The notes under the pieces are model-generated. The model saw only the letters and a program-made list of their open reading frames with translations, did not search any database and was not told the DNA's origin. DNA of 64,000 bases, taken from the NCBI RefSeq assembly GCF_003334785.1, contig NZ_QOWV01000001.1; one strand, 5' to 3'. How positions within the stretch are numbered: the first letter of the stretch is position 1; every line of letters begins with the position of its first letter. The position numbers and the translations under genes are program-made. Shown piece after piece: positions 1-64,000 of the stretch. The stretch comes from Escherichia coli (lineage in GTDB: Bacteria > Pseudomonadota > Gammaproteobacteria > Enterobacterales > Enterobacteriaceae).

Positions 1-1128
1 GCCCATACTTTGAAAATTCAGCTTGATAAACCGTTGCCGTGGTTTGTGAATTTAACCGCTAACTTTGCCTTCTTCCCGGTGCAAAAAGCCAACGTAGAAA
101 GCGGTAAAGAGTGGACGAAACCCGGAAATCTGATCGGCAATGGCGCTTATGTTCTTAAAGAGCGCGTAGTCAATGAAAAACTGGTCGTGGTACCGAATAC
201 CCATTATTGGGATAACGCCAAAACGGTACTGCAAAAAGTGACCTTCCTGCCAATTAATCAGGAATCCGCAGCCACTAAGCGTTACCTCGCGGGGGATATT
301 GATATCACCGAATCCTTCCCGAAAAATATGTATCAGAAGCTGTTGAAGGATATTCCGGGGCAGGTTTATACGCCGCCGCAGCTCGGGACCTATTATTATG
401 CGTTTAACACGCAAAAAGGGCCGACGGCAGATCAGCGCGTTCGTCTGGCATTAAGTATGACGATAGATCGCCGCCTGATGACCGAAAAAGTATTAGGGAC
501 GGGCGAAAAGCCAGCGTGGCATTTTACACCAGATGTTACCGCGGGATTTACGCCGGAACCTTCGCCGTTTGAACAAATGAGTCAGGAAGAACTGAATGCG
601 CAGGCAAAAACTTTGTTGAGCGCAGCTGGTTATGGTCCGCAAAAACCGCTGAAGCTGACGCTTTTGTATAACACTTCAGAAAACCATCAAAAAATTGCGA
701 TTGCTGTAGCATCGATGTGGAAAAAGAACCTTGGCGTAGATGTTAAATTGCAAAATCAGGAATGGAAAACCTATATCGATAGCCGTAACACCGGCAATTT
801 TGATGTTATCCGCGCCTCGTGGGTGGGGGATTATAATGAACCCTCCACTTTCCTGACATTATTAACGTCAACGCATTCAGGAAATATTTCACGCTTTAAC
901 AATCCGGCATATGACAAAGTTCTGGCCCAGGCATCGACGGAAAATACCGTTAAAGCGCGTAATGCCGATTACAACGCGGCAGAAAAAATCCTCATGGAGC
1001 AAGCACCGATTGCACCAATTTATCAATATACCAATGGACGATTAATCAAGCCGTGGCTGAAAGGTTATCCCATTAATAATCCTGAAGATGTGGCGTACAG
1101 TCGGACTATGTATATTGTGAAGCATTGA
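1..1128 (+). CDS. mppA: Periplasmic murein tripeptide-binding protein MppA, C-terminal 372 aa; gene begins upstream of the window
   Basis: ORF 10..1128 is open to the window edge; sequence recognised as OppA/MppA-family substrate-binding protein; followed by ynaI as in K-12. Confidence 0.85.
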   Translation, partial: AHTLKIQLDKPLPWFVNLTANFAFFPVQKANVESGKEWTKPGNLIGNGAYVLKERVVNEKLVVVPNTHYWDNAKTVLQKVTFLPINQESAATKRYLAGDIDITESFPKNMYQKLLKDIPGQVYTPPQLGTYYYAFNTQKGPTADQRVRLALSMTIDRRLMTEKVLGTGEKPAWHFTPDVTAGFTPEPSPFEQMSQEELNAQAKTLLSAAGYGPQKPLKLTLLYNTSENHQKIAIAVASMWKKNLGVDVKLQNQEWKTYIDSRNTGNFDVIRASWVGDYNEPSTFLTLLTSTHSGNISRFNNPAYDKVLAQASTENTVKARNADYNAAEKILMEQAPIAPIYQYTNGRLIKPWLKGYPINNPEDVAYSRTMYIVKH

Positions 1129-1178
1129 TGTGATGGGAACTGGCGTTACCCTTGTGCATAACGCCAGTGATGTCTGAT

Positions 1179-2210
1179 TTAGCGACCCTGTTCCGGCGGT
1201 GTAATGTTATCCATATACAGCGTCTGGCTGGGGAAGGCAAAGTCCGCGCCGTGTGACTGTACAATATCGATAATCTTCAAATAAACGTCTTGCTGTGCAG
1301 CAAGCCATTCAGCCCATACCGTGGTTTTGGTAAAGCAATAAACCATAATATTCAATGAAGAGTCAGCAAACTGGTTGAAATAAACCAGTAAGGTTTGTCG
1401 CTGGTCGATGGCCGGGTGATTTTTCAGCATCTCACGTACAGCTTCGACAATAACGCCCACTTTTGCCGCATCCTCATAACGTAAACCAATGGTCGTGGTA
1501 ATGCGGCGGTTGGTCATTCGTCCTGGGTTTTCTACGCTGATCGACGAAAACAGCGAGTTCGGTACGTACAATGGACGATTATCAAAGGTCGTAATTTTGG
1601 TAATTCGCCAGCCAATTTCCGCTACTGTACCTTCGATATTTCTGTCCGGTGAACGGATCCAGTCGCCAATACTGAAAGGACGGTCGAAATAGAGCATAAT
1701 CCCGGAAAAGAAGTTACTCAGAATATCTTTACCGGCCATACCGACAGCCAGACCACCAATACCACCAAAGGTCAGCAAGCCAGAAAGGCTCATGCCGAAA
1801 TGTTCGCCATAAAGCAGAACAAGCACCACAATAATGGTGATTTTGATGATACGCGACATAATCCGCGCACTGGTGATATCGCGACCTTTTTTAATCTGCT
1901 GTTTTTCAAACTGATTAATCAGCAGAAATAGCTTAATCGTCAGAATAACCGCAATCAGGGACGTACAGATAAAATCGATAACGCCTGGGGTGATAAATTT
2001 GAGTTTATAGTTTTCTATAACATAATTAATAATGCTACCAACAGCACTGATAATTATGGTGTAGATTAAAAATTGCACCGCATGGAATAAAAATCCTTTT
2101 CTTTTACGATTTCCACGGCGAAACCAAAAGCTCATCAGAATCAATGCTGCGCAGCTACCGAAAATAATGACCAGATTAAGCGCATTATTTGTAAACAGTT
2201 CAGCGATCAT
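1179..2210 (-). CDS. ynaI: MscS-family small-conductance mechanosensitive channel YnaI
   Basis: 343-aa ORF with N-terminal hydrophobic helices and MscS-like C-terminal domain; length and position match K-12 YnaI. Confidence 0.9.
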
Positions 2211-2453
2211 TGTTTTATCAGGCTCCTCCAGATAATTGTCGTCATGCCGGAAACCCCTGGCGGGGCTATTTTACCGCGACAATTCATTCAGATCATCAAT
2301 AGTCAGGGAAGGAAGTAGCAACATTAGCTAACTAATCAATGCGTTGATTGTAAATCCAGCTAAGAGGTGAGGTTTTCAGAGCAGACAACGGTGAAATGTC
2401 ATGGTATTGTTACGTTTAGGTAACAAGAAATTTGTCTGCACAAGGATTACATC

Positions 2454-2711
2454 ATGATTATGGCGAAACTGAAGTCAGCGAAAGGGAAGAAATTTCTCTT
2501 TGGTTTGTTGGCGGTTTTCATTATTGCGGCGTCGGTTGTGACTCGCGCGACCATCGGCGGCGTTATAGAACAGTACAATATTCCGCTGTCTGAGTGGACG
2601 ACATCAATGTATGTGATTCAGTCATCGATGATTTTTGTTTATAGCCTGGTCTTTACTGTGTTGCTGGCAATCCCGTTGGGAATTTATTTCCTTGGCGGCG
2701 AAGAGCAGTAA
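2454..2711 (+). CDS. ynaJ: Small inner-membrane protein YnaJ (DUF2534)
   Basis: 85-aa ORF with two hydrophobic segments; synteny between ynaI and uspE. Confidence 0.8.
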   Translation: MIMAKLKSAKGKKFLFGLLAVFIIAASVVTRATIGGVIEQYNIPLSEWTTSMYVIQSSMIFVYSLVFTVLLAIPLGIYFLGGEEQ

Positions 2712-2713
2712 GT

Positions 2714-2745
2714 AAAAAATAGGCCCGATAACTCGGGCCTTGTCA
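2714..2745. terminator. Bidirectional intrinsic terminator shared by convergent ynaJ and uspE
   Basis: A-run, then GGCCCGA-TAAC-TCGGGCC hairpin (2722..2740), then T-rich tract. Confidence 0.6.
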
Positions 2746-2760
2746 GTTATTGAAGAGTCG

Positions 2761-3711
2761 TTAATCGTCTTCTTCGTCATCCAGTTCAACGGGTGTCTGA
2801 TACTGGTCAGGTTTAATGACCAGCAGGTCGCAGCGAAGATGATCAATCACCTGTTCCGCCGTGTTGCCGAGGAATGCTGCTGAAATACCGGTGCGTCCTA
2901 CCGTGCCCAGAACCACAATCCCCGCCTGTAAGTGCTCCGCCAAATCAGGAATCACCTCTTCTGGCAGACCTTTTTCTACGTGCGTCATGTTTTCATTAAT
3001 GCCGAATTTCTGCCGCAGGGCTTTCATTGCCAGCAAATGTTGCCCACGAATGGCATCGTTATAAACGCTCGGGTCAAATTCCGGCAGTTCAATCGCGATA
3101 TTAATTGGCGTTACCGGATAAGCGCCAACCAGATGAACTTCGGTATGGTTGACTTGTTCTGCCAGTTCGATCGTCTCTTTGACCAGTTTTTCATTGAGCG
3201 CATTATGATACGGCTCTTCACTGGCGAGATTCACCGCCACCAGCGCCTTGCCTCCTTCCGGCCACGGCTGGTCTTTCACCATCCACACCGGGCTTGGGCA
3301 TTTGCGTAACAGATGCCAGTCCGTTGGCGTAAAAATCACCGCTTCCAGACGGTCATGTTGGTGCGCCATTTTTAGCACCAAATCGTGTCCGCCGCTGATC
3401 ACTTCCTGAATGATGGCTTCGAAAGGACGGTTATGCCAGACCACTTTAATTTCAATGGGAACGCCAGCATTGAGATAATATTTTGCCTGCTCGTGGATCC
3501 AGGCTGTACGCTGGCTGATGACGCCCTGACGCATAGCGGTACGTTCGTCCGGGGAGAGCAGGGTGGTCATTTCGTATGAGAAGTCATAGATCGGCAAAAA
3601 GGCTTTAATTTTGCCACCAATCCGTTGATGTAAATAAACAGCTCGCCGCAATGCTGGTTGGTCGTCCTGGTTAGGATCGATAACAACGAGCATGTTCTGA
3701 TACATAGCCAT
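2761..3711 (-). CDS. uspE: Universal stress protein E (tandem Usp domains)
   Basis: ORF 2761..3738; start placed at internal ATG 3709..3711 ([12 protein letters not shown]...) giving 316 aa, preceded by AAGGAGA Shine-Dalgarno. Confidence 0.9.
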
Positions 3712-3862
3712 ACAGGGTCTCCTTACAACAACTGTCAACGCAGTTTGTAATTAAAAGATTAACCCATATCTGGTGAATGAAACAGTGATGAACCTTCTGC
3801 CAGATCAATAAATCAGAAAAATTTAATGATATGACAGAAGGATAGTGAGTTATGCGGAAAAA

Positions 3863-4615
3863 TCAGGCAACGTTACGCGTATGACCAGCAAGCTGGGCCA
3901 GCGCATCGTTATTTTCGATGGTGATGTATTTACCTTTGACTGCCAGCATGCCGCTTTTCTGGAAGCGACCCAGCAGACGGCTGATGGTTTCTACCGTCAG
4001 GCCCAGATAGTTACCGATATCGCCACGAGTCATCGTCAGGCGGAATTCACGAGGGGAGAAGCCGCGTTGGGCAAAACGACGGGACAGGTTGTAGATGAAT
4101 GCAGCCAGACGTTCCTCGGCATTTTTCTTCGACAACAGCAGGATCATGTCCTGATCGCCTTTGATTTCACCGCTCATCAGACGCATCATCTGCTGACGCA
4201 GATTCGGCATTTTACCGGACAAATCGTCCAGCGTTTCGAACGGGATTTCACATACCATCGAGGTTTCCAGCGCCTGCGCGAAGCTCGGGTGATGGCCGCT
4301 GCCGATGGCGTCAAATCCCACCAGGTCGCCTGCTAAATGGAAACCAGTGATTTGCTCGTCGCCTTGCTCAGTGATGGTATAACTTTTAATCGTACCGGAG
4401 CGGATGGCATAAAGCGATTTAAGTTCATCACCAGCCTTAAACAGCGTCTGGCCTTTCTGAATAGGCTTCTTCCGCTCAATGATATTATCAAGCTGATCAA
4501 GCTCATGTTCGTTGAGTGTGAACGGGATGCAAAGCTGGCTGATGCTGCAATCCTGGCAATGGATAGCACAACCGCCAGACTGAATGCGCCGTATAATTCG
4601 CTTTTCCGGGATCAT
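3863..4615 (-). CDS. fnr: Anaerobic global regulator FNR (CRP/FNR family, Fe-S cluster)
   Basis: ORF 3863..4672; start at [23 protein letters not shown] giving 250 aa; N-terminal Cys cluster and C-terminal HTH visible. Confidence 0.95.
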
Positions 4616-4635
4616 AGGTCTGCTCAAGCCGTAAT

Positions 4636-4649
4636 TGATATTTGTCAAT
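4636..4649. promoter_or_regulatory. FNR-box-like inverted repeat TTGAT-ATTT-GTCAA in the fnr promoter region (probable autoregulatory site)
   Basis: Near-consensus match to TTGAT-N4-ATCAA located about 20-35 bp upstream of the fnr start codon. Confidence 0.55.
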
Positions 4650-4809
4650 TTTAACATCTTTTTAGGGAGCAAGTAAGTCTAAGCAAACCTTAACAGCAGA
4701 GAATTCCGATATTAGATGTAAATATATGTCTATCTATTTGAAAACCCTTAAGTTGTTAAGGGTAACTTTACATAAAAGTGTGAACAAGCTGGCACAAATT
4801 GTTTAATGT

Positions 4810-5325
4810 TTACAGCAAAAGATAACCTTCATGGCGCAATAACCACTCTTTTCGCTGAACTCCGCCTGCATATCCGGTCATGGTGCCGTTTCGGCCAATA
4901 ACCCGATGGCAAGGTACGACGATGCTGATGGGATTCGATCCGTTTGCCGCACCAACGGCACGCGCCGCGCCAGGACGGCCCAATTGCTCAGCCAGTTGGC
5001 CGTAATGCATTACCTGCCCGCAGGGGATAGTGCGTAGTGTTTTCCAGACTTCGCGCTGAAATGGCGTCCCCCCCGTAGCAGTGGGAAGCGTATCAATAAT
5101 GCTAAGATTACCGGCAAAATATTCACGAAGCTTGTCGCTTAAACCGCCTGGATTGGTGGCAGAAATGCGCTCATAGCCTTCTTTGCGATAATGGATGTCC
5201 AGCAGCTGCACCATGCGTTCGCTGTACTCTTCCCATTCAACCGCCCGCAGGCGAAATTGCTCATCGCAAATCACCCACAGTGGACCCAGTGGCGTGGCAA
5301 TTTTTTCTTCAAGTAATCTCAGCAT
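4810..5325 (-). CDS. ogt: O6-alkylguanine-DNA alkyltransferase Ogt
   Basis: 171-aa ORF with PCHRV active-site motif ([11 protein letters not shown]). Confidence 0.9.
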
Positions 5326-5335
5326 CCGTTCTCTC

Positions 5336-6862
5336 TTAAGACAAACGTGGGTAAATACCCGGACCTATCGGCAGACCGACAAGATACCACGCCAGCAACA
5401 TCAGCAGCCATACCACCAAAAAGATAAGTGGATAGGGCAAGACTAACGAATAGTAAGTACCCAGTTTCGCGTCTGGTTTGTAGCGTTGCAGGAATCCAAG
5501 AAACAGTGGAACAAAAGGAGATACCGGCGCTAAAGGCAATACGGATGAGTCGGCAATACGAAAGAGGATTTGCGCAAATGCCGGGTGAAAGCCAAGTAGC
5601 ATAAACATTGGTACGAAAATGGGGGCAAGAATCGACCAGATTGCGGAACCGCTGGCAATAAACATGCATAAGAAAGAGGAAAGCAACGCCAGACCGACAA
5701 ACGCCGGGATGCCGCTAAGCCCTGAACTTTCCAGTATATCGGTCAGCCCCACGGCGATGAATTTCCCCATGTTGCTCCAGTTAAACATGGCGACAAATTG
5801 GGCGAGGGGAAAAACCATCACGATAAATCCCGCCATCTCTTTCATCGGTTCAATCATTAAATGCGGTAAATCCGCCTGACGTCGAATTGTGCGGGTAGCG
5901 ATGCCATAAGCCAGCGAGACAACAAAGAAAAAAAGAATGATCAGTGGCACGATACCTTTAATAAAGGGTGATGGCATCACGGTGTGATTAATCGGATCGC
6001 GCAATATCCCGTTTTGCGGGATCACCATCAGCGCAATCGCAGCAATAAAAAGTAGCGATACGACACCTGCTATGCGTAAACCAAAACGCTGACTTTCGGT
6101 CAATGTCTGCAGTTTCTCATCGCTGTTTCCCTGCCATTGACCTAACCGTGGCTCGATGATTTTGTCGGTTATCAGGCCGCCAACAATCGTCAGTACGACT
6201 ACGGAGCTGGCCATAAAATACCAGTTATCAATTACACTGACGTGCATTTGCGGATTGAACGCAGCTGCCGCTTCCGTGCTGATCCCCGACAGCAACACGT
6301 CGGTTGTGACAATCAGTAAATTAGCCGTAAAGCCGCAACCTACGCCTGCAATGGCAGCCAGTAAACCTGCAACTGGATGCCTGCCCACCGCCAGAAAAAT
6401 CAGCGCACCCATCGGTGGCATGATCACTAACGCCGCATCGGAAGAAATGTGGCTGAAAAAAGCAATAAACAGCACCATATAACTGGCGTAGCGGGCATTA
6501 ACATGCGATGCCATTTTAACCATTAGTGCTGGCAGTAAGCCGACGCGCTCCGCCAGACCGGCACCTAAAACCAGCGCCAGGATCGCACCAAGTGGAGCAA
6601 AACCGCTAAAGTTTTTAATAACATTGGGTAAAAACCAGTGTAATCCTTCCACACTGAGCAGGTTTTTCACCACGACCGGCGTACCATCGGTCGGGTTTTT
6701 CGCACTGACGCCAAAGGCCGACAAAATTGCCGTCGTCACCATGAGTACGATAATCAAATAGATAAAGAGCAGAAAAGGATGGGGAACCTTGTTACCAATT
6801 CTTTCGACCCAGCCATAGAGCTTCCCGGATTGGGAGGACGACGGTATGGATGACATACTCAT
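5336..6862 (-). CDS. abgT: p-Aminobenzoyl-glutamate transporter AbgT
   Basis: ORF 5336..6868, polytopic membrane protein; second ATG (6862) preferred because GAGGA sits at suitable spacing; about 508 aa. Confidence 0.9.
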
Positions 6863-6898
6863 GGGCATTCCTCGGTTGTTGTGTTTGCGTTGTTGTTG

Positions 6899-8344
6899 TT
6901 ATTTTAAAGGTGACGGTGTCACGTTTTTCGGGATAGGGCAGTGATACGGTTGCGTGTCCGTTACTTGCTGATGCTCTTGTTGGCATTCTTGCAATAGCCC
7001 TGAATCAAGGAAGAGATTGACTGTGGTTGCTGCCATAGTTTTCGCCGCCAGCAGCATTCCTTTATGAGCAATAGATGTTCGCCCCTGGCTAACCAGTTGC
7101 CACGTATGTAGCGGTGTACCGACGGCAAAACAGGGGCTGAAACACTGGGCAACAGGCAGTTTCCAACTGACGTCGCCGACATCAGTCGATGCCGCAAGCA
7201 CGTTATCGGTGGCGGCATATGGAGCGACTTCATTCGCCAGTACCGTTTCACGATGACGTAGTGCAAAAACCTTGCCGTTTTCGCCACCGGTTGCGGCGAT
7301 ATTATTCAGACTGTTTTGCCGATCGTTGGAGGTGAGCGTAGCCTGAATTTGTTTCGCAAAAGCCAGTTCTTCGGAGTTCCATTCCGGGGTACCAAAATGG
7401 GATAGGGCCTGGTACATGGCATTTTCTAAGGTGCGATTCGGGAGATAACTGGAACAGGCTTTGTCGAAGCGGCATTCAACCGTGGTTTCGGTCATCAATG
7501 CCGCACCTTCGGCGATTTTGGCGACCCGATCATAAATATGCTGCACGTCGGTCATTTCGGGGGCGCGGATAAGATAAAGCACTTCTGCCTGCGCCTGGAC
7601 CACGTTGGGCGAGATCCCGCCGCTATTTGTGATGGCATAGTGTACGCGCGCTTTTTCAATAATATGTTCGTTGAGGAAGTTGGTGCCAGTGGTCATCAAC
7701 GTTACGGCATCAAGGGCGCTGCGTCCCAAATGAGGGGAATTCGCGGCATGTGCTGCGATCCCTTTAAAGCGCCATGATGCCTGAATGTTTGCCAGCGTGC
7801 GGGTATTGAACATACCGGCAAAGGCTTCCGGGTGCCAGGTGAGTGCCGCATCCACATCATCAAATACCCCCTCGCGAACCATGAACGTTTTACCCGAGCC
7901 GCCTTCTTCGCCAGGACAACCCTAAAAGCGCACCGTGCCGCCTTGCCCATATTGTTCCAGCCATTTCTTGACGGCTATTGCAGCGGCAAAGGCGGCGGTT
8001 CCCAGCAAATTGTGTCCGCAACCGTGACCATTTTCACCGGGCGTCACGGATGTAGGTTGCGCGCAACCTGCTTGCTGACTTAAACCTGCCAGGGCGTCAT
8101 ATTCTCCCAGCAGGGCGATAACCGGTTTGCCTTGACCAAACGAAGCAATAAAGGCATTTGGGATATTGCCTACGTTGCGGGTAACGGTGAAGCCTGCAGA
8201 TTCCAGCGCCGAAGCCAGATGCTCCGCTGACCAGAACTCTTCAAAACGTGTTTCTGGATGATCCCAGATTTGATCGGCAATATCGGTATAACGTTGGCGA
8301 TCGGCTTCAATCGCATCGTCGATAAAACGATAGATTTCCTGCAT
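6899..8344 (-). pseudogene. abgB: abgB (p-aminobenzoyl-glutamate hydrolase subunit B, M20 peptidase) interrupted by an in-frame TAG at 7922..7924
   Basis: ORFs 7922..8344 (140 aa, ends ...GGTVRF) and 6899..7882 (327 aa) are in the same frame; translating across the gap gives GTVRF-stop-GCPGEEGGSGKTF-MVREGV; total 140+1+13+327 = 481 codons, the length I recall for intact AbgB. Confidence 0.8.
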
Positions 8345-9654
8345 CAGATACCTCGCGTCCAGGGAAAATTGAGCGCGGTGCGCGCCAGCGTTTCGACGGC
8401 AATAGCGAGAACCTGCTCGTCAAAATCGAATTTTTCGTTGTGATGACCTGCCGCCAGCTGTGTGCCAAACACCACGTAGGAGGCTTGCCCTTGATGTTGC
8501 TGCACGCGGGCCATCATTAATGTGGCATCTTCGGAACCCGCAGGCGCTTCAACACGTTCAATGGCCTGATTGACCCCCGCGACCTGAGCCGCCTGACTTT
8601 GCAACCATGCGACCCATTGCGGCGAAGGAGAACTGGCGGTAGCTGCACCCATCAGACGAGTTTCAACGCCGACACCATACATGGTTGCTGCGCCCTGAAT
8701 CGCTTGTTGTGCACGGTCAAAAACATATTGATTAATGACGTCGCTGGCCCCGCGTGTTTCCACTTTCAGCAACGCCGAGGCAGGAACAACGTTACGACCG
8801 CTTCCTGCCTGCATAACGCCCACGTTTACTCTGGAAGCTCCTTCGCTGTGCGGGGCGATTGCATGCAGTGCAAGAGTGGCTTGTGCTGCCGCCAACAAGG
8901 CATTGTGACCGTCTTCTGGTTTTGCGCCTGCGTGAGCGGCGGTACCGGTGAAGTGCGCGTCAAATTTGGTGGTTGCCATAAAATTATCACTGCCGCACAC
9001 CACGGTGCCCGCAGGTACGCCAGTGCCAATGTGCACGGCAGTAAAATAATCAACATCATCTACGACACCTGCATCGACCATCGCCCGCGCGCCACGCGTA
9101 CCTTCCTCTGCAGGCTGAAAAATCAGTTTGATGACGCCATGTAGTCCGGACTCGAACTGTTTAAGGGTATGCGCCAGCCCAAGCCCAATGGCGGTATGTC
9201 CATCATGACCACAGGCATGCATCATTCCGGCGTTACATGACGCAAAACCGTCGCGGTAGGGGCGATGGCTGACATCCTGCTCTTCACTGAGATCCAGCGC
9301 GTCCATATCGACACGGAAAGCCATCACCGGACCGGGGCGACCGGTATCCAGGGTGGCGACGATACCAGTGAAACCACCTTCAAAAGCCGCAATCCATTGT
9401 GCTAGCGCACCCTGTTGACGAGCGCGCTCGAATTCGCGTTGTAGAGTGAATTCATCAGGTAATCCCATCCGGCTACTTTCATTAACTACTTCGCGACCCA
9501 GCGCCAGTGAATAGCCGAGCTGGTGCAATTCTTCCGCAACAAGGGTGGCGGTGCGGAATTCCACCCAGCCAGACTCTGCATAGTGATGAAAATCACGTCG
9601 CCAGTGCGATAATTTTGGGGCAAGCGAATTAACAAATTGATTCAAAGACTCCAT
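8344..9654 (-). CDS. abgA: p-Aminobenzoyl-glutamate hydrolase subunit A (M20 peptidase family)
   Basis: ORF 8344..9669; start placed at MESLNQF (436 aa); stop overlaps abgB start (ATGA). Confidence 0.9.
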   Translation of the reverse strand: MESLNQFVNSLAPKLSHWRRDFHHYAESGWVEFRTATLVAEELHQLGYSLALGREVVNESSRMGLPDEFTLQREFERARQQGALAQWIAAFEGGFTGIVATLDTGRPGPVMAFRVDMDALDLSEEQDVSHRPYRDGFASCNAGMMHACGHDGHTAIGLGLAHTLKQFESGLHGVIKLIFQPAEEGTRGARAMVDAGVVDDVDYFTAVHIGTGVPAGTVVCGSDNFMATTKFDAHFTGTAAHAGAKPEDGHNALLAAAQATLALHAIAPHSEGASRVNVGVMQAGSGRNVVPASALLKVETRGASDVINQYVFDRAQQAIQGAATMYGVGVETRLMGAATASSPSPQWVAWLQSQAAQVAGVNQAIERVEAPAGSEDATLMMARVQQHQGQASYVVFGTQLAAGHHNEKFDFDEQVLAIAVETLARTALNFPWTRGI

Positions 9655-9829
9655 AACCTTTCCCGTCATCAGTAAAAAGTGTGACCCGGTTCACGTAGCG
9701 ATAGTTTTTACTTATCACTAACTGATTTTTCACAGTTTTAACCGTTCATAAATTACCCTGACACAATCATCTGCATTAAAGTAGATGCCAGTTTCTTTGG
9801 TCTGATAAATAACGGTTATCGGTGGCGTC

Positions 9830-10738
9830 ATGGCTTTTCAGGTAAAAATTCATCAAATTCGGGCTTTTGTTGAAGTGGCTCGTCAGGGCAGCATTCGCGG
9901 AGCGAGCCGAATGTTGAATATGTCGCAACCGGCACTGAGTAAATCTATTCAGGAGCTAGAAGAAGGGTTAGCGGCGCAACTCTTTTTTCGCCGTAGTAAA
10001 GGCGTGACGTTAACTGATGCCGGTGAAAGTTTTTATCAGCACGCCAGTCTAATTCTTGAAGAGCTGCGCGCAGCCCAAGAGGATATTCGCCAACGACAAG
10101 GGCAACTGGCAGGGCAGATTAATATCGGCATGGGGGCCAGTATTTCCCGCAGTCTGATGCCAGCTGTCATATCTCGTTTTCATCAGCAGCATCCGCAGGT
10201 AAAAGTACGCATTATGGAAGGGCAACTGGTGTCGATGATTAATGAATTGCGTCAGGGAGAATTGGATTTCACCATCAATACCTATTATCAGGGACCGTAC
10301 GACCACGAATTTACTTTTGAGAAATTACTGGAAAAGCAATTCGCGATCTTTTGCCGCCCGGGACACCCCGCCATTGGTGCCCGTTCGATCAAACAGTTAC
10401 TGGATTACAGCTGGACAATGCCGACGCCACACGGCAGCTACTACAAACAGTTGAGTGAATTGCTTGACGATCAGGCGCAAACGCCACAGGTCGGTGTAGT
10501 CTGCGAGACGTTCTCAGCCTGTATCAGTCTGGTGGCAAAAAGCGATTTTCTCAGCATACTGCCTGAAGAAATGGGCTGCGATCCCTTGCACGGACAGGGG
10601 CTGGTGATGTTGCCGGTTAGCGAAATTTTACCGAAAGCGGCCTATTATTTGATTCAGCGGCGTGATAGTCGCCAGACACCACTGACCGCGTCATTAATCA
10701 CGCAATTCCGGCGAGAATGCGGCTATCTGCAAAGTTAA
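9830..10738 (+). CDS. abgR: LysR-type transcriptional regulator AbgR
   Basis: 302-aa ORF, N-terminal LysR HTH, divergent from abgABT. Confidence 0.9.
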   Translation: MAFQVKIHQIRAFVEVARQGSIRGASRMLNMSQPALSKSIQELEEGLAAQLFFRRSKGVTLTDAGESFYQHASLILEELRAAQEDIRQRQGQLAGQINIGMGASISRSLMPAVISRFHQQHPQVKVRIMEGQLVSMINELRQGELDFTINTYYQGPYDHEFTFEKLLEKQFAIFCRPGHPAIGARSIKQLLDYSWTMPTPHGSYYKQLSELLDDQAQTPQVGVVCETFSACISLVAKSDFLSILPEEMGCDPLHGQGLVMLPVSEILPKAAYYLIQRRDSRQTPLTASLITQFRRECGYLQS

Positions 10739-10744
10739 AACTGC

Positions 10745-10840
10745 ATAAAAAAATAGAGTCTGTCGACATCCGCCAGACTCTACAGTACACACAGCAGTGC
10801 ATCCGCGTCTTAAATCCGGCATTGTCTCCTCTGCGCCGGT
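10745..10840 (-). ncRNA. mcaS: Small regulatory RNA McaS (IsrA)
   Basis: Minus-strand sequence ACCGGCGCAGAGGAGACAAUGCCGGAUUUAAGACGCGGAUGCACUGCUGUGUGUACUGUAGAGUCUGGCGGAUGUCGACAGACUCUAUUUUUUUAU matches my recollection of McaS, ending in hairpin plus U7; lies between abgR and smrA. Confidence 0.8.
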
Positions 10841-11067
10841 GACTGTGTTATAACGGTTTTAACCTTTAGTTGCCAATTTTCTTCAGTGACAGATTTCACG
10901 AAAATATAAGTTACATTATTAATATCGTGAATGAATAATCATGCATAAGTATTTTGCTTAAAATATCGGCAATATTTGGAACTTATTACTGGAAATTTGG
11001 GTAATACGTTGTTGGACCGACCCGGTCTGGTTATCATATCGCGCTCTTAATTGCGGGAGGATGTAAC

Positions 11068-11631
11068 ATGAACCTTGACGACAAATCGCTGTTTCTTGAC
11101 GCCATGGAAGATGTCCAGCCGCTGAAACGTGCTACCGATGTCCACTGGCATCCAACGCGTAACCAACGTGCGCCGCAGCGTATCGACACGCTGCAGCTTG
11201 ATAATTTCCTCACCACCGGATTTCTCGACATCATCCCACTAAGTCAGCCGCTGGAGTTTCGGCGGGAAGGGTTGCAACATGGGGTGCTGGATAAGCTGCG
11301 CAGTGGTAAATATCCGCAACAGGCGAGCCTGAATCTTTTGCGCCAGCCGGTGGAAGAGTGCCGCAAAATGGTGTTCAGTTTTATTCAACAAGCCCTGGCG
11401 GATGGTTTGCGTAACGTGCTGATTATTCATGGTAAAGGGCGGGATGATAAATCGCATGCCAATATTGTCCGCAGCTATGTGGCGCGCTGGCTGACCGAAT
11501 TTGATGATGTTCAGGCATATTGCACCGCGCTACCGCATCATGGCGGCAGCGGGGCGTGTTACGTCGCACTACGTAAAACGGCGCAGGCGAAGCAAGAAAA
11601 CTGGGAGCGCCACGCTAAGCGCAGTCGTTGA
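11068..11631 (+). CDS. smrA: Smr-domain DNA endonuclease SmrA (YdaL)
   Basis: 187-aa ORF; synteny. Confidence 0.85.
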   Translation: MNLDDKSLFLDAMEDVQPLKRATDVHWHPTRNQRAPQRIDTLQLDNFLTTGFLDIIPLSQPLEFRREGLQHGVLDKLRSGKYPQQASLNLLRQPVEECRKMVFSFIQQALADGLRNVLIIHGKGRDDKSHANIVRSYVARWLTEFDDVQAYCTALPHHGGSGACYVALRKTAQAKQENWERHAKRSR

Positions 11632-11651
11632 TCTCGAGACGCATCCGCGGC

Positions 11652-12884
11652 TTATGCCGCCAGCACGCGGTTGCGTCCATCATTTTTCGCCCGATACAAA
11701 GCATCATCAACGCGTTTAAACAGTTCATCGATGCTTTCATTTCCTTCGTGATGCGCCACACCAATGCTGACGGTAAAGCGTGGTAAGCCCGAAATACTCA
11801 CTTTTGCCACGCTTACGCGGATAGTTTCAGCCAGCGAAAGCGCGGTATCCAGTGGGGTTCTTGGTAGCAATAAGACAAACTCTTCGCCTCCCCAACGAAA
11901 CACCAAATCGCCTTTGCGAGCGCAACTTTCGAGGGTGCGGGCGAGGGCGCATAACACCTCATCACCTTTAGAATGCCCATAGAGATCGTTAATGTGTTTA
12001 AAACGATCGGTGTCGATGAGCAACAAGCTGTAATCCTGAGCGATGGCGAGATGCTGCATTTGGCCTGGTTCCGTAATGTGATAAAACTGTCGCCGATTCA
12101 GTAATCCGGTCATCGCGTCATGGTGAGCAGCATGTTCCAGCTGCTCCTCCAGCCGTTTTTGCTCAGTAATATCATGCACAATACATAACATGAGCTTGTC
12201 GCCATAAATTTCAATCGGTCCGGCATAGGTCTGCACATGACGAGTCGAACCATCCGCCAGTTTATGAACAAAATTCAAAGGTTTATGACCACCGGGTAAA
12301 TGCGAGATTTCATGCATGATAGGCATGACGCGACGCCCGAGCATATTTATTTCCCAGGTATGTTTCTGGCACATCGTTTCATGGTTATAACCATAGAAAT
12401 TGAGCGCGGCGAGGTTAGCATCGACGATTTGTCCATCTCGTGACGGGTCAATCAACAACATTGGTGCAGAGTTAGTCAGAAAAAAGCGCGCATAAAAACC
12501 TTGTTTTTTGCGCTGATAATTTGCCGAGCGACTGGCTTTTAAACCCAGCGTTGCCGGCGCTTCGATACCTTCGAAAATAATCACCGGTTCTGTTTCTGTC
12601 AGCTTTCGCAAAACAAGCCGACAGCTCAATGCTGTTTCCTCTTCTTTACGCTGAACAGTGAGGATTTCGATAATATCGTGTTGGTTTTGCAGATCGGAGA
12701 GGTATTTCGGCAGTTCTTTTTGTGAGGAGACGGAATAGGGTCCGGTTCGTAGCTGACTAAACGTGAGGTCTTGCATCAACAGTTTCGCCGCGCTATTGGC
12801 ATAAATTAACTGTTCCTCAAAGGGCGAAACGATCCAGACAGGACTGGTGAGTAAGTCCAGGGTATTGAAGTTGTGCGTAATCAT
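11652..12884 (-). CDS. dgcM: Diguanylate cyclase DgcM (PAS-PAS-GGDEF)
   Basis: ORF 11652..12944; start at MITHNFNTLDLL (410 aa); GGEEF active-site motif present (RWGGEEFVLLL). Confidence 0.9.
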   Translation of the reverse strand: MITHNFNTLDLLTSPVWIVSPFEEQLIYANSAAKLLMQDLTFSQLRTGPYSVSSQKELPKYLSDLQNQHDIIEILTVQRKEEETALSCRLVLRKLTETEPVIIFEGIEAPATLGLKASRSANYQRKKQGFYARFFLTNSAPMLLIDPSRDGQIVDANLAALNFYGYNHETMCQKHTWEINMLGRRVMPIMHEISHLPGGHKPLNFVHKLADGSTRHVQTYAGPIEIYGDKLMLCIVHDITEQKRLEEQLEHAAHHDAMTGLLNRRQFYHITEPGQMQHLAIAQDYSLLLIDTDRFKHINDLYGHSKGDEVLCALARTLESCARKGDLVFRWGGEEFVLLLPRTPLDTALSLAETIRVSVAKVSISGLPRFTVSIGVAHHEGNESIDELFKRVDDALYRAKNDGRNRVLAA

Positions 12885-13117
12885 TGAGATCCCGTTATTT
12901 TTATCAATTTTTGTTGCTATCCGATCGCAAAAAAGCCACGTCATATGATCAGATAATTCTGATAATGATAGACGCTATTTAACACTTCACACGGTTTGTA
13001 TACGGAAAAGCATTTTGCTTTTTGTATTCAATTTAGACAGAATTTTATTAATCATTTCAGGGTAATGGGGTGATGAGATGTTGCGTAACAGGGCCAGAAG
13101 GCTAGACTACAAAATAA

Positions 13118-14122
<1,005 letters not shown>

Positions 14123-14168
14123 CAAAAGCAATTTTTCCGGCTGTCTGTATACAAAAACGCCGCAAAGT

Positions 14169-14182
14169 TTGAGCGAAGTCAA
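14169..14182. promoter_or_regulatory. FNR box TTGAG-CGAA-GTCAA centred about 42 bp upstream of the fnrS 5' end
   Basis: Inverted repeat resembling TTGAT-N4-ATCAA at class II promoter spacing; CAATAT -10-like hexamer at 14204..14209. Confidence 0.65.
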
Positions 14183-14217
14183 TAAACTCTCTACCCATTC
14201 AGGGCAATATCTCTCTT

Positions 14218-14339
14218 GCAGGTGAATGCAACGTCAAGCGATGGGCGTTGCGCTCCATATTGTCTTACTTCCTTTTTTGAATTACTGCATAGCACAATTG
14301 ATTCGTACGACGCCGACTTTGATGAGTCGGCTTTTTTTT
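14218..14339 (+). ncRNA. fnrS: FNR-activated small RNA FnrS
   Basis: Sequence GCAGGUGAAUGCAACGUCAAGCGAUGGGCG...GACGCCGACUUUGAUGAGUCGGCUUUUUUUU matches my recollection of FnrS; terminator hairpin plus U8; between zntB and dbpA. Confidence 0.85.
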
Positions 14340-14396
14340 GCCTGTTATTTATCAGCGTCTACCCTTTAAGAGTCCACCCAATGACCAGAGGGAAAT

Positions 14397-14570
14397 ATGA
14401 CGACACTTATTTATTTGCAAATTCCTGTCCCTGAACCGATTCCTGGCGATCCTGTTCCAGTGCCCGATCCGATCCCTCGCCCGCAACCCATGCCTGACCC
14501 ACCACCCGATGAAGAACCGATTAAATTGTCGCATCGTGAGCGTAGATCTGCGAGGATACGCGCCTGCTAA
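14397..14570 (+). CDS. Candidate 57-aa proline-rich small ORF (MTTLIYLQIPVPEPIPGDPVPVPDPIPRPQPMPDPPPDEEPIKLSHRERRSARIRAC)
   Basis: ATG 14397 preceded by GAGGGA; not in the ORF track, which shows no ORF under 60 aa; ends 30 bp before the dbpA start; no homology evidence available to me. Confidence 0.25.
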   Translation: MTTLIYLQIPVPEPIPGDPVPVPDPIPRPQPMPDPPPDEEPIKLSHRERRSARIRAC

Positions 14571-14599
14571 CTTTGCGTCGATGACCACGAGAATAGATT

Positions 14600-15973
14600 G
14601 TGACCGCTTTTTCTACCCTGAATGTTTTGCCTCCCGCCCAACTCACGAACCTTAATGAGTTGGGTTATTTAACCATGACGCCGGTGCAGGCCGCCGCGCT
14701 TCCGGCGATCCTTGCCGGAAAAGATGTTCGCGTGCAGGCGAAAACCGGCAGCGGCAAAACGGCGGCTTTTGGCCTCGGCTTGTTACAGCAAATTGATGCG
14801 TCGCTATTTCAAACCCAGGCTTTAGTGCTGTGTCCTACGCGTGAACTGGCGGATCAGGTGGCAGGTGAATTGCGTCGGCTGGCGCGTTTTCTGCCAAATA
14901 CCAAAATTTTGACGTTGTGCGGTGGTCAACCGTTCGGTATGCAGCGTGATTCGTTGCAACATGCGCCGCATATTATCGTGGCAACGCCGGGGCGTTTGCT
15001 GGATCACCTGCAAAAAGGCACGGTATCACTGGATGCGTTGAATACGCTGGTGATGGATGAGGCCGACCGCATGCTGGATATGGGATTTAGCGATGCCATT
15101 GATGATGTCATCCGTTTTGCGCCTGCATCTCGACAGACGCTTCTGTTTTCGGCAACCTGGCCGGAAGCCATCGCTGCAATCAGCGGACGAGTGCAACGCG
15201 ATCCTTTGGCGATTGAAATTGACTCAACAGATGCTTTGCCACCCATTGAACAACAATTTTATGAGACATCCAGCAAAGGCAAAATTCCTCTGTTGCAACG
15301 GTTATTAAGCTTGCATCAGCCATCCTCTTGCGTGGTGTTTTGCAATACCAAAAAAGATTGCCAGGCTGTCTGCGACGCGCTGAATGAAGTAGGGCAAAGT
15401 GCATTGTCATTACACGGCGATTTGGAGCAACGCGATCGCGATCAGACCCTGGTACGTTTTGCTAACGGTAGCGCCCGTGTACTGGTCGCGACTGATGTTG
15501 CTGCGCGTGGTCTGGATATTAAATCGCTTGAGCTGGTGGTGAACTTTGAGCTGGCGTGGGACCCTGAAGTTCATGTACATCGCATCGGTCGTACAGCTCG
15601 TGCAGGAAATAGCGGTCTGGCGATCAGTTTCTGTGCTCCGGAAGAAGCACAGCGGGCCAATATCATTTCTGACATGTTGCAGATAAAACTTAACTGGCAA
15701 ACGCCGCCAGCTAATAGTTCCATTGCGACGCTGGAAGCAGAAATGGCAACGTTGTGTATCGATGGCGGGAAAAAAGCCAAAATGCGCCCGGGTGATGTAT
15801 TAGGTGCACTGACAGGAGATATCGGGCTTGATGGCGCAGATATTGGCAAAATCGCCGTGCATCCGGCGCATGTCTATGTCGCGGTCCGTCAGGCTGTTGC
15901 TCATAAAGCATGGAAACAGTTACAGGGCGGGAAGATTAAAGGAAAAACGTGCCGGGTGCGGTTATTAAAATAA
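14600..15973 (+). CDS. dbpA: ATP-dependent RNA helicase DbpA (DEAD-box, 23S rRNA-specific)
   Basis: 457-aa ORF with GTG start; motifs AKTGSGKT, DEAD (VMDEAD), SAT, HRIGRTAR present. Confidence 0.9.
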   Translation: MTAFSTLNVLPPAQLTNLNELGYLTMTPVQAAALPAILAGKDVRVQAKTGSGKTAAFGLGLLQQIDASLFQTQALVLCPTRELADQVAGELRRLARFLPNTKILTLCGGQPFGMQRDSLQHAPHIIVATPGRLLDHLQKGTVSLDALNTLVMDEADRMLDMGFSDAIDDVIRFAPASRQTLLFSATWPEAIAAISGRVQRDPLAIEIDSTDALPPIEQQFYETSSKGKIPLLQRLLSLHQPSSCVVFCNTKKDCQAVCDALNEVGQSALSLHGDLEQRDRDQTLVRFANGSARVLVATDVAARGLDIKSLELVVNFELAWDPEVHVHRIGRTARAGNSGLAISFCAPEEAQRANIISDMLQIKLNWQTPPANSSIATLEAEMATLCIDGGKKAKMRPGDVLGALTGDIGLDGADIGKIAVHPAHVYVAVRQAVAHKAWKQLQGGKIKGKTCRVRLLK

Positions 15974-16021
15974 TGAAATGTTGAATTGCCGGGTGCAAGA
16001 GTAAACATCTTATTCGGGATT

Positions 16022-16092
16022 GCCGGATGCGACGCTGGCCGCGTCTTATCCGGCCTCCATAAGAGTAGCCCGATACGCTTGCGCATCGGGCG
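16022..16092. repeat. REP (repetitive extragenic palindromic) elements, two units
   Basis: GCCGGATGCGACGC...GCGTCTTATCCGGC and GCCCGATACGC...GCGCATCGGGC imperfect palindromes typical of E. coli REP/BIME, between convergent dbpA and ttcA. Confidence 0.6.
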
Positions 16093-16101
16093 CTATCCTG
16101 G

Positions 16102-17037
16102 TTATTTCACTTCAACCACATTCAGCCGTAACTCATCCAACTGATTTTCATCTTCTTCTGGCTGCCAGCACGCCGGTTGTAGTGGGATCTCTTCGCGATC
16201 AAACGCCAGATCACCCCCGTTAACCACTTCAGAACCGTGGGTGATGCCTTTGAAATCGAACAGGTTGGTATCGCACAGATGCGACGGCACCACATTCTGC
16301 ATCGCGCTGAACATCGTCTCGATACGCCCTGGATAACGTTTATCCCAGTCACGCAACATGTCAGCAATCACCTGACGTTGCAGGTTAGGCTGTGAACCGC
16401 ACAGGTTGCACGGAATAATCGGGAACGCTTTTGCATCGGCAAATCGCTGAATATCTTTCTCGCGGCAGTAGGCCAGCGGACGAATAACGATATGTTTGCC
16501 ATCATCGCTCATCAGTTTCGGAGGCATACCTTTCATCTTACCGCCGTAGAACATATTTAAGAACAACGTTTGCAGGATATCGTCACGATGGTGACCCAAC
16601 GCGATCTTCGTCGCCCCCAGTTCCGTTGCGGTACGATAAAGGATACCGCGACGAAGGCGAGAACACAGTGAGCAAGTGGTTTTGCCCTCTGGAATCTTCT
16701 CTTTCACGATACCGTAAGTATTCTCTTCAACAATCTTGTACTCAACGCCCAGCTTTTCAAGATACTCGGGCAGAACGTGTTCCGGGAAGCCCGGTTGCTT
16801 TTGATCGAGGTTAACAGCCACCAGCGAAAAATTGATTGGCGCGCTTTGCTGCAAATTGCGCAGAATCTCCAGCATGGTATAGCTGTCTTTACCCCCGGAG
16901 AGGCAAACCATGATGCGATCGCCTTCTTCAATCATATTGAAGTCAGCAATGGCTTCGCCCACGTTACGACGCAGACGTTTTTGTAATTTGTTCAGGTTGT
17001 ATTGTTCTTTCTTACTAATTTCTTGATTTTGCGACAT
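16102..17037 (-). CDS. ttcA: tRNA 2-thiocytidine(32) synthetase TtcA
   Basis: 311-aa ORF with PP-loop SGGKDS motif and CxxC pairs; uninterrupted. Confidence 0.9.
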
Positions 17038-17213
17038 TTAAAAGCGACTCAATTCGTTATATGGCATCAGAAGAGTATGCGTCATGCCGGAACGCCCAGC
17101 ATAAGAAATCTGATATAAAAAACTGTGGCGTGTATGGTACGGATTAGAGGGGAAAATGTCAGCACATTTGCGAAATGAATCAAAAAGCCCGCAGCAATGT
17201 GCGGGCGTTAGTG

Positions 17214-17729
<516 letters not shown>

Positions 17730-17753
17730 TTAGATCAAAGGAGGAAGAATAAG

Positions 17754-17781
17754 CAGAAAAAGCCCGCCATAACAGCGGGCA
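17754..17781 (-). terminator. Intrinsic terminator downstream of ompN
   Basis: On the minus strand GCCCGCTGTTATGGCGGGC hairpin followed by TTTTTCT. Confidence 0.65.
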
Positions 17782-17788
17782 GGAGGAT

Positions 17789-18922
17789 TTAGAACTGATA
17801 AACCAGACCTAAAGCGACAATATCATCGGTAGAGATGCCATTGGCAGCGTAGAAGCTGTCATCTTCATCCAACAGGTTGATTTTATAGTCAACGTAGGTG
17901 GACATGTTTTTATTGAAATAGTAAGTCGCGCCAATATCGGCGTATTTAACCAGATCTTTATCATCAACACCTGCCGGGTTGTCTGCACCACCCGCAGCGT
18001 GCAGGTCACGGCCTTTAGACATCAGGAAAGAGACTGCCGGACGCAGACCAAAATCAAACTGGTACTGTGCAGTGACTTCAAAATTCTGGGTTTTGTTTGC
18101 CACAGCATAATCGCTGTCGCCAAACGGGGTCATATTACGCGTTTCTGAATACATGGTTGCCAGGTAAATATTGTTAGCATCGTATTTTAGCCCAGCAGTC
18201 CACGCGTCTGCTTTATCACCACCCGCCGCAGTATGGTTAACCTGGTCATTGGTGCGGTCAGAAGAGGTGTATGCCGCACCAGCGCTAAAGCCCATGCCTA
18301 AATCATATGTTGTGGAAAGACCCCAGCCGTCACCGTTTTCATGGCGAACATCACGTCCGTTGTTGGTGCCTTCCTGACCATTACTGGCTCCTTCGTTGTT
18401 ACCTTGATACTGCACCGCGAAGTTCAGACCATTTACCAGACCGAAGAAATCAGTATTACGATAAGTCGCGACGCCATTGGCTCGACCAGTCATAAAGTTG
18501 TCTGCATTGGTATAAGAGTCACCGCCAAATTCAGGCAGCATATCGGTCCAGCCTTCGATGTCGTACATTACGCCATAATTACGTCCGTAATCGAAAGAAC
18601 CGTAATCTGCAAATTTCAGCCCGGCAAATGCCAGACGGGTCCATGACTGGTTTTTTGAAGATTCAGTGTTGTTTGCCTGAATATTGTATTCCCATTGCCC
18701 GTAGCCAGTGAGTTGATCGTTAATTTGGGTTTCGCCTTTAAAACCCAGACGCGCATAGCTCTGGTCGCCATCTTTCGCTGAATTATCAGAAAAATAATGC
18801 AGGCCATCAACTTTGCCATACAGATCTAATTTGTTGCCGTCTTTATTATAAACTTCGGCTGCATGTGCAGCACCTGCGGCGAGCAGGGCAGGAATTAAAA
18901 GTGCCAGTACTTTGCTTTTCAT
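17789..18922 (-). CDS. ompN: Outer-membrane general porin OmpN (OmpC/OmpF family)
   Basis: 377-aa ORF, signal peptide ending AHA-AEV, C-terminal ...GLVYQF typical of porins. Confidence 0.9.
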
Positions 18923-19149
18923 TGAATAAATCCTTTAGTTATTTTATTTGCCTTTTATCCCCATTTCGGGGAGTGAAAACATCCTAAAGGAGAAGTTCAG
19001 TTAGCCGATAAATATCATTTGTTACGCCTTAAGTAAAACCTTAATCAAATAATTCCTCTGAAATGATAATAAGTCTGGTGAATGTATCGAAGATAATACA
19101 TACAAAATAAAAATTATACTTTTAATTTGCTATACGTTATTCTGCGCGG

Positions 19150-19258
19150 GTTATATGCCTTTATTGTCACAGATTTTATTTTCTGTTGGGCCATTGCATT
19201 GCCACTGATTTTCCAACATATAAAAAGACAAGCCCGAACAGTCGTCCGGGCTTTTTTT
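19150..19258 (+). ncRNA. micC: Small regulatory RNA MicC
   Basis: GUUAUAUGCCUUUAUUGUCACAGAUUUUAUUUUCUGUUGGGCC...AAGCCCGAACAGUCGUCCGGGCUUUUUUU matches my recollection of MicC; divergent from ompN; its terminator hairpin (19229..19258) is flanked by A-run and T-run and so may also terminate ydbK on the other strand. Confidence 0.85.
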
Positions 19259-19288
19259 TTAGAATTGGATAATCCTTATCCAGAGCAT

Positions 19289-22200
19289 TTAATCGGTGTT
19301 GCTTTTTTCCGCTTTTCCGGCCATTTGTGCCAGGAAGTCATAGCGTTTTTGCAAATCAGCTGCAGCATCTTTCCATAACTGTTCTGCCACTTCTGGCTGC
19401 TGCGAATTCAGCCGACGGAAACGTTGCTCGTGAAGTAACGTTTCTTCCAGTGCTTCTGACGGCGGGCGTGAATCCAAGGCCAGCGGCAGTTTGCCTTCAT
19501 CGGCACGACGCGGATCAAAGCGATATAGCGGCCAGAAGCCGGTAGCTGTGAGTTGGCGCATCTGGTCGTGGCTGAGTGCCAGATCGTAACCATGCTCTTC
19601 ACACGGGCTATAAGCAATGATCAGCGATGGCCCCGGATACGCTTCCGCTTCCTGAATCGCTTTCACCGTCTGGTTCAGCTGCGCGCCGAGAGAAATCTGC
19701 GCCACATAAACATGACCGTACATCATCATACTGACGCCAAGATCTTTACGCGCTTTACGTTTGCCGTGCTCGCCAAATTTAGTTACTGCACCCAGCGGTG
19801 TCGCTTTCGACGCCTGACCACCGGTGTTGGAATAGCATTGCGTATCCAGCACCAGAATGTTGACGTTTTCCGTCAAACTCAATACATGATCCAGACCGCC
19901 AAAGCCGATATCGTAAGCCCAGCCATCACCACCAATCAGCCAGATTGATTTTTCCACCAGTGCATCTGCATCACGTAGCAGTTCATGTGCTTCGGCAACA
20001 TCGTTGAGTTGCTGGCGTAAAGCTGCAACCTGTTCACGACGAACCTCTGGCGTGGCGTCTGATTTCAACGCCGTCAGTAATTCCGCCGGGATTTTATCGG
20101 CAAATTGATCCAGCAGACGCAGCACGCGGACACGGTGTTGATCGACCGTCAGGCGGAAACCAAGGCCAAATTCGGCATTATCTTCAAATAGAGAGTTCGC
20201 CCATGCCGGCCCACGACCGTTGGCATCGGTGGTATACGGTGTAGAGGGCAGGTTACCGCCATAAATTGAAGAACAGCCAGTGGCGTTAGCGATCAACATC
20301 CGGTCGCCATAGAGCTGAGTCAGTAATTTAATATACGGCGTCTCGCCACAACCGGAGCAAGCACCTGAATATTCAAACAGCGGTGTAATCAGCTGCGATG
20401 TACGAATATCAATACGTTCCAGTTTGCTACGGTCGATTTCTGGCAGGTTGAGGAAGAAATCGTAATTGATTTTCTCTTCTTCGACATGTTCCAGGCGAGA
20501 CATCATATTGATGGCTTTAATCTCTGGATTCTGACGGTCTTTCGCCGGGCAAACTTCGACGCACAGGTTACAACCGGTGCAATCTTCCGGTGCCACCTGC
20601 AAGACATATTTCTGCCCGCGCATATCACGCGATTTCACATCCAGCGAATGCAGGCTGGCAGGGGCGTTTTCCATCGCTTCAGGCGGCACCACTTTTGCGC
20701 GAATAGCTGAGTGTGGGCAAGCGGCAACGCAGTGGTTACATTGGGTACAGAGTTCCTCTTTCAAGATGGGGATCTCTTCGGCGATATTGCGTTTTTCCCA
20801 GCGCGTAGTGCCCATCGGCCAGGTGCCGTCTGGCGGCAGCGCCGAAACGGGGAGGGCGTCACCAAGCCCGGCGAGCATCGCAGCGGTTACGGTTTTCACG
20901 AAATCAGGGGCGGCATCGGAAACCACTGGCGGTCGATTGGCGCTGTGCGGATTTACCGGTTGCAACGGAACTTCTTCTACGGATTCACGCGCCAGCGCCA
21001 GAGCCTGCCAGTTGCGTTCCACCAGATCCTGGCCTTTGCTACTGTAACTTTTGGCAATCGCACCCTGCAATTCTGCGAGGGCGCTATCGCCAGGCAGAAT
21101 TTGCGTCAGATGGAAAAAAGCCATCTGCATGACGGTATTAATACGGGCCGCCAGGCCACATTCGCGGGCGATTTTCGCCGCGTTAATCACATAGAAGCGC
21201 GCTTTTTTCTGGTTTAACACGGCCTGAACTTCTTGCGGCAAGCGCGACCACACTTCATCTGCGCTGTACGGCGTGTTGAGCAGGAAAATGCCGCCAGGTT
21301 TTAAACGCTCAGCCATCTGATATTTATCGATAAACTGCAACTGGTGGCAGCCAACAAAATCAGCCTGGGAAATGAGATAAGCGGAACGAATCGGCTGTTC
21401 GCTCACTCGAAGGTGAGAAACCGTCAGGCCGCCCGCCTTTTTGGAGTCGTAAACAAAATAGCCCTGTGCGTACCACGGCGTGGAATTACCGATAATCTTG
21501 ATATTGTTTTTGGTCGCGGAAACGCTGCCATCACTACCAAGGCCATAAAACAAGGCTTCCAGTTTCGCCGAGTTTGGCAGGGTGTTTTCCGGCAACGGCA
21601 GTGACAGATTGGTCACATCATCGTAAATACCAACCGTAAAGCGCGCTTTCGGTTTAGCCGCGTTGAGCTCGGCAAATACCGCCAGTACACAGTCTGGGCC
21701 AAATTCTTTGGATGAAAGACCATAGCGCCCACCAATGACACGGGGCAGAGTTTCGCGCTCGCCATTATTAAAGGCTTCTGCCAGTGCGGTCATTACATCC
21801 AGATAGAGCGGTTCTGCCTGGGCACCGGGTTCTTTGGTTCTGTCCAGTACCGCCACGCTGCGTACGGATCCCGGCAGAGCTTGCAGTAAATGTTTAGCGG
21901 AGAAGGGGCGGTACAGGCGAACTTTCAGCACGCCAACTTTTTCGCCACGGGTTAGCAATTCATCAACCACTTCTTCACAGGTGCCAATGGCAGAGCCCAT
22001 CAGGATAATCACCCGTTCCGCTTGCGGATGCCCGTAATATTCAAACGGCTGATACTGACGACCTGTCGCGGCAGAGAAATCATTCATCGCCTGTTCAACA
22101 TGGTCATAGACCGCGTTGTACCATGGGTTGGTGGCTTCGCGAGACTGGAAATAAGTGTCAGGATTGGCGGACGTACCGCGGATCACCGGATGTTCCGGGT

Positions 22201-22813
22201 TGAGTGCCCGGGCGCGATGAGCATCAATTTCGACCTGCGGCATGAGATCAAGAATCGTGTCATCGGCCAGCGGGACAATTTTATTGATTTCGTGGGACGT
22301 GCGGAAACCATCAAAGAAATGAATAAATGGCACGCGGCTTTTCAGCGTCGCGATTTGCGAAATGAGAGCAAAGTCTTGCGCTTCCTGGACGTTTGCTGCA
22401 CACAACATCGCGCAACCCGTCTGGCGCACCGCCATAACGTCGGAATGATCGCCAAAAATAGAGAGTGCATGTGTGGCAACGGTACGTGCCGCTACATGCA
22501 GGACAAACGGTGTTAGTTCGCCTGCCAGTTTGTACAGCGTCGGGATCATCAGCAGCAAACCCTGCGATGACGTAAACGATGTTGAAAGGGCACCCGTCTG
22601 CAAAGCGCCATGCACGGTAGCGATAGCACCCGCTTCCGACTGCATTTCAACCACGCGTGGTGTGTCTCCCCAAACGTTCTTTAAGCCGTTTCCGGCCCAG
22701 GCATCAGCCTGTTCTGCCATCGTGGAACTGGGGGTAATAGGGTAGATGGCGATAACTTCACTGGTGCGAAATGCGACCGAAGCAACCGCGCCATTACCGT
22801 CAATAGTAATCAT
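19289..22813 (-). CDS. ydbK: Pyruvate:flavodoxin/ferredoxin oxidoreductase (PFOR, YdbK)
   Basis: 1174-aa ORF; two 4Fe-4S ferredoxin CxxCxxCxxxCP motifs (CTQCNHCVAACP, CTGCNLCVEVCP) and TPP-binding region. Confidence 0.95.
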   Translation of the reverse strand: MITIDGNGAVASVAFRTSEVIAIYPITPSSTMAEQADAWAGNGLKNVWGDTPRVVEMQSEAGAIATVHGALQTGALSTSFTSSQGLLLMIPTLYKLAGELTPFVLHVAARTVATHALSIFGDHSDVMAVRQTGCAMLCAANVQEAQDFALISQIATLKSRVPFIHFFDGFRTSHEINKIVPLADDTILDLMPQVEIDAHRARALNPEHPVIRGTSANPDTYFQSREATNPWYNAVYDHVEQAMNDFSAATGRQYQPFEYYGHPQAERVIILMGSAIGTCEEVVDELLTRGEKVGVLKVRLYRPFSAKHLLQALPGSVRSVAVLDRTKEPGAQAEPLYLDVMTALAEAFNNGERETLPRVIGGRYGLSSKEFGPDCVLAVFAELNAAKPKARFTVGIYDDVTNLSLPLPENTLPNSAKLEALFYGLGSDGSVSATKNNIKIIGNSTPWYAQGYFVYDSKKAGGLTVSHLRVSEQPIRSAYLISQADFVGCHQLQFIDKYQMAERLKPGGIFLLNTPYSADEVWSRLPQEVQAVLNQKKARFYVINAAKIARECGLAARINTVMQMAFFHLTQILPGDSALAELQGAIAKSYSSKGQDLVERNWQALALARESVEEVPLQPVNPHSANRPPVVSDAAPDFVKTVTAAMLAGLGDALPVSALPPDGTWPMGTTRWEKRNIAEEIPILKEELCTQCNHCVAACPHSAIRAKVVPPEAMENAPASLHSLDVKSRDMRGQKYVLQVAPEDCTGCNLCVEVCPAKDRQNPEIKAINMMSRLEHVEEEKINYDFFLNLPEIDRSKLERIDIRTSQLITPLFEYSGACSGCGETPYIKLLTQLYGDRMLIANATGCSSIYGGNLPSTPYTTDANGRGPAWANSLFEDNAEFGLGFRLTVDQHRVRVLRLLDQFADKIPAELLTALKSDATPEVRREQVAALRQQLNDVAEAHELLRDADALVEKSIWLIGGDGWAYDIGFGGLDHVLSLTENVNILVLDTQCYSNTGGQASKATPLGAVTKFGEHGKRKARKDLGVSMMMYGHVYVAQISLGAQLNQTVKAIQEAEAYPGPSLIIAYSPCEEHGYDLALSHDQMRQLTATGFWPLYRFDPRRADEGKLPLALDSRPPSEALEETLLHEQRFRRLNSQQPEVAEQLWKDAAADLQKRYDFLAQMAGKAEKSNTD

Positions 22814-23086
22814 ATGACACCCTTACATTGCGCAAATGAGGGGCGCACGAAATTGCTGCGCGCCCAGTAGTAATCTTTCAATTTTAGCAAATGGCTTTCT
22901 TCTGCATTTTCGCTTTTGTGTCCCCCACATCAGCGTAATGAATGTTTTGATCAAACAGAGGGCAAAAAAATAGCCATAAAAAAGTAAAAATGCGGGGCAA
23001 CGCGCAGGACAGCTCTCGACGCCGCCCTCTGTGCTGCCTATTATTTATGGCGGTGTCGTTTGGCTTGAAGATCAGAGGAAGAAAAG

Positions 23087-23353
23087 ATGCGAGCAGCGTT
23101 TTGGGTAGGGTGTGCCGCTTTATTGTTGTCGGCGTGTAGTAGTGAACCTGTTCAGCAGGCGACTGCCGCGCACGTAGCGCCAGGTTTAAAAGCGTCGATG
23201 TCCAGTAGTGGAGAAGCAAATTGTGCAATGATCGGCGGTTCGCTTTCTGTTGCCCGTCAACTGGATGGTACGGCGATTGGGATGTGTGCATTACCCAACG
23301 GCAAACGCTGTAGCGAACAGTCACTTGCCGCCGGGAGCTGTGGCAGCTATTAA
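23087..23353 (+). CDS. ydbJ: Small lipoprotein YdbJ (DUF333)
   Basis: 88-aa ORF with lipobox LSAC. Confidence 0.8.
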   Translation: MRAAFWVGCAALLLSACSSEPVQQATAAHVAPGLKASMSSSGEANCAMIGGSLSVARQLDGTAIGMCALPNGKRCSEQSLAAGSCGSY

Positions 23354-23772
23354 TTCATTAAATCCGCCAGCTTATAAGTTAATGTCTGTTTTGCGGTCGC
23401 CAGCGTTAACTGGTTCGCGGTCAGATCCACTTGTGCACCTTCTTTCAGCATTTCGCTAATGGTGTTATCGAGTTCATTAAGCTGCGGGTTAGCGCACATC
23501 ATACGGGTCATTGCCAGCCCTTTGGCTGTCAGTTCACCATTAGACAGTTTGCCTTCACCGCTAAAGCGGTTACACATGCTGCCGGAAATCATCATTTTTT
23601 CACCAAAGCTGATTTCTGGCGGATTTTTATCGCTGGTCACGGGCTTACCGTTTACGCTTTCCAGCACAAAGCGATGATGCTGTAGCTGTTCTGGCGTAAC
23701 AGCAATTTTGTCATTACTTACACATCCCGCCATCAGCAGGCTTAGCGCAACAAACGCGGCTACTTTCTTCAT
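23350..23772 (-). CDS. hslJ: Heat-inducible lipoprotein HslJ (META domain)
   Basis: ORF 23350..23784; start at MKKVAAFVALSLLMAGC (lipobox), 140 aa. Confidence 0.85.
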   Translation of the reverse strand: MKKVAAFVALSLLMAGCVSNDKIAVTPEQLQHHRFVLESVNGKPVTSDKNPPEISFGEKMMISGSMCNRFSGEGKLSNGELTAKGLAMTRMMCANPQLNELDNTISEMLKEGAQVDLTANQLTLATAKQTLTYKLADLMN

Positions 23773-23882
23773 TGTGGTTCTCAATTACAGTTTCTGACTC
23801 AGGACTATTTTAAGAATAGAGGATGAAAGGTCATTGGGGATTATCTGAATCAGCTCCCCTGGAATGCAGGGGAGCGGCAAGA

Positions 23883-24872
23883 TTAAACCAGTTCGTTCGG
23901 GCAGGTTTCGCCTTTTTCCAGATTGCTTAAGTTTTGCAGCGTAGTCTGAGAAATACTGGTCAGAGCTTCTGCTGTCAGGAATGCCTGGTGCCCGGTAAAC
24001 AGCACGTTGTGGCAGGCAGACAGGCGACGGAATACGTCATCCTGGATCACGTCGTTGGATTTATCTTCAAAGAATAGATCGCGTTCGTTCTCATACACGT
24101 CCATACCCAACGAACCAATTTTCTGATTTTTCAGCGCTTCAATTGCTGCCTGAGAATCAATCAATGCACCGCGACTGGTATTGACGATCATCACGCCATT
24201 TTTCATCTGTTCGAAGGCGGCTTCGTTCAACAGATGATAGTTTTCCGGTGTCAGCGGGCAGTGCAGAGAGATAACGTCTGATTCAGAGAACAGGGTTGGC
24301 AGATCGACATACTCCACACCGAGTTCCAGCGCCGCTGCACTTGGATACGGATCGAATGCCAGCAGACGCATACCAAAACCTTTCAGAATGCGCAGCATCG
24401 CCACACCGATTTTACCGGTACCGATAACGCCTGCCGTTTTGCCATACATAGTAAAGCCGGTCAGACCTTCCAGAGAGAAGTTAGCATCACGGGTACGCTG
24501 ATACGCGCGGTGAATACGGCGGTTCAGCGTCATCATCATACCGATGGCGTGTTCAGCAACGGCCTCTGGATCATAGGCTGGAACACGGACTACTTTCAGC
24601 CCCAGTTCTTTTGCCGCGTCAAGGTCGACGTTATTGAAACCGGCACAGCGCAGGGCGATATATTTAACGCCGTGCTTTTTCAGCTCTTCCAGCACCGGGC
24701 GGCTGCCGTCATCGTTTACGAAAATACATACCGCTTCGCAGCCATTGGCAGTTTTAGCGGTTTTTTCCGTCAGCAGAAAGTCAAAAAATTCCAGCTCAAA
24801 GCCAAAGGACTCGTTCACCTGTTGCAGGTACTTCTTGTCGTACTGTTTTGTGCTATAAACGGCGAGTTTCAT
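23883..24872 (-). CDS. ldhA: Fermentative D-lactate dehydrogenase (NAD-dependent 2-hydroxyacid dehydrogenase)
   Basis: 329-aa ORF with NAD-binding GxGxxG (GVIGTGKIG). Confidence 0.95.
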   Translation of the reverse strand: MKLAVYSTKQYDKKYLQQVNESFGFELEFFDFLLTEKTAKTANGCEAVCIFVNDDGSRPVLEELKKHGVKYIALRCAGFNNVDLDAAKELGLKVVRVPAYDPEAVAEHAIGMMMTLNRRIHRAYQRTRDANFSLEGLTGFTMYGKTAGVIGTGKIGVAMLRILKGFGMRLLAFDPYPSAAALELGVEYVDLPTLFSESDVISLHCPLTPENYHLLNEAAFEQMKNGVMIVNTSRGALIDSQAAIEALKNQKIGSLGMDVYENERDLFFEDKSNDVIQDDVFRRLSACHNVLFTGHQAFLTAEALTSISQTTLQNLSNLEKGETCPNELV

Positions 24873-25079
24873 AAGACTTTCTCCAGTGATGTTGAATCAC
24901 ATTTAAGCTACTAAAAATATTTTACAAAATTTCAAATTTAATTGAAAGCTATGGCGATATTGAAAAATTCATCAACAACTATGCTTAGTGTAGGCGCAAC
25001 CTTCAACTGAACGGTTAAACATGCCACAATACCCGTATTGAATGCTTAATTTTTCGCTAAATCAGGATATTAACTACCC

Positions 25080-27719
25080 ATGCTGGGTAAATATAAAGCC
25101 GTTCTCGCGCTGTTATTACTGATTATTCTTGTGCCGTTGACGCTGCTGATGACGCTCGGGCTGTGGGTTCCCACGCTGGCGGGCATCTGGCTACCGCTCG
25201 GGACACGTATTGCATTAGATGAAAGCCCACGCATTACGCGTAAAGGTTTAATCATTCCCGATCTCCGTTATCTGGTGGGAGATTGTCAGCTTGCGCATAT
25301 CACCAACGCCAGCCTTTCACATCCCAGCCGCTGGTTATTGAACGTCGGCACGGTAGAACTTGATTCTGCTTGTCTGGCGAAATTGCCGCAGACGGAGCAA
25401 TCGCCAGCCGCTCCAAAAACACTCGCGCAGTGGCAGGCCATGCTGCCTAACACCTGGATCAATATCGATAAACTGATTTTTTCTCCCTGGCAGGAATGGC
25501 AGGGAAAACTCTCTCTCGCATTAACCTCTGATATCCAGCAACTGCGTTATCAGGGCGAAAAAGTTAAATTTCAAGGCCAGCTGAAAGGGCAACAACTTAC
25601 AGTCAGCGAACTGGATGTCGTCGCGTTTGAAAATCAGCCGCCGGTAAAACTGGTGGGGGAATTTGCTATGCCGCTCGTGCCGGATGGACTTCCTGTAAGT
25701 GGGCATGCTACTGCGACGTTAAACTTGCCGCAGGAACCGTCACTGGTGGATGCCGAGCTGGACTGGCAGGAAAATAGCGGGCAATTGATCGTGCTGGCAC
25801 GGGATAACGGCGATCCGTTGCTCGATTTGCCGTGGCAAATTACTCGTCAACAATTGACCGTAAGCGATGGTCGCTGGAGCTGGCCGTATGCAGGTTTTCC
25901 TTTGAGTGGCCGACTGGGTGTCAAAGTCGACAACTGGCAGGCAGGGCTTGAGAACGCTCTGGTCAGCGGACGACTGAGTGTGCTGACCCAGGGGCAAGCG
26001 GGTAAGGGCAACGCGGTGCTTAATTTTGGCCCAGGAAAATTAAGCATGGATAACAGTCAGCTGCCTCTGCAGCTGACCGGTGAAGCGAAACAGGCGGACC
26101 TCATTTTATATGCCCGTTTACCTGCGCAGCTAAGTGGAAGTCTGTCTGACCCAACGCTGACCTTTGAGCCAGGCGCGTTACTTCGTTCAAAGGGAAGAGT
26201 CATCGATTCGCTGGACATCGATGAAATCCGCTGGCCTTTAGCGGGTGTAAAAGTCACCCAACGTGGTGTTGACGGACGTTTGCAGGCCATCTTGCAGGCG
26301 CATGAAAATGAACTGGGCGATTTCGTGCTGCATATGGATGGGCTGGCGAATGATTTTCTCCCTGACGCTGGCCGCTGGCAGTGGCGCTACTGGGGAAAAG
26401 GGAGTTTTACACCGATGAATGCCACCTGGGATGTCGCAGGAAAAGGTGAGTGGCATGACAGCACGATTACGCTGACCGATCTCTCCACCGGTTTCGACCA
26501 GTTACAATACGGTACGATGACGGTAGAAAAGCCGCGATTAATTCTCGACAAGCCCATCGTCTGGGTACGTGACGCACAGCATCCCTCCTTTAGCGGCGCG
26601 CTGTCACTGGACGCCGGGCAAACGCTGTTCACTGGCGGCAGTGTGTTACCGCCATCAACCTTAAAATTTAGCGTCGATGGGCGCGATCCTACCTATTTCC
26701 TCTTTAAAGGCGATTTACATGCTGGTGAGATTGGCCCGGTTCGGGTAAATGGTCGCTGGGACGGTATTCGTCTGCGCGGTAACGCCTGGTGGCCTAAACA
26801 ATCACTGACCGTATTCCAGCCGCTGGTGCCACCCGACTGGAAGATGAACTTACGCGATGGTGAACTGTATGCTCAGGTTGCATTTTCTGCTGCGCCTGAA
26901 CAAGGATTCCGCGCGGGAGGACACGGCGTGTTGAAAGGCGGTAGTGCCTGGATGCCAGATAATCAGGTTAACGGTGTCGATTTTGTCCTGCCTTTCCGTT
27001 TTGCCGATGGAGCCTGGCATCTGGGGACTCGCGGCCCCGTTACGTTGCGAATTGCCGAAGTGATTAATCTGGTGACAGCGAAAAATATTACGGCTGATTT
27101 GCAAGGGCGTTATCCGTGGACTGAAGAAGAACCCTTGCTGTTGACTGATGTTAGCGTCGATGTGTTAGGCGGTAACGTACTGATGAAACAATTACGTATG
27201 CCGCAACATGACCCGGCGCTGTTGCGGCTGAATAATCTCTCATCCAGCGAACTGGTTAGCGCCGTCAATCCGAAACAATTCGCCATGTCCGGGGCATTTA
27301 GTGGTGCACTGCCGTTATGGCTGAACAATGAAAAATGGATTGTGAAAGATGGCTGGCTGGCGAATAGCGGGCCGATGACATTGCGACTGGATAAAGACAC
27401 TGCGGATGCGGTGGTAAAAGACAATATGACTGCGGGTTCAGCAATTAACTGGTTGCGCTATATGGAAATTAGCCGTTCATCGACAAAAATTAATTTAGAT
27501 AATCTCGGTTTATTAACCATGCAGGCCAACATTACAGGTACCAGTCGCGTTGATGGTAAAAGCGGTACGGTAAACCTTAATTACCATCATGAAGAGAATA
27601 TTTTTACGCTGTGGCGCAGTTTACGCTTTGGCGATAATCTCCAGGCATGGCTGGAGCAGAACGCACGTCTGCCGGGAAATGACTGTCCGCAAGGAAAAGA
27701 GTGTGAGGAAAAACAATGA
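25080..27719 (+). CDS. ydbH: AsmA-like/TamB-like large envelope protein YdbH
   Basis: 879-aa ORF with N-terminal membrane anchor then long beta-rich periplasmic region; first gene of ydbH-ynbE-ydbL. Confidence 0.9.
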   Translation: MLGKYKAVLALLLLIILVPLTLLMTLGLWVPTLAGIWLPLGTRIALDESPRITRKGLIIPDLRYLVGDCQLAHITNASLSHPSRWLLNVGTVELDSACLAKLPQTEQSPAAPKTLAQWQAMLPNTWINIDKLIFSPWQEWQGKLSLALTSDIQQLRYQGEKVKFQGQLKGQQLTVSELDVVAFENQPPVKLVGEFAMPLVPDGLPVSGHATATLNLPQEPSLVDAELDWQENSGQLIVLARDNGDPLLDLPWQITRQQLTVSDGRWSWPYAGFPLSGRLGVKVDNWQAGLENALVSGRLSVLTQGQAGKGNAVLNFGPGKLSMDNSQLPLQLTGEAKQADLILYARLPAQLSGSLSDPTLTFEPGALLRSKGRVIDSLDIDEIRWPLAGVKVTQRGVDGRLQAILQAHENELGDFVLHMDGLANDFLPDAGRWQWRYWGKGSFTPMNATWDVAGKGEWHDSTITLTDLSTGFDQLQYGTMTVEKPRLILDKPIVWVRDAQHPSFSGALSLDAGQTLFTGGSVLPPSTLKFSVDGRDPTYFLFKGDLHAGEIGPVRVNGRWDGIRLRGNAWWPKQSLTVFQPLVPPDWKMNLRDGELYAQVAFSAAPEQGFRAGGHGVLKGGSAWMPDNQVNGVDFVLPFRFADGAWHLGTRGPVTLRIAEVINLVTAKNITADLQGRYPWTEEEPLLLTDVSVDVLGGNVLMKQLRMPQHDPALLRLNNLSSSELVSAVNPKQFAMSGAFSGALPLWLNNEKWIVKDGWLANSGPMTLRLDKDTADAVVKDNMTAGSAINWLRYMEISRSSTKINLDNLGLLTMQANITGTSRVDGKSGTVNLNYHHEENIFTLWRSLRFGDNLQAWLEQNARLPGNDCPQGKECEEKQ

Positions 27720-27901
27720 AAATTTTACTGGCTGCGTTGACGTCATCTTTTATGCTGGTTGGCTGTACGCCTCGCATTGAAGTCGCTGCACCTAAGGAAC
27801 CGATCACTATCAATATGAACGTTAAAATTAAGCATGAGATCATCATCAAGGCAGACAAAGATGTCGAAGAGCTGCTTGAAACTCGTAGCGATCTTTTCTG
27901 A
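27716..27901 (+). CDS. ynbE: Small lipoprotein YnbE
   Basis: 61-aa ORF, lipobox LVGC, start overlaps ydbH stop. Confidence 0.8.
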   Translation: MKILLAALTSSFMLVGCTPRIEVAAPKEPITINMNVKIKHEIIIKADKDVEELLETRSDLF

Positions 27902-27905
27902 GGTG

Positions 27906-28235
27906 ATGATGAAGAAAACATTACTTCTTTGTGCGTTTCTTGTTGGGCTGGTAAGCAGCAATGTAATGGCATTGACTCTGGATGAAGCCAGAACTCAGGG
28001 GCGGGTAGGTGAAACATTTTACGGTTATCTGGTTGCGCTGAAAACGGATGCTGAAACAGAGAAATTAGTAGCCGACATTAATGCCGAACGTAAAGCGAGT
28101 TACCAACAACTGGCAAAGCAAAATAATGTGTCGGTAGATGATATCGCGAAACTCGCCGGGCAAAAGCTCGTAGCTCGGGCCAAACCGGGGGAATATGTAC
28201 AAGGGATAAACGGTAAATGGGTGCGAAAATTTTAA
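27906..28235 (+). CDS. ydbL: Periplasmic protein YdbL (DUF1318)
   Basis: ORF 27834..28235; start placed at MMKKTLLLCAFLVGL (signal peptide) just after the ynbE stop. Confidence 0.8.
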   Translation: MMKKTLLLCAFLVGLVSSNVMALTLDEARTQGRVGETFYGYLVALKTDAETEKLVADINAERKASYQQLAKQNNVSVDDIAKLAGQKLVARAKPGEYVQGINGKWVRKF

Positions 28236-28370
28236 TAGCAAAACCGCAATATCGGGATAACGCTACAGGAGAAGGCGATTGATCTATTTTCCTGAAACAA
28301 GGTGAATATTCAAAAACTCCTGTCAAATTGCCTTTTGCCCTGAAAAATGCATAGTCAAATATCTGTTTTA

Positions 28371-28407
28371 ACTAATTGGCGTTGCAGTACATGCAACGCC
28401 AATTAGT
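28371..28407. terminator. 13-bp perfect-stem hairpin between convergent ydbL and feaR
   Basis: AATTGGCGTTGCA-gtaca-TGCAACGCCAATT; no clear U-tract, so either a terminator or REP-like structure. Confidence 0.4.
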
Positions 28408-29312
28408 TAGCGGAATTTACGTCGATACTCGCCTGGCGTCATCCCAAAGCGTTGCTTAAATACCGTTGAAAAATGACTCTGGTCAGAAAATCCCCAATGA
28501 AAGCCGATGCCTGCCAGTTTTTCATCATCTGCGGCATGGCGAATCGCATCTGCACAAAAATCGAGACGACGGTTACGAATATATTGCGCGACTACCAAAC
28601 CTTTATCGGCAAACATTCGGTACAAACTACGTACTGACATACCTGTCTCTCCGGCTATCCACTCCGGGCGTAATATCTCTTCGCGAATATTATCGTCTAT
28701 CAACGTAACCACTTTTTGAAACTGACGTTCACGACGAGGTTGAACAGATTCCCGCTGATGAAGTACCGGGCGCAGCAGACACACCATCGCCTGTAGCGCA
28801 GCTTCACTTTCTGTTTCAGAAAGTGCCGGATTATTCATGCTCTCCTGTAACAGGCGATGACTGAGTTGCACCATGGGTAAGTCAGCGTCCAGTCTTTCTG
28901 CGCAGACAGGTTTTTGATGGGGAAAATATTGTTCCAGCAGAGTGCGTGGCAAAAGTAATGAAATCTGTTTAGAAGACTCCTGCCAGTAAAGCGAACAGGG
29001 GCGTGAGGCATCGAGTAACGTAATATCGCCAGCGCCAATCTGCACCTGACGCTCATCCTGCTCCATTATTGCCTGACCACTAAGCTGAAAAACGGTGTAA
29101 AACCAGGCATCGTCGCTGCCTTTTACTTCCTGCCAGGTGCGGGATAAATTCACCCCGCTGGTTGTCACGGTACTCAGCTTTAGTCCTTTGGCAAAATGCG
29201 TGTCCAGTACACCCGTGTAACGCTCAGTCAGCAGGCGTCCGGTAAAATTTCCGCATACCTGATTGATTTGGGAAAGCCATTGCTGAAACTCATTATCCAC
29301 TGCGGGGTTCAT
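28407..29312 (-). CDS. feaR: AraC-family activator FeaR (phenylethylamine/phenylacetaldehyde catabolism)
   Basis: 301-aa ORF with C-terminal AraC-type HTH; divergent from feaB. Confidence 0.9.
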   Translation of the reverse strand: MNPAVDNEFQQWLSQINQVCGNFTGRLLTERYTGVLDTHFAKGLKLSTVTTSGVNLSRTWQEVKGSDDAWFYTVFQLSGQAIMEQDERQVQIGAGDITLLDASRPCSLYWQESSKQISLLLPRTLLEQYFPHQKPVCAERLDADLPMVQLSHRLLQESMNNPALSETESEAALQAMVCLLRPVLHQRESVQPRRERQFQKVVTLIDDNIREEILRPEWIAGETGMSVRSLYRMFADKGLVVAQYIRNRRLDFCADAIRHAADDEKLAGIGFHWGFSDQSHFSTVFKQRFGMTPGEYRRKFR

Positions 29313-29431
29313 GGCACGTTTTCGCTCTGTGAAATGTATTTTTATTGTTGCATTTGTGTTGCAATAAACGAAGCTAATGAGCCTGACTATAGGAAATAAG
29401 TCTTGTCAGGCATAGAGACATAAGCGGTTAT

Positions 29432-29477
29432 TGTCACGATTTGCGGAGCTTGTCACAGCTGACAAAGCGAATGTCAC
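29432..29477. promoter_or_regulatory. Three direct TGTCAC repeats spaced about 20 bp in the feaR-feaB divergent promoter region (candidate FeaR sites)
   Basis: TGTCAC at 29432, 29451, 29472; spacing of about two helical turns is typical of AraC-family direct-repeat sites. Confidence 0.35.
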
Positions 29478-29547
29478 AGCGAAAAAAGTGACTTTTCTTG
29501 TCGCTGCGTACACTGAAATCACACTGGGTAAATAATAAGGAAAAGTG

Positions 29548-31047
29548 ATGACAGAGCCGCATGTAGCAGTATTAAGCCAGGTCCAACAGTTTCTCGATCG
29601 TCAACACGGTCTTTATATTGATGGTCGTCCTGGCCCCGCACAAAGTGAAAAACGGTTGGCGATCTTTGATCCGGCCACCGGGCAAGAAATTGCGTCTACT
29701 GCTGATGCCAACGAAGCGGATGTAGATAACGCAGTCATGTCTGCCTGGCGGGCCTTTGTCTCGCGTCGCTGGGCCGGGCGATTACCCGCAGAGCGTGAAC
29801 GTATTCTGCTACGTTTTGCTGATCTGGTGGAGCAGCACAGTGAGGAGCTGGCGCAACTGGAAACCCTGGAGCAAGGCAAGTCAATTGCCATTTCCCGTGC
29901 TTTTGAAGTGGGCTGTACGCTGAACTGGATGCGTTATACCGCCGGGTTAACGACCAAAATCGCGGGTAAAACGCTGGACTTGTCGATTCCCTTACCCCAG
30001 GGGGCGCGTTATCAGGCCTGGACGCGTAAAGAGCCGGTTGGCGTAGTGGCGGGAATTGTGCCATGGAACTTTCCGTTGATGATTGGTATGTGGAAGGTGA
30101 TGCCAGCACTGGCAGCAGGCTGTTCAATCGTGATTAAGCCTTCGGAAACCACGCCACTGACGATGTTGCGCGTGGCGGAACTGGCCAGCGAGGCTGGTAT
30201 CCCTGATGGCGTTTTTAATGTCGTCACCGGGTCAGGTGCTGTATGCGGCGCGGCCCTGACGTCACATCCTCATGTTGCGAAAATCAGTTTTACCGGTTCA
30301 ACCGCGACGGGAAAAGGTATTGCCAGAACTGCTGCTGATCACTTAACGCGTGTAACGCTGGAACTGGGCGGTAAAAACCCGGCAATTGTATTAAAAGATG
30401 CTGATCCGCAATGGGTTATTGAAGGCTTGATGACCGGAAGCTTCCTGAATCAAGGGCAAGTATGCGCCGCCAGTTCGCGAATTTATATTGAAGCGCCGTT
30501 GTTTGACACGCTGGTTAGTGGATTTGAGCAGGCGGTAAAATCGTTGCAAGTGGGACCGGGGATGTCACCTGTTGCACAGATTAACCCTTTGGTTTCTCGT
30601 GCGCACTGCGACAAAGTGTGTTCATTCCTCGACGATGCGCAGGCACAGCAAGCAGAGCTGATTCGCGGGTCGAATGGACCAGCCGGAGAGGGGTATTATG
30701 TTGCGCCAACGCTGGTGGTAAATCCCGATGCTAAATTGCGCTTAACTCGTGAAGAGGTGTTTGGTCCGGTGGTAAACCTGGTGCGAGTAGCGGATGGAGA
30801 AGAGGCGTTACAACTGGCAAACGACACGGAATATGGCTTAACTGCCAGTGTCTGGACGCAAAATCTCTCCCAGGCTCTGGAATATAGCGATCGCTTACAG
30901 GCAGGGACGGTGTGGGTAAACAGCCATACCTTAATTGACGCTAACTTACCGTTTGGTGGGATGAAGCAGTCAGGAACGGGCCGTGATTTTGGCCCCGACT
31001 GGCTGGACGGTTGGTGTGAAACTAAGTCGGTGTGTGTACGGTATTAA
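29548..31047 (+). CDS. feaB: Phenylacetaldehyde dehydrogenase FeaB
   Basis: ORF 29545..31047; ALDH-family catalytic Cys region ([10 protein letters not shown]) and ELGGK motif; AAGGA Shine-Dalgarno before ATG 29548. Confidence 0.9.
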
Positions 31048-31064
31048 TCTGGTTCGCTCATAAG

Positions 31065-31094
31065 TAAAAAACGGCACCTGGTGCCGTTTTTTTG
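31065..31094. terminator. Bidirectional intrinsic terminator between convergent feaB and tynA
   Basis: A6-ACGGCAC-ctg-GTGCCGT-T7. Confidence 0.75.
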
Positions 31095-31104
31095 TCTGAA
31101 ACAA

Positions 31105-33378
31105 TCACTTATCTTTCTTCAGCGCCCCTAGCGTTGGCGTTTCGTCAAAGAAGTTCCATGGTTTCAGCAGAGTATGTACCCATTCGGTCGGCATAATCGG
31201 CCACTCTTCGGCGCGGGCCACATGTGTGGTGCCGGTGGTCATCCAGACAACGGCGTCGGTGTTGTCCAGCGACTCGTTATCCTTACTGTATTGTCCAAGA
31301 CCGGTGTCATGAGTAGAACGGTTCGGATATTTGCCTTCCGGGAAACGCTCGCCAGGATGATAACGCGTTACCCAGAGCTGCTTGTCCATAAAGCTTAAAC
31401 GATGATAGATCCACTCGTCCGGCGCGAACTGGGCACCTTTTGCTACCGGGTGAGTACCACCTGCATAAGGAATAATTTGATAGGAAACCGGATTGCCCAT
31501 GCGGTTCTCTTTGTTCGGGTTACTCAACAGACGAATCGTGCCCGGATCAAATTTCTGTGCGGCATCCTGTTCATTGCCGATGTTGTACTGATTAACTTGC
31601 ATGGTACTGGTGCGTGGGCCACCGGCAGTATTCGGTTTTACCACTGGGTCCATCGCCACCAGGCTGTTATTCTCGCCATCTACATCCAGATCGAGGCGGA
31701 AATTATAAATATGTTGGTGTGTAGTACCCACGATATTGTGATCGATAAGCGTGCCGTAGCGCGTGTCATCTTTCGCCGTCTCATCGTGCATGGTTTTCGC
31801 TTTAACACCTTTCACCGCTTCGATGCCCGTAGCACCGGCATCGATGCCAATAGTGCCGTTTTCATGGAAGATCCAGTCAAAAATGTAGTCATAGTTACCC
31901 ACTGTACTGATCCAGCGCACCACTAACTCCCGGCGTTCGGTACTGACGTTGGGCTGGCCCATTTCCTGATGCTTATACTCCGGCCCGGCATAACGTTCAA
32001 ATACCGCGATAGCGCGAGGGATCTCCATCGGCACGCCAGTGTAGTCGGCGATGGTTTCATTAAGGAGCACTGCGTTAGACGGGGCATCTTTACCACGAGC
32101 AATTGGTGAGGTTAGCGTGCCCATACCGTAGTCACCAGAGTCCAGATACGCTTTAAAGTACCAGCCAATATCAGGATCACCGTAAGGCACAATCATGCCG
32201 CCGAGAGAACCTTCGTACATGACTTTGCGTTTGGTGCCATTGTCGTTATAAGTCACGGTGGAGATCATCGGCCCGACGCGAGAGTTCATGCTGAGGTGAA
32301 AATCCCAGTTCCGCCAGTGAATCATATCGCCAGTAATGGTGTAATTTTTACCTTCAGGCTCAATGATTTGCATAGGCTTAACTGCCGGAGCAACGCGGTC
32401 ACGGCCATCAAATGGGCGTGCGGTCATTGGCACCGGAACTACCGGACCTTCTTCAATCTTAACGATTTTTTTCTGTTCTAAATCAACGACCGCCACCAGG
32501 TTTTCGATGGGATGTGCCCAGTAGTTGCCATCACCGACATCAAGATAGCTGATGACTTTGAGCAACCGGGCATCTTGTTTCAGGCCATCTTTACCATCGA
32601 AATAACCTACGGTCAGCGGCGTGGTAATCACTTTTTTCGCATCAGTAATACCGCGTTTCTTCACGGCAGCGGCAAATTCTTCACTGTTGTTAATAATGTT
32701 CTGCACACTGGCGAAATCATCCAGCAACACCATACCGTGGGCGTCTTTAATGGGTTGCCAGGAGAGCAGTTTGTTGTTTTGCAGATCCACCACCGCTTCG
32801 ATGATATGTTTGCCGTCGAGCATAATGACGTCGGCTTTGCGCGGCTGGTCAACCGGTTTGTTTTCCAGCGCAAACGCCCAGACAGCTTCTTTATCTGGCG
32901 GTAGCAGGGAGATCTCAGTAAAACGGGTATTGGGTTTGAAGTCCGCGGAAGCTTTAACAATTTCAACGGCCTGTTTAATTTCGTCCGCAGTTAGCGCATT
33001 AAGTGGGTGAGGGCGCTTTTCTACCTGAAAGGTTTGATCCAGCCCGGACTGGAAAACATCGTTAATAAAGGTGTCAGAAACCCAGGCTTTATTGTCTTTC
33101 ATCACTACCGGTACTTGCAGTGCCAGAGGCTGACCATTAACAATTGCTGTTTGCGCACCAGGCTTCACTTTCACGTACGCGCCATCTTTAATCAGGGTAA
33201 AGAGCTGGGCGTAGTCGTCCCACTGCACATCGGCACCAAATTCTTTAAGCGTTTTATCCATTGGCACCATATGCGCTTCACCACCGTGGGCAAATACCGG
33301 CGCTTGCCAGGCGAAACTTAAGGCGACTGCCAACGCCAGGGTTGTTTTACGGGCAGAATACAGAGAGGGGCTTCCCAT
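31105..33378 (-). CDS. tynA: Periplasmic copper/topaquinone primary amine oxidase TynA
   Basis: ORF 31105..33414; start at MGSPSLYSARKTTLALAVALSFAWQAPVFA (signal peptide), 757 aa. Confidence 0.9.
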   Translation of the reverse strand: MGSPSLYSARKTTLALAVALSFAWQAPVFAHGGEAHMVPMDKTLKEFGADVQWDDYAQLFTLIKDGAYVKVKPGAQTAIVNGQPLALQVPVVMKDNKAWVSDTFINDVFQSGLDQTFQVEKRPHPLNALTADEIKQAVEIVKASADFKPNTRFTEISLLPPDKEAVWAFALENKPVDQPRKADVIMLDGKHIIEAVVDLQNNKLLSWQPIKDAHGMVLLDDFASVQNIINNSEEFAAAVKKRGITDAKKVITTPLTVGYFDGKDGLKQDARLLKVISYLDVGDGNYWAHPIENLVAVVDLEQKKIVKIEEGPVVPVPMTARPFDGRDRVAPAVKPMQIIEPEGKNYTITGDMIHWRNWDFHLSMNSRVGPMISTVTYNDNGTKRKVMYEGSLGGMIVPYGDPDIGWYFKAYLDSGDYGMGTLTSPIARGKDAPSNAVLLNETIADYTGVPMEIPRAIAVFERYAGPEYKHQEMGQPNVSTERRELVVRWISTVGNYDYIFDWIFHENGTIGIDAGATGIEAVKGVKAKTMHDETAKDDTRYGTLIDHNIVGTTHQHIYNFRLDLDVDGENNSLVAMDPVVKPNTAGGPRTSTMQVNQYNIGNEQDAAQKFDPGTIRLLSNPNKENRMGNPVSYQIIPYAGGTHPVAKGAQFAPDEWIYHRLSFMDKQLWVTRYHPGERFPEGKYPNRSTHDTGLGQYSKDNESLDNTDAVVWMTTGTTHVARAEEWPIMPTEWVHTLLKPWNFFDETPTLGALKKDK

Positions 33379-33625
33379 TATTAACCTCGTCAGATGTTGT
33401 GTTCTTGTTAGCAACCGCGCTCTGTGGGCGGTTTAGTCAGGTTCACATTATCAGTACTGATGCAAAGGGGATTGCCTGCACCTGCCAGGTTGTTTGGCAG
33501 GTGTGCCAGCTTTTCATACAGTGGATGCCCTGAAAATAGATGTACACATCATGCATAATGTGACAACGTCACAAAACTTAGTGAAATAAAAGGGCAACTA
33601 TTCGCCGTTGCCCTTCATTCACCGA

Positions 33626-35671
33626 TTAATCGACAAAATCACCGTGCTGCCTGGCCACCAGCGTCAGAATTGAATACAGCGCCACCGGGGTTTGATGCTG
33701 ATTGAATACCTCTACAGCCCATTCCACCACACCTGTTGGTTTTTCTTCTGCGCTACGCTGTTTTTTCAGCGTCTTGCGCTTACAGGTGAGACGCACCTGG
33801 ATGGTATCGCCTGGCTTTACGGGTTCGATAAAACGCAAGCTTTCCAGCCCGTAGTTAGCAATGACCGGACCGACACCGGCATCGACAAACAGACCCGCAG
33901 CCGCAGAAAGCACAAAATACCCATGCACCACCCGCTCACCGAAAATAGATTCGGCAGCAGCAATCCTATCCATATGTGCATAGAAATGATCGCCGCTGAG
34001 GCAAGCAAAGTTAACAATATCGGCCTCTGTCATTGTGCGGCGGGGAGTCAACAGGCTGTCGCCTGGTTGTAGCTCCTCAAAATATTTGCGGAACGGATGA
34101 ATACGATCTTCTTCGACTTTCGCACCGCGCACCCACTGTTTACTGATAGCGGCAAGCATCGTCGGACTACCCTGAACAGCGGTTCGCTGCATGTAATGTT
34201 TCACCGCTCGTAAACCGCCTAATTCTTCACCGCCTCCTGCGCGACCAGGCCCACCATGTACCAGTTGTGGCAGTGGGGAGCCATGCCCGGTGGATTCTTT
34301 TGCCGACTCTTCATTGAGGATCTGAATTCGCCCATGCGTACGTGCCGCGTCGGCAATAAACTGACGCGCAATTTGCGGATCAGCCGTCACCAGCGTTCCC
34401 GCAAGGCTACCGCCGCCTGCACAAGCCAGTTGCAGAGCATGTCGCTGGTTTTGTGCTGGCATCAGCGTTGCGACAGGGCCAAAGGCTTCTGTTGCATGTA
34501 CCGCCGGTGTTTCATCCGGCTGCGGACAGTACAATAAGGTTGGCGGGAAGAAGGCACCCGCAGCAGATAAATCCGCCTGACCACCGAGGCGAATCTCGCA
34601 TCCTGCAGCCAGCAATATGTTCACTTTTTCCTGCACATCGGCACGCTGCTCAGCATTTACCAGTGCGCCCATTTTCACGCCTTCCTGAGCAGGATCACCG
34701 ACCACGACTTTCTGTAATCGCGCAACCAGAGCATCACTGACAGCATTAACCAATGCCTGCGGCACAATAATCCGCCGGATTGCCGTACATTTTTGCCCGG
34801 CTTTTGTGGTCATCTCACGCACAACTTCACGAATAAACAGCGCAAACTCCGGTTGATCCGGGGTGACATCTTCGCCCAGTACGCAGCAGTTCAGGGAATC
34901 AGCTTCCATAGTGAAGGGGATAGATTTGGCGACGATATTTGGCTGAACTCGCAGCATCTGTCCGGTCGCCGCTGACCCCGTGAAAGTCACCACATCCTGG
35001 CTGTCCAGATGATCCAACAAGTCGCCAGCACTACCGCAGATCAGACTAATTGCGCCTTCGGGAACAAGACCACTATCGACAATTGATTTCACCATCGCCT
35101 GAGTCAGTTGGGCCGTCGCGGTAGCTGGTTTGATGATGGCTGGCATTCCGCCCAGCCACGTTGGTGCCAGCTTTTCCAGCATTCCCCAGCAGGGGAAGTT
35201 AAAGGCGTTAATATGCACTGCCACGCCTGACTTTGAGGTCAGTAAATGGCGCGCGGCAAATCCACCTTCTTTCGATAAGGGGATCAATTCATCTTCCGGC
35301 CACAGCGTATCGTCAGGCAGCTCCCGGCTACCGAGGCTGGCGTAAGTAAATAACGTCCCAATGCCACCTTCAATATCAACCCAACTGTCTGCCCGCGTTG
35401 CGCCTGTTTGCGCAGAAAGAGCATAGAAACGCTCTTTTTCACTCAGCAGATGTTTAGCGACCGCTTTAAGCATCGCCGCACGTTCGATAAAGGTCATAGC
35501 GCGAAGGGCGGGGGCACCTTTTTCAATGGCAAACTGGCGGGCAGCCGCCATATCAAGACCTTCACTGGTCACTTCCCATAACGCCTCGCCGCTAATAGCG
35601 TGGTGAATCAAACGGCTACGGCCCCGGCCAGACTGCCAGGTACCGGATAAGAAACTGGCTAACTGCTGCAT
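33626..35671 (-). CDS. paaZ: Bifunctional PaaZ (oxepin-CoA hydrolase / 3-oxo-5,6-dehydrosuberyl-CoA semialdehyde dehydrogenase)
   Basis: 681-aa ORF; N-terminal ALDH domain and C-terminal MaoC-like hotdog domain. Confidence 0.9.
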
Positions 35672-35713
35672 CGCTACTCTCCAGATGTTTCACATTTCTG
35701 TTGCTAATAGTTA

Positions 35714-35728
35714 AATCGCGAATCATAA
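35714..35728 (-). promoter_or_regulatory. PaaX-operator-like half-site in the paaZ promoter
   Basis: Minus strand reads TTTATGATTCGCGAT, matching the WWTRTGATTCGYGWT motif I recall for PaaX. Confidence 0.4.
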
Positions 35729-35899
35729 AAAGCAAGGGATCTTTTAACGAAATGTTAACTATGCGATCTGTATAGCAACTGCGGAAAACATTAATGCACT
35801 GATAAATAATGATTTATAAAAATAGGGTGCGAAATCCGTCACAGTTCAAACATACAAAATTTGTGATTTTACTTAACTATTGTGTAACTTTCATAAAAC

Positions 35900-35941
35900 A
35901 ATGTGATTCGTGTTTTTAATTAATTCACGAAAACTGGAATC
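35900..35941 (+). promoter_or_regulatory. PaaX-operator-like site in the paaA promoter (TGATTC-N27-GAATC)
   Basis: AATGTGATTCGTGTT at 35900..35914 matches the recalled PaaX motif; inverted GAATC 27 bp downstream; lies just upstream of the paaA start. Confidence 0.45.
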
Positions 35942-35955
35942 GTAAAGGTGATGAC

Positions 35956-36885
35956 GTGACCCAAGAAGAACGCTTTGAGCAACGGATAGCCCAGGAAACG
36001 GCTATCGAGCCACAGGACTGGATGCCCGATGCTTACCGAAAGACATTGATCCGCCAGATTGGGCAGCATGCGCACTCCGAGATTGTTGGTATGTTGCCTG
36101 AAGGTAACTGGATCACTCGCGCACCAACCTTGCGGCGTAAAGCCATTCTGTTGGCCAAAGTGCAGGATGAAGCCGGTCATGGTCTGTATCTCTATAGCGC
36201 CGCCGAAACACTGGGCTGCGCCAGAGAAGACATCTACCAAAAAATGCTCGACGGACGGATGAAATATTCCTCCATCTTTAATTATCCGACATTGAGTTGG
36301 GCTGATATCGGTGTTATCGGCTGGCTGGTGGATGGCGCAGCGATCGTCAATCAGGTGGCGTTATGCCGCACTTCTTATGGCCCGTATGCCAGAGCAATGG
36401 TGAAAATCTGCAAAGAAGAGAGTTTTCACCAGCGTCAGGGGTTTGAAGCCTGCATGGCACTGGCGCAGGGCAGCGAAGCTCAAAAGCAGATGTTGCAAGA
36501 CGCCATTAACCGTTTCTGGTGGCCAGCCTTAATGATGTTCGGGCCAAACGATGATAACTCGCCAAACAGCGCCAGAAGTCTCACCTGGAAAATCAAACGT
36601 TTCACCAACGACGAACTCCGCCAGCGTTTCGTGGATAACACCGTTCCACAGGTTGAAATGCTCGGTATGACCGTTCCTGACCCGGATCTGCATTTTGACA
36701 CTGAAAGCGGTCACTACCGCTTTGGTGAGATCGACTGGCAGGAGTTTAACGAAGTAATTAACGGTCGCGGAATTTGTAATCAGGAGAGGCTCGACGCCAA
36801 ACGTAAAGCCTGGGAAGAAGGTACCTGGGTACGGGAAGCAGCGCTGGCCCATGCACAAAAACAACATGCCCGTAAGGTCGCATAA
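35956..36885 (+). CDS. paaA: Phenylacetyl-CoA 1,2-epoxidase subunit A
   Basis: 309-aa ORF with GTG start ([10 protein letters not shown]...); first gene of paaABCDE. Confidence 0.9.
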
Positions 36886-36896
36886 GGAGATTCAAA

Positions 36897-37184
36897 ATGA
36901 GTAATGTTTACTGGCCGTTATACGAAGTTTTCGTGCGTGGCAAACAGGGCTTATCACACCGCCATGTTGGCAGTTTACATGCTGCCGATGAGCGGATGGC
37001 ACTGGAAAATGCCCGTGATGCTTACACCCGTCGTAGCGAAGGATGTTCAATTTGGGTGGTGAAGGCGAGTGAAATTGTTGCCTCGCAACCGGAAGAACGC
37101 GGTGAATTTTTTGATCCGGCTGAAAGCAAGGTCTATCGCCATCCAACGTTTTACACCATCCCTGATGGCATTGAGCACATGTGA
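36897..37184 (+). CDS. paaB: Phenylacetyl-CoA epoxidase subunit B
   Basis: 95-aa ORF, operon position. Confidence 0.9.
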   Translation: MSNVYWPLYEVFVRGKQGLSHRHVGSLHAADERMALENARDAYTRRSEGCSIWVVKASEIVASQPEERGEFFDPAESKVYRHPTFYTIPDGIEHM

Positions 37185-37192
37185 GGTCGGAA

Positions 37193-37939
37193 ATGAATCA
37201 GTTAACGGCTTACACCTTGCGCCTGGGCGATAACTGCCTGGTGCTCTCCCAGCGGTTGGGTGAATGGTGCGGTCACGCACCGGAACTGGAAATCGATCTC
37301 GCACTGGCAAACATTGGCCTCGATTTATTAGGTCAGGCACGCAACTTCTTATCGTATGCCGCTGAATTAGCGGGAGAAGGCGATGAAGATACCCTGGCCT
37401 TCACCCGAGACGAGCGCCAGTTCAGCAACTTATTGTTGGTTGAACAACCAAACGGCAATTTTGCCGACACCATTGCACGCCAGTATTTCATCGATGCATG
37501 GCATGTGGCGCTCTTTACCCGTCTGATGGAAAGCCGTGATCCGCAACTGGCGGCGATTTCTGCCAAAGCAATTAAAGAAGCGCGCTATCACCTGCGTTTT
37601 AGTCGTGGCTGGCTGGAGCGACTGGGCAATGGTACTGACGTATCAGGGCAAAAGATGCAGCAGGCCATCAACAAGTTGTGGCGTTTTACCGCCGAACTGT
37701 TCGATGCCGACGAGATTGATATTGCACTGAGTGAAGAGGGTATTGCGGTTGATCCACGCACTTTACGCGCAGCGTGGGAAGCCGAAGTTTTTGCCGGGAT
37801 CAACGAAGCCACATTGAACGTACCGCAAGAGCAGGCGTATCGCACTGGCGGTAAAAAAGGACTGCATACCGAACACCTTGGACCCATGCTGGCAGAAATG
37901 CAGTATCTCCAGCGTGTCTTGCCCGGTCAGCAATGGTAA
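37193..37939 (+). CDS. paaC: Phenylacetyl-CoA epoxidase subunit C
   Basis: ORF 37181..37939; start at MNQLTAYTLRLG (248 aa) after GAGG. Confidence 0.9.
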   Translation: MNQLTAYTLRLGDNCLVLSQRLGEWCGHAPELEIDLALANIGLDLLGQARNFLSYAAELAGEGDEDTLAFTRDERQFSNLLLVEQPNGNFADTIARQYFIDAWHVALFTRLMESRDPQLAAISAKAIKEARYHLRFSRGWLERLGNGTDVSGQKMQQAINKLWRFTAELFDADEIDIALSEEGIAVDPRTLRAAWEAEVFAGINEATLNVPQEQAYRTGGKKGLHTEHLGPMLAEMQYLQRVLPGQQW

Positions 37940-37953
37940 CAGAGGAGATGGGT

Positions 37954-38451
37954 ATGCAACGTCTGGCCACCATTGCACCGCCACAGGTTCATGAGATATG
38001 GGCGCTACTCAGCCAGATCCCGGACCCGGAGATCCCGGTGCTGACCATTACTGATTTAGGCATGGTGCGTAATGTGACACAGATGGGAGAAGGATGGGTG
38101 ATCGGCTTTACGCCGACATATTCCGGTTGTCCGGCAACGGAACATTTGATTGGCGCGATACGTGAGGCAATGACAACCAACGGGTTTACCCCCGTTCAGG
38201 TTGTGCTGCAACTCGACCCGGCATGGACCACCGACTGGATGACCCCCGATGCCCGTGAGCGTCTGCGAGAGTATGGCATTAGCCCGCCCGCCGGACACAG
38301 TTGCCATGCCCATTTGCCGCCAGAAGTACGTTGCCCGCGCTGCGCCAGCGTCCATACCACACTTATCAGTGAATTTGGTTCCACGGCCTGCAAAGCATTG
38401 TACCGCTGCGATAGTTGCCGCGAACCTTTCGATTATTTCAAATGTATTTGA
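37954..38451 (+). CDS. paaD: Phenylacetyl-CoA epoxidase assembly protein PaaD
   Basis: ORF 37933..38451; start at MQRLATIAPP (165 aa) after GAGGAG. Confidence 0.9.
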   Translation: MQRLATIAPPQVHEIWALLSQIPDPEIPVLTITDLGMVRNVTQMGEGWVIGFTPTYSGCPATEHLIGAIREAMTTNGFTPVQVVLQLDPAWTTDWMTPDARERLREYGISPPAGHSCHAHLPPEVRCPRCASVHTTLISEFGSTACKALYRCDSCREPFDYFKCI

Positions 38452-38458
38452 GGATGCC

Positions 38459-39529
38459 ATGACAACGTTTCATTCCTTAACAGTGGCAAAAGTCGAGTCG
38501 GAAACCCGTGATGCGGTGACCATTACCTTTGCGGTGCCCCAGCCTTTGCAGGAGGCGTATCGCTTTCGCCCCGGTCAACATTTGACCTTAAAAGCCAGCT
38601 TTGATGGTGAAGAATTACGCCGTTGTTACTCCATTTGCCGCAGCTATCTGCCTGGCGAAATTAGTGTGGCGGTGAAAGCCATTGAAGGCGGACGTTTCTC
38701 CCGCTATGCCCGCGAACACATCCGCCAGGGTATGACGCTGGAGGTCATGGTGCCGCAGGGGCATTTCGGCTATCAGCCGCAGGCCGAACGCCAGGGGCGC
38801 TATCTGGCAATTGCAGCAGGATCAGGTATTACGCCAATGCTGGCGATTATCGCCACCACTTTACAAACCGAGCCTGAAAGTCAGTTCACCCTGATCTACG
38901 GTAACCGTACCAGCCAGAGCATGATGTTTCGCCAGGCACTGGCAGACCTGAAAGACAAATATCCTCAGCGTTTACAGTTGTTGTGCATTTTCAGTCAGGA
39001 AACCCTCGACAGCGATCTGCTTCACGGGCGTATTGACGGTGAAAAATTACAGTCACTTGGGGCCTCGCTCATTAATTTTCGTCTTTATGATGAGGCATTT
39101 ATTTGTGGTCCGGCGGCGATGATGGATGACGCGGAAACCGCCTTAAAAGCACTGGGAATGCCAGATAAAACCATTCATCTGGAGCGGTTTAATACGCCTG
39201 GCACGCGCGTCAAACGTAGCGTTAACGTGCAAAGTGACGGACAAAAAGTGACTGTACGTCAGGATGGGCGGGATCGGGAAATCGTGCTTAATGCCGACGA
39301 TGAAAGCATTCTCGATGCGGCATTGCGCCAGGGGGCGGATCTGCCCTATGCCTGCAAAGGCGGCGTCTGTGCGACCTGCAAATGCAAAGTGCTGCGTGGC
39401 AAAGTGGCGATGGAAACCAATTACAGTCTGGAACCGGATGAACTGGCCGCAGGTTATGTGTTGAGTTGCCAGGCACTGCCGCTGACCAGCGATGTGGTGG
39501 TTGACTTTGACGCGAAGGGGATGGCATGA
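38459..39529 (+). CDS. paaE: Phenylacetyl-CoA epoxidase reductase subunit PaaE (FNR-like domain plus 2Fe-2S ferredoxin)
   Basis: ORF 38249..39529; start at MTTFHSLTVAK (356 aa); C-terminal CxxxxCxxC...C ferredoxin motif (CKGGVCATCKC). Confidence 0.9.
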   Translation: MTTFHSLTVAKVESETRDAVTITFAVPQPLQEAYRFRPGQHLTLKASFDGEELRRCYSICRSYLPGEISVAVKAIEGGRFSRYAREHIRQGMTLEVMVPQGHFGYQPQAERQGRYLAIAAGSGITPMLAIIATTLQTEPESQFTLIYGNRTSQSMMFRQALADLKDKYPQRLQLLCIFSQETLDSDLLHGRIDGEKLQSLGASLINFRLYDEAFICGPAAMMDDAETALKALGMPDKTIHLERFNTPGTRVKRSVNVQSDGQKVTVRQDGRDREIVLNADDESILDAALRQGADLPYACKGGVCATCKCKVLRGKVAMETNYSLEPDELAAGYVLSCQALPLTSDVVVDFDAKGMA

Positions 39530-40293
39530 GCGAACTGATCGTCAGCCGTCAGCAACGAGTATTGTTGCTGACCCTTAACCGTCCCGCCGCACGTAATGCG
39601 CTAAATAATGCCCTGCTGATGCAACTGGTAAATGAACTGGAAGCTGCGGCTACCGATACCAGCATTTCGGTCTGTGTGATTACCGGTAATGCACGCTTTT
39701 TTGCCGCTGGGGCCGATCTCAACGAAATGGCAGAAAAAGATCTCGCGGCCACCTTAAACGATACACGTCCGCAGCTATGGGCGCGATTGCAGGCCTTTAA
39801 TAAACCACTTATCGCAGCCGTCAATGGTTACGCGCTTGGGGCGGGTTGCGAACTGGCATTGTTGTGCGATGTGGTGGTTGCCGGAGAGAACGCGCGTTTT
39901 GGGTTGCCGGAAATCACTCTCGGCATCATGCCTGGCGCAGGCGGAACGCAACGTTTAATCCGTAGTGTCGGTAAATCGTTAGCCAGCAAAATGGTGCTGA
40001 GCGGAGAAAGTATCACCGCTCAGCAAGCACAGCAGGCCGGGCTGGTTAGCGACGTCTTCCCCAGCGATTTAACCCTCGAATACGCCTTACAGCTGGCATC
40101 GAAAATGGCACGTCACTCGCCGCTGGCCTTACAAGCGGCAAAGCAAGCGCTGCGCCAGTCGCAGGAAGTGGCTTTGCAAGCCGGACTTGCCCAGGAGCGA
40201 CAGTTATTCACCTTGCTGGCGGCAACAGAAGATCGTCATGAAGGCATCTCCGCTTTCTTACAAAAACGCACGCCCGACTTTAAAGGACGCTAA
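39526..40293 (+). CDS. paaF: 2,3-Dehydroadipyl-CoA hydratase (enoyl-CoA hydratase family)
   Basis: 255-aa ORF, crotonase fold; start overlaps paaE stop. Confidence 0.9.
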   Translation: MSELIVSRQQRVLLLTLNRPAARNALNNALLMQLVNELEAAATDTSISVCVITGNARFFAAGADLNEMAEKDLAATLNDTRPQLWARLQAFNKPLIAAVNGYALGAGCELALLCDVVVAGENARFGLPEITLGIMPGAGGTQRLIRSVGKSLASKMVLSGESITAQQAQQAGLVSDVFPSDLTLEYALQLASKMARHSPLALQAAKQALRQSQEVALQAGLAQERQLFTLLAATEDRHEGISAFLQKRTPDFKGR

Positions 40294-41081
40294 TGATGGA
40301 ATTCATCCTCAGTCATGTAGAAAAGGGCGTGATGACACTAACGCTCAACCGCCCGGAACGCCTGAACAGTTTTAATGATGAGATGCACGCACAACTGGCA
40401 GAGTGCCTGAAACAGGTCGAGCGCGACGACACTATCCGTTGCCTGTTACTTACAGGTGCCGGGCGCGGATTTTGTGCTGGTCAGGATCTTAACGATCGTA
40501 ACGTTGATCCCACAGGCCCCGCACCGGATTTAGGGATGTCAGTTGAACGTTTCTATAACCCACTGGTACGTCGCCTGGCAAAACTGCCAAAACCGGTGAT
40601 CTGTGCAGTCAATGGCGTGGCGGCAGGGGCAGGCGCAACACTGGCACTGGGGGGCGACATCGTTATTGCTGCCCGTTCAGCAAAATTCGTCATGGCGTTT
40701 AGTAAGTTAGGCTTAATACCCGATTGCGGTGGAACCTGGTTACTGCCACGCGTTGCCGGACGAGCGCGCGCCATGGGGCTGGCACTGCTGGGGAATCAAC
40801 TGAGTGCTGAACAGGCGCACGAATGGGGGATGATCTGGCAGGTTGTTGATGATGAAACGCTGGCAGATACCGCGCAACAGCTGGCACGGCATCTGGCGAC
40901 ACAACCGACATTTGGTCTTGGACTTATCAAGCAAGCGATAAATAGCGCTGAAACCAATACGCTCGATACGCAACTGGATCTGGAACGTGACTATCAGCGA
41001 CTTGCCGGACGGAGCGCAGATTATCGTGAAGGTGTCAGTGCGTTCCTGGCTAAACGCTCACCGCAGTTCACGGGGAAATAG
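40293..41081 (+). CDS. paaG: 1,2-Epoxyphenylacetyl-CoA isomerase (crotonase family)
   Basis: 262-aa ORF; start overlaps paaF stop (TAATG). Confidence 0.9.
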   Translation: MMEFILSHVEKGVMTLTLNRPERLNSFNDEMHAQLAECLKQVERDDTIRCLLLTGAGRGFCAGQDLNDRNVDPTGPAPDLGMSVERFYNPLVRRLAKLPKPVICAVNGVAAGAGATLALGGDIVIAARSAKFVMAFSKLGLIPDCGGTWLLPRVAGRARAMGLALLGNQLSAEQAHEWGMIWQVVDDETLADTAQQLARHLATQPTFGLGLIKQAINSAETNTLDTQLDLERDYQRLAGRSADYREGVSAFLAKRSPQFTGK

Positions 41082-41082
41082 C

Positions 41083-42510
41083 ATGATGATAAATGTGCAA
41101 ACTGTGGCAGTGATTGGGAGCGGCACCATGGGGGCAGGCATTGCTGAAGTTGCTGCCAGTCATGGACACCAGGTTTTACTGTATGACATTTCTGCTGAAG
41201 CGCTGACCCGCGCAATCGACGGGATACACGCGCGGCTAAATTCACGCGTGACGCGGGGAAAACTGACTGCTGAAACCTGTGAACGCACATTGAAACGCCT
41301 GATCCCGGTGACCGATATTCACGCGCTGGCAGCTGCGGACCTGGTCATTGAAGCGGCGTCTGAACGTCTGGAAGTCAAAAAAGCGCTCTTTGCACAGCTG
41401 GCGGAAGTTTGCCCGCCACAAACGCTATTGACCACTAACACTTCGTCAATCTCTATAACCGCGATTGCTGCGGAGATAAAAAATCCTGAACGTGTTGCGG
41501 GGCTGCATTTTTTTAACCCGGCACCGGTGATGAAGTTGGTGGAGGTGGTCAGTGGGCTGGCAACGGCGGCGGAAGTTGTTGAGCAGTTGTGTGAACTAAC
41601 GTTGAGTTGGGGTAAGCAGCCTGTGCGCTGTCATTCGACTCCTGGATTTATCGTTAACCGTGTTGCGCGTCCTTATTATTCCGAGGCCTGGCGGGCACTG
41701 GAAGAGCAGGTTGCTGCACCAGAAGTGATTGACGCTGCACTTCGCGATGGCGCTGGTTTCCCGATGGGGCCGCTGGAATTAACCGATCTGATTGGTCAGG
41801 ACGTCAATTTTGCTGTCACCTGTTCGGTGTTTAACGCTTTCTGGCAGGAGCGTCGTTTTTTACCTTCGCTGGTGCAACAGGAACTGGTGATTGGTGGACG
41901 GTTGGGCAAGAAAAGTGGGCTGGGCGTGTACGACTGGCGCGCGGAACGTGAGGCAGTTGTTGGCCTGGAAGCGGTAAGCGACAGTTTTAGCCCAATGAAA
42001 GTAGAAAAGAAAAGTGACGGTGTCACGGAAATTGACGATGTTTTATTGATTGAGACACAAGGCGAGACGGCACAGGCGCTGGCAATACGACTGGCACGCC
42101 CGGTGGTAGTGATCGATAAAATGGCGGGCAAGGTGGTGACCATTGCTGCTGCAGCGGTGAACCCGGACTCAGCGACCCGCAAGGCCATTTATTACCTGCA
42201 ACAGCAGGGCAAAACAGTGCTGCAAATTGCAGATTACCCAGGAATGCTGATTTGGCGAACGGTAGCAATGATCATCAATGAAGCCCTTGATGCGCTTCAA
42301 AAAGGCGTGGCCTCTGAACAGGATATCGATACCGCCATGCGTCTTGGGGTGAATTATCCATATGGCCCACTTGCCTGGGGAGCGCAACTTGGCTGGCAGC
42401 GAATATTAAGGCTCCTTGAAAATCTACAGCATCACTATGGCGAAGAACGCTATCGCCCATGTTCATTGCTGCGCCAACGGGCGCTTCTGGAGAGCGGTTA
42501 TGAGTCATAA
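41083..42510 (+). CDS. paaH: 3-Hydroxyadipyl-CoA dehydrogenase
   Basis: ORF 40987..42510; start at MMINVQTVAVIGSGTMGAGIA (Rossmann GxGxxG), 475 aa. Confidence 0.9.
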   Translation: MMINVQTVAVIGSGTMGAGIAEVAASHGHQVLLYDISAEALTRAIDGIHARLNSRVTRGKLTAETCERTLKRLIPVTDIHALAAADLVIEAASERLEVKKALFAQLAEVCPPQTLLTTNTSSISITAIAAEIKNPERVAGLHFFNPAPVMKLVEVVSGLATAAEVVEQLCELTLSWGKQPVRCHSTPGFIVNRVARPYYSEAWRALEEQVAAPEVIDAALRDGAGFPMGPLELTDLIGQDVNFAVTCSVFNAFWQERRFLPSLVQQELVIGGRLGKKSGLGVYDWRAEREAVVGLEAVSDSFSPMKVEKKSDGVTEIDDVLLIETQGETAQALAIRLARPVVVIDKMAGKVVTIAAAAVNPDSATRKAIYYLQQQGKTVLQIADYPGMLIWRTVAMIINEALDALQKGVASEQDIDTAMRLGVNYPYGPLAWGAQLGWQRILRLLENLQHHYGEERYRPCSLLRQRALLESGYES

Positions 42511-42922
42511 GGCCTGGCAAAATGCCCATGCAATGTATGAGAACGATGCCTGCGCCAAAGCGCTTGGCATCGACATTATCTCAATGGATGAAGGCTTTGC
42601 TGTAGTGACCATGACCGTCACTGCACAAATGCTTAACGGTCATCAAAGTTGCCACGGCGGGCAGCTATTTTCACTGGCTGATACTGCCTTTGCCTACGCC
42701 TGCAATAGCCAGGGGCTGGCAGCCGTCGCTTCTGCCTGCACGATTGATTTTTTGCGTCCAGGCTTTGCCGGAGACACCTTAACTGCTACTGCGCAGGTAC
42801 GTCATCAGGGCAAGCAAACCGGTGTTTACGACATCGAAATTGTTAACCAACAACAAAAAACGGTTGCGCTGTTTCGCGGTAAATCTCACCGCATCGGCGG
42901 CACCATTACAGGAGAAGCCTGA
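42500..42922 (+). CDS. paaI: Hotdog-fold thioesterase PaaI
   Basis: ORF 42416..42922; start at MSHKAWQNAH (140 aa), overlapping paaH end. Confidence 0.85.
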   Translation: MSHKAWQNAHAMYENDACAKALGIDIISMDEGFAVVTMTVTAQMLNGHQSCHGGQLFSLADTAFAYACNSQGLAAVASACTIDFLRPGFAGDTLTATAQVRHQGKQTGVYDIEIVNQQQKTVALFRGKSHRIGGTITGEA

Positions 42923-44127
42923 TGCGTGAAGCCTTTATTTGTGACGGAATTCGTACGCCAATTGGTCGCTACGGCGGGGCATTATCAAGTGTTCGGGCTG
43001 ATGATCTGGCTGCTATCCCTTTGCGGGAACTGCTGGTGCGAAACCCGCGTCTCGATGCGGAGTGTATCGATGATGTGATCCTCGGCTGTGCTAATCAGGC
43101 GGGAGAAGATAACCGTAACGTAGCCCGGATGGCGACTTTACTGGCGGGGCTGCCGCAGAGTGTTTCCGGCACAACCATTAACCGCTTGTGTGGTTCCGGG
43201 CTGGACGCACTGGGGTTTGCCGCACGGGCGATTAAAGCGGGCGATGGCGATTTGCTGATCGCCGGTGGCGTGGAGTCAATGTCACGGGCACCGTTTGTTA
43301 TGGGCAAGGCAGCCAGTGCATTTTCTCGTCAGGCTGAGATGTTCGATACCACTATTGGCTGGCGATTTGTGAACCCGCTCATGGCTCAGCAATTTGGAAC
43401 TGACAGCATGCCGGAAACGGCAGAGAATGTAGCTGAACTGTTAAAAATCTCACGAGAAGATCAAGATAGTTTTGCGCTACGCAGTCAGCAACGTACGGCA
43501 AAAGCGCAATCCTCAGGCATTCTGGCTGAGGAGATTGTTCCGGTTGTGTTGAAAAACAAGAAAGGTGTTGTAACAGAAATACAACATGATGAGCATCTGC
43601 GCCCGGAAACGACGCTGGAACAGTTACGTGGGTTAAAAGCACCATTTCGTGCCAATGGGGTGATTACCGCAGGCAATGCTTCCGGGGTGAATGACGGAGC
43701 CGCTGCGTTGATTATTGCCAGTGAACAGATGGCAGCAGCGCAAGGACTGACACCGCGGGCGCGTATCGTAGCCATGGCAACCGCCGGGGTGGAACCGCGC
43801 CTGATGGGGCTTGGTCCGGTGCCTGCAACTCGCCGGGTGCTGGAACGCGCAGGGCTGAGTATTCACGATATGGACGTGATTGAACTGAACGAAGCGTTCG
43901 CGGCCCAGGCGTTGGGTGTACTACGCGAATTGGGGCTGCCTGATGATGCCCCACATGTTAACCCCAACGGAGGCGCTATCGCCTTAGGCCATCCGTTGGG
44001 AATGAGTGGTGCCCGCCTGGCACTGGCTGCCAGCCATGAGCTGCATCGGCGTAACGGTCGTTACGCATTGTGCACCATGTGCATCGGTGTCGGTCAGGGC
44101 ATCGCCATGATTCTGGAGCGTGTTTGA
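42922..44127 (+). CDS. paaJ: 3-Oxoadipyl-CoA / 3-oxo-5,6-dehydrosuberyl-CoA thiolase
   Basis: 401-aa ORF, thiolase active-site Cys region ([10 protein letters not shown]). Confidence 0.9.
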
Positions 44128-44153
44128 GCATATCAACCTGCGAGTACCCTACA

Positions 44154-64000: not shown

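Follow-up and report, generated by a model that had tools for sequence, protein, structure and literature searches.

The p-aminobenzoyl-glutamate (PABA-Glu) hydrolase of Escherichia coli is a Mn2+-requiring α2β2 heterotetramer of AbgA and AbgB, and its physiological significance is described as unclear by the authors who characterised it (PMC5082436). The closest described counterpart of the gene studied here is K-12 AbgB (b1337, UniProt P76052, RefSeq WP_001156451.1), encoded where abgR diverges from abgA-abgB-abgT-ogt. We see the same synteny, and the same length of 481 amino acids upon read-through, in the 64,000-nt stretch of E. coli DNA that was analysed in this work, referred to below as the window. 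The closest solved homologues are M20D amidohydrolases, namely HmrA from S. aureus (3RAM, E = 3.7e-34) and the Xaa-Arg dipeptidase PM20D2 (7YH4, E = 5.7e-27), both of which are colinear with AbgB through the site of the internal stop described below. They have the GHxCGHN and GxPxEE(G/D)G motifs in common with AbgB, and carry Leu at the position equivalent to Tyr141. They are distant proteins with other substrates, and were used only to place conserved residues.

In the window, abgB is interrupted by an in-frame amber codon at position 141, and this is a real, lineage-specific nonsense mutation that makes the gene a pseudogene. The features of the locus are as follows, in window coordinates.

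6899..8344, minus strand: abgB, p-aminobenzoyl-glutamate hydrolase subunit B, 481 codons plus stop, a pseudogene through its internal amber codon
7922..7924, minus strand: the amber TAG, codon 141 of abgB, ancestrally TAT (Tyr), with the mutated base at window position 7922
7922..8344, minus strand: N-terminal fragment ORF, 140 aa plus the TAG, with its ATG at 8344
7883..7921, minus strand: gap between the two ORFs, 39 nt or 13 sense codons (GCPGEEGGSGKTF), belonging to neither ORF and holding the GxPxEE motif (E146/E147)
6899..7882, minus strand: C-terminal fragment ORF, 327 aa, starting at Met155 (ATG at 7882) and ending with TAA at 6901..6899

Translation of positions 8344..6899 in one frame gives 481 codons, among which the sole internal stop is codon 141 (140 + 1 + 13 + 327). 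A first-pass annotation had described exactly this arrangement, with same-frame ORFs of 140 and 327 aa, a TAG at 7922..7924, 13 intervening codons and a read-through product of 481 codons, and its coordinates and arithmetic are exact. When compared base by base with abgB of K-12 MG1655, the window copy is identical at 1,445 of 1,446 nt (99.93%), and the only difference is a T>G change at gene nucleotide 423 (A>C on the plus strand at 7922) that converts Tyr141 from TAT to TAG. The first-pass annotation had assumed a Tyr codon in the reference, and MG1655 abgB does have TAT at codon 141; its proposal of a single-base nonsense change that cuts AbgB after residue 140 is likewise borne out by this one-base difference and by the translation. 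The TAG pattern is not a product of chance, since a known gene of 481 codons is present here at 99.93% identity and is interrupted by one stop only. Across the whole of abgT-abgB-abgA-abgR, the T>G at nucleotide 423 is also the only difference from VE-F10, PEC399 and AST198. It had further been considered that AbgB might naturally end at this point and be followed by a separate downstream gene, but the nearest genomes carry a single 481-aa RefSeq protein, WP_001156451.1.

The identity of the gene is well supported. With Tyr141 restored, the read-through translation scores 445 bits against the NCBIfam profile TIGR01891 (amidohydrolase, M20D; cut-off 153.75), covering profile positions 1-366 of 366, and it also matches the Pfam families Peptidase_M20 and M20_dimer. 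The two fragments divide the same profile between them, the 140-aa ORF covering positions 1-119 and the 327-aa ORF positions 135-366. The position of the gene is orthologous, as gene order and coordinates are those seen in annotated genomes (abgR / abgA-abgB-abgT).

The frequency of the allele was assessed in a comparison set of 5,426 complete RefSeq E. coli genomes. The abgB segment was matched in 4,202 of these, and abgB is absent from 1,224 (23%). When 81 nt with the TAG at their centre were used as a query, 4,187 genomes matched but no match was exact, and alignment to reference abgB sequences likewise revealed no complete genome with TAG, while the solved homologues ran colinearly through the stop site. 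Unless some genome combines the TAG with a second nearby SNP, no complete RefSeq E. coli genome thus carries the allele. A public assembly collection (Logan contigs) was then queried for exact matches to the 140-aa and 327-aa products. The 140 + 327 split was found in contigs of separate runs, three of which (SRR10357255, ERR1948969 and SRR1840539) were read at the nucleotide level, with five further similar places. Over 18.3, 14.4 and 11.7 kb, respectively, these three contigs match the window at 100% identity, T>G included. The 327-aa fragment is on record in NCBI, JGI and ENA, and gene callers predict exactly this product. Most of the 82 contigs matching the 140-aa product (among them loci L007-L013) just end at codon 140, an artefact of looking up an exact product, and these were discarded as evidence for the allele. 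We found no relevant literature on abgB as a pseudogene or on the run accessions. The kind of event is already known, and public archives already contain this allele.

The position of the stop is informative with regard to function. The GHGCGHN motif occupies AbgB residues 106-112 and is kept in the 140-aa fragment. The conserved GCPGEEGG motif (residues 142-149, including E146/E147) lies between the TAG and the Met155 ATG, and is found in neither fragment. The stop at codon 141 thus parts the two motifs, and no single chain in an uninterrupted frame holds both C109/H111 and E146/E147. In M20 enzymes, the Glu-Glu pair provides the general base and a metal ligand. AbgB E146 has been aligned with the Zn ligand E176 of CPG2 (PMC5082436, Table 1). 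Translation would stop after residue 140, giving a product that has neither the Glu-Glu motif nor the dimerisation domain and is missing the C-terminal half of the catalytic domain. A product re-initiated at Met155 would lack both the Cys/His motif and the Glu-Glu motif. Re-initiation there, if any, should be weak, since no good Shine-Dalgarno sequence was found 5-10 nt upstream of the ATG at 7882. Low-level natural read-through of UAG would still yield a trace of full-length AbgB. As the enzyme is an AbgA/AbgB heterotetramer, loss of AbgB should abolish PABA-Glu hydrolase. Judged from the sequence, and barring suppression of the TAG, AbgB should be non-functional and the AbgA2B2 hydrolase consequently lost, and the strain would then be unable to cleave PABA-Glu.

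The genes surrounding abgB are intact, and are arranged as follows.

8344..9654, minus strand: abgA, hydrolase subunit A, intact, its stop overlapping the abgB start (ATGA), with no differences from AST198 or VE-F10
5336..6862, minus strand: abgT, p-aminobenzoyl-glutamate transporter, intact, 36 nt downstream of abgB
4810..5325, minus strand: ogt, starting 10 nt past the abgT stop
9830..10738, plus strand: abgR, LysR-type regulator, divergent and intact

Because abgT is preceded by a Shine-Dalgarno sequence of its own (GAGG, 8 nt before the ATG), only transcriptional (Rho) polarity is at issue for this gene. Some 1 kb of mRNA is left untranslated past the TAG. As heuristic indications only, 78-nt windows lying 450 and about 970 nt beyond the stop have C/G ratios of 2.2 and 3.4, and the strongest C-rich, G-poor stretch of the operon spans the 3′ end of abgB and the abgB-abgT spacer, just upstream of abgT. 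Rho-dependent polarity on abgT is plausible, and its expression may be lowered by such polarity over the untranslated stretch. The ogt gene may be co-transcribed with the abg genes, in which case it could be the last gene within reach of any polarity. A promoter and terminator scan of the operon gave no more sites than in shuffled sequence and no minus-strand internal promoter, a result that says nothing on polarity. The abgA, abgT and abgR genes do not differ from their intact counterparts in AST198 and VE-F10 and show no secondary decay, which indicates that the Y141* event is young.

The wider window gives the genomic background of the allele. No exact match to the window exists among the 5,426 complete E. 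coli genomes, and the best complete-genome matches differ by 3, about 4 and 1 mismatches over window positions 1-25000, 25001-50000 and 50001-64000, respectively. The nearest complete genomes come from wild isolates (humans, swine and other sources), with about one differing site per 8 kb. The rest of the window is ordinary chromosome, with a few scattered SNPs and every other large gene intact, and we see no sign of a degraded or error-rich assembly. As supE/supF alleles are common in K-12 laboratory strains, a K-12 laboratory origin was considered, and was rejected: the window is without the Rac prophage, without the IS5 element by ynaJ, and has a few SNPs relative to MG1655. At the position of the IS5 that separates ynaJ and ynaI in K-12 MG1655, the alignments meet directly, overlapping by 4 bp at 2328-2331. 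At the vacant Rac site (17014-17037), K-12 homology stops at the 5′ end of ttcA, where three positions (17014, 17015 and 17022) have SNPs, and uspF-ompN come immediately after.

Several further differences were recorded in the window. A non-synonymous SNP in zntB, S304L (TCA>TTA, window position 14049), is private with respect to K-12, VE-F10, PEC399 and AST198. It is common to all three Logan contigs with the abgB amber codon, and the two changes together mark the clone. Relative to AST198, the window also shows non-synonymous differences in feaR (T122P and L85Q, at 28949 and 29059) and in paaH (G78D, at 41315). Because AST198 has newly assigned accessions (WP_464288181/2) for these genes, it is probably AST198, and not the window, that has the private changes. 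The cluster for phenylacetate degradation (paaZ, paaA-K, paaX and paaY) is complete at 34922-42798; in VE-F10 and PEC399, otherwise the closest genomes, about 7.9 kb is deleted and paaZ′ is joined to paaI′. Positions 47421-53189 on the plus strand hold an intact ORF of 1,922 aa for a YdbA/BigA-type autotransporter, which is one 294-bp (98-aa) tandem repeat unit shorter than its 2,020-aa counterpart in AST198. By BLAST, the repeat units are about 89% identical at a 294-bp offset around 48075-48750. In K-12, ydbA is disrupted by an IS element. Just outside the start of the window, ycjY is split into 233 aa + 71 aa in the SRR10357255 contig of the same lineage (L016, 19742-20687), and its RefSeq annotation in the nearest complete genomes (L002/L003, 9140-10141) reads 'frameshifted; internal stop', making it a second nearby pseudogene, common to relatives. 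Three small RNAs were identified by Rfam with scores above the gathering score, all in their expected K-12 positions.

14218-14335, plus strand: FnrS sRNA, 134.8 bits, between zntB and ynaL
19147-19267, plus strand: MicC sRNA, 125 bits, between ompN and nifJ
10745-10840, minus strand: McaS/IsrA sRNA, 118.4 bits, just downstream of abgR

Other null alleles of abgB were sought by looking up three C-terminal fragment products in public assemblies. At least 10 other independent alleles were found, including E48*, W128*, Q131*, Q134*, S150* (in two runs), a TG insertion at nt 362, deltaT418, deltaT426 and insertions in metagenome contigs; the lesions also take in an insertion of 31 bp and one replacement spanning about 100 bp. 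The neighbouring abgA (436 aa) and abgT (508 aa) genes are intact in each (loci L014, L015, L017-L020, L022 and L025-L030). Some of these alleles, those in low-coverage metagenome contigs (L017-L019), may be errors, and L019 in particular, at about 4x coverage, has seven clustered substitutions that could be an assembly error. An apparent lesion hotspot at codons 120-155 was rejected as detection bias, as only lesions just upstream of the chosen start codon yield the product that was searched for.

Taken together, the data indicate that the window very probably carries a genuine, recent, lineage-specific loss-of-function allele of abgB, an instance of ordinary gene loss that is most likely neutral. 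A T>G transversion changed Tyr141 from TAT to amber in a wild-type (non-K-12) E. coli lineage, and pseudogenisation most likely proceeded by neutral drift. Neutrality is assumed here, and drift is taken as the most likely course because the operon is dispensable and its physiological role unclear. One competing explanation, also offered by the first-pass annotation, is a sequencing or assembly error, in which the true codon is TAT and a G was miscalled in one assembly. The difference is indeed only one base, and no complete RefSeq genome has the TAG, but the same G is found in the independently assembled contigs of three runs, where the private zntB S304L change is also present, and the 327-aa fragment is recorded in three archives. 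With three independently deposited runs showing the same allele on an identical background, we consider an error effectively excluded. A miscall in a single assembly being excluded, the amber codon is therefore a clonally inherited, fixed allele of a lineage sequenced on several occasions. It is also highly improbable that abgB is still functional, with full-length AbgB made through an amber suppressor tRNA (supE/supF-like) or efficient read-through of UAG. Marshall and Levy are said to have described, in 1980, coliforms carrying amber suppressors among natural isolates, and such natural suppressors together with the absence of decay from the rest of the operon would be in keeping with retained function. 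A recent mutation, however, explains the absent decay equally well, and nothing positive points to a suppressor, the tRNA scan having returned no tRNA genes within the 64-kb window. Basal read-through of UAG in non-suppressor E. coli is far below 10%. Programmed recoding, whether by read-through or by insertion of Sec or Pyl, finds no support either, as the stop is not conserved: none of the 4,187 genomes has the exact TAG 81-mer, and the homologues have Leu. A stop that is found in no E. coli beyond this lineage is not a programmed recoding site.

A different view of the same loss is that it is adaptive, with inactivation of the hydrolase repeatedly selected while abgA and abgT are kept, for example if AbgAB were costly or affected folate or antifolate metabolism. 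The recurrence of independent nulls, each with intact abgA and abgT, is what such selection would produce. However, the search in effect covered E. coli assemblies by the hundreds of thousands, a scale at which a few nulls are expected for any dispensable gene. The clustering of lesions reflects the detection bias of the search method, intact neighbours are expected for young mutations, and most of the alleles occur in few samples only. We therefore regard an adaptive origin as very unlikely. Considered jointly, there is a slim chance that abgB loss is recurrently selected or that the lineage has a natural amber suppressor keeping AbgB functional. If recurrent selection did prove true, the abgB nulls that leave abgA and abgT intact would be a mark of convergent adaptation in the salvage of folate catabolites.

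Under the preferred reading of ordinary gene loss, the practical consequences mainly concern annotation. The abgB gene in this strain should be annotated as a pseudogene with an internal stop and not as two coding sequences; in some public records each fragment appears as an 'aminobenzoyl-glutamate utilization protein B' CDS. Together with zntB S304L, the T>G at 7922 offers a handy clonal marker for the lineage, and the strain should be treated as AbgB-negative in work on folate or PABA-Glu salvage. Beyond annotation, the abgB amber codon is of very little consequence.

In comparison with known systems, the allele is one more case in a recurring pattern of abgB loss, a pattern consistent with an operon whose physiological role is unclear. 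The other abgB nulls lead to the same outcome, a split or truncated abgB, but they arose through different mutations in different backgrounds, and so represent independent events. The closest functional counterpart, K-12 AbgB, differs at codon 141, where it has TAT and the window copy has TAG, with a product that ends at residue 140.

Follow-up and report, generated by a model that had tools for sequence, protein, structure and literature searches.

Genomic context and identity of the sRNA gene

The window, a stretch of 64,000 nucleotides from Escherichia coli (contig NZ_QOWV01000001.1), carries on its minus strand the gene of the small regulatory RNA McaS (IsrA, IS061) at positions 10745..10840. 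This gene is convergent with abgR (9830..10738, plus strand), coding for a LysR-family regulator (NF007307, 631.8 bits), and divergent from smrA (11068..11631, plus strand), coding for the DNA endonuclease SmrA (NF033154, 252.8 bits); both neighbours are also annotated in K-12. The gap between them, delimited with the open reading frame list and the NCBIfam equivalog models, covers 10739..11067. Its length of 329 bp, from the abgR end at 10738 to the smrA start at 11068, is the one given in the earlier note. The stop codon of abgR is located 6 nt from the 3′ end of McaS as defined by Rfam, and the start of smrA lies 228 nt from its 5′ end, with 227 nt (10841..11067) in between. The Salmonella sRNA that is also named IsrA is a different RNA.

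The whole window was scanned with Rfam 15 at curated thresholds, which yielded three matches in total, McaS among them. The RF00115 (McaS/IsrA) match scored 118.4 bits (E 1.9e-21), compared with a gathering score of 42, and its alignment runs from model position 1 to 96 of 96 along the minus strand, from 10840 to 10745, with maximal posterior probability throughout. The family is assigned by Rfam to clan CL00106. In the curated genome of K-12 MG1655 (NC_000913.3), the ncRNA mcaS (b4426, "small regulatory RNA McaS") is annotated at 1405658..1405751 on the minus strand, likewise between abgR and smrA, and window positions 10747..10840 are identical to it at 94 of 94 nucleotides. The earlier note had placed a minus-strand McaS of 96 nt between these two genes and had named a covariance model search and an alignment to the annotated mcaS as suitable checks. 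Both were carried out and both returned McaS. The proposed length is the one given by RF00115, compared with 94 nt in the curated annotation of K-12, and the proposed 5′ end is the annotated one. The 5′ end is the same in the Rfam model and in K-12, which sets +1 at window position 10840, whereas the two 3′ ends are 2 nt apart, beyond the U run.

The similarity to K-12 extends well beyond the RNA, as the 5001 nt surrounding mcaS contain only two mismatches, at window positions 9550 and 10557. The window and K-12 share the sequence (94 nt), strand and neighbours of McaS, together with its three hairpins, four GGA motifs and csgD-complementary core, and no difference was found inside the RNA. 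The stretch is the known McaS/IsrA itself, already characterised and K-12-identical, and nothing about it is new. The overall evidence indicates, with a probability of about 0.97, that this is the mcaS gene, encoding an Hfq-dependent trans-acting sRNA of about 95 nt that pairs with csgD, is reported to pair with flhD and to titrate CsrA, and occurs in Escherichia coli and a few close relatives. No result spoke against this identification. The characterisation of McaS goes back to 2012, and both Rfam and the curated annotation of K-12 include it, so its detection here carries little weight as a discovery.

The gene is widespread in the species, since BLAST found a match in 5368 of 5426 complete E. 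coli genomes. The annotation is much less complete. In none of the 30 RefSeq E. coli records among the matches listed was any feature annotated over mcaS, in contrast to the curated MG1655 record, which does annotate it; around the mcaS of strain 720632, for instance, only CDSs are annotated. The remark that this RNA is easy to miss in protein-only annotation was thus borne out among these records, in which protein-centred or pipeline annotation hides a real motility-versus-biofilm regulator.

RNA structure and terminator

The RF00115 consensus structure can be laid on the window sequence with zero non-canonical pairs. The first stem-loop (RNA nt 2-25; 10816..10839, minus strand) comprises a 6-bp stem and a 12-nt loop, and the Rfam consensus and the minimum free energy (MFE) fold agree on it. 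The second (10789..10808, minus strand) covers nt 33-52 in the Rfam structure and appears in a similar version in the MFE fold. The third element is a Rho-independent terminator (10747..10783, minus strand), consisting of a hairpin at nt 58-88 (10753..10783), which is found both in Rfam and in the MFE fold, and of a run of seven U. This hairpin has 12 pairs, is interrupted twice by a single base and closes with the loop GGAUG. The U7 occupies nt 88-94 (10747..10753) and is followed by AU, nt 88 serving at the same time as the last base of the stem, so that the 3′ terminus of McaS reads ...CUCUAUUUUUUUAU. The terminal hairpin with U7 noticed earlier is therefore present as described. Taken as a whole, the MFE fold contains hairpins 1 and 3 as in Rfam and a similar hairpin 2; its energy of -31 kcal/mol corresponds to z = -2.33 relative to dinucleotide shuffles, a value that is modest alone. 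The terminator region probably constitutes the Hfq-binding 3′ module of McaS.

A simple terminator scan reported none for mcaS. This may be explained by the interrupted stem, the outer contiguous part of which encloses 11 nt, while the scan accepts loops of 3-8 nt.

Candidate promoter and CRP-like site

Upstream of the 5′ end, a candidate sigma-70 promoter (10847..10876, minus strand) can be read from the sequence. It is composed of the -35 hexamer TTGGCA at -36..-31 (10871..10876), an 18-bp spacer and the -10 hexamer TATAAC at -12..-7 (10847..10852). These hexamers are probably the ones used for mcaS. A consensus promoter scan reported no promoter for mcaS, as it requires a T at the last -10 position, where TATAAC has a C. 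The failure of both scans was considered as evidence against the gene and rejected in this role, because TATAAC falls outside the scan rules, as the interrupted stem probably does too.

Further upstream, a CRP-like palindrome, cGTGA-N6-TCACt, is found at 10885..10900 (minus strand), that is, at -60..-45 from the 5′ end with its centre at -52.5. CRP sites usually stand at -61.5 and further upstream (class I) or at -41.5 (class II), and -52.5 fits neither position. PMC3634460, which cites Thomason 2012, places McaS transcription under cAMP-CRP control. The K-12 experiments described in PMC3634460 and PMC4824073 likewise report McaS as an Hfq-dependent, cAMP-CRP-activated RNA of about 95 nt. The palindrome may be regarded as a candidate site for this published activation.

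Distribution and conservation of mcaS

Orthologs were sought by a pattern scan using one genome per species, with a pattern that starts only at nt 53. The scan found 12 further loci/species genomes, all of which align with the complete Rfam model at scores above its threshold (74.7-108.7 bits). Within Escherichia, the carriers are E. albertii, E. whittamii, three other Escherichia species-level genomes and two divergent genomes labelled E. coli, while outside this genus they comprise Pseudescherichia vulneris, an Enterobacteriaceae MAG and four genomes of the Citrobacter amalonaticus group. McaS is reported as missing from the Salmonella genome in PMC3634460, which also equates E. coli IsrA (IS061) with McaS.

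Upstream of the RNA, the -10 element reads TATAAC, TATAAG or TAAAAT in the orthologs and the -35 element TTGGCA or CTGGCA. Every ortholog from Escherichia and the C. amalonaticus group retains the GTGA-N6-TCAC half-sites. Conservation of all three elements (-10, -35 and CRP-like half-sites) extends across Escherichia and C. amalonaticus, and in the P. vulneris group they are degenerate. Within the RNA, an alignment of 14 sequences representing three genera shows nt 37-39 (GGA), 44-46 and 48-61 without variation and nt 47 conserved in 13 of the 14. Conservation of the csgD-pairing core (nt 37-52) was not imposed by the search, because the pattern began at nt 53. The terminator is nearly invariant among the orthologs as well, in part because the same pattern fixed 24 of its bases.

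The contribution of covariation was limited. When the Rfam structure was placed on the MAFFT alignment of the 14 sequences, 86.3% of cells were paired, compared with 86.1% in column shuffles, which is not significant. RNAalifold recovered the terminator as the sole helix, and 100% of the terminator cells are paired. In the sequences from Citrobacter and P. vulneris, hairpin 1 is misaligned by MAFFT, and folding their 5′ parts one sequence at a time did not give a consistent structure. Covariation therefore adds no independent support for hairpins 1 and 2, and this is a limit of the alignment, not evidence against the structure.

These comparisons also bear on whether the locus could encode a small protein instead of an RNA. 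Two short open reading frames do exist mechanically, one of 42 aa on the minus strand (10694..10822) and one of 41 aa on the plus strand (10717..10842). However, the AUG of the former lies at RNA nt 19-21 with no stop inside the RNA, its stop at 10694 being 51 nt past the terminated 3′ end, and in the 13 other sequences compared this start codon is AGG, AUA or other. The plus-strand frame starts inside abgR, in another frame, and neither is annotated in K-12, though small proteins such as YnaN are listed nearby. A coding function of either frame is thus extremely improbable.

Two mcaS alleles in E. coli

E. coli Nissle 1917 (EcN) carries a second type of mcaS (fetched locus 1481..1576), which matches RF00115 over the full length with 112.8 bits. 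It differs from the K-12 type by 11 substitutions, nine of which fall in hairpin 1 (nt 6-20). In the stem of this hairpin, pair 7-20 changes from G-U to C-G, which is compensatory, and pair 6-21 from C-G to U-G. The promoter, the csgD-pairing core, the terminator and the GGA in the hairpin 1 loop are common to the EcN-type allele and the window, which has the K-12-type allele. Among the 5368 genomes with any match, a query coverage of at least 80% was obtained in 3904 with the K-12 type and in 1833 with the EcN type; the EcN-type allele is present in Nissle 1917 and in more than 1,000 other genomes. A class of BLAST matches at 79% query coverage was at one stage a candidate for a 5′-truncated mcaS. 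This was rejected, as the class represents a full-length allele with a divergent hairpin 1.

The genes around mcaS differ as well. The order abgR-mcaS-smrA is the same in K-12 and is not universal, for EcN-type strains are flanked differently. In strain EcN itself, an AraC-family gene stands in place of smrA, what is left of abgR is a pseudogene remnant, and ogt and fnr come immediately next. Despite both flanks differing, mcaS and its promoter are retained.

E. coli thus holds two deep mcaS alleles, nearly all of whose differences lie in hairpin 1, which presents the 5′-most CsrA-binding GGA; a proposal that McaS output differs by lineage as a result is doubtful. If the differences in hairpin 1 alter CsrA affinity or the CsrA-enhanced repression of csgD, McaS output would vary among E. 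coli lineages. An untargeted search of the McaS literature found no description of such lineage-dependent output.

The EcN locus is also informative with regard to the hairpin next to abgR. The hairpin with its U/A run could in principle be only the terminator of abgR, or a bidirectional one, with no separate RNA gene. The distance between the abgR stop (10738) and the hairpin base (10753) is just 15 nt, and read-through from abgR may well be stopped by this hairpin too. On the plus strand, however, A7 precedes the hairpin and CAGTACAC follows it, with no U run. Moreover, such a terminator would leave unexplained the 57 nt located 5′ of the hairpin, which match the model and are conserved, as well as the conserved upstream promoter. 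EcN keeps the whole RNA gene though its abgR is a remnant, the locus carries an ncRNA annotation in the curated K-12 record, and a discrete minus-strand transcript of about 95 nt has already been published for K-12. The chance that the hairpin belongs to abgR and to no RNA gene is accordingly negligible, and the identification of the locus as mcaS is maintained.

Insertion sequences were observed at or near mcaS in some strains. In FDAARGOS_943 (fetched locus 1481..1580), the terminator hairpin of McaS is split by an element of the IS4 family, whose annotation reads IS4 family transposase, and the Rfam score is lowered to 63.3. The spacer between mcaS and smrA contains an IS1 in strain G5 and in nine others among the genomes listed. 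It is located about 152-165 nt upstream of +1 of McaS, a position that in G5 corresponds to window 10992..11005.

Complementarity to the csgD and flhD leaders

The leaders of csgD and flhD were taken from K-12, csgD being outside the window and the flhD leader corresponding to 299..496 of the fetched locus. Unrestricted RNAduplex predictions with these leaders were rejected: they gave implausible duplexes with large interior loops over 77 (csgD) and 95 (flhD) of the 96 McaS nucleotides. Their z values were -1.9 for csgD and -1.0 for flhD, and they were replaced by a test of the longest contiguous complementarity.

In this test, McaS nt 40-55 (UGCACUGCUGUGUGUA) formed 16 contiguous Watson-Crick pairs with csgD leader positions -96..-81. 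None of 1000 dinucleotide shuffles equalled this run, and the shuffle maximum was 11. The pairing is extended by McaS nt 35-41, which pair with csgD -79..-73 (7 nt). The csgD-pairing region determined in this way (RNA nt 35-55; 10786..10806, minus strand) overlaps stem-loop 2. The base-pairing with csgD claimed in the earlier note is thus reproduced as a 16-nt complementarity.

For the flhD leader of K-12, the longest Watson-Crick run was 7 nt, and 512 of 1000 shuffles were as good; a contiguous-run test cannot separate the published pairing, which involves two short regions (PMC3634460), from chance. The flhD arm of McaS activity therefore rests on published experiments, namely on the activation of flhDC by pairing of McaS with two regions of the flhD leader, given in PMC3634460 with reference to Thomason 2012.

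The repression of CsgD is documented in PMC6061853, in which McaS binds the csgD 5′ leader and causes it to be cleaved in an A/U-rich region further upstream, a process that depends on Hfq and RNase E. The stability of McaS is also Hfq-dependent (PMC4824073, PMC6061853), and the RNA is undetectable without Hfq (PMC4824073). The description of McaS in the earlier note, covering pairing with csgD and flhD and titration of CsrA, agrees with PMC6061853, PMC3634460 and PMC10729762.

GGA motifs and CsrA

McaS contains four GGA motifs, beginning at nt 12, 24, 37 and 70. The 5′-most one (nt 12-14; 10827..10829) lies in the loop of hairpin 1, a second one, in the csgD-pairing region, is located at nt 37-39 (10802..10804), and the fourth (nt 70) is inside the GGAUG loop of the terminator. 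A GGA at nt 11-14 and that at nt 37-39 are kept in all 14 sequences compared. Four GGA motifs are likewise attributed to McaS in PMC10729762, citing Jorgensen 2013, according to which two of them bind CsrA, the 5′-most and one overlapping the csgD-binding site. The csgD-pairing extension at nt 35-41 contains the GGA of nt 37-39, which fits the overlap between the second CsrA site and the csgD-binding site stated in PMC10729762. The same paper, again citing Jorgensen 2013, attributes to McaS a weak sponge activity towards CsrA and states that CsrA, for its part, enhances the repression of csgD.

Discussion

The identity and boundaries of the RNA, its structural elements, its complementarity to csgD, the GGA motifs, the candidate promoter sequence and the conserved state of the pairing core were observed in this analysis. 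According to the model proposed here, mcaS would be transcribed from its own minus-strand promoter, starting at 10840 and stopping at the Rho-independent terminator at 10745-10747. When carbon is poor, transcription would be activated by cAMP-CRP, as reported. The segment at nt 35-55 would then pair with the csgD leader, leading to Hfq- and RNase E-dependent cleavage and, as a consequence, to less CsgD, the master regulator of curli and biofilm. Pairing with the flhD leader would, according to published work, activate flagellar synthesis. The GGA motifs, at least those of the hairpin 1 loop and of nt 37-39, would bind CsrA and relieve CsrA repression, e.g., of pgaA. Within this model, the dependence on Hfq and RNase E, the binding of CsrA, the activation of flhD and the control by CRP are derived from the literature and are given as reported there.

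Several other Hfq-dependent sRNAs, namely RprA, GcvB, OmrA/B, RydC and RybB, act like McaS as repressors at the csgD 5′ leader. They are unrelated to McaS in sequence and respond to different inputs. RprA and GcvB produce the same cleavage pattern on csgD as McaS (PMC6061853), whereas OmrA/B, RydC and RybB block translation initiation and thus differ from McaS, which induces upstream cleavage (PMC6061853, PMC3634460).

McaS is at the same time comparable with CsrB and CsrC, which also titrate CsrA via GGA motifs, some of them in hairpin loops (PMC10729762). The GGA counts are 22 in CsrB and 14 in CsrC (PMC10729762), compared with the four counted here in McaS. McaS is also the much less effective sponge, with about 1.2-fold as opposed to about 9-fold in a single reporter assay (PMC10729762). 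It is partly sponge-like and is not a dedicated sponge of the CsrB/CsrC type, for which more than 10 GGA motifs, mostly in hairpin loops, and no base-pairing targets are expected: it has four such motifs and an evident segment for pairing with mRNA. Unlike McaS, CsrB and CsrC are not known to be base-pairing sRNAs that depend on Hfq.

A different emphasis would see the main role of McaS in a ribonucleoprotein associated with the RNA polymerase (RNAP) core, containing Hfq, S1, ProQ, PNPase and CsrA and linking transcription to mRNA fate, or else in DNA-damage networks. IsrA/McaS is reported to associate specifically with the RNAP core in vivo and in vitro and to co-purify with Hfq, S1, ProQ, PNPase and CsrA (PMC4824073). 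A network analysis cited in that paper ties IsrA to DNA repair, and the divergent neighbour smrA encodes a DNA endonuclease. Yet the most conserved internal segment of McaS is the csgD-pairing core, and the regulation of csgD is genetically supported (PMC6061853). An RNAP-associated role would constitute a possible additional function and not a different identity, and it seems rather unlikely to be the main one.

A further regulator of csgD lies close to mcaS. The gene dgcM (ydaM) starts about 2 kb from mcaS and occupies window positions 11652..12944 on the minus strand as a mechanical open reading frame of 430 aa; the K-12 start is 20 codons downstream, which gives 410 aa and positions 11652..12884. 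Its product, a diguanylate cyclase, promotes csgD transcription (PMC3634460). As both mcaS and dgcM act on csgD, two csgD regulators are near neighbours here.

Two other sRNA genes, both annotated in K-12, were matched full-length on the plus strand of the window: FnrS at 14218..14335 (RF01796, 134.8 bits) and MicC at 19147..19267 (RF00121, 125 bits). Further downstream of mcaS, the strain of the window differs from MG1655 in that the 23-kb Rac cryptic prophage of the latter is absent. K-12 positions 1408900-1411941 align with window 13989..17030, and K-12 positions 1434959-1438000 with window 16988..20029, at 99.9% identity. The 43-nt overlap of the two alignments (16988..17030) is the Rac attachment core at the end of ttcA. 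The flanks of Rac thus align directly across this core, which indicates that the window derives from a K-12-like, Rac-free E. coli.

Follow-up and report, generated by a model that had tools for sequence, protein, structure and literature searches.

The proline-rich ORF between fnrS and dbpA of Escherichia coli is the small-protein gene ynaL, whose 3′ end overlies the dbpA promoter

Introduction

Between the small RNA gene fnrS and the helicase gene dbpA, the Escherichia coli chromosome carries a short open reading frame that is unusually rich in proline codons. Such a frame may be a gene in its own right, a leader peptide whose translation regulates the gene downstream, or a chance ORF in an untranslated region. 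An earlier interpretation, made without database searches (hereafter the sequence-only reading), favoured neither of the last two possibilities: ribosomes stalling on a run of prolines could couple dbpA expression to EF-P status or translation capacity, or the frame could be there by chance. Which of these descriptions fits the locus was examined in a window of 64,000 nucleotides (the whole stretch of DNA analysed; NZ_QOWV01000001.1 of assembly GCF_003334785.1), which represents a K-12-like E. coli chromosome. All coordinates given below are those of the window, unless stated otherwise.

Identity of the open reading frame

Direct reading of the frame bore out its earlier description. On the + strand, an ATG codon (14397-14399) opens 57 sense codons closed by TAA (14568-14570), and the translation product, MTTLIYLQIPVPEPIPGDPVPVPDPIPRPQPMPDPPPDEEPIKLSHRERRSARIRAC, contains 16 prolines among its 57 residues, three of them consecutive. 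The GA-rich Shine-Dalgarno-like motif that had been noticed upstream of the start codon is the pentanucleotide GAGGG. The placement between fnrS and dbpA was likewise confirmed, by a match to Rfam family RF01796 (14218-14335, 134.8 bits) on the upstream side and, downstream, by the GTG start codon of dbpA, which is separated from the ynaL stop codon by 29 nt. Features of the locus are summarized in Table 1. Dozens of ORFs of at least 30 aa are found within the window, so a length of 57 codons is not in itself beyond chance.

Table 1. Features of the fnrS-ynaL-dbpA locus (window coordinates)
Feature	Position	Strand	Evidence
fnrS sRNA with intrinsic terminator (hairpin 14312-14331 and T tract)	14218..14339	+	Rfam, terminator scan
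Candidate weak ynaL promoter, TTGCCT-N16-TACCCT, overlapping the T tract of the fnrS terminator	14338..14365	+	conservation
ynaL Shine-Dalgarno sequence GAGGG, four bases 5′ of the ATG	14388..14392	+	read from sequence
ynaL CDS, proline-rich small protein YnaL	14397..14570	+	ORF call, RefSeq, Pfam, SPA tag
Core of YnaL, codons D18-E40, DPVPVPDPIPRPQPMPDPPPDEE, under purifying selection on the peptide	14448..14516	+	entropy, dN/dS
Three consecutive Pro codons P35-P37, within D-PPP-D (14496-14510)	14499..14507	+	
dbpA promoter, upstream block CCGATTAAATTGTCGCAT, about -49 to -32, read as P41-H46	14517..14534	+	wobble conservation
Hypervariable 9-nt promoter spacer, R47-R49	14535..14543	+	all three codon positions vary
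dbpA promoter, downstream block: AGATC, extended -10 TGc-GAGGAT, discriminator	14544..14565	+	
dbpA transcription start site (G of the last ynaL sense codon, TGC)	14566	+	Kim et al. 2012
dbpA 5′ UTR, 34 nt, with conserved CGAGA motif before the GTG	14566..14599	+	
dbpA, ATP-dependent 23S rRNA-specific RNA helicase, GTG start	14600..15973	+	

A 601-nt query of the locus is 100% identical to the sequence of MG1655, in which the CDS is annotated as ynaL between zntB and dbpA, and hits with at least 95% identity were obtained in 5393 of the 5426 complete E. coli genomes. The RefSeq label at identical DNA is ynaL, with the product named “protein YnaL” or “proline-rich small protein YnaL” (WP_001296046.1). 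The protein also matches the Pfam family “Protein YnaL-like” (PF23677.1) over its whole length (residues 1-57 on positions 1-57 of the 57-position model, i-Evalue 2.2e-40, 136.8 bits); 164 homologous clusters were found, and PF23677 is present in 120 of 120 among the matches listed.

The identical 57-aa YnaL, encoded between fnrS and dbpA, was detected by VanOrsdel (2018) by means of a chromosomal SPA tag and immunoblotting; in the same work ynaL was positive in a tetracycline ribosome-profiling screen, and it was proposed that the gene may share an operon with dbpA (PMC6001520). It is also included among the “previously known sORFs” for which Ribo-seq and RNA-seq changes were measured (Table S8 of PMC10746267). 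Ribosome occupancy, which the sequence-only reading had named as a check, is thus documented by two published data sets.

The ORF is therefore ynaL, a small-protein gene that has already been catalogued: its DNA, its 57-aa product and its position between fnrS and dbpA are the same as those of E. coli K-12 ynaL. For this reason nothing new is gained at the gene level, and the gain is a clearer anatomy of the locus. That it is an annotated gene had escaped the sequence-only reading. What is new relative to the annotation of the YnaL family is that the frame can be divided into a core constrained as peptide and a tail constrained as promoter.

Two further observations concern the locus in E. coli genomes. 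E. coli OSUCMP42NDM carries an IS1 element in the 5′ end of ynaL (positions 1088-1953 of locus L082), the remnant of the gene being annotated as a hypothetical protein; dbpA and the promoter block described below are intact in this strain. Of 5394 E. coli matches to the ynaL-dbpA region, six are on plasmid-labelled records; in one genome the region is present twice.

Selection on the YnaL peptide

The comparative set comprised dbpA with 2.5 kb of flanking sequence from 80 species-representative Enterobacteriaceae genomes, plus MG1655. An in-frame proline-rich ORF was found just upstream of dbpA in 69 of the 81 loci (MG1655 and one truncated contig included). The genera in which it occurs are Escherichia, Citrobacter, Salmonella, Enterobacter, Lelliottia, Leclercia, Klebsiella, Raoultella, Kosakonia, Superficieibacter and Pseudocitrobacter; judging from these genomes, ynaL is confined to the core Enterobacteriaceae. 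A Shine-Dalgarno sequence of the GGAGG type precedes the ATG by 6-9 nt in nearly all of the 68 ORF-bearing species.

The N-terminal part of YnaL (approximately 15 residues) varies in both sequence and length, the changes always involving whole codons. It is followed by a core, DPVPxPDPIPRPQPMPDPPPDEEPIK, that is almost invariant in the aligned loci. Within codons D18-E40 the entropy of the first and second codon positions is close to 0, and that of the third position reaches 0.9-1.9 bits. The Nei-Gojobori method (NG86) gave dN of 0.094 and dS of 1.38 for this segment, i.e. a dN/dS of 0.068, which is similar to the value of 0.045 obtained for codons 2-100 of dbpA, whereas shifting these nucleotides into the two alternative sense frames raised the ratio to 2.8 and 3.4. 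The proline motif has the form DPPPD in 60 of 67 species; the remainder show DPSPD (three species), DPPPN (three) or DPPQE (one), so that four species are devoid of PPP.

Given an intact frame in 69 of 81 loci, a dN/dS of 0.068 and conserved Shine-Dalgarno sequences, ynaL is a real translated frame and not a chance ORF. The opposite view, that an untranslated region happens to contain a frame with no coding function, could point to the abundance of ORFs of similar length in the window, as well as to the last third of ynaL, which is conserved for a non-coding reason (see below). It is hardly credible against the detection of the protein, the ribosomes found on the ORF, the low dN/dS, the length differences that are all in frame across about 69 loci, and the conserved ribosome-binding site. 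The comparison of synonymous sites across Enterobacteriaceae, also suggested in the sequence-only reading, hence came out in favour of coding, and that reading's chance-ORF option is ruled out.

Two other candidates were rejected. The antisense ORF 14352-14588 is not retained as a coding frame, as the variable wobble sites of ynaL would be its first codon positions; tandem repeats, considered as the origin of the proline-rich tract, were not detected in it.

A deletion is present in E. coli E69 (L004), a GTDB species representative. The 33 nt missing at about 14430-14462 are removed in frame, with loss of EPIPGDPVPVP (11 codons) out of the X-Pro repeats near the N terminus, leaving a 46-aa YnaL with an intact core.

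The dbpA promoter within the 3′ end of ynaL

The pattern of constraint shifts abruptly 3′ of E40. Codons P41-H46 (14517-14534) and R50-A56 (AGATCTGCGAGGATACGCGCC, 14544-14564) are invariant or nearly so, wobble positions included, and between them lies the hypervariable spacer. In 12 species (loci L021, L030, L031, L039, L041, L047, L049, L050, L056, L057, L058 and L061) an in-frame stop codon occurs within this spacer; YnaL is there 11-12 codons shorter and has no basic RSARIRAC tail, and the downstream block is unchanged. Because these 12 species stop early, the tail is dispensable for the YnaL protein. Its conservation (codons 41-57) reflects, on the evidence of the alignments, constraint acting at the level of DNA rather than peptide: the wobble positions would be invariant because the dbpA core promoter (-49 to +1) overlaps codons 41-57.

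Parts of a promoter can be distinguished within the downstream block, namely a TG dinucleotide (14549-14550), the hexamer GAGGAT (14552-14557) and an 8-nt GC-rich discriminator, ACGCGCCT (14558-14565). The sequence CTGC-GAGGAT-ACGCGCC is identical in 71 loci. On these grounds of conservation alone the transcription start of dbpA was forecast at 14563-14566, and a published map later gave 14566. In this map, Kim et al. (2012) placed a + strand start, supported by 126 reads, at position 1407501 of NC_000913.2, assigned it to dbpA (b1343) with a 5′ UTR of 34 nt, and listed the upstream sequence ACCGATTAAATTGTCGCATCGTGAGCGTAGATCTGCGAGGATACGCGCCTG (PMC3415461, supplementary file 2). The RNA was obtained from mid-exponential cells and enriched for primary transcripts with terminator exonuclease (PMC3415461); the evidence for the dbpA start thus consists of one data set and one growth condition. 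The fnrS start of the same map converts to window position 14218, which is also the start of the Rfam match, confirming the conversion of coordinates. The upstream block falls inside the 50 nt preceding the mapped dbpA start. The supplements of the Cappable-seq and SMRT-Cappable-seq studies contained no matching start-site entries for this locus.

The dbpA start is located two bases 5′ of the ynaL stop codon, inside the last sense codon, and as a consequence the main dbpA mRNA lacks the (proline) codons of ynaL. This arrangement indicates that dbpA probably has no need of ynaL in cis, an independence that would narrow the hypotheses on YnaL function.

The dbpA promoter is weak by consensus. 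Its -10 hexamer GAGGAT matches at 3/6 positions and has an upstream TG; at a spacing of 17 nt, TCGCAT matches the -35 consensus at 2/6, and TTGTCG is found 20 nt upstream. A consensus promoter scan of 14100-14700 returned no site and so missed the mapped promoter. The poor consensus agrees with the observations of Grainger et al., in which a lacZ fusion to the whole intergenic region had low activity and was barely FNR-responsive (PMC1802558).

Bacterial promoters are commonly located within the 3′ part of the preceding CDS, and the dbpA promoter has the same layout. It differs from the usual promoters of this kind in that it appears to be the older of the two elements, being present in Kluyvera and in outgroups, where the ORF is absent (see below), so that here it is the ORF that reads into the promoter.

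The rRNA-type promoter rrnB P1 has a GC-rich, 8-nt discriminator. The dbpA promoter is similar in the GC content and length of its discriminator (ACGCGCCT) and in the position of its start, 9 nt after the -10 hexamer, but differs from promoters of the rRNA type in that GAGGAT is far from the -10 consensus; another hexamer register is possible. This likeness suggests growth-rate or ppGpp (stringent-type) control of the dbpA promoter, a mode of regulation that, if true, would suit the gene of a ribosome-assembly helicase.

Recognition of the last 17 ynaL codons as the dbpA promoter may be an advance beyond the present annotation, and it has practical implications. Any C-terminal tag or deletion of YnaL that changes 14517-14566 will also disturb dbpA transcription. 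Moreover, the RSARIRAC tail of YnaL should not be taken for a functional protein motif, since residues 18-40 alone are constrained as protein.

The promoter in loci devoid of ynaL

Five loci of the Kluyvera group (L071, L072, L075, L077 and L080) do not contain ynaL. In these, the fnrS terminator is followed within approximately 35 nt by GATTA..TGTCGCAT-N9-AGATCTGCGAGGATACGCGCC, whose distance from dbpA is the usual one. The downstream block is identical to that of the ynaL-bearing species, and the upstream block is partly conserved, with the GATTA motif, variable intervening bases and then a retained GTCGCAT end. About 130 nt 5′ of dbpA, some 150 nt corresponding to the body of ynaL are cleanly missing between CTACCCT and GATTA..TGTCGCAT. 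In a neighbour-joining tree of DbpA, a single-gene tree, the Kluyvera group is sister to Pseudocitrobacter and lies inside the ynaL-positive clade. Given this nesting among ynaL-positive genera, the simplest reading of the alignment is a secondary loss of ynaL in Kluyvera through a deletion of about 150 nt.

In the outgroups (Cedecea, Enterobacter sp. L074, Siccibacter and Atlantibacter) fnrS does not adjoin dbpA. The aligned position contains ATGACC-N17-TGcTAGAAT, or TAGCAT or TAGACT as the hexamer, followed by a GC-rich stretch, and is, as predicted from these motifs, a near-consensus extended -10 σ70 promoter. The Dryocola locus (L073) falls outside the anchoring pattern, yet is organized in the same way, its GC-rich stretch being a variant.

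Transcription of ynaL and the question of cis regulation

The candidate promoter of ynaL, TTGCCT-N16-TACCCT, is conserved in most of the species bearing the gene; its CTACCCT motif is present also in Kluyvera, which is devoid of ynaL. The consensus scan gave no hit at 14338-14365, and the map of Kim et al. contains no start there: it lists none between the starts of fnrS and dbpA, and hence none just 5′ of ynaL.

The proposal that ynaL is a leader peptide for dbpA has fared unevenly. The translated frame and the conserved PPP on which it was built have stood, whereas the coupling of dbpA to EF-P has not, in view of the transcription start at 14566, the Kluyvera loci, the variable position of the stop codon and the negative results on RNA structure; as a leader peptide for dbpA, ynaL is very unlikely. 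Its translation cannot act on the main dbpA mRNA, because that mRNA does not contain ynaL. Transcripts started further upstream do run into dbpA, as the terminator scan found no intrinsic terminator between the two genes, and some effect of ynaL in cis is conceivable on this minority of mRNAs.

RNA folding gave no indication of a structured leader. The segment 14490-14640 folded no better than its shuffles (z 0.12), the structure of the 34-nt dbpA leader with the dbpA start was not above that of shuffled sequence (z 1.23), and RNAalifold applied to 40 species yielded -4 kcal/mol and no compensatory pairs. One helix taken from the minimum free energy structure, pairing ynaL GUCGCAUCGUG with CACGA...UGUGAC in the region of the dbpA Shine-Dalgarno sequence and start, was considered and rejected: its z value was 0.12, and 216 of 500 shuffles reached the same covariation. 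The 6-bp half of this helix is invariant and therefore uninformative, and the other half was paired in only 62% of cells. In about 69 species ynaL has remained the neighbour of dbpA. Its stop codon lies 14-63 nt from dbpA, depending on the locus, so the spacing is not fixed.

The most developed form of the leader hypothesis is an upstream ORF that senses EF-P on transcripts started 5′ of ynaL. When EF-P is low, a pause at D-PPP-D would uncouple translation from transcription and allow Rho to terminate, with less read-through into dbpA, or, alternatively, ribosomes would reinitiate at the GTG located 29 nt further on. The proline-rich RNA (14421-14519) contains 42% C and 19% G, and its C-minus-G excess, 0.295 over 78 nt, ranks in the top 0.01% or so of + strand windows in the 64-kb sequence. 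By composition, this C-rich, G-poor RNA resembles a Rho loading site that would be exposed if ribosomes stall or if the ORF is left untranslated. Loss of EF-P reportedly leads to Rho-dependent polarity in E. coli (PMC5021804), and leader ORFs with proline codons are reported to control mgtA and mgtCBR in Salmonella (PMC6460261, PMC5299641). The absence of an intrinsic terminator, the DPPPD motif of 60 of 67 species and the approximately 20 conserved residues up to and including PPP, which would likewise be compatible with an arrest-peptide layout, are in line with such sensing.

Several observations argue against it. With the mapped start at 14566, ynaL is left out of the main dbpA mRNA; the map of Kim et al. 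also has no start 5′ of ynaL. Kluyvera retains the promoter (its upstream half in part) and a homologous UTR without ynaL. The ORF ends at variable positions (12 early stops) and at a variable distance from dbpA (14-63 nt), no significant or covarying RNA structure was found, and PPP is missing in four species. The intergenic lacZ fusion is low and barely FNR-responsive (PMC1802558), and tagged YnaL accumulates as a protein (PMC6001520). On balance, we consider EF-P sensing by ynaL unlikely.

Comparison with the Salmonella leader ORFs mgtL (of mgtA) and mgtP (of mgtCBR), which respond to EF-P or Pro-tRNA status, leads in the same direction. Like ynaL, they are short ORFs with consecutive proline codons, placed on the same strand 5′ of a larger gene, and EF-P dependence is expected of them. 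They are, however, situated inside the 5′ leader of the regulated gene, 3′ of its transcription start, and act via alternative hairpins or Rho. In the case of ynaL, dbpA transcription starts in the last sense codon of the ORF, and no conserved alternative structure is present; ynaL moreover far exceeds these leader ORFs in length, has about 23 residues that are selected as peptide, and gives a detectable protein product.

Upstream transcription could in principle matter irrespective of the peptide. The ynaL transcription unit encloses the whole dbpA promoter, and the order of fnrS terminator, TTGCCT-N16-TACCCT and ynaL is conserved; transcription from the weak ynaL promoter, or read-through from fnrS, might then occlude the dbpA promoter or add to its output, the peptide being secondary. 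This interference would leave unexplained both the selection on the peptide (dN/dS 0.068) and the conserved Shine-Dalgarno sequence, and the upstream transcription appears weak, with no start listed and low activity of the lacZ fusion (PMC1802558). We regard it as highly improbable.

A combined role for ynaL was considered as well, in which the conserved peptide is made and, on the minority transcripts, EF-P-dependent pausing at D-PPP-D leads to Rho termination or to altered passage over the dbpA promoter. Such a dual purpose seems decidedly unlikely; if real, it would tie synthesis of a helicase of 50S assembly to translation-elongation capacity.

Proposed role of YnaL

We thus favour, with a probability of about 0.78, an explanation in which ynaL consists of a peptide-constrained core and a tail over the dbpA promoter, dbpA is expressed from this internal promoter, and YnaL acts in trans with no leader function in cis. 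Gene identity, translation, selection on the peptide, overlap with the promoter and the transcription start are each established here or in the literature. According to this explanation, codons 18-40 (DPVPVPDPIPRPQPMPDPPPDEE) would encode an acidic segment of alternating X-Pro residues that is conserved as peptide, and codons 41-57 would overlie the dbpA core promoter, in whose spacer 12 species end the ORF. Transcription of dbpA would begin at 14566 within ynaL and give a 34-nt leader without ynaL codons. YnaL itself would act in trans, as a free peptide, on a partner. The D-PPP-D motif would make its own synthesis dependent on EF-P, and the GC-rich 8-nt discriminator would subject the dbpA promoter to stringent-type control.

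Structure prediction is consistent with a peptide of this kind. AlphaFold2, supplied with an alignment of 26 sequences, predicted neither helix nor strand in YnaL (pTM 0.22), with pLDDT near 90 at residues 21-40. On this model, YnaL would be an extended proline-rich rod and not a globular protein, and offers no fold for comparison. The proline-rich spacer of TonB has a similar alternating X-Pro composition, which predicts an extended, polyproline-II-like rod. YnaL differs from TonB in having only 57 aa, no transmembrane anchor and no C-terminal domain. Kinship with TonB was rejected, the resemblance being compositional only: the score against NF008084 was 20.8 bits, compared with a curated cut-off of 315, and the match to Pfam TonB_N had an E-value of 0.75. 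By default, YnaL is most likely a trans-acting, free, extended, acidic X-Pro peptide, and the most economical reading of its basic C-terminal tail is that it arose by accident, from reading through promoter DNA.

The motifs PPP, DPP and PPD make protein synthesis EF-P dependent. By analogy, synthesis of YnaL itself is probably EF-P dependent via D-PPP-D, and conservation of the polyproline motif in 60 of 67 species makes this a reasonable expectation. The supplement of the EF-P/EfpL Ribo-seq study has no ynaL entry.

Neighbouring start codons and small ORFs

In nearly all loci dbpA starts with GTG. Kosakonia cowanii (L061) has TTG instead, and for Citrobacter sp. NCU1 (L032) tblastn places the start on ATT, from which the true start is probably offset.

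Upstream of the fnrS-dbpA region, RefSeq has an ORF of 15 codons, named “protein YnaN” and labelled as gene ydaN, at about 13078-13125 of the window (L001 479-526), just 5′ of zntB. This ORF is a possible leader ORF for zntB, a zinc transporter gene.

Follow-up and report, generated by a model that had tools for sequence, protein, structure and literature searches.

The micC gene of Escherichia coli, which specifies a small regulatory RNA, converges on the oxidoreductase gene ydbK (nifJ). This arrangement raises the question of whether the hairpin at the end of the small RNA also terminates the transcripts that arrive from the other side. We considered it in a stretch of 64,000 nucleotides of E. 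coli DNA (NCBI RefSeq assembly GCF_003334785.1, contig NZ_QOWV01000001.1), called the window below, to which all coordinates and strands refer. A first-pass annotation of this stretch had proposed that the micC terminator might work in both directions.

The micC gene and its surroundings

The genes and reading frames concerned are the following.

17789..18922, minus strand: ompN, porin gene (377-aa ORF; RefSeq/MG1655 annotation)
19150..19260, plus strand: micC, gene of the MicC sRNA, equivalent of b4427 (RF00121 match; sequence equal to the MG1655 ncRNA feature; 109-111 nt)
19150..19165, plus strand: 5' seed of MicC, complementary to the ompC mRNA leader (perfect 16-nt match and RNAduplex)
19289..22813, minus strand: ydbK/nifJ, coding sequence of a pyruvate:flavodoxin/ferredoxin oxidoreductase (1174-aa ORF; RefSeq annotation)
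19127..19378, plus strand: spurious 83-aa ORF with a TTG start (it crosses the micC promoter, micC, the terminator and, in antisense, the 3' end of nifJ)

The locus is that of micC, a well-known and already documented sRNA gene of E. coli. An Rfam scan of the whole window, the check that had been proposed for it, finds RF00121 (MicC) at 19147..19267 on the plus strand with 125.0 bits for a curated gathering score of 90 (E 2.3e-19), and the alignment takes in the full model (1-123 of 123). The record of MG1655 gives micC (b4427) a length of 111 nt; with the coordinate offset of 1417971 derived from that record it corresponds to 19150..19260, and the sequence is identical. The limits first proposed, 19150..19258, are those of the 109-nt size given for MicC (PMC5745476), and the identification of micC is borne out by the family match and by the identity with MG1655, where the feature extends to 19260. 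Its divergence from ompN, also part of the first proposal, agrees with the ORF positions and the RefSeq/MG1655 annotation; the intergenic region between the two genes is 227 bp long, and a 227-nt micC-ompN intergenic fragment was used in PMC5745476. On the other side ydbK/nifJ is convergent with micC: its stop codon, TAA on the minus strand, occupies 19289..19291, 28 nt separate it from the end of micC at 19260, and its 3' UTR covers 19222..19288.

The 1.1 kb surrounding micC match an E. coli chromosome with 100% identity; of 5426 complete genomes of the species, 5381 contain at least 80% of this region. Compared with MicC of E. coli K-12 (RF00121, b4427), we find the same sequence, neighbours, ompC-complementary 5' end and terminator; micC itself does not differ, and the difference lies in the surrounding strain, which has no Rac prophage. 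This is deduced from ttcA, intact at 16102..17037 (minus strand) and adjoining uspF and ompN, since the Rac prophage interrupts the region in K-12 MG1655. Two further known sRNA genes occur in the window, FnrS (RF01796, 134.8 bits) at 14218..14335 on the plus strand and McaS (RF00115, 118.4 bits) at 10745..10840 on the minus strand; the 3' termini of both appear in the portions considered here of the K-12 TRS table (PMC10687069). As for annotation, PGAP records of E. coli carry no feature under micC in 24 of 24 sampled matches, the curated MG1655 record having an ncRNA there. The gene stays unannotated by automated pipelines, and its correct annotation is the main use of the present finding.

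The reverse complement of MicC nt 1-16, AAUAAAGGCAUAUAAC, is found at -30..-15 of the MG1655 ompC leader. For MicC nt 1-40 against this leader, RNAduplex gives a duplex of -32.0 kcal/mol, a value that none of 500 shuffles reaches; the reported duplex takes in all 40 nt, with nt 1-15 as one contiguous paired block. This prediction is in line with what has been published on MicC (Chen et al. 2004, as cited in PMC5745476): the 109-nt RNA pairs with the 5' UTR of ompC and thereby represses OmpC (PMC5745476). For the identical K-12 gene, the literature records that MicC depends on Hfq and that it represses OmpC in vivo (PMC5745476), and MicC of the present strain would likewise be an Hfq-dependent trans-acting sRNA whose 5' end pairs with the ompC leader and lowers OmpC synthesis. 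The position of micC opposite the quiescent porin gene ompN has been noted, and a parallel drawn with micF-ompC (PMC5745476). There too, an sRNA gene (micF, annotated upstream of ompC in MG1655) diverges from a porin gene and its product represses another porin; on the other hand the sRNA family and the target are different, MicF repressing ompF.

The frame 19127..19378, which the first-pass annotation judged very likely not to be protein-coding, runs uninterrupted for 83 codons in this strain and in K-12, and this would favour a real protein overlapping micC. However its TTG precedes the micC transcription start by 23 nt, in an AT-only context (...AAATTATACTTTTAA) and with no purine-rich Shine-Dalgarno-like run upstream; its final third runs antisense to the conserved coding sequence of nifJ; and no NCBIfam family matches it at E <= 1. 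Among 28 evaluable orthologous loci, stops inside micC close the frame in 23 of the 25 non-identical ones. Apart from the three identical E. coli sequences, only locus L012 keeps it open through micC, and this partly (from -17); the close relative L030 is open in a different frame, cut at +112. Within E. coli, the T8/T9/T10 indel polymorphism also shifts the frame. Given the broken frames, the T-run polymorphism and the lack of a Shine-Dalgarno-like run and of a family match, we leave next to no chance for a real 83-aa protein here: the ORF is not a gene and should not be called in annotation.

One hairpin on two strands

Three elements make up the terminator region.

19232..19251, both strands: GC-rich palindromic hairpin GCCCGAACAGTCGTCCGGGC, attributed in common to the MicC and ydbK terminators (sequence and folding)
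19252..19260, plus strand: T9 tract, U-tail of the MicC intrinsic terminator (sequence)
19222..19231, minus strand: interrupted U-tract UUGUCUUUUU, following the hairpin on the ydbK strand (sequence; mapped ydbK 3' end at its distal end)

The hairpin falls inside micC and is the single GC-rich inverted repeat between the convergent units. Read on the plus strand, the stem has five G-C/C-G pairs, an A.C mismatch and two further pairs (-9.3 kcal/mol), then nine U; 3' U-tails of this kind are bound by Hfq. Read on the minus strand, it has eight contiguous pairs, including a G.U that replaces the A.C (-13.3 kcal/mol), or ten pairs with the flanking AA/UU, and then the tail UUGUCUUUUUAU. With flanks the values are -16.5 kcal/mol for the plus strand and -18.6 kcal/mol for the minus strand. 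The minus-strand fold is thus the better one, owing to the G.U in place of the mismatch, and a 101-nt minus-strand RNA folds with z = -3.8 compared with shuffles.

The hairpin had first been described as flanked by an A-run on one side and T9 on the other. The T9 stands; the A-run is real but shorter and less close than this description implied. The stem is preceded on the plus strand by AAAAAGACAA, in which the A-run is an A5 only (19222..19226) and GACAA lies between this A5 and the stem, so that the minus-strand tail is the interrupted UUGUCUUUUUAU. The breaks are a G at position 3 and a C at position 5; U occupies six of the first eight and nine of the first twelve positions, which passes the tail rule of our scan, weakly. 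Applied to 18500..19800, this simple consensus scan gives a sole terminator-like site, the minus-strand hairpin with its ten pairs and T-rich tail. It does not report the plus-strand MicC terminator in that interval because the A.C mismatch leaves a 5-bp stem and a 10-nt loop; this miss is a limit of the scan and not evidence against the terminator.

Another palindrome, GGATAA-N3-TTATCC, lies at 19267..19281, between the T9 and the ydbK stop, with a second exact copy in ttcA (16331..16345), i.e. two matches for 0.12 expected by chance. Other Escherichia retain it with differing loop bases, but in Citrobacter and Salmonella it is partial or missing, and for this reason it was dropped as a candidate for a conserved second hairpin of the ydbK 3' UTR. 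One arm with its flank, TTATCCAGA, agrees at eight of nine positions with TTATCCACA, which we take to be the DnaA-box consensus.

From the fold on both strands and the published 3' end discussed below, the micC terminator hairpin very probably also ends the convergent ydbK/nifJ units, with an overlap of ~38 nt between the two RNAs. MicC would end at an intrinsic terminator formed by the hairpin 19232..19251 and the nine U that follow. As the stem is near-palindromic and preceded by AAAAAGACAA, the minus-strand RNA also forms a hairpin with a U-rich tail; a polymerase coming from ydbK/nifJ would meet an equally good or better hairpin, then UUGUCUUUUU, and most ydbK transcripts would end at ~19222-19223. 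One DNA element would in this way terminate both convergent units. On the minus strand, termination would be efficient but leaky, which could account for the reported co-transcription of ydbK and ompN when ydbK is strongly induced.

The 3' end of ydbK

The TRS paper (Nat Commun 2023, PMC10687069) combines RNAtag-seq and other 3'-end data from E. coli K-12 in exponential-phase LB. The portions of its tables considered here assign to ydbK a minus-strand 3' terminus at MG1655 1437194 (peak 1437187-1437202). Transposed to the window this is ~19222-19223, 9-10 nt beyond the stem and at the distal end of the U-rich run. The upstream RNA printed for the terminus is ...AAAAAAAAAGCCCGGACGACUGUUCGGGCUUGUCUUUUU, with a hairpin fold of -16.9 kcal/mol by the authors' own calculation, and the label is 'Alternative primary in TU, ydbK'. 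Three tables give the ratio R = L/(L+D), which is 1 minus the local readthrough, as 0.93 (adjusted p as low as 1e-105), 1.0 and 0.97 (PMC10687069). Measured from the annotated MicC end to this ydbK end, the RNAs overlap by ~38 nt at their 3' ends.

The first-pass suggestion that ydbK (stop at 19289, minus strand) could end at the same hairpin is supported by this terminus. Transcripts of ydbK ending elsewhere had been named as the observation that would speak against it, and the published 3' end falls just past the hairpin (PMC10687069). The 3'-end mapping on both strands that had been suggested is positive for the minus strand (1437194, R 0.93-1.0); for the plus strand it comes down to the annotated micC end. 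The portions of the TRS tables considered contain no plus-strand 3' end of MicC (PMC10687069), so that this end rests on annotation and on the T9 tract. Besides, the supplements of Adams et al. 2021 (eLife; PMC7815308), in the parts considered, have no entries for micC, ydbK or 14369-14372xx, and those of SMRT-Cappable-seq (PMC6131387) and of PMC9262186 have none for the site.

A mapped 3' end alone does not separate termination from trimming. The ydbK RNA might run on, into ompN or to a Rho-dependent site, and be trimmed by 3'-5' exonucleases that stall at the stem-loop, the hairpin acting as a stabiliser only. The imperfect U-tract of the minus strand goes in this direction, as does a report that ydbK and ompN are expressed together as an operon in a multidrug-resistant strain with activated SoxS (Fabrega 2012, cited in PMC6176095), the string 'ydbK-ompN' having no match in our full-text literature search. 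So does the class 'alternative primary in TU' given to the ydbK end, the 'in TU' label of these tables reflecting the annotation of a ydbK-ompN operon (PMC10687069). The position of the mapped end argues for the opposite, since it is 9-10 nt past the stem, where the U-rich run ends. This is the spacing expected for intrinsic termination, trimmed ends being usually nearer to the base of the stem. Moreover R values of 0.93-1.0 mean almost no read starts across the next 67 nt downstream, and in the portion of the TRS table considered, no 3' end is listed for ompN between those of uspF and ydbK (PMC10687069). We infer that the ydbK 3' end originates by intrinsic termination and not by processing, and hold trimming to be unlikely. 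The reported co-expression, together with the 'alternative primary in TU' label, indicates that some polymerases pass the hairpin and proceed, antisense across micC, into ompN; the R values indicate that this readthrough fraction is small in exponential LB cultures. Leakiness of the terminator may be linked to the co-expression of ompN.

The hairpin could also do no more than set the position of an event caused mainly by head-on collision with polymerases transcribing micC. Such a mechanism, in which the stem-loop positions the collisions, comes from the Liu laboratory for convergent pairs of E. coli (bioRxiv 10.1101/2022.10.23.513370), and the geometry of the locus fits, with convergent units and a 3' overlap of ~38 nt. 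Yet the ydbK end is strong (R 0.93-1.0) in exponential LB data where, in the table portions considered, no MicC 3' end is called, which suggests little convergent micC transcription in these cultures; and the minus-strand element has the hairpin and the U-rich tail of an ordinary intrinsic terminator. Collision as the main cause of ydbK termination therefore appears very unlikely, even more so than trimming, and intrinsic termination at the shared hairpin is the reading we retain.

Where genes converge in E. coli, bidirectional terminators are described as prevalent (Ju et al. 2019, per bioRxiv 10.1101/2022.10.23.513370). One slice of the TRS table (PMC10687069) holds at least seven other convergent pairs with 3' termini overlapping by 28-41 nt, namely yciN/sohB, tpx/tyrR, uspE/ynaJ, slyA/slyB, ribC/cfa, ydhQ/mdtK and ldtE/lpp, and the ~38 nt of micC/ydbK fall within this range. 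As in the bidirectional terminators of Ju, Li and Liu (2019, SEnd-seq), a single palindromic stem-loop serves convergent units, and micC/ydbK, in which the gene and the type of shared terminator are both known already, belongs to this class without being exceptional in it. It differs from the other pairs in that one partner is a small regulatory RNA and not an mRNA. Its two sides are also unequal: MicC has a perfect T9 and a mismatched stem, ydbK a better stem and an interrupted U-tract. The pair was not found named as bidirectional in the texts consulted here.

Variation of the terminator and its possible meaning

One genome per species was scanned with the micC 5' seed, which gave 30 loci from Citrobacter, Salmonella enterica subspecies arizonae and diarizonae, Superficieibacter, Pseudocitrobacter and several Escherichia lineages. 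As the seed was the search pattern, its conservation in this set is circular and was left out as evidence; short loci with spacers shortened by the stop-codon heuristic were left out of the spacer comparison. A convergent nifJ 3' end follows micC in 29 of the 30 loci, the exception (L011) having an IS200-type element after the T-run. The hairpin is present in all 30: in most the stem is perfect, GCCCGAAC-N4-GTTCGGGC, and the loops vary, and in three loci (L014, L023 and L027) the top stem pair has undergone a compensatory change from C-G to U-A (GCCCGAAT/ATTCGGGC). A run of T7-T10 follows the hairpin in 33 of 33 tabulated loci, and the GACAA that borders the stem on its 5' side hardly varies.

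Citrobacter and Salmonella have UUGUCAAUUUAU as their minus-strand tail, with four U in the first eight positions, against UUGUCUUUUUAU with six of eight in Escherichia. Within E. coli the A-rich flank varies (AAAAAGACAA, AAGAAGACAA, AATGAGACAA), so that the minus-strand U-tract is not strictly conserved. Interrupted, weaker in Citrobacter and Salmonella and variable in E. coli, this tract suggests that bidirectionality is not obviously under selection.

The locus shows further polymorphism among strains. The T-run after the micC hairpin is T9 here and in K-12, T8 in O157:H7 F3113 (L034) and in L036, L037 and L038, and T10 in L033 and L039. A 71-nt probe matched 3766 genomes, 2485 of them identical and 1281 differing. 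In E. coli GMF065 (L035) and in a Citrobacter MAG (L011), an IS200C-type element, with an annotated tnpA in L035, stands directly 3' of the micC T-run (window ~19261) and splits micC from nifJ. The first ~53 nt past the junction (GTGCACAGAAAACCCCCAGCTAGGCTGGGGGTT...) are identical in both, which suggests a preferred insertion site at the micC terminator. On the other flank, strain EC09 (L041) carries an IS1 (777 bp with its target duplication) at 3-11 nt before the start codon of ompN (window ~18925..18933). This insertion, some 225 bp upstream of micC, separates ompN from its promoter, and an IS1 transposase with a two-piece match is also found in eight others among the ten best-matching E. 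coli genomes. In JKHS016 nifJ is annotated as frameshifted (L001 4690..8213), ompN has an internal stop in isolate AF39 (L038), and the porin at the ompN position is named ompC in strain MEW (L036).

A T-to-C change in the 3' arm, which creates the A.C/G.U asymmetry, is found in every sampled E. coli sensu stricto, including a locus of 89.8% identity, and in L030; Citrobacter, Salmonella and the cryptic Escherichia clades lack it. The allele of E. coli reads GTCCGGGC with AAAAAG, the ancestral-type one GTTCGGGC with AAATTG. The T-to-C change weakens the stem on the MicC strand (-9.3 vs about -13.8 kcal/mol), the stem on the ydbK strand staying paired by G.U (-13.3 kcal/mol), and an Escherichia-specific TT-to-AA change turns the ydbK-strand tail UUGUCAAUUU into UUGUCUUUUU. 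These alleles might mean that, in the lineage of E. coli, the two sides of the shared terminator were tuned unequally and that conditional readthrough connects oxidative stress with MicC and OmpN; we regard this as distinctly unlikely.

The 3' UTR of the ydbK mRNA and MicC overlap by ~38 nt. It may be of biological interest that the terminator of an sRNA would also insulate this sRNA and the quiescent ompN from a stress-induced convergent operon, and if this insulation leaks, the SoxS-dependent co-regulation reported for ydbK and ompN would have a possible explanation. If the asymmetry were adaptive, the element would be a conditional insulator, normally shielding micC and ompN from SoxS/RpoS-driven ydbK transcription. 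Leak-through under strong oxidative stress would then give co-expression of OmpN together with a full antisense RNA to MicC, and redox stress would be coupled to the choice of porin.

Follow-up and report, generated by a model that had tools for sequence, protein, structure and literature searches.

An intact, K-12-like ydbH-ynbE-ydbL operon carrying a rare YnbE E39K allele in Escherichia coli

How phospholipids are delivered to the outer membrane of Gram-negative bacteria was a long-standing gap, and the pair YdbH-YnbE provides one of the three routes that serve this purpose redundantly. The 64,000-nucleotide stretch of E. coli DNA analysed here (the window) holds three genes at 25080-28235 on the plus strand that raise the question of whether such a route is encoded intact in this strain and whether its sequence adds anything to what is known. 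A first-pass annotation had attributed to these genes a role in phospholipid transport, redundant with YhdP and TamB; this role is documented in published work (PMC8593681; PMC11126948), with phospholipid as the presumed cargo.

The open reading frames and annotation of the window gave three intact genes in a single direction:

25080..27719, plus strand: ydbH, ATG to TGA, 879 aa, predicted inner-membrane-anchored AsmA-like / repeating beta-groove protein
27716..27901, plus strand: ynbE, ATG to TGA, 61 aa, predicted outer-membrane lipoprotein
27909..28235, plus strand: ydbL, 108 aa, TAA stop, predicted periplasmic DUF1318 protein; alternative in-frame ATG at 27906

An open frame of 879 codons would arise by chance with a probability of about (61/64)^879, or roughly 5e-19. 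By megablast, the locus was ~100% identical to E. coli K-12 MG1655 at 100% coverage and was found in 5410 of 5426 complete E. coli genomes, and the RefSeq annotation of the matching K-12 segment is ydbH, ynbE and ydbL. Gene order, the ATGA overlap and every coordinate match the K-12 operon (b1381-b1383 region), as do the neighbours, ldhA being upstream and divergent and feaR downstream and convergent. Three SNPs were found relative to K-12 in 9.5 kb; YdbH and YdbL were 100% identical to their K-12 counterparts, and the sole amino-acid change in the trio was E39K in YnbE. The trio is thus intact, as first described, with all three frames open. The segment represents the already well-studied ydbH-ynbE-ydbL operon, here on the chromosome of a K-12-like strain of E. 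coli.

YdbH is a member of its family, with a full-length match above the curated cut-off: PF11739 (YdbH-like) was matched in Pfam with E=3.6e-291 over model positions 1-892 of 893, and the NCBIfam equivalog NF007971 scored 1400.9 bits against a cut-off of 824. The predicted topology begins with one feature of the inner membrane:

25086..25187, plus strand: codons 3-36 of ydbH, N-terminal hydrophobic helix (predicted inner-membrane anchor), from Kyte-Doolittle hydropathy and the AF2 model

Kyte-Doolittle windows of 19 residues exceeded 1.6 nowhere but at residues 1-22, where they peaked at 2.95. In the AF2 model (pLDDT 86.7), helices at residues 3-24 and 26-36 precede 54 beta-strands of median length 10, spanning residues 42 to 840, and then a C-terminal helix. 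These strands were amphipathic, with a mean odd/even hydropathy difference of 2.41 compared to 1.58 +/- 0.17 in within-strand shuffles, a value above the highest of 1000 such shuffles (2.14), and in the model they are consistent with a hydrophobic groove. This combination of a single anchor helix with a long domain of amphipathic strands is the predicted architecture of an AsmA-like or repeating beta-groove protein. A reading of YdbH as a barrel was rejected, since the model shows an open meander and a single anchor at the N terminus. The same topology bears on the legacy name 'DctA-YdbH / Dicarboxylate transport', which would make YdbH a dicarboxylate-transport protein and under which many AFDB entries of the family are still described as 'Dicarboxylate transport'. 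However, one N-terminal helix followed by ~800 residues of beta-strand is no polytopic transporter, Pfam now names the family 'Intermembrane phospholipid transport protein YdbH', and all genetic and biochemical work indicates the cell envelope. The predicted topology, along with published genetics, already effectively refutes dicarboxylate transport and leaves it a negligible probability.

The AsmA-like label itself, given as AsmA/TamB-like in the first-pass annotation, is based on Pfam clan curation and on published remote-homology and AlphaFold work, YdbH having been placed in the AsmA-like clan CL0401 (PMC8593681). It is supported on that basis; the fold and profile searches performed here made no link to TamB. 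In Foldseek, the YdbH model superposed on AFDB models of the YdbH family with TM 0.7-0.87, and the best 50 matches in AFDB50 were all from that family. Against the PDB, Foldseek returned low-TM matches only (LptD, ApoB100), and the TamB structure 9xdc, which is present in the PDB, was missing from both lists of matches. Neither the YdbH protein nor a 33-sequence YdbH profile matched any PDB sequence. A comparison of the YdbH profile with a single E. coli TamB sequence by hhalign gave a probability of 3.2%, a value that a TamB profile might improve, and therefore provided no independent support for AsmA-like homology. A weak cross-match to DUF748 had E=0.25 for this YdbH and E<=0.001 for one of 33 homologues, and the chorein-N domain was not found in YdbH with Pfam.

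For the two small partners, the following sequence features were found:

27755..27766, plus strand: lipobox of ynbE, codons L14-V15-G16-C17 with Thr at +2, from a regex match
27909..27971, plus strand: predicted signal peptide of ydbL, codons 1-21, with cleavage between VMA and LT; residues 3-25 form the hydrophobic core, and the -3/-1 site follows residue 21
27900..27903, plus strand: Shine-Dalgarno GAGG of ydbL, overlapping the ynbE stop (TGAGG), read from the sequence

YnbE matched PF13617 (YnbE-like Lipoprotein_19) in Pfam with E=5.8e-16, and the RefSeq name of the product is YnbE family lipoprotein. Cys17 was kept in 118 of 120 homologues, and a strand motif of the ITINMNV type was conserved; no match to YnbE was found among PDB sequences. 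The 61-aa lipoprotein with an LVGC lipobox described initially was thus borne out by the regex match and the Pfam family. Judged by its lipobox cysteine, its strand motif and its position directly 3' of ydbH, the protein has the expected signature of a YnbE family lipoprotein, the one deviation being Lys at position 39. YdbL matched DUF1318 (PF07027, E=2.2e-31, Pfam), and its residues 22-108 were identical to PDB 28oj_A, 'Probable chaperone-like protein YdbL'. This solved chain begins aligning at residue 22, matching the predicted cleavage site. The predicted Sec signal peptide together with DUF1318 places YdbL in its family, in agreement with the original description.

The spacing between ynbE and ydbL depends on the start codon chosen. 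The gap of 4 bp first described presupposes translation of ydbL from the first ATG, 27906; the RefSeq start is the second ATG, 27909, which yields 108 aa and a gap of 7 nt. The GAGG motif lies 5 nt from the ATG at 27909 and just 2 nt from that at 27906, and the numbering of W104 and K107 in the preprint on the YdbL structure agrees with the 108-aa form. The start at 27909 is therefore the better-supported of the two.

The junction between ydbH and ynbE contains two elements of a termination-reinitiation site, both read from the sequence:

27716..27719, plus strand: ATGA, in which the ynbE start (27716-27718) overlaps the ydbH stop (27717-27719)
27705..27709, plus strand: Shine-Dalgarno GAGGA inside ydbH near its 3' terminus, with 6 nt between it and the ATG of ynbE

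Translational coupling had been suggested from this overlap in the first-pass annotation, and it has been demonstrated for ydbH/ynbE with reporter fusions (PMC6728339; PMC10666635), the Shine-Dalgarno motif being 'strictly essential for reinitiation' in such assays (PMC6728339). Over the -99..+30 junction fragment of the published assays, the window and K-12 have the same sequence. The pair is thus translationally coupled, the sequence features being present here and the dependence coming from the experiments of others. A 'stable local structure', as proposed in PMC6728339, was not reproduced by the folding energy of the -99..+30 RNA, whose MFE of -30 kcal/mol (z=+0.73) was no stabler than that of shuffles. 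Among distant relatives, a tight ydbH-ynbE junction (-17 to +1 nt) with a Lipoprotein_19 gene directly downstream was found in all seven loci with a YdbH 26-38% identical to this one. YdbL gave no tblastn match in the six distant loci where the search was possible, indicating that the complete trio is not universal. A spacing of -8..+10 nt has been treated as predictive of coupling (PMC10666635), and the 7-nt gap between ynbE and ydbL, with GAGG over the ynbE stop, lies inside this range, which suggests that ydbL translation may also be coupled to that of ynbE.

At the boundaries of the operon, two further features were considered:

24942..24968, plus strand: proposed sigma-70 promoter of ydbH--ydbL, TTGAAA-15-AAAAAT, in the 207-nt divergent spacer between ldhA and ydbH
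28369..28409, no strand assigned: perfect 18-bp inverted repeat with a 5-nt loop between the convergent ydbL and feaR, over the feaR stop codon, from a repeat search

The hexamer pair TTGAAA/AAAAAT has been assigned to ydbH--ydbL by genomic SELEX with the RpoD holoenzyme (PMC3946193), and the listed string was located at 24942..24968. A consensus scan for promoters and terminators found none downstream of ydbL or between ldhA and ydbH, and its total counts equalled the shuffle expectation, leaving this promoter as a weak candidate. The RNA of the ydbL-feaR intergenic region was predicted to fold at -59.7 kcal/mol (z=-6.3). No U-run was present on either strand of the hairpin, which is thus not a canonical intrinsic terminator; it is likely to be a 3'-end structure bounding the operon. 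Searched against Rfam at E<=1, the region 22000-31000 returned just a chance microRNA match, on this downstream hairpin.

Taken with the published work, these features suggest the following mechanism. YdbH would be held in the inner membrane by its N-terminal helix, with its long all-beta amphipathic domain carrying a hydrophobic groove across the periplasm. YnbE, anchored by lipid in the outer membrane, would place a strand of its own (about I30-I44) alongside the final YdbH strand and, as a monomer or a short stack, complete the bridge between the membranes, along which the acyl chains of phospholipids could slide. YdbL, secreted to the periplasm, would bind the C-terminal helix of YnbE and limit amyloid-like runaway multimerization. 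Tight gene spacing would set the ratios of the three proteins, with ynbE translation coupled to that of ydbH by termination-reinitiation at the ATGA overlap and ydbL, 7 nt further on, read from a Shine-Dalgarno of its own. The function of YdbH-YnbE would be redundant with those of TamB(-TamA) and YhdP.

Most of this mechanism has been addressed experimentally by others, who have reported redundancy and synthetic lethality, YdbH-YnbE and YnbE-YdbL contacts, YnbE multimerization and the coupling of ydbH and ynbE. YdbH, TamB and YhdP show triple synthetic lethality and redundantly fulfil an essential role in the lipid homeostasis of the outer membrane (PMC8593681). A bridge between the inner and outer membrane formed by beta-strand augmentation is described for YdbH-YnbE from cross-links and proline mutants, together with a model for YdbL (PMC11126948), and a 2026 preprint (10.64898/2026.03.16.712125) treats the YdbL structure, its interface with the C-terminal helix of YnbE, and DegP. 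YdbH function likewise needs YnbE in P. aeruginosa (PMC12447247). We assign a probability of nearly nine in ten to the whole of this reading, namely a K-12-like operon of coupled genes encoding a YdbH-YnbE lipid bridge with YdbL as its modulator. We infer phospholipid as the cargo, and likewise the direction of flow and the number of YnbE copies per bridge; direct biochemical evidence for phospholipid movement by YdbH-YnbE is missing, as the authors of PMC11126948 themselves state.

The bridge may also be real while its essential job is something other than bulk anterograde phospholipid transport, such as tethering, retrograde or selective lipid flow, or aid to another pathway of outer-membrane biogenesis. 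TamB also influences the assembly of some beta-barrel proteins (PMC8593681), and the predicted YdbH-YnbE complex is too short for the periplasm, the modelled YdbH with one YnbE measuring ~180 A and the periplasm ~250 A (PMC11126948). However, the triple mutant is lethal with defects in outer-membrane lipid homeostasis (PMC8593681), and the amphipathic strands of YdbH fit a hydrophobic groove, so that a role of this other kind appears improbable.

The one residue that distinguishes this copy of YnbE from that of K-12 was overlooked in the first-pass annotation:

27830..27832, plus strand: codon 39 of ynbE, AAG (Lys) here and GAG (Glu) in K-12, from a SNP at 27830 (E39K)

The exact 57-mer carrying E39K was found in two of the 5040 complete genomes matching the ynbE probe, and the allele was present on 213 contigs of the public collection. 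The two finished genomes are those of strains JKHS016 and AST198, which share the protein WP_032183018.1, the K-12 form being WP_000698145.1. Over 43.5 kb the window differed from JKHS016 by seven mismatches and one gap and from AST198 by 11 mismatches, so it is neither of these genomes. Position 39, which adjoins the invariant His40, was Glu in 119 and Asp in one of 120 cluster representatives and was Glu or Asp in six distant homologues as well, being acidic in all 126 sequences examined. A substitution at a near-invariant acidic residue of a functional strand means that full activity of this copy is not guaranteed.

The charge reversal may therefore weaken or alter the system in this strain by changing the multimerization of YnbE or its docking to YdbH, an effect that would be tolerated through the redundancy of TamB and YhdP. 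Residue 39 lies within the I30-I44 strand, in which K37P/E39P is dominant-negative (PMC11126948), YdbH and YdbL carry no compensating change, and ydbH single mutants are without phenotype (PMC8593681), implying weak selection. Nevertheless, the distribution of the allele across public contigs and two finished genomes shows that it circulates in a viable lineage, Glu-to-Lys is much milder than a double proline, position 39 continues the alternating polar positions predicted to be solvent-exposed rather than groove-lining (PMC11126948), and the predicted YdbL interface is K45-F61 (10.64898/2026.03.16.712125). An impaired or altered system is on balance unlikely. It is similarly doubtful that E39K is a natural separation-of-function variant with altered multimer length or YdbH docking; if true, it would offer a handle on the number of YnbE copies per working bridge.

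The operon belongs to the core loci that nearly every E. coli carries; its parts, their contacts and the ydbH/ynbE coupling are all published, and nothing is added here on the question of the phospholipid route. The only added value is the naturally circulating E39K allele, a cheap test subject for groups studying the bridge.

Among known systems, the closest include TamB-TamA and YhdP of clan CL0401, as well as the eukaryotic bridge-like lipid transfer proteins (VPS13, ATG2, BLTP1/LPD-3). TamB and YhdP resemble YdbH in being anchored in the inner membrane at the N terminus and in extending a long beta-groove domain into the periplasm, and TamB also requires an outer-membrane partner, although sequence-level similarity between it and YdbH was undetected in the hhalign comparison above. 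YdbH is shorter, at 879 aa compared to 1259 for TamB and 1266 for YhdP, and gets to the outer membrane via a small strand-adding lipoprotein, YnbE, rather than an Omp85 barrel. For the proposed restraint of runaway YnbE beta-strand stacking by YdbL, the analogy drawn by the authors of PMC11126948 is CsgC-CsgA, in which a periplasmic chaperone restrains amyloid polymerization.

The segment 24873-28406 was ~100% identical to E. coli K-12 MG1655 (hereafter K-12) over 100% of its length. K-12 annotates its three genes as ydbH, ynbE and ydbL, and the flanks are alike in K-12 and the window, with ldhA upstream and divergent and feaR downstream and convergent. Of 5426 complete E. coli genomes, 5410 contained at least 80% of the segment, nearly always as a single copy. 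Eight of the 5426 had no match at all to the ydbH-ydbL segment, and five matches in this complete-genome collection were on records labelled plasmids. The first-pass annotation had placed the three genes at 25080-28235, and three consecutive plus-strand open reading frames were indeed present there, the chance of an 879-codon open frame being ~5e-19 by (61/64)^879.

Genes and translation signals of the ydbH-ynbE-ydbL region
25080..27719, plus strand: ydbH, open reading frame from ATG to TGA, 879 aa
27705-27709: GAGGA, Shine-Dalgarno motif of ynbE, 6 nt ahead of the ynbE start
27716..27901, plus strand: ynbE, open reading frame from ATG to TGA, 61 aa
27900-27903: GAGG ahead of ydbL, overlapping the ynbE TGA, 5 nt from 27909 and 2 nt from 27906
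27906 or 27909 to 28235 (TAA), plus strand: ydbL, 109 aa from the ATG at 27906 or 108 aa from that at 27909

The family assignments of the three products were unambiguous. YdbH matched the YdbH-like family PF11739 over the whole model (E=3.6e-291) and the NCBIfam equivalog NF007971 (1400.9 bits; cut-off 824), and YnbE matched the YnbE-like Lipoprotein_19 family PF13617 (E=5.8e-16), with the proposed LVGC lipobox located at L14-V15-G16-C17 and followed by Thr. YdbL was likewise recovered as a signal-peptide-bearing DUF1318 protein (PF07027, E=2.2e-31), with a hydrophobic N-terminus and a cleavage site, VMA|LT, after residue 21. The crystallised chain 28oj_A ("Probable chaperone-like protein YdbL") is consistent with this site, as its alignment to YdbL begins at residue 22, and the two are identical over residues 22-108.

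The ydbH stop and ynbE start share the ATGA at 27716-27719, as first described. The 4-bp gap reported before ydbL holds for the first ATG only, as ydbL opens with two tandem in-frame ATG codons (27906 and 27909). The start at 27909 is favoured over 27906 on the basis of the RefSeq annotation, the GAGG spacing and the residue numbering of a YdbL structure preprint (W104, K107), which matches a 108-aa protein (10.64898/2026.03.16.712125); the ynbE-ydbL gap is then 7 nt.

Translational coupling of ydbH and ynbE, originally proposed from the overlap, has been measured experimentally (PMC6728339; PMC10666635). An upstream stop codon in ydbH abolished translation of a ynbE reporter and the Shine-Dalgarno motif was strictly essential (PMC6728339), while coupling efficiency dropped steeply as the stop was moved away (PMC10666635). 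Those constructs carried a -99..+30 fragment that is identical in the window and K-12, so the published result transfers to the window. The predicted RNA fold of this fragment had no stability advantage over shuffles (z=+0.73). For ynbE-to-ydbL coupling no experiment was found in the literature; a gap of 7 nt is within the -8..+10 nt range treated as predictive of coupling (PMC10666635).

YdbH had also been described as AsmA-like. Domain analysis upheld this at the family level, and superfamily-level searches gave weak matches only. No PDB chain matched YdbH by sequence or profile, the YdbH profile aligned with E. coli TamB at an hhalign probability of 3.2%, and the sole cross-hit to another family of the clan was a weak one to DUF748 (E=0.25 here; E<=0.001 in 1 of 33 YdbH homologues). 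Membership of Pfam clan CL0401, with six E. coli paralogues, derives from published curation and remote-homology work (PMC8593681).

For structure prediction, 598 relatives of YdbH were collected at E<=0.001 among 1.84 billion representative proteins, and an alignment of 32 full-length relatives (24–65% identity) gave a model with a mean pLDDT of 86.7 and a pTM of 0.66. The model comprises helices at 3-36, 54 beta-strands (median length 10) over residues 42-840, a helix at 841-862 and a disordered tail. The only strongly hydrophobic stretch lies at residues ~1-22 (peak Kyte-Doolittle 2.95). The strands were amphipathic, with a mean alternate-position hydropathy difference of 2.41 versus 1.58 +/- 0.17 in within-strand shuffles, none of 1000 shuffles exceeding 2.14; this pattern fits a sheet with one hydrophobic face. 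In Foldseek searches, the AFDB50 matches listed were further members of the YdbH family (TM 0.7–0.87) and those in the PDB were LptD and ApoB100 at low TM; full-length TamB (PDB 9xdc) was not among the matches listed in either search. With an N-terminal anchor and a long amphipathic beta domain present, these results do not contradict an AsmA-like architecture.

The suggested role in phospholipid transport has likewise been proposed in the literature: YdbH, TamB and YhdP are redundant and have been put forward as carriers of phospholipids between the two membranes, inner and outer (PMC8593681). The predicted length of YdbH, ~180 A, falls short of the periplasm span of ~250 A, and YnbE, which multimerises, has been modelled to add a beta-strand extending the hydrophobic groove of YdbH, using I30-I38 with YdbH and I30-I44 in YnbE-YnbE models (PMC11126948). 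Function is abolished by proline pairs in this strand, and YdbL is non-essential (PMC11126948). YdbL binds the YnbE C-terminal helix through a predicted interface at K45-F61, and YnbE shields YdbL from DegP (10.64898/2026.03.16.712125).

Genomic context was taken for six YdbH homologues of 26–38% identity, comprising seven loci. A Lipoprotein_19 gene lay at -17 to +1 nt after ydbH in all seven, four of them with the same ATGA overlap, and no ydbL homologue was found by tblastn in the six loci with downstream sequence. Because the distant loci keep the Lipoprotein_19 gene without a ydbL homologue, the conserved core is ydbH-ynbE and ydbL is a lineage-restricted accessory, in agreement with its published non-essentiality. 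In the Pasteurellaceae-type loci (L005, L007 on CP006954.1, L008, L009 and L010), which have ynbE after ydbH and no ydbL, the stop of a gene for a polytopic membrane protein of ~272 aa (PF27206, HI_1241) overlaps the ydbH start; the product of this gene may be a partner of YdbH in the inner membrane, specific to that lineage.

Elements were also located in the two spacers bounding the operon.

Candidate elements at the operon boundaries
24942-24968: putative promoter, a string match to TTGAAA-15-AAAAAT in the ldhA/ydbH spacer
28369-28409: perfect inverted repeat (18 bp, 5-nt loop) that lies between the convergent genes ydbL and feaR and overlaps the stop codon of feaR

Genomic SELEX assigned an RpoD-holoenzyme site of the first form in this spacer to ydbH--ydbL and proposed it as a constitutive promoter (PMC3946193). 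A simple promoter consensus scan gave nothing at the spacer, and the site is a weak candidate given its 15-nt spacing and poor -10 hexamer. The 171-nt ydbL/feaR spacer (28236-28406) was strongly structured, folding far more stably than shuffles (z=-6.3), and has the inverted repeat at its end. The inverted repeat has no U-run after it on either strand and is therefore not a textbook intrinsic terminator, and Rfam held no family for it; it may serve to stabilise a 3' end or act as a barrier to transcription.

Comparison with K-12 over 9.5 kb gave three differences, among them a YnbE substitution that the first-pass annotation had not noted.

Differences from K-12
24357: silent SNP in ldhA
27830, plus strand: G to A in ynbE codon 39 (27830-27832), YnbE E39K
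28907: feaR codon 136, FeaR I136V

Of the 5040 complete E. coli genomes matching the ynbE probe, only two contained the exact 57-mer around 27830. These finished genomes, JKHS016 and AST198, come from Japan, and each has YnbE annotated as WP_032183018.1. In a 15-billion-protein collection the allele was carried by 213 contigs of public assemblies and the K-12 form by at least 1000, which makes E39K a genuine minor allele of a lineage and not a sequencing error. Of 120 cluster representatives, 119 had Glu at position 39 and one had Asp; all six distant homologues had Glu or Asp there, always followed by His, so that the position was acidic in all 126 homologues examined. In the published models the residue sits in the YnbE-YnbE stacking strand, which is required both for docking on YdbH and for stacking, and it belongs to the dominant-negative K37P/E39P pair (PMC11126948); the predicted YdbL interface does not include it. 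No compensating change from K-12 was found in YdbH or YdbL. Most likely, E39K is neutral or mildly deleterious and is tolerated because of TamB/YhdP redundancy.

The window is K-12-like, yet distinct from MG1655, JKHS016 and AST198 (7–11 differences in 43.5 kb). The nifJ/ydbK gene (19289-22813, minus strand, 1174 aa) is intact in the window; the JKHS016 annotation gives it as frameshifted. Of all these findings, only the rare YnbE E39K allele merits passing on. The operon itself is an already known E. coli core operon of textbook status, and YdbH function likewise requires YnbE in P. aeruginosa (PMC12447247).

Follow-up and report, generated by a model that had tools for sequence, protein, structure and literature searches.

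The window, a stretch of E. coli DNA of 64 kb that was analysed as a whole, carries the divergent genes feaR and feaB and, in addition, tynA (Table 1). FeaR activates both tynA and feaB (PMC4640556). Over 29327-29562, the part that was compared, the intergenic feaR–feaB stretch is identical to that of K-12 MG1655, with no differences. Between the two divergent genes three copies of the hexamer TGTCAC lie on the plus strand, at 29432-29437, 29451-29456 and 29472-29477 (repeats 1, 2 and 3), as an earlier note on this DNA had recorded. The same note had called the copies evenly spaced, which they are not, the intervals being 19 bp and then 21 bp. It had also pointed to a related TTGTCA upstream. 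This sequence is indeed present at 29403-29408, but it is not conserved and is altered already in a divergent E. coli.

Table 1. Genes and sequence features of the feaR–feaB–tynA region, in window coordinates
Feature	Position	Strand	Remarks
feaR, AraC/XylS-family activator	28407-29312	-	annotation in E. coli genomes
repeat 1, TGTCAC	29432-29437	+	probably outside the FeaR operator
TTGCGG element	29441-29446		4 bp upstream of the distal half-site
distal (promoter-far) FeaR half-site, predicted	29451-29466	+	TGTCAcagctgacAAA, contains repeat 2
proximal FeaR half-site, predicted	29472-29487	+	TGTCAcagcgaaaAAA, contains repeat 3
feaB -10 hexamer, inferred	29509-29514	+	TACACT; TAGACT in most orthologs
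feaB, phenylacetaldehyde dehydrogenase, regulated gene	29548-31047	+	ATG at 29548; annotation
tynA	31105-33378	-	other FeaR target within the window
tandem FeaR operator at tynA, predicted	33472-33508	-	TGGCAcacctgccAAA-caacc-TGGCAggtgcaggCAA

No enrichment of the hexamer was seen in the window, where 27 copies were counted on both strands against 29.4 expected. Hexamer triplets on the same strand within 46 bp are common in this DNA: 10 were found in the window, compared with about 2.5 per dinucleotide shuffle. Consequently, the TGTCAC cluster alone is weak evidence, and the case for a function depends on conservation and on the second target promoter, that of tynA. Within the species, no match to window 28300-29700 was found in about 1200 of 5426 complete E. 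coli genomes, and in 3280 of the 4214 matching genomes at least 80% of this query was covered in one place. In several E. coli genomes that are identical apart from this, an IS1 element lies under the match to this segment. The genomes with no match or with only a partial one indicate that the feaR–feaB locus is variably present or disrupted in E. coli.

For the analysis of conservation, 14 feaR–feaB intergenic regions were used, that of E. coli and those of 13 other taxa, in which FeaR shares 64-82% identity with the E. coli protein. These taxa were Pseudocitrobacter (two species), Pluralibacter, Kluyvera, Raoultella, Klebsiella oxytoca, Enterobacter (two), Trabulsiella, Scandinavium and three more. 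A contig scan for FeaR returned four true FeaR loci (one from E. coli and three from other genera) and one unrelated AraC-family match; the remaining feaR loci were retrieved through exact matches to the protein. Where the orthologous loci were examined, feaR was found to diverge from a 499-aa Aldedh gene with a gap of about 230 bp between them; in one locus (L012) the Aldedh gene is cut by the contig end.

A search with TGNCA-N8-[A/C]AA on the plus strand gave exactly two matches per intergenic region in all 14 taxa. The interval between the two units was 21 bp throughout, and the distance from the start of the proximal unit to a TA(G/C)ACT -10 element was 37 bp in every case. No insertion or deletion was observed inside this two-unit/-10 module among the 14 taxa, and the flanks at 29410-29430 and 29490-29508 have diverged almost completely. 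In E. coli both units, TGTCAcagctgacAAA at 29451-66 and TGTCAcagcgaaaAAA at 29472-87, fit the strict form TGNCA-N8-AAA. The distal half-site fits TGNCA-N8-[A/C]AA in all orthologs, and the TGTCACAG of repeat 2 is invariant. The proximal half-site likewise fits in 14 of 14, as TGTCA in 11 taxa and TGACA in 3, and in three taxa the last C of the hexamer of repeat 3 is replaced by G. The third base of the motif behaves as a true N, being T in TGTCA, A in the TGACA of three feaB promoters and G in the TGGCA of tynA. From this comparison the predicted functional unit is a 16-bp bipartite half-site and not the TGTCAC hexamer, the final C of which is dispensable. The two-turn direct-repeat architecture of AraC-family activators, which the earlier note had invoked, is borne out by repeats 2 and 3 with their 21-bp period in all 14 orthologs.

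A tandem operator of the same kind was found upstream of tynA, where the bipartite unit known from feaB occurs twice with a 21-bp period. The distal sites of the two promoters have TGNCA...CTGMCAAA in common. Enterobacter cloacae and Trabulsiella have in common with E. coli an invariant sequence at tynA, TGGCA-N3-CTGNCAAA-N5-TGGCAG-N2-GCAGGCAA, and across these three genera the tandem block is the only strongly conserved part of the tynA upstream region. The proximal copy reads CAA, not AAA, in all three. When both strands of the 64-kb window were searched, the tandem pattern was present in two places only, in sense orientation upstream of feaB and of tynA. By chance about 0.01 occurrences would be expected, a somewhat flattering figure because the relaxation to [A/C]AA was chosen after the tynA and Kluyvera sequences were known. 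The E. coli tynA promoter responds to FeaR from Klebsiella aerogenes (PMC11542736), in agreement with an operator that is recognised across genera.

A weight matrix derived from the 14 feaB 37-bp blocks only placed the E. coli tynA site 9th among 127,928 positions (z = 4.0); in the E. cloacae and Trabulsiella loci the tynA sites were outside the top four. When ungapped 37-mers from upstream of feaB and of tynA in E. coli were compared in a motif-agnostic way, the best match was 21/37, which falls outside the operator and was equalled in quality by 191 of 500 shuffles. Thus, the information common to both operators is confined to the sparse skeleton of TGNCA, A-tract and 21-bp period, and the failure of the feaB-only matrix at the other tynA sites indicates that much of the conservation of the feaB block is specific to feaB. 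Taking the fixed module and the tynA pair together, repeats 2 and 3 very probably begin two 16-bp half-sites, arranged as a direct repeat, that form the FeaR operator of feaB. A further observation concerns the tynA promoter, in which a GATAAx -10-like hexamer lies 35 bp from the proximal unit in E. coli, 40 bp in E. cloacae and 41 bp in Trabulsiella (window 33445-33472; L016 2090-2125; L019 1890-1925). Either another hexamer serves as the tynA -10 element, or this promoter is geometrically less constrained than that of feaB with its fixed 37 bp.

At feaB, the -10 positions T, A, A, C and T are invariant in the 14 taxa, and the proximal half-site ends 21 bp before this element. With a 17-bp spacer the inferred -35 hexamer is AAGTGA at 29486-29491, a match at 2 of 6 positions that shares 2 bp with the half-site. 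A promoter scan revealed no consensus sigma-70 promoter in the region, as is expected if the promoter is activator-dependent. FeaR combines an N-terminal ligand-binding domain with a C-terminal domain that contains two helix-turn-helix motifs. Precomputed Pfam assignments for FeaR and its orthologs comprise PF14525 (AraC_binding_2), PF12833 (HTH_18) and PF00165 (HTH_AraC). The centres of the TGNCA box and the A-tract are 12 bp apart, about one helical turn, and a domain with two helix-turn-helix motifs reads patches roughly one turn apart; hence, the bipartite unit fits such a domain. Aldehydes activate FeaR to bind the tynA promoter, PtynA (PMC11542736). The aromatic aldehyde made by TynA acts as the effector. 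In the mechanism that we propose, FeaR with this aldehyde bound would place one subunit on each half-site, both on one face of the helix. Within a subunit, TGNCA would be read by one helix-turn-helix and the A-tract, roughly a turn further downstream, by the other. FeaR at the proximal half-site, abutting or overlapping a very poor -35 element, could then recruit RNA polymerase in class II fashion.

The FeaR motif does not account for one conserved element of the region, TTGCGG. Its TTGC is unchanged across the 14 taxa, and its GG almost unchanged. There is some chance, although we judge it unlikely on balance, that TTGCGG, perhaps together with the partly conserved repeat 1, constitutes a separate, undescribed control element specific to feaR–feaB. 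Such an element might be a CRP-like site, at about -71.5, for a second regulator and overlap the distal half-site, or it might give FeaR an additional contact upstream. If true, it could explain a different response of feaB and tynA to carbon and nitrogen limitation despite their common operator. One concrete form of a second regulator, cAMP-CRP control of feaB and/or feaR, would act through a CRP-type site at 29442-29457, TGCGG-N6-TCACA, with repeat 2 supplying the TCACA half, and would thereby account for the conservation of TTGCGG. The 16-bp core agrees with the CRP consensus TGTGA-N6-TCACA at 8 of 10 positions, and its centre at 29449.5 corresponds to -71.5 relative to the inferred feaB +1 (29521), a canonical class I position. 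Zeng and Spiro also reportedly described, in 2013, carbon-limitation control in this system and a difference in behaviour between feaB and tynA, and TTGCGG is absent from the three tynA promoters. However, both non-consensus bases, C at 29444 and G at 29446, are conserved, contrary to selection for CRP binding. The right half of the CRP-like sequence coincides with the TGTCA box of the FeaR site, so that CRP and FeaR would compete. We give CRP control through this sequence a slim chance, and even then it would be an additional function that does not displace FeaR binding at repeats 2 and 3.

The earlier note had regarded all three hexamers as FeaR half-sites governing feaB, and had named conservation across feaR–feaB promoters as a check. 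For repeats 2 and 3 the proposal holds, given their retention in 14 of 14 orthologs, their fixed distance to the -10 element and the pair at tynA; for repeat 1 it does not. At the position of repeat 1, TGTCAC is exact in only 4 of the 14 (E. coli and three other taxa), TGTCGC occurs in 3, TATCAC in 2 and unrelated sequence in 5. Its mean column conservation (0.70) is under that of the whole intergenic region (0.74). The E. coli context, TGTCAcgatttgcGGA, does not fit TGNCA-N8-AAA, having GGA instead of AAA downstream, and the relaxed motif TGNCA-N8-[A/C]AA fits repeat 1 in none of the 14 taxa, nor does an A-tract follow in any of them. That repeat 1 is nevertheless a third FeaR site, contributing cooperativity or a link to the divergent feaR promoter, could draw on the five near copies beside the four exact ones, and on a minus-strand sequence, TGACAagctccgcAAA (29455-29440), which also fits the motif and is directed towards feaR. 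Yet the interval of 19 bp sets repeat 1 roughly 70 degrees out of phase with repeat 2; the repeat is absent in Kluyvera, Raoultella, Klebsiella, Trabulsiella and one more taxon, in all five of which the two-site module is intact; and no counterpart was found at the three tynA promoters (E. coli, E. cloacae, Trabulsiella). The minus-strand match reads AAT at its position in 5 of 14 taxa, and since TGACAagctccgcAAA shares its TGACA with the distal site, joint occupancy of both is impossible. A three-site operator is accordingly very improbable. With a two-site operator formed by repeats 2 and 3, repeat 1 would be a lineage-specific chance copy lying outside it.

Pho boxes are direct repeats of the TGTCA type with an 11-bp period. 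PhoB ChIP-seq gave a weak peak in the feaR/feaB intergenic region, and feaR RNA was up about 3.4-fold in a phoB deletion; the accompanying MEME search covered only 100 bp around the peak centre and left out the TGTCAC repeats (PMC10294691). The repeats resemble Pho boxes as TGTCA(C/T)-type direct repeats, and PhoB binds somewhere in this intergenic region, but that they are half-sites for PhoB as the reported feaR repressor has hardly any probability, because a PhoB weight matrix derived from the remaining 58 sites of PMC10294691 gives all three -8.5 to +0.2 bits in either half-site register, where real sites reach at least 6.9, because their spacing is 19 and 21 bp and not 11, and because the peak centre (K-12 1447326, window 29355) is 77-122 bp off the repeats. 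A palindrome in E. coli, TTGTCA-N4-TGACAA (29450-29465), was weighed as a possible binding site for a dimer of some different protein, and was likewise rejected: in 10 of the 14 orthologs it is not palindromic, the right arm being AGACAA, GGCAAA, GCACAA, GCAAAA or CGACAA.

Several other sequences of the region were noted alongside the operator. The minus-strand sequence TGCAACAcaaaTGCAACA (29363-29346) repeats directly every 11 bp and belongs to the most conserved intergenic blocks in the 14 taxa. Its centre, 29354.5, falls exactly on that of the PhoB ChIP-seq peak, and it scores 8.3 bits with the PhoB matrix, compared with 5.9 for the MEME-called site (29334-29317, minus strand). Judged from these features, TGCAACAcaaaTGCAACA may be the true PhoB site for control of feaR, or may serve a different response regulator in that control. 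A second conserved block, GACTATAGGAAAtAAg at 29385-29401, contains on the minus strand TATAGT (29393-29388), which would make a good -10 element for feaR; no recognisable -35 accompanies it. The block has the form ATA-N9-TAT in six taxa and ATA-N9-TCT in E. coli, and ATA-N9-TAT is the NAC consensus. Nitrogen control of feaR is reportedly mentioned in the abstract of Zeng and Spiro from 2013, and the block may relate to it. Upstream of the tynA operator, ttgtgacgttgtcacATTATGCATgatgtgtacat (33545-33570, minus strand) comprises another TGTCAC and an ATGCAT core that resembles the NsrR half-site AANATGCATTT; GTTGCATTT at 29348-29356 in the feaR–feaB region is similar to this NsrR-like sequence. 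NsrR is said to regulate tynA and feaB, according to Rankin et al. in 2008.

The FeaR site reportedly given by Zeng and Spiro in 2013 is TGNCA-N8-AAA, occurring as two copies at the tynA and feaB promoters. Direct binding of FeaR to it, and failure of activation once the site is mutated, were reportedly described there as well. We take repeats 2 and 3 to be that site, in the same organism; with respect to the published operator of E. coli K-12 they offer nothing different, the sequence being the same, and repeat 1 and TTGCGG lie outside that motif. The two-repeat FeaR operator is already described for exactly this sequence, and the present observation is a rediscovery, trimmed from three repeats to two. 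The comparative analysis leads independently to this motif and copy number, placed on repeats 2 and 3. The repeats themselves carry no new biology; possible by-products are the invariant TTGCGG and the better candidate for the PhoB site. Comparative genomics confirms that across at least nine named enterobacterial genera the two-unit operator keeps a fixed sequence, a fixed spacing and a fixed -10 distance, which makes it useful for builders of FeaR/PtynA biosensors and for regulon annotation.

AraC at I1-I2 of araBAD and XylS at Pm are class II sites of AraC/XylS-family activators. The predicted feaB operator is similar to both in having two bipartite half-sites, directly repeated every 21 bp and each suited to a domain with two helix-turn-helix motifs, and in ligand-dependent activation; its proximal half-site would likewise abut or overlap a weak -35 element. 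AraC has a distal looping site, araO2, whereas no sign of such a site was seen at feaB. The recognition sequence also differs, TGNCA-N8-AAA for FeaR as opposed to TGCA-N6-GGNTA for XylS and the I half-sites of AraC. Unlike XylS and AraC, FeaR has as its effector an aldehyde that is the product of the first enzyme of the pathway.

Follow-up and report, generated by a model that had tools for sequence, protein, structure and literature searches.

The divergently oriented genes paaZ and paaA of Escherichia coli are separated by a 284-bp spacer (35672..35955 of the window, which is the whole 64-kb stretch of DNA analysed). This arrangement raises the question of which sequences in the spacer are recognised by the repressor PaaX, and whether paaX itself is preceded by an element of the same kind. 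PaaX represses the divergent promoters Pz and Pa as well as its own promoter Px and is released by phenylacetyl-CoA, and its E. coli site has been given as TGATTC(N27)GAATCA, citing Kim 2004 (PMC9493321). The autoregulation of paaXY is also cited in PMC4640556 and PMC11825099.

The paa locus and the 15-nucleotide motif

The window represents an E. coli chromosome with the paa cluster, and its gene order is that of strain K-12 MG1655. The 801 bases around the paaZ/paaA spacer matched numerous E. coli chromosomes at 100% identity, and the flanking genes are annotated there as paaZ and paaA. The gene paaZ (33626..35671) is located on the minus strand, and paaA to paaK (35956..45467) are on the plus strand, followed by the repressor gene paaX (45568..46518, plus strand; annotated as paaX in K-12) and by paaY (46500..47090). 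The paaX product scored 410.9 bits against the TIGR02277 PaaX equivalog (cut-off 264.55) and matched PDB 8a39 over its full length (residues 1-316, E = 1e-206). The cognate repressor is encoded in the same genome (ORF 45568..46518). The paa region is present in approximately 58% of the complete E. coli genomes (3132-3166 out of 5426), three of the matches being plasmid-borne. At 47421..53189, a single ORF of 1922 amino acids occupies the place of the interrupted ydbA pseudogene of K-12; judged by its reading frame, ydbA seems to be intact in the window strain, unlike in K-12. Since an Rfam scan of the paaZ-paaA spacer gave no match, an RNA element does not enter as a rival explanation.

The earlier note, made from the sequence alone, had pointed to two 15-mers fitting the 15-bp PaaX consensus, WWTRTGATTCGYGWT. 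At Pa, AATGTGATTCGTGTT was found on the plus strand at 35900..35914, exact and with the coordinates as claimed, and it contains the promoter-proximal half-site TGATTC (35904..35909). At Pz, TTTATGATTCGCGAT on the minus strand is also an exact match, containing the strong half-site TGATTC (35725..35720; GAATCA on the plus strand), and here only the coordinates had to be moved by one base, from 35714..35728 to 35715..35729. No other exact match to WWTRTGATTCGYGWT was present on either strand of the 64-kb window, and each of 100 shuffles contained 0. Both 15-mers lie inside the 284-bp spacer, approximately 42-58 nt upstream of their own gene, as mirror images of each other. Relaxed searches of the window remained at chance level: 28 matches with up to three mismatches were found versus 34.5 expected, and the core TGATTCG was not enriched (8 found versus 11.65 expected). 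The best additional relaxed match, ATGGTGATTCGCTTT at 45647..45661 inside paaX, was dropped as an operator, as its conservation did not exceed that imposed by codon constraints.

The consensus WWTRTGATTCGYGWT was presumably derived from these same E. coli promoters and from the pac promoter. Because the consensus was probably built on these sites, the fit of the two 15-mers is circular, and a perfect match at Pa and Pz is to be expected by construction. Independent support comes from the conservation, between species, of the hexamers within the 15-mers and of their partners. In the paaA promoter, exactly 27 nt separate TGATTC (35904..35909) from an inverted GAATC downstream (35937..35941), as the earlier note had stated. 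The complete second half-site on the plus strand reads GAATCG (35937..35942), which corresponds to GAATCA in five of six positions and ends 13 nt before the GTG start codon of paaA. On the paaZ side, a degenerate second half-site may be located on the minus strand at 35686..35691 (TGTTTC on the plus strand, five of six positions), separated by 28 nt from the strong half-site and by 14 nt from the ATG of paaZ; it is regarded as a candidate second arm. Scored as hexamer pairs, Pa (TGATTC-N27-GAATCG) and Pz (TGTTTC-N28-GAATCA) each reached 11/12, and Px (TGATTC-N26-GAAGCG) 10/12. All three sites are positioned within 60 nt upstream of the start codons of paaZ, paaA, and paaX.

Within the window alone, such pairs have little discriminating power. 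The Pa copy is the only match to TGATTC-N24..30-GAATC in the window, yet 20 out of 100 shuffles contained at least one, which makes this weak evidence by itself. Likewise, the two-hexamer model is not specific in the E. coli window alone, where the score of Px (10/12) was reached by 25 sites. Pairs scoring 11/12 at 6969, 24124, and 59354 are all situated within long ORFs and were rejected as chance matches.

Conservation of the hexamer pairs

When 100,044 species genomes were scanned with PaaA, 80 loci were obtained and retrieved with 10-kb flanks. The divergent orientation of paaZ and paaA is kept in 59 of them, namely 43 loci of Enterobacterales (including Enterobacter, Klebsiella, Citrobacter, Kluyvera, Serratia, Providencia, and Xenorhabdus) and 16 of Moraxellaceae. 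Each locus was scored for TGATTC-N24..30-GAATCA; in addition, 27 paaZ-paaA spacers and 22 paaX upstream regions of Enterobacteriaceae were aligned.

Most of the 284-bp spacer has diverged among the 27 Enterobacteriaceae, and only a small number of blocks show no or hardly any variation. On the paaZ side, conservation is highest in GAATCATAAAA (35720..35730). On the paaA side, TGATTC (35904..35909) is invariant in the 27 Enterobacteriaceae and also in all 43 Enterobacterales loci, and GAATC[A/G]T (35937..35943) forms a further conserved block, as do the two arms of a CRP-like sequence, TGCGA-N6-TCACA (35828..35843), and some promoter-like boxes. The 27 nt between the Pa hexamers (35910..35936, plus strand) are A+T-rich, and their sequence is not conserved in the alignment; over the 43 loci, the A+T content of this part averages 78%, compared to 69% for the whole intergenic region.

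The Pa pair was perfect (12/12) in 40 of the 43 Enterobacterales loci and scored 11/12 in the remaining three, with a spacing of always 26-28 nt. Its second arm is GAATCA in the 40 loci and GAATCG in E. coli, Citrobacter sp. R56, and Rosenbergiella. For comparison, the background in the same loci amounted to one perfect pair per 9686 windows of 110 nt, and 21 paaA loci of Bacteroidota without a nearby paaX, serving as control, scored 10/12 at most. All 43 Enterobacterales loci thus reach at least 11/12 at Pa, above any of the Bacteroidota loci that lack a nearby paaX. At Pz, the spacing was N28 in 25 of the 30 loci scoring at least 10/12, N27 in four, and N25 in one, and the second arm is invariant only at its T, G, and C positions (TGnTnC). 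Position counts over 153 half-sites showed that only TGATTC reaches approximately 2 bits and that T-R is weakly preferred on its 5' side. The 3' tail of the 15-mer (GYGWT) carries almost no information across species and varies between E. coli strains, too. As the information resides in TGATTC and hardly any in the tail of the 15-mer, the unit under selection is the widely spaced hexamer pair. On the level of sequence conservation, the determinant is the inverted hexamer pair and not the 15-mer, in agreement with the published PaaX model TGATTC(N27)GAATCA (PMC9493321). Measured against this model, all three operators of E. coli are imperfect, while those of its relatives are mostly perfect at Pa and Px.

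Variation within E. coli was assessed with ten alleles comprising the window, K-12, and eight strains spanning the identity range. The 284-bp spacer contains 40 variable columns among them, 0 of which fall into the 24 half-site positions (hypergeometric P = 0.022). Compared to K-12 MG1655, the paaZ-paaA spacer of the window differs in one of 284 positions and the half-sites are untouched. Position 35902 is T in the window and in K-12, but C in most other alleles sampled, which results in AACGTGATTC with one mismatch to the 15-mer; this C breaks the 15-bp motif (AACGTGATTCGTGTT) and leaves the hexamer intact. The GCG beside the Pz hexamer is replaced by GTG or ATA in other E. coli alleles. From these alleles, the 15-mer looks as if it had been fitted to laboratory-strain sequences.

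Several further features were noticed in the aligned loci. Three loci from Cedecea and Enterobacter sp. Ag1 (L022, L023, L026) have perfect Pa operators and the Pz half-site, and no paaX follows paaK in the fetched flank. Cedecea is listed as lacking a local regulator in a 2026 survey (PMC13186573); the repressor of this group may be encoded elsewhere or beyond the fetched flank. In the paaA promoter of Acinetobacter and Psychrobacter (L041, L044-L059), TGATAC-N26..28-GTATC replaces TGATTC...GAATCA and a TTGAC/TTGAT box is found inside the spacer, the PaaX of Acinetobacter and Psychrobacter being about 39% identical. Serratia, Xenorhabdus, and an unclassified Enterobacteriaceae MAG (L034) carry GTATCA at Pz and TGATTC/GAATCA at Pa. 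These variants suggest that position 5 of the half-site can be T or A. A third, inner GAATC(A) is present in the Pa spacer of five loci (L015, L017, L021, L025, L026; approximately 9930-9985 in each locus), for example, in TGATTCacaaaaacgcattgtgtGAATCAaatggGAATCA, and the Pa spacer of E. coli contains only a weaker inner dyad, TTCGTG...CACGAA (35907..35930). Conserved blocks are also seen on the paaZ side at 35744..35768 (TTTAAT..TTAAC..TG[T/C]GATC) and on the paaA side at 35873..35877 (TTAAC). Each of the two E. coli genes is preceded by one copy of the 9-mer TTAACTATT, oriented alike with respect to its gene (35714..35706, minus strand; 35873..35881, plus strand).

The paaX promoter and competing readings

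Upstream of paaX, the earlier note had described an inverted repeat, TGATT-N4-AATCA. The corresponding sequence, TGATTcataAATCA at 45529..45542, is the only one of its kind in the window, and 7 out of 100 shuffles contained one. Its TGATTC half was identified correctly, whereas AATCA turned out to be the wrong partner, as it is seen only in E. coli and one Pseudocitrobacter. The region between paaK and paaX could not be aligned among 22 Enterobacteriaceae except for two blocks, TGCTATGATTCA and, 26 nt further on, GAATCA before the ATG. The block TGCTATGATTCA (45524..45535) is near-invariant in the 22 upstream regions and the sequence further upstream is not conserved. It harbours the half-site TGATTC (45529..45534, plus strand), which overlaps a conserved extended −10-like element, TGcTATGAT (45524..45532), of a putative promoter. 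In the window strain, the second half-site would be the degenerate GAAGCG (45561..45566, plus strand; four of six positions), which begins 26 nt past the first and is separated from the paaX ATG by 1 nt. The pair TGATTC-N26-GAATCA is perfect (12/12) in 17 of 19 Enterobacteriaceae. As far as conservation indicates, the partner arm at Px is this hexamer 26 bp downstream, abutting the ATG. The AATCA arm of the short palindrome (45538..45542, plus strand), which only E. coli and Pseudocitrobacter (L012) have at that place, is probably outside the conserved operator. The 15-mer is not recognisable here; the Px site GCTATGATTCATAAA has five mismatches to WWTRTGATTCGYGWT, counted by eye.

A different reading of Px is that PaaX, or another dimeric protein, binds to a compact operator formed by the short palindrome TGATTcataAATCA (45529..45542). 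This palindrome does exist and has no second copy in the window (0.07 copies expected), and since the distal partner is degenerate in the window strain (GAAGCG), the nearer one could make up for it. Short dyads of this type (TGATT-N3/4-AATCA) are also seen beside the Pz half-site of certain other genera, but Pa is devoid of any such dyad. The invariance of the palindrome in 10/10 E. coli alleles could be added in its favour; however, the complete stretch 45500..45563 is invariant, which renders this observation uninformative. Outside E. coli, only Pseudocitrobacter possesses the palindrome at this place, whereas the pair with the 26-nt spacing is carried by the 17 of 19 Enterobacteriaceae mentioned above. 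We therefore consider a compact operator at Px improbable and prefer the widely spaced pair there as well.

The second Px arm varies within E. coli. Position 45564 is G in the window and in K-12 (GAAGCG) and T in 5/10 alleles (GAATCG), the latter being nearer to the GAATCA of the other genera. The 76-nt Px stretch of 1656 complete E. coli genomes was identical to that of the window, and 1509 differed by approximately one base. The five sampled alleles suggest that this one-base difference is always the polymorphism at 45564, and about half of the paa-carrying E. coli probably have T there. Tentatively, the E. coli operators can be viewed as imperfect and the T-to-G exchange at 45564 as derived, in which case the autorepression of PaaX would differ between lineages if the second arm aids binding. 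If so, the basal repressor level and the induction threshold would depend on the lineage, a natural tuning of an otherwise textbook circuit. Between the paaK stop codon and Px, a G+C-rich hairpin without a T run (CTGGCCCTGG...CCAGGGCCAG, 45476..45507) was observed, and other genera have unrelated G+C-rich palindromes at this position; the structure following paaK seems to be kept while the sequence is not.

Alternatively, the 15-mers, in which TGTGA or ATGA is found, might be half-sites of CRP or belong to a different global regulator. Activation of Pa and Pz by CRP has been reported (PMC9493321, PMC4640556), TGTGA is part of the Pa 15-mer, and the Px block TGTGCTATGATTCATA fits TGTGA-N6-TCACA with two mismatches. 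However, no TCACA partner follows 6 nt past the TGTGA of Pa, so that the dyad expected for CRP is not formed. Moreover, the base preceding TGATTC varies (A or G), whereas TGATTC and its inverted partner at a distance of 26-28 bp are invariant. A much better CRP-like site that is also conserved, TGCGAAATCCGTCACA (35828..35843, no strand assigned), is found elsewhere in the spacer. It has one mismatch to TGTGA-N6-TCACA and is distinct from the PaaX sites, which ruled out the TGTGA of the Pa 15-mer as a CRP half-site. Altogether, an assignment of the 15-mers to CRP or another global regulator is very unlikely. For IHF, one site with one mismatch to the consensus was detected (35792..35804, minus strand), which is located in the non-conserved centre of the spacer. 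Chance similarity in an A+T-rich intergenic region, with which the missing enrichment of the TGATTCG core and of the relaxed matches would agree, can be dismissed almost completely in view of two exact 15-mers versus 0 expected in one 284-bp spacer, placed symmetrically before each gene, and of hexamer pairs with fixed spacing that are conserved in 43 loci of many genera amid diverged sequence.

The preferred interpretation, which we hold with high confidence, is that the sites are operators of the phenylacetyl-CoA-responsive PaaX and consist of inverted TGATTC hexamers separated by an A+T-rich, otherwise free spacer of 26-28 bp.

Promoter geometry, proposed mechanism, and related systems

A scan with the sigma-70 consensus found none of the Pa, Pz, and Px promoters, and for this reason the promoter elements were inferred from conservation, together with weak hexamers. 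On the minus strand, Pz would have TTGCTT (35735..35730) as −35 box and the conserved AACTAT (35712..35707) as −10 box. The strong Pz hexamer (35725..35720) is situated in the 17-nt spacer between these two sequences. On the plus strand, the conserved −10-like box of Pa is TAACTT (35885..35890), which lies within TGTAACTTT (35883..35891), and both Pa hexamers are located downstream of TGTAACTTT. A transcription start near 35897 would place the CRP-like site at about −61.5. The centres of the half-sites are 32-34 bp apart. As this distance equals about three helical turns, both half-sites of an operator should face the same side of the DNA, and the A+T-rich spacers would be compatible with DNA bending.

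The sequences, their positions and conservation, and the identity of PaaX were determined here; binding, repression, the inducer, and the competition with RNA polymerase are taken from the literature. Binding of PaaX in vitro and its release by phenylacetyl-CoA have been reported for Pa, Pz, and Px, and PaaX and RNA polymerase compete for Px and Pz, while a different mechanism applies at Pa (PMC9493321). According to the model proposed here, PaaX would occupy the operators of Pa, Pz, and Px in the absence of phenylacetate. At Pz, PaaX bound to the strong half-site between the putative −35 and −10 boxes would exclude RNA polymerase, and the same would be achieved at Px by occupation of the half-site overlapping the putative extended −10 element. 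Because both half-sites of Pa are downstream of its −10-like box, repression of this promoter would have to take effect once polymerase has bound. The phenylacetyl-CoA that PaaK produces would then release PaaX, after which CRP could activate through the conserved site at 35828..35843. The deduced geometry matches the published competition at Pz and Px and its absence at Pa, which is to be taken as a consistency check and not as a demonstration.

The operators of Pa, Pz, and Px described for E. coli W and K-12 (Ferrandez 2000, Kim 2004, Fernandez 2014, via PMC9493321) belong to the same organism and the same genes and have the same positions; the TGATTC-N27-GAATC(A) architecture is shared with the window, and nothing of substance is different. 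In K-12 as in the window strain, the second Px arm is weakened by G at 45564. The sites are not mere relatives of the E. coli PaaX operators of Pa, Pz, and Px but these very operators, and they are already known. That PaaX represses both catabolic promoters and its own gene, as the earlier note proposed, is published (PMC9493321), and the hexamers to which it pointed are the invariant blocks of the alignments. Its interpretation is supported apart from the geometry of Px. Beyond annotation, the significance of this result is slight: reading raw sequence without tools recovered real, published PaaX operators. The refinements concern the hexamer pair as the conserved element, the identification of the Px partner arm, the view of the E. 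coli operators as degenerate members of their family, and a common polymorphism in the Px arm. They may help to improve the model of PaaX sites with which the regulon is predicted.

A similar box, bound by a repressor of the same family, has been reported for the promoter of the penicillin G acylase gene pac in E. coli W and for the PstyA and paa promoters of Pseudomonas sp. Y2. The PaaX sites at these promoters are said to go back to work by Galan and by Kim in 2004 and by del Peso-Santos in 2006. The pac and sty sites serve target genes other than the paa operators considered here, and the comparison is second-hand; neither pac nor sty genes were detected in the 64-kb window. A further paa repressor that is likewise released by phenylacetyl-CoA is the TetR-type PaaR of Burkholderia cenocepacia, Thermus thermophilus, and Corynebacterium, a protein family unrelated to PaaX. 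The operators of PaaR are compact palindromes (ACCGACCGGTCGGTT; CNAACGNNCGTTNG) located between the −35 and −10 boxes, in contrast to the widely spaced hexamers of PaaX.
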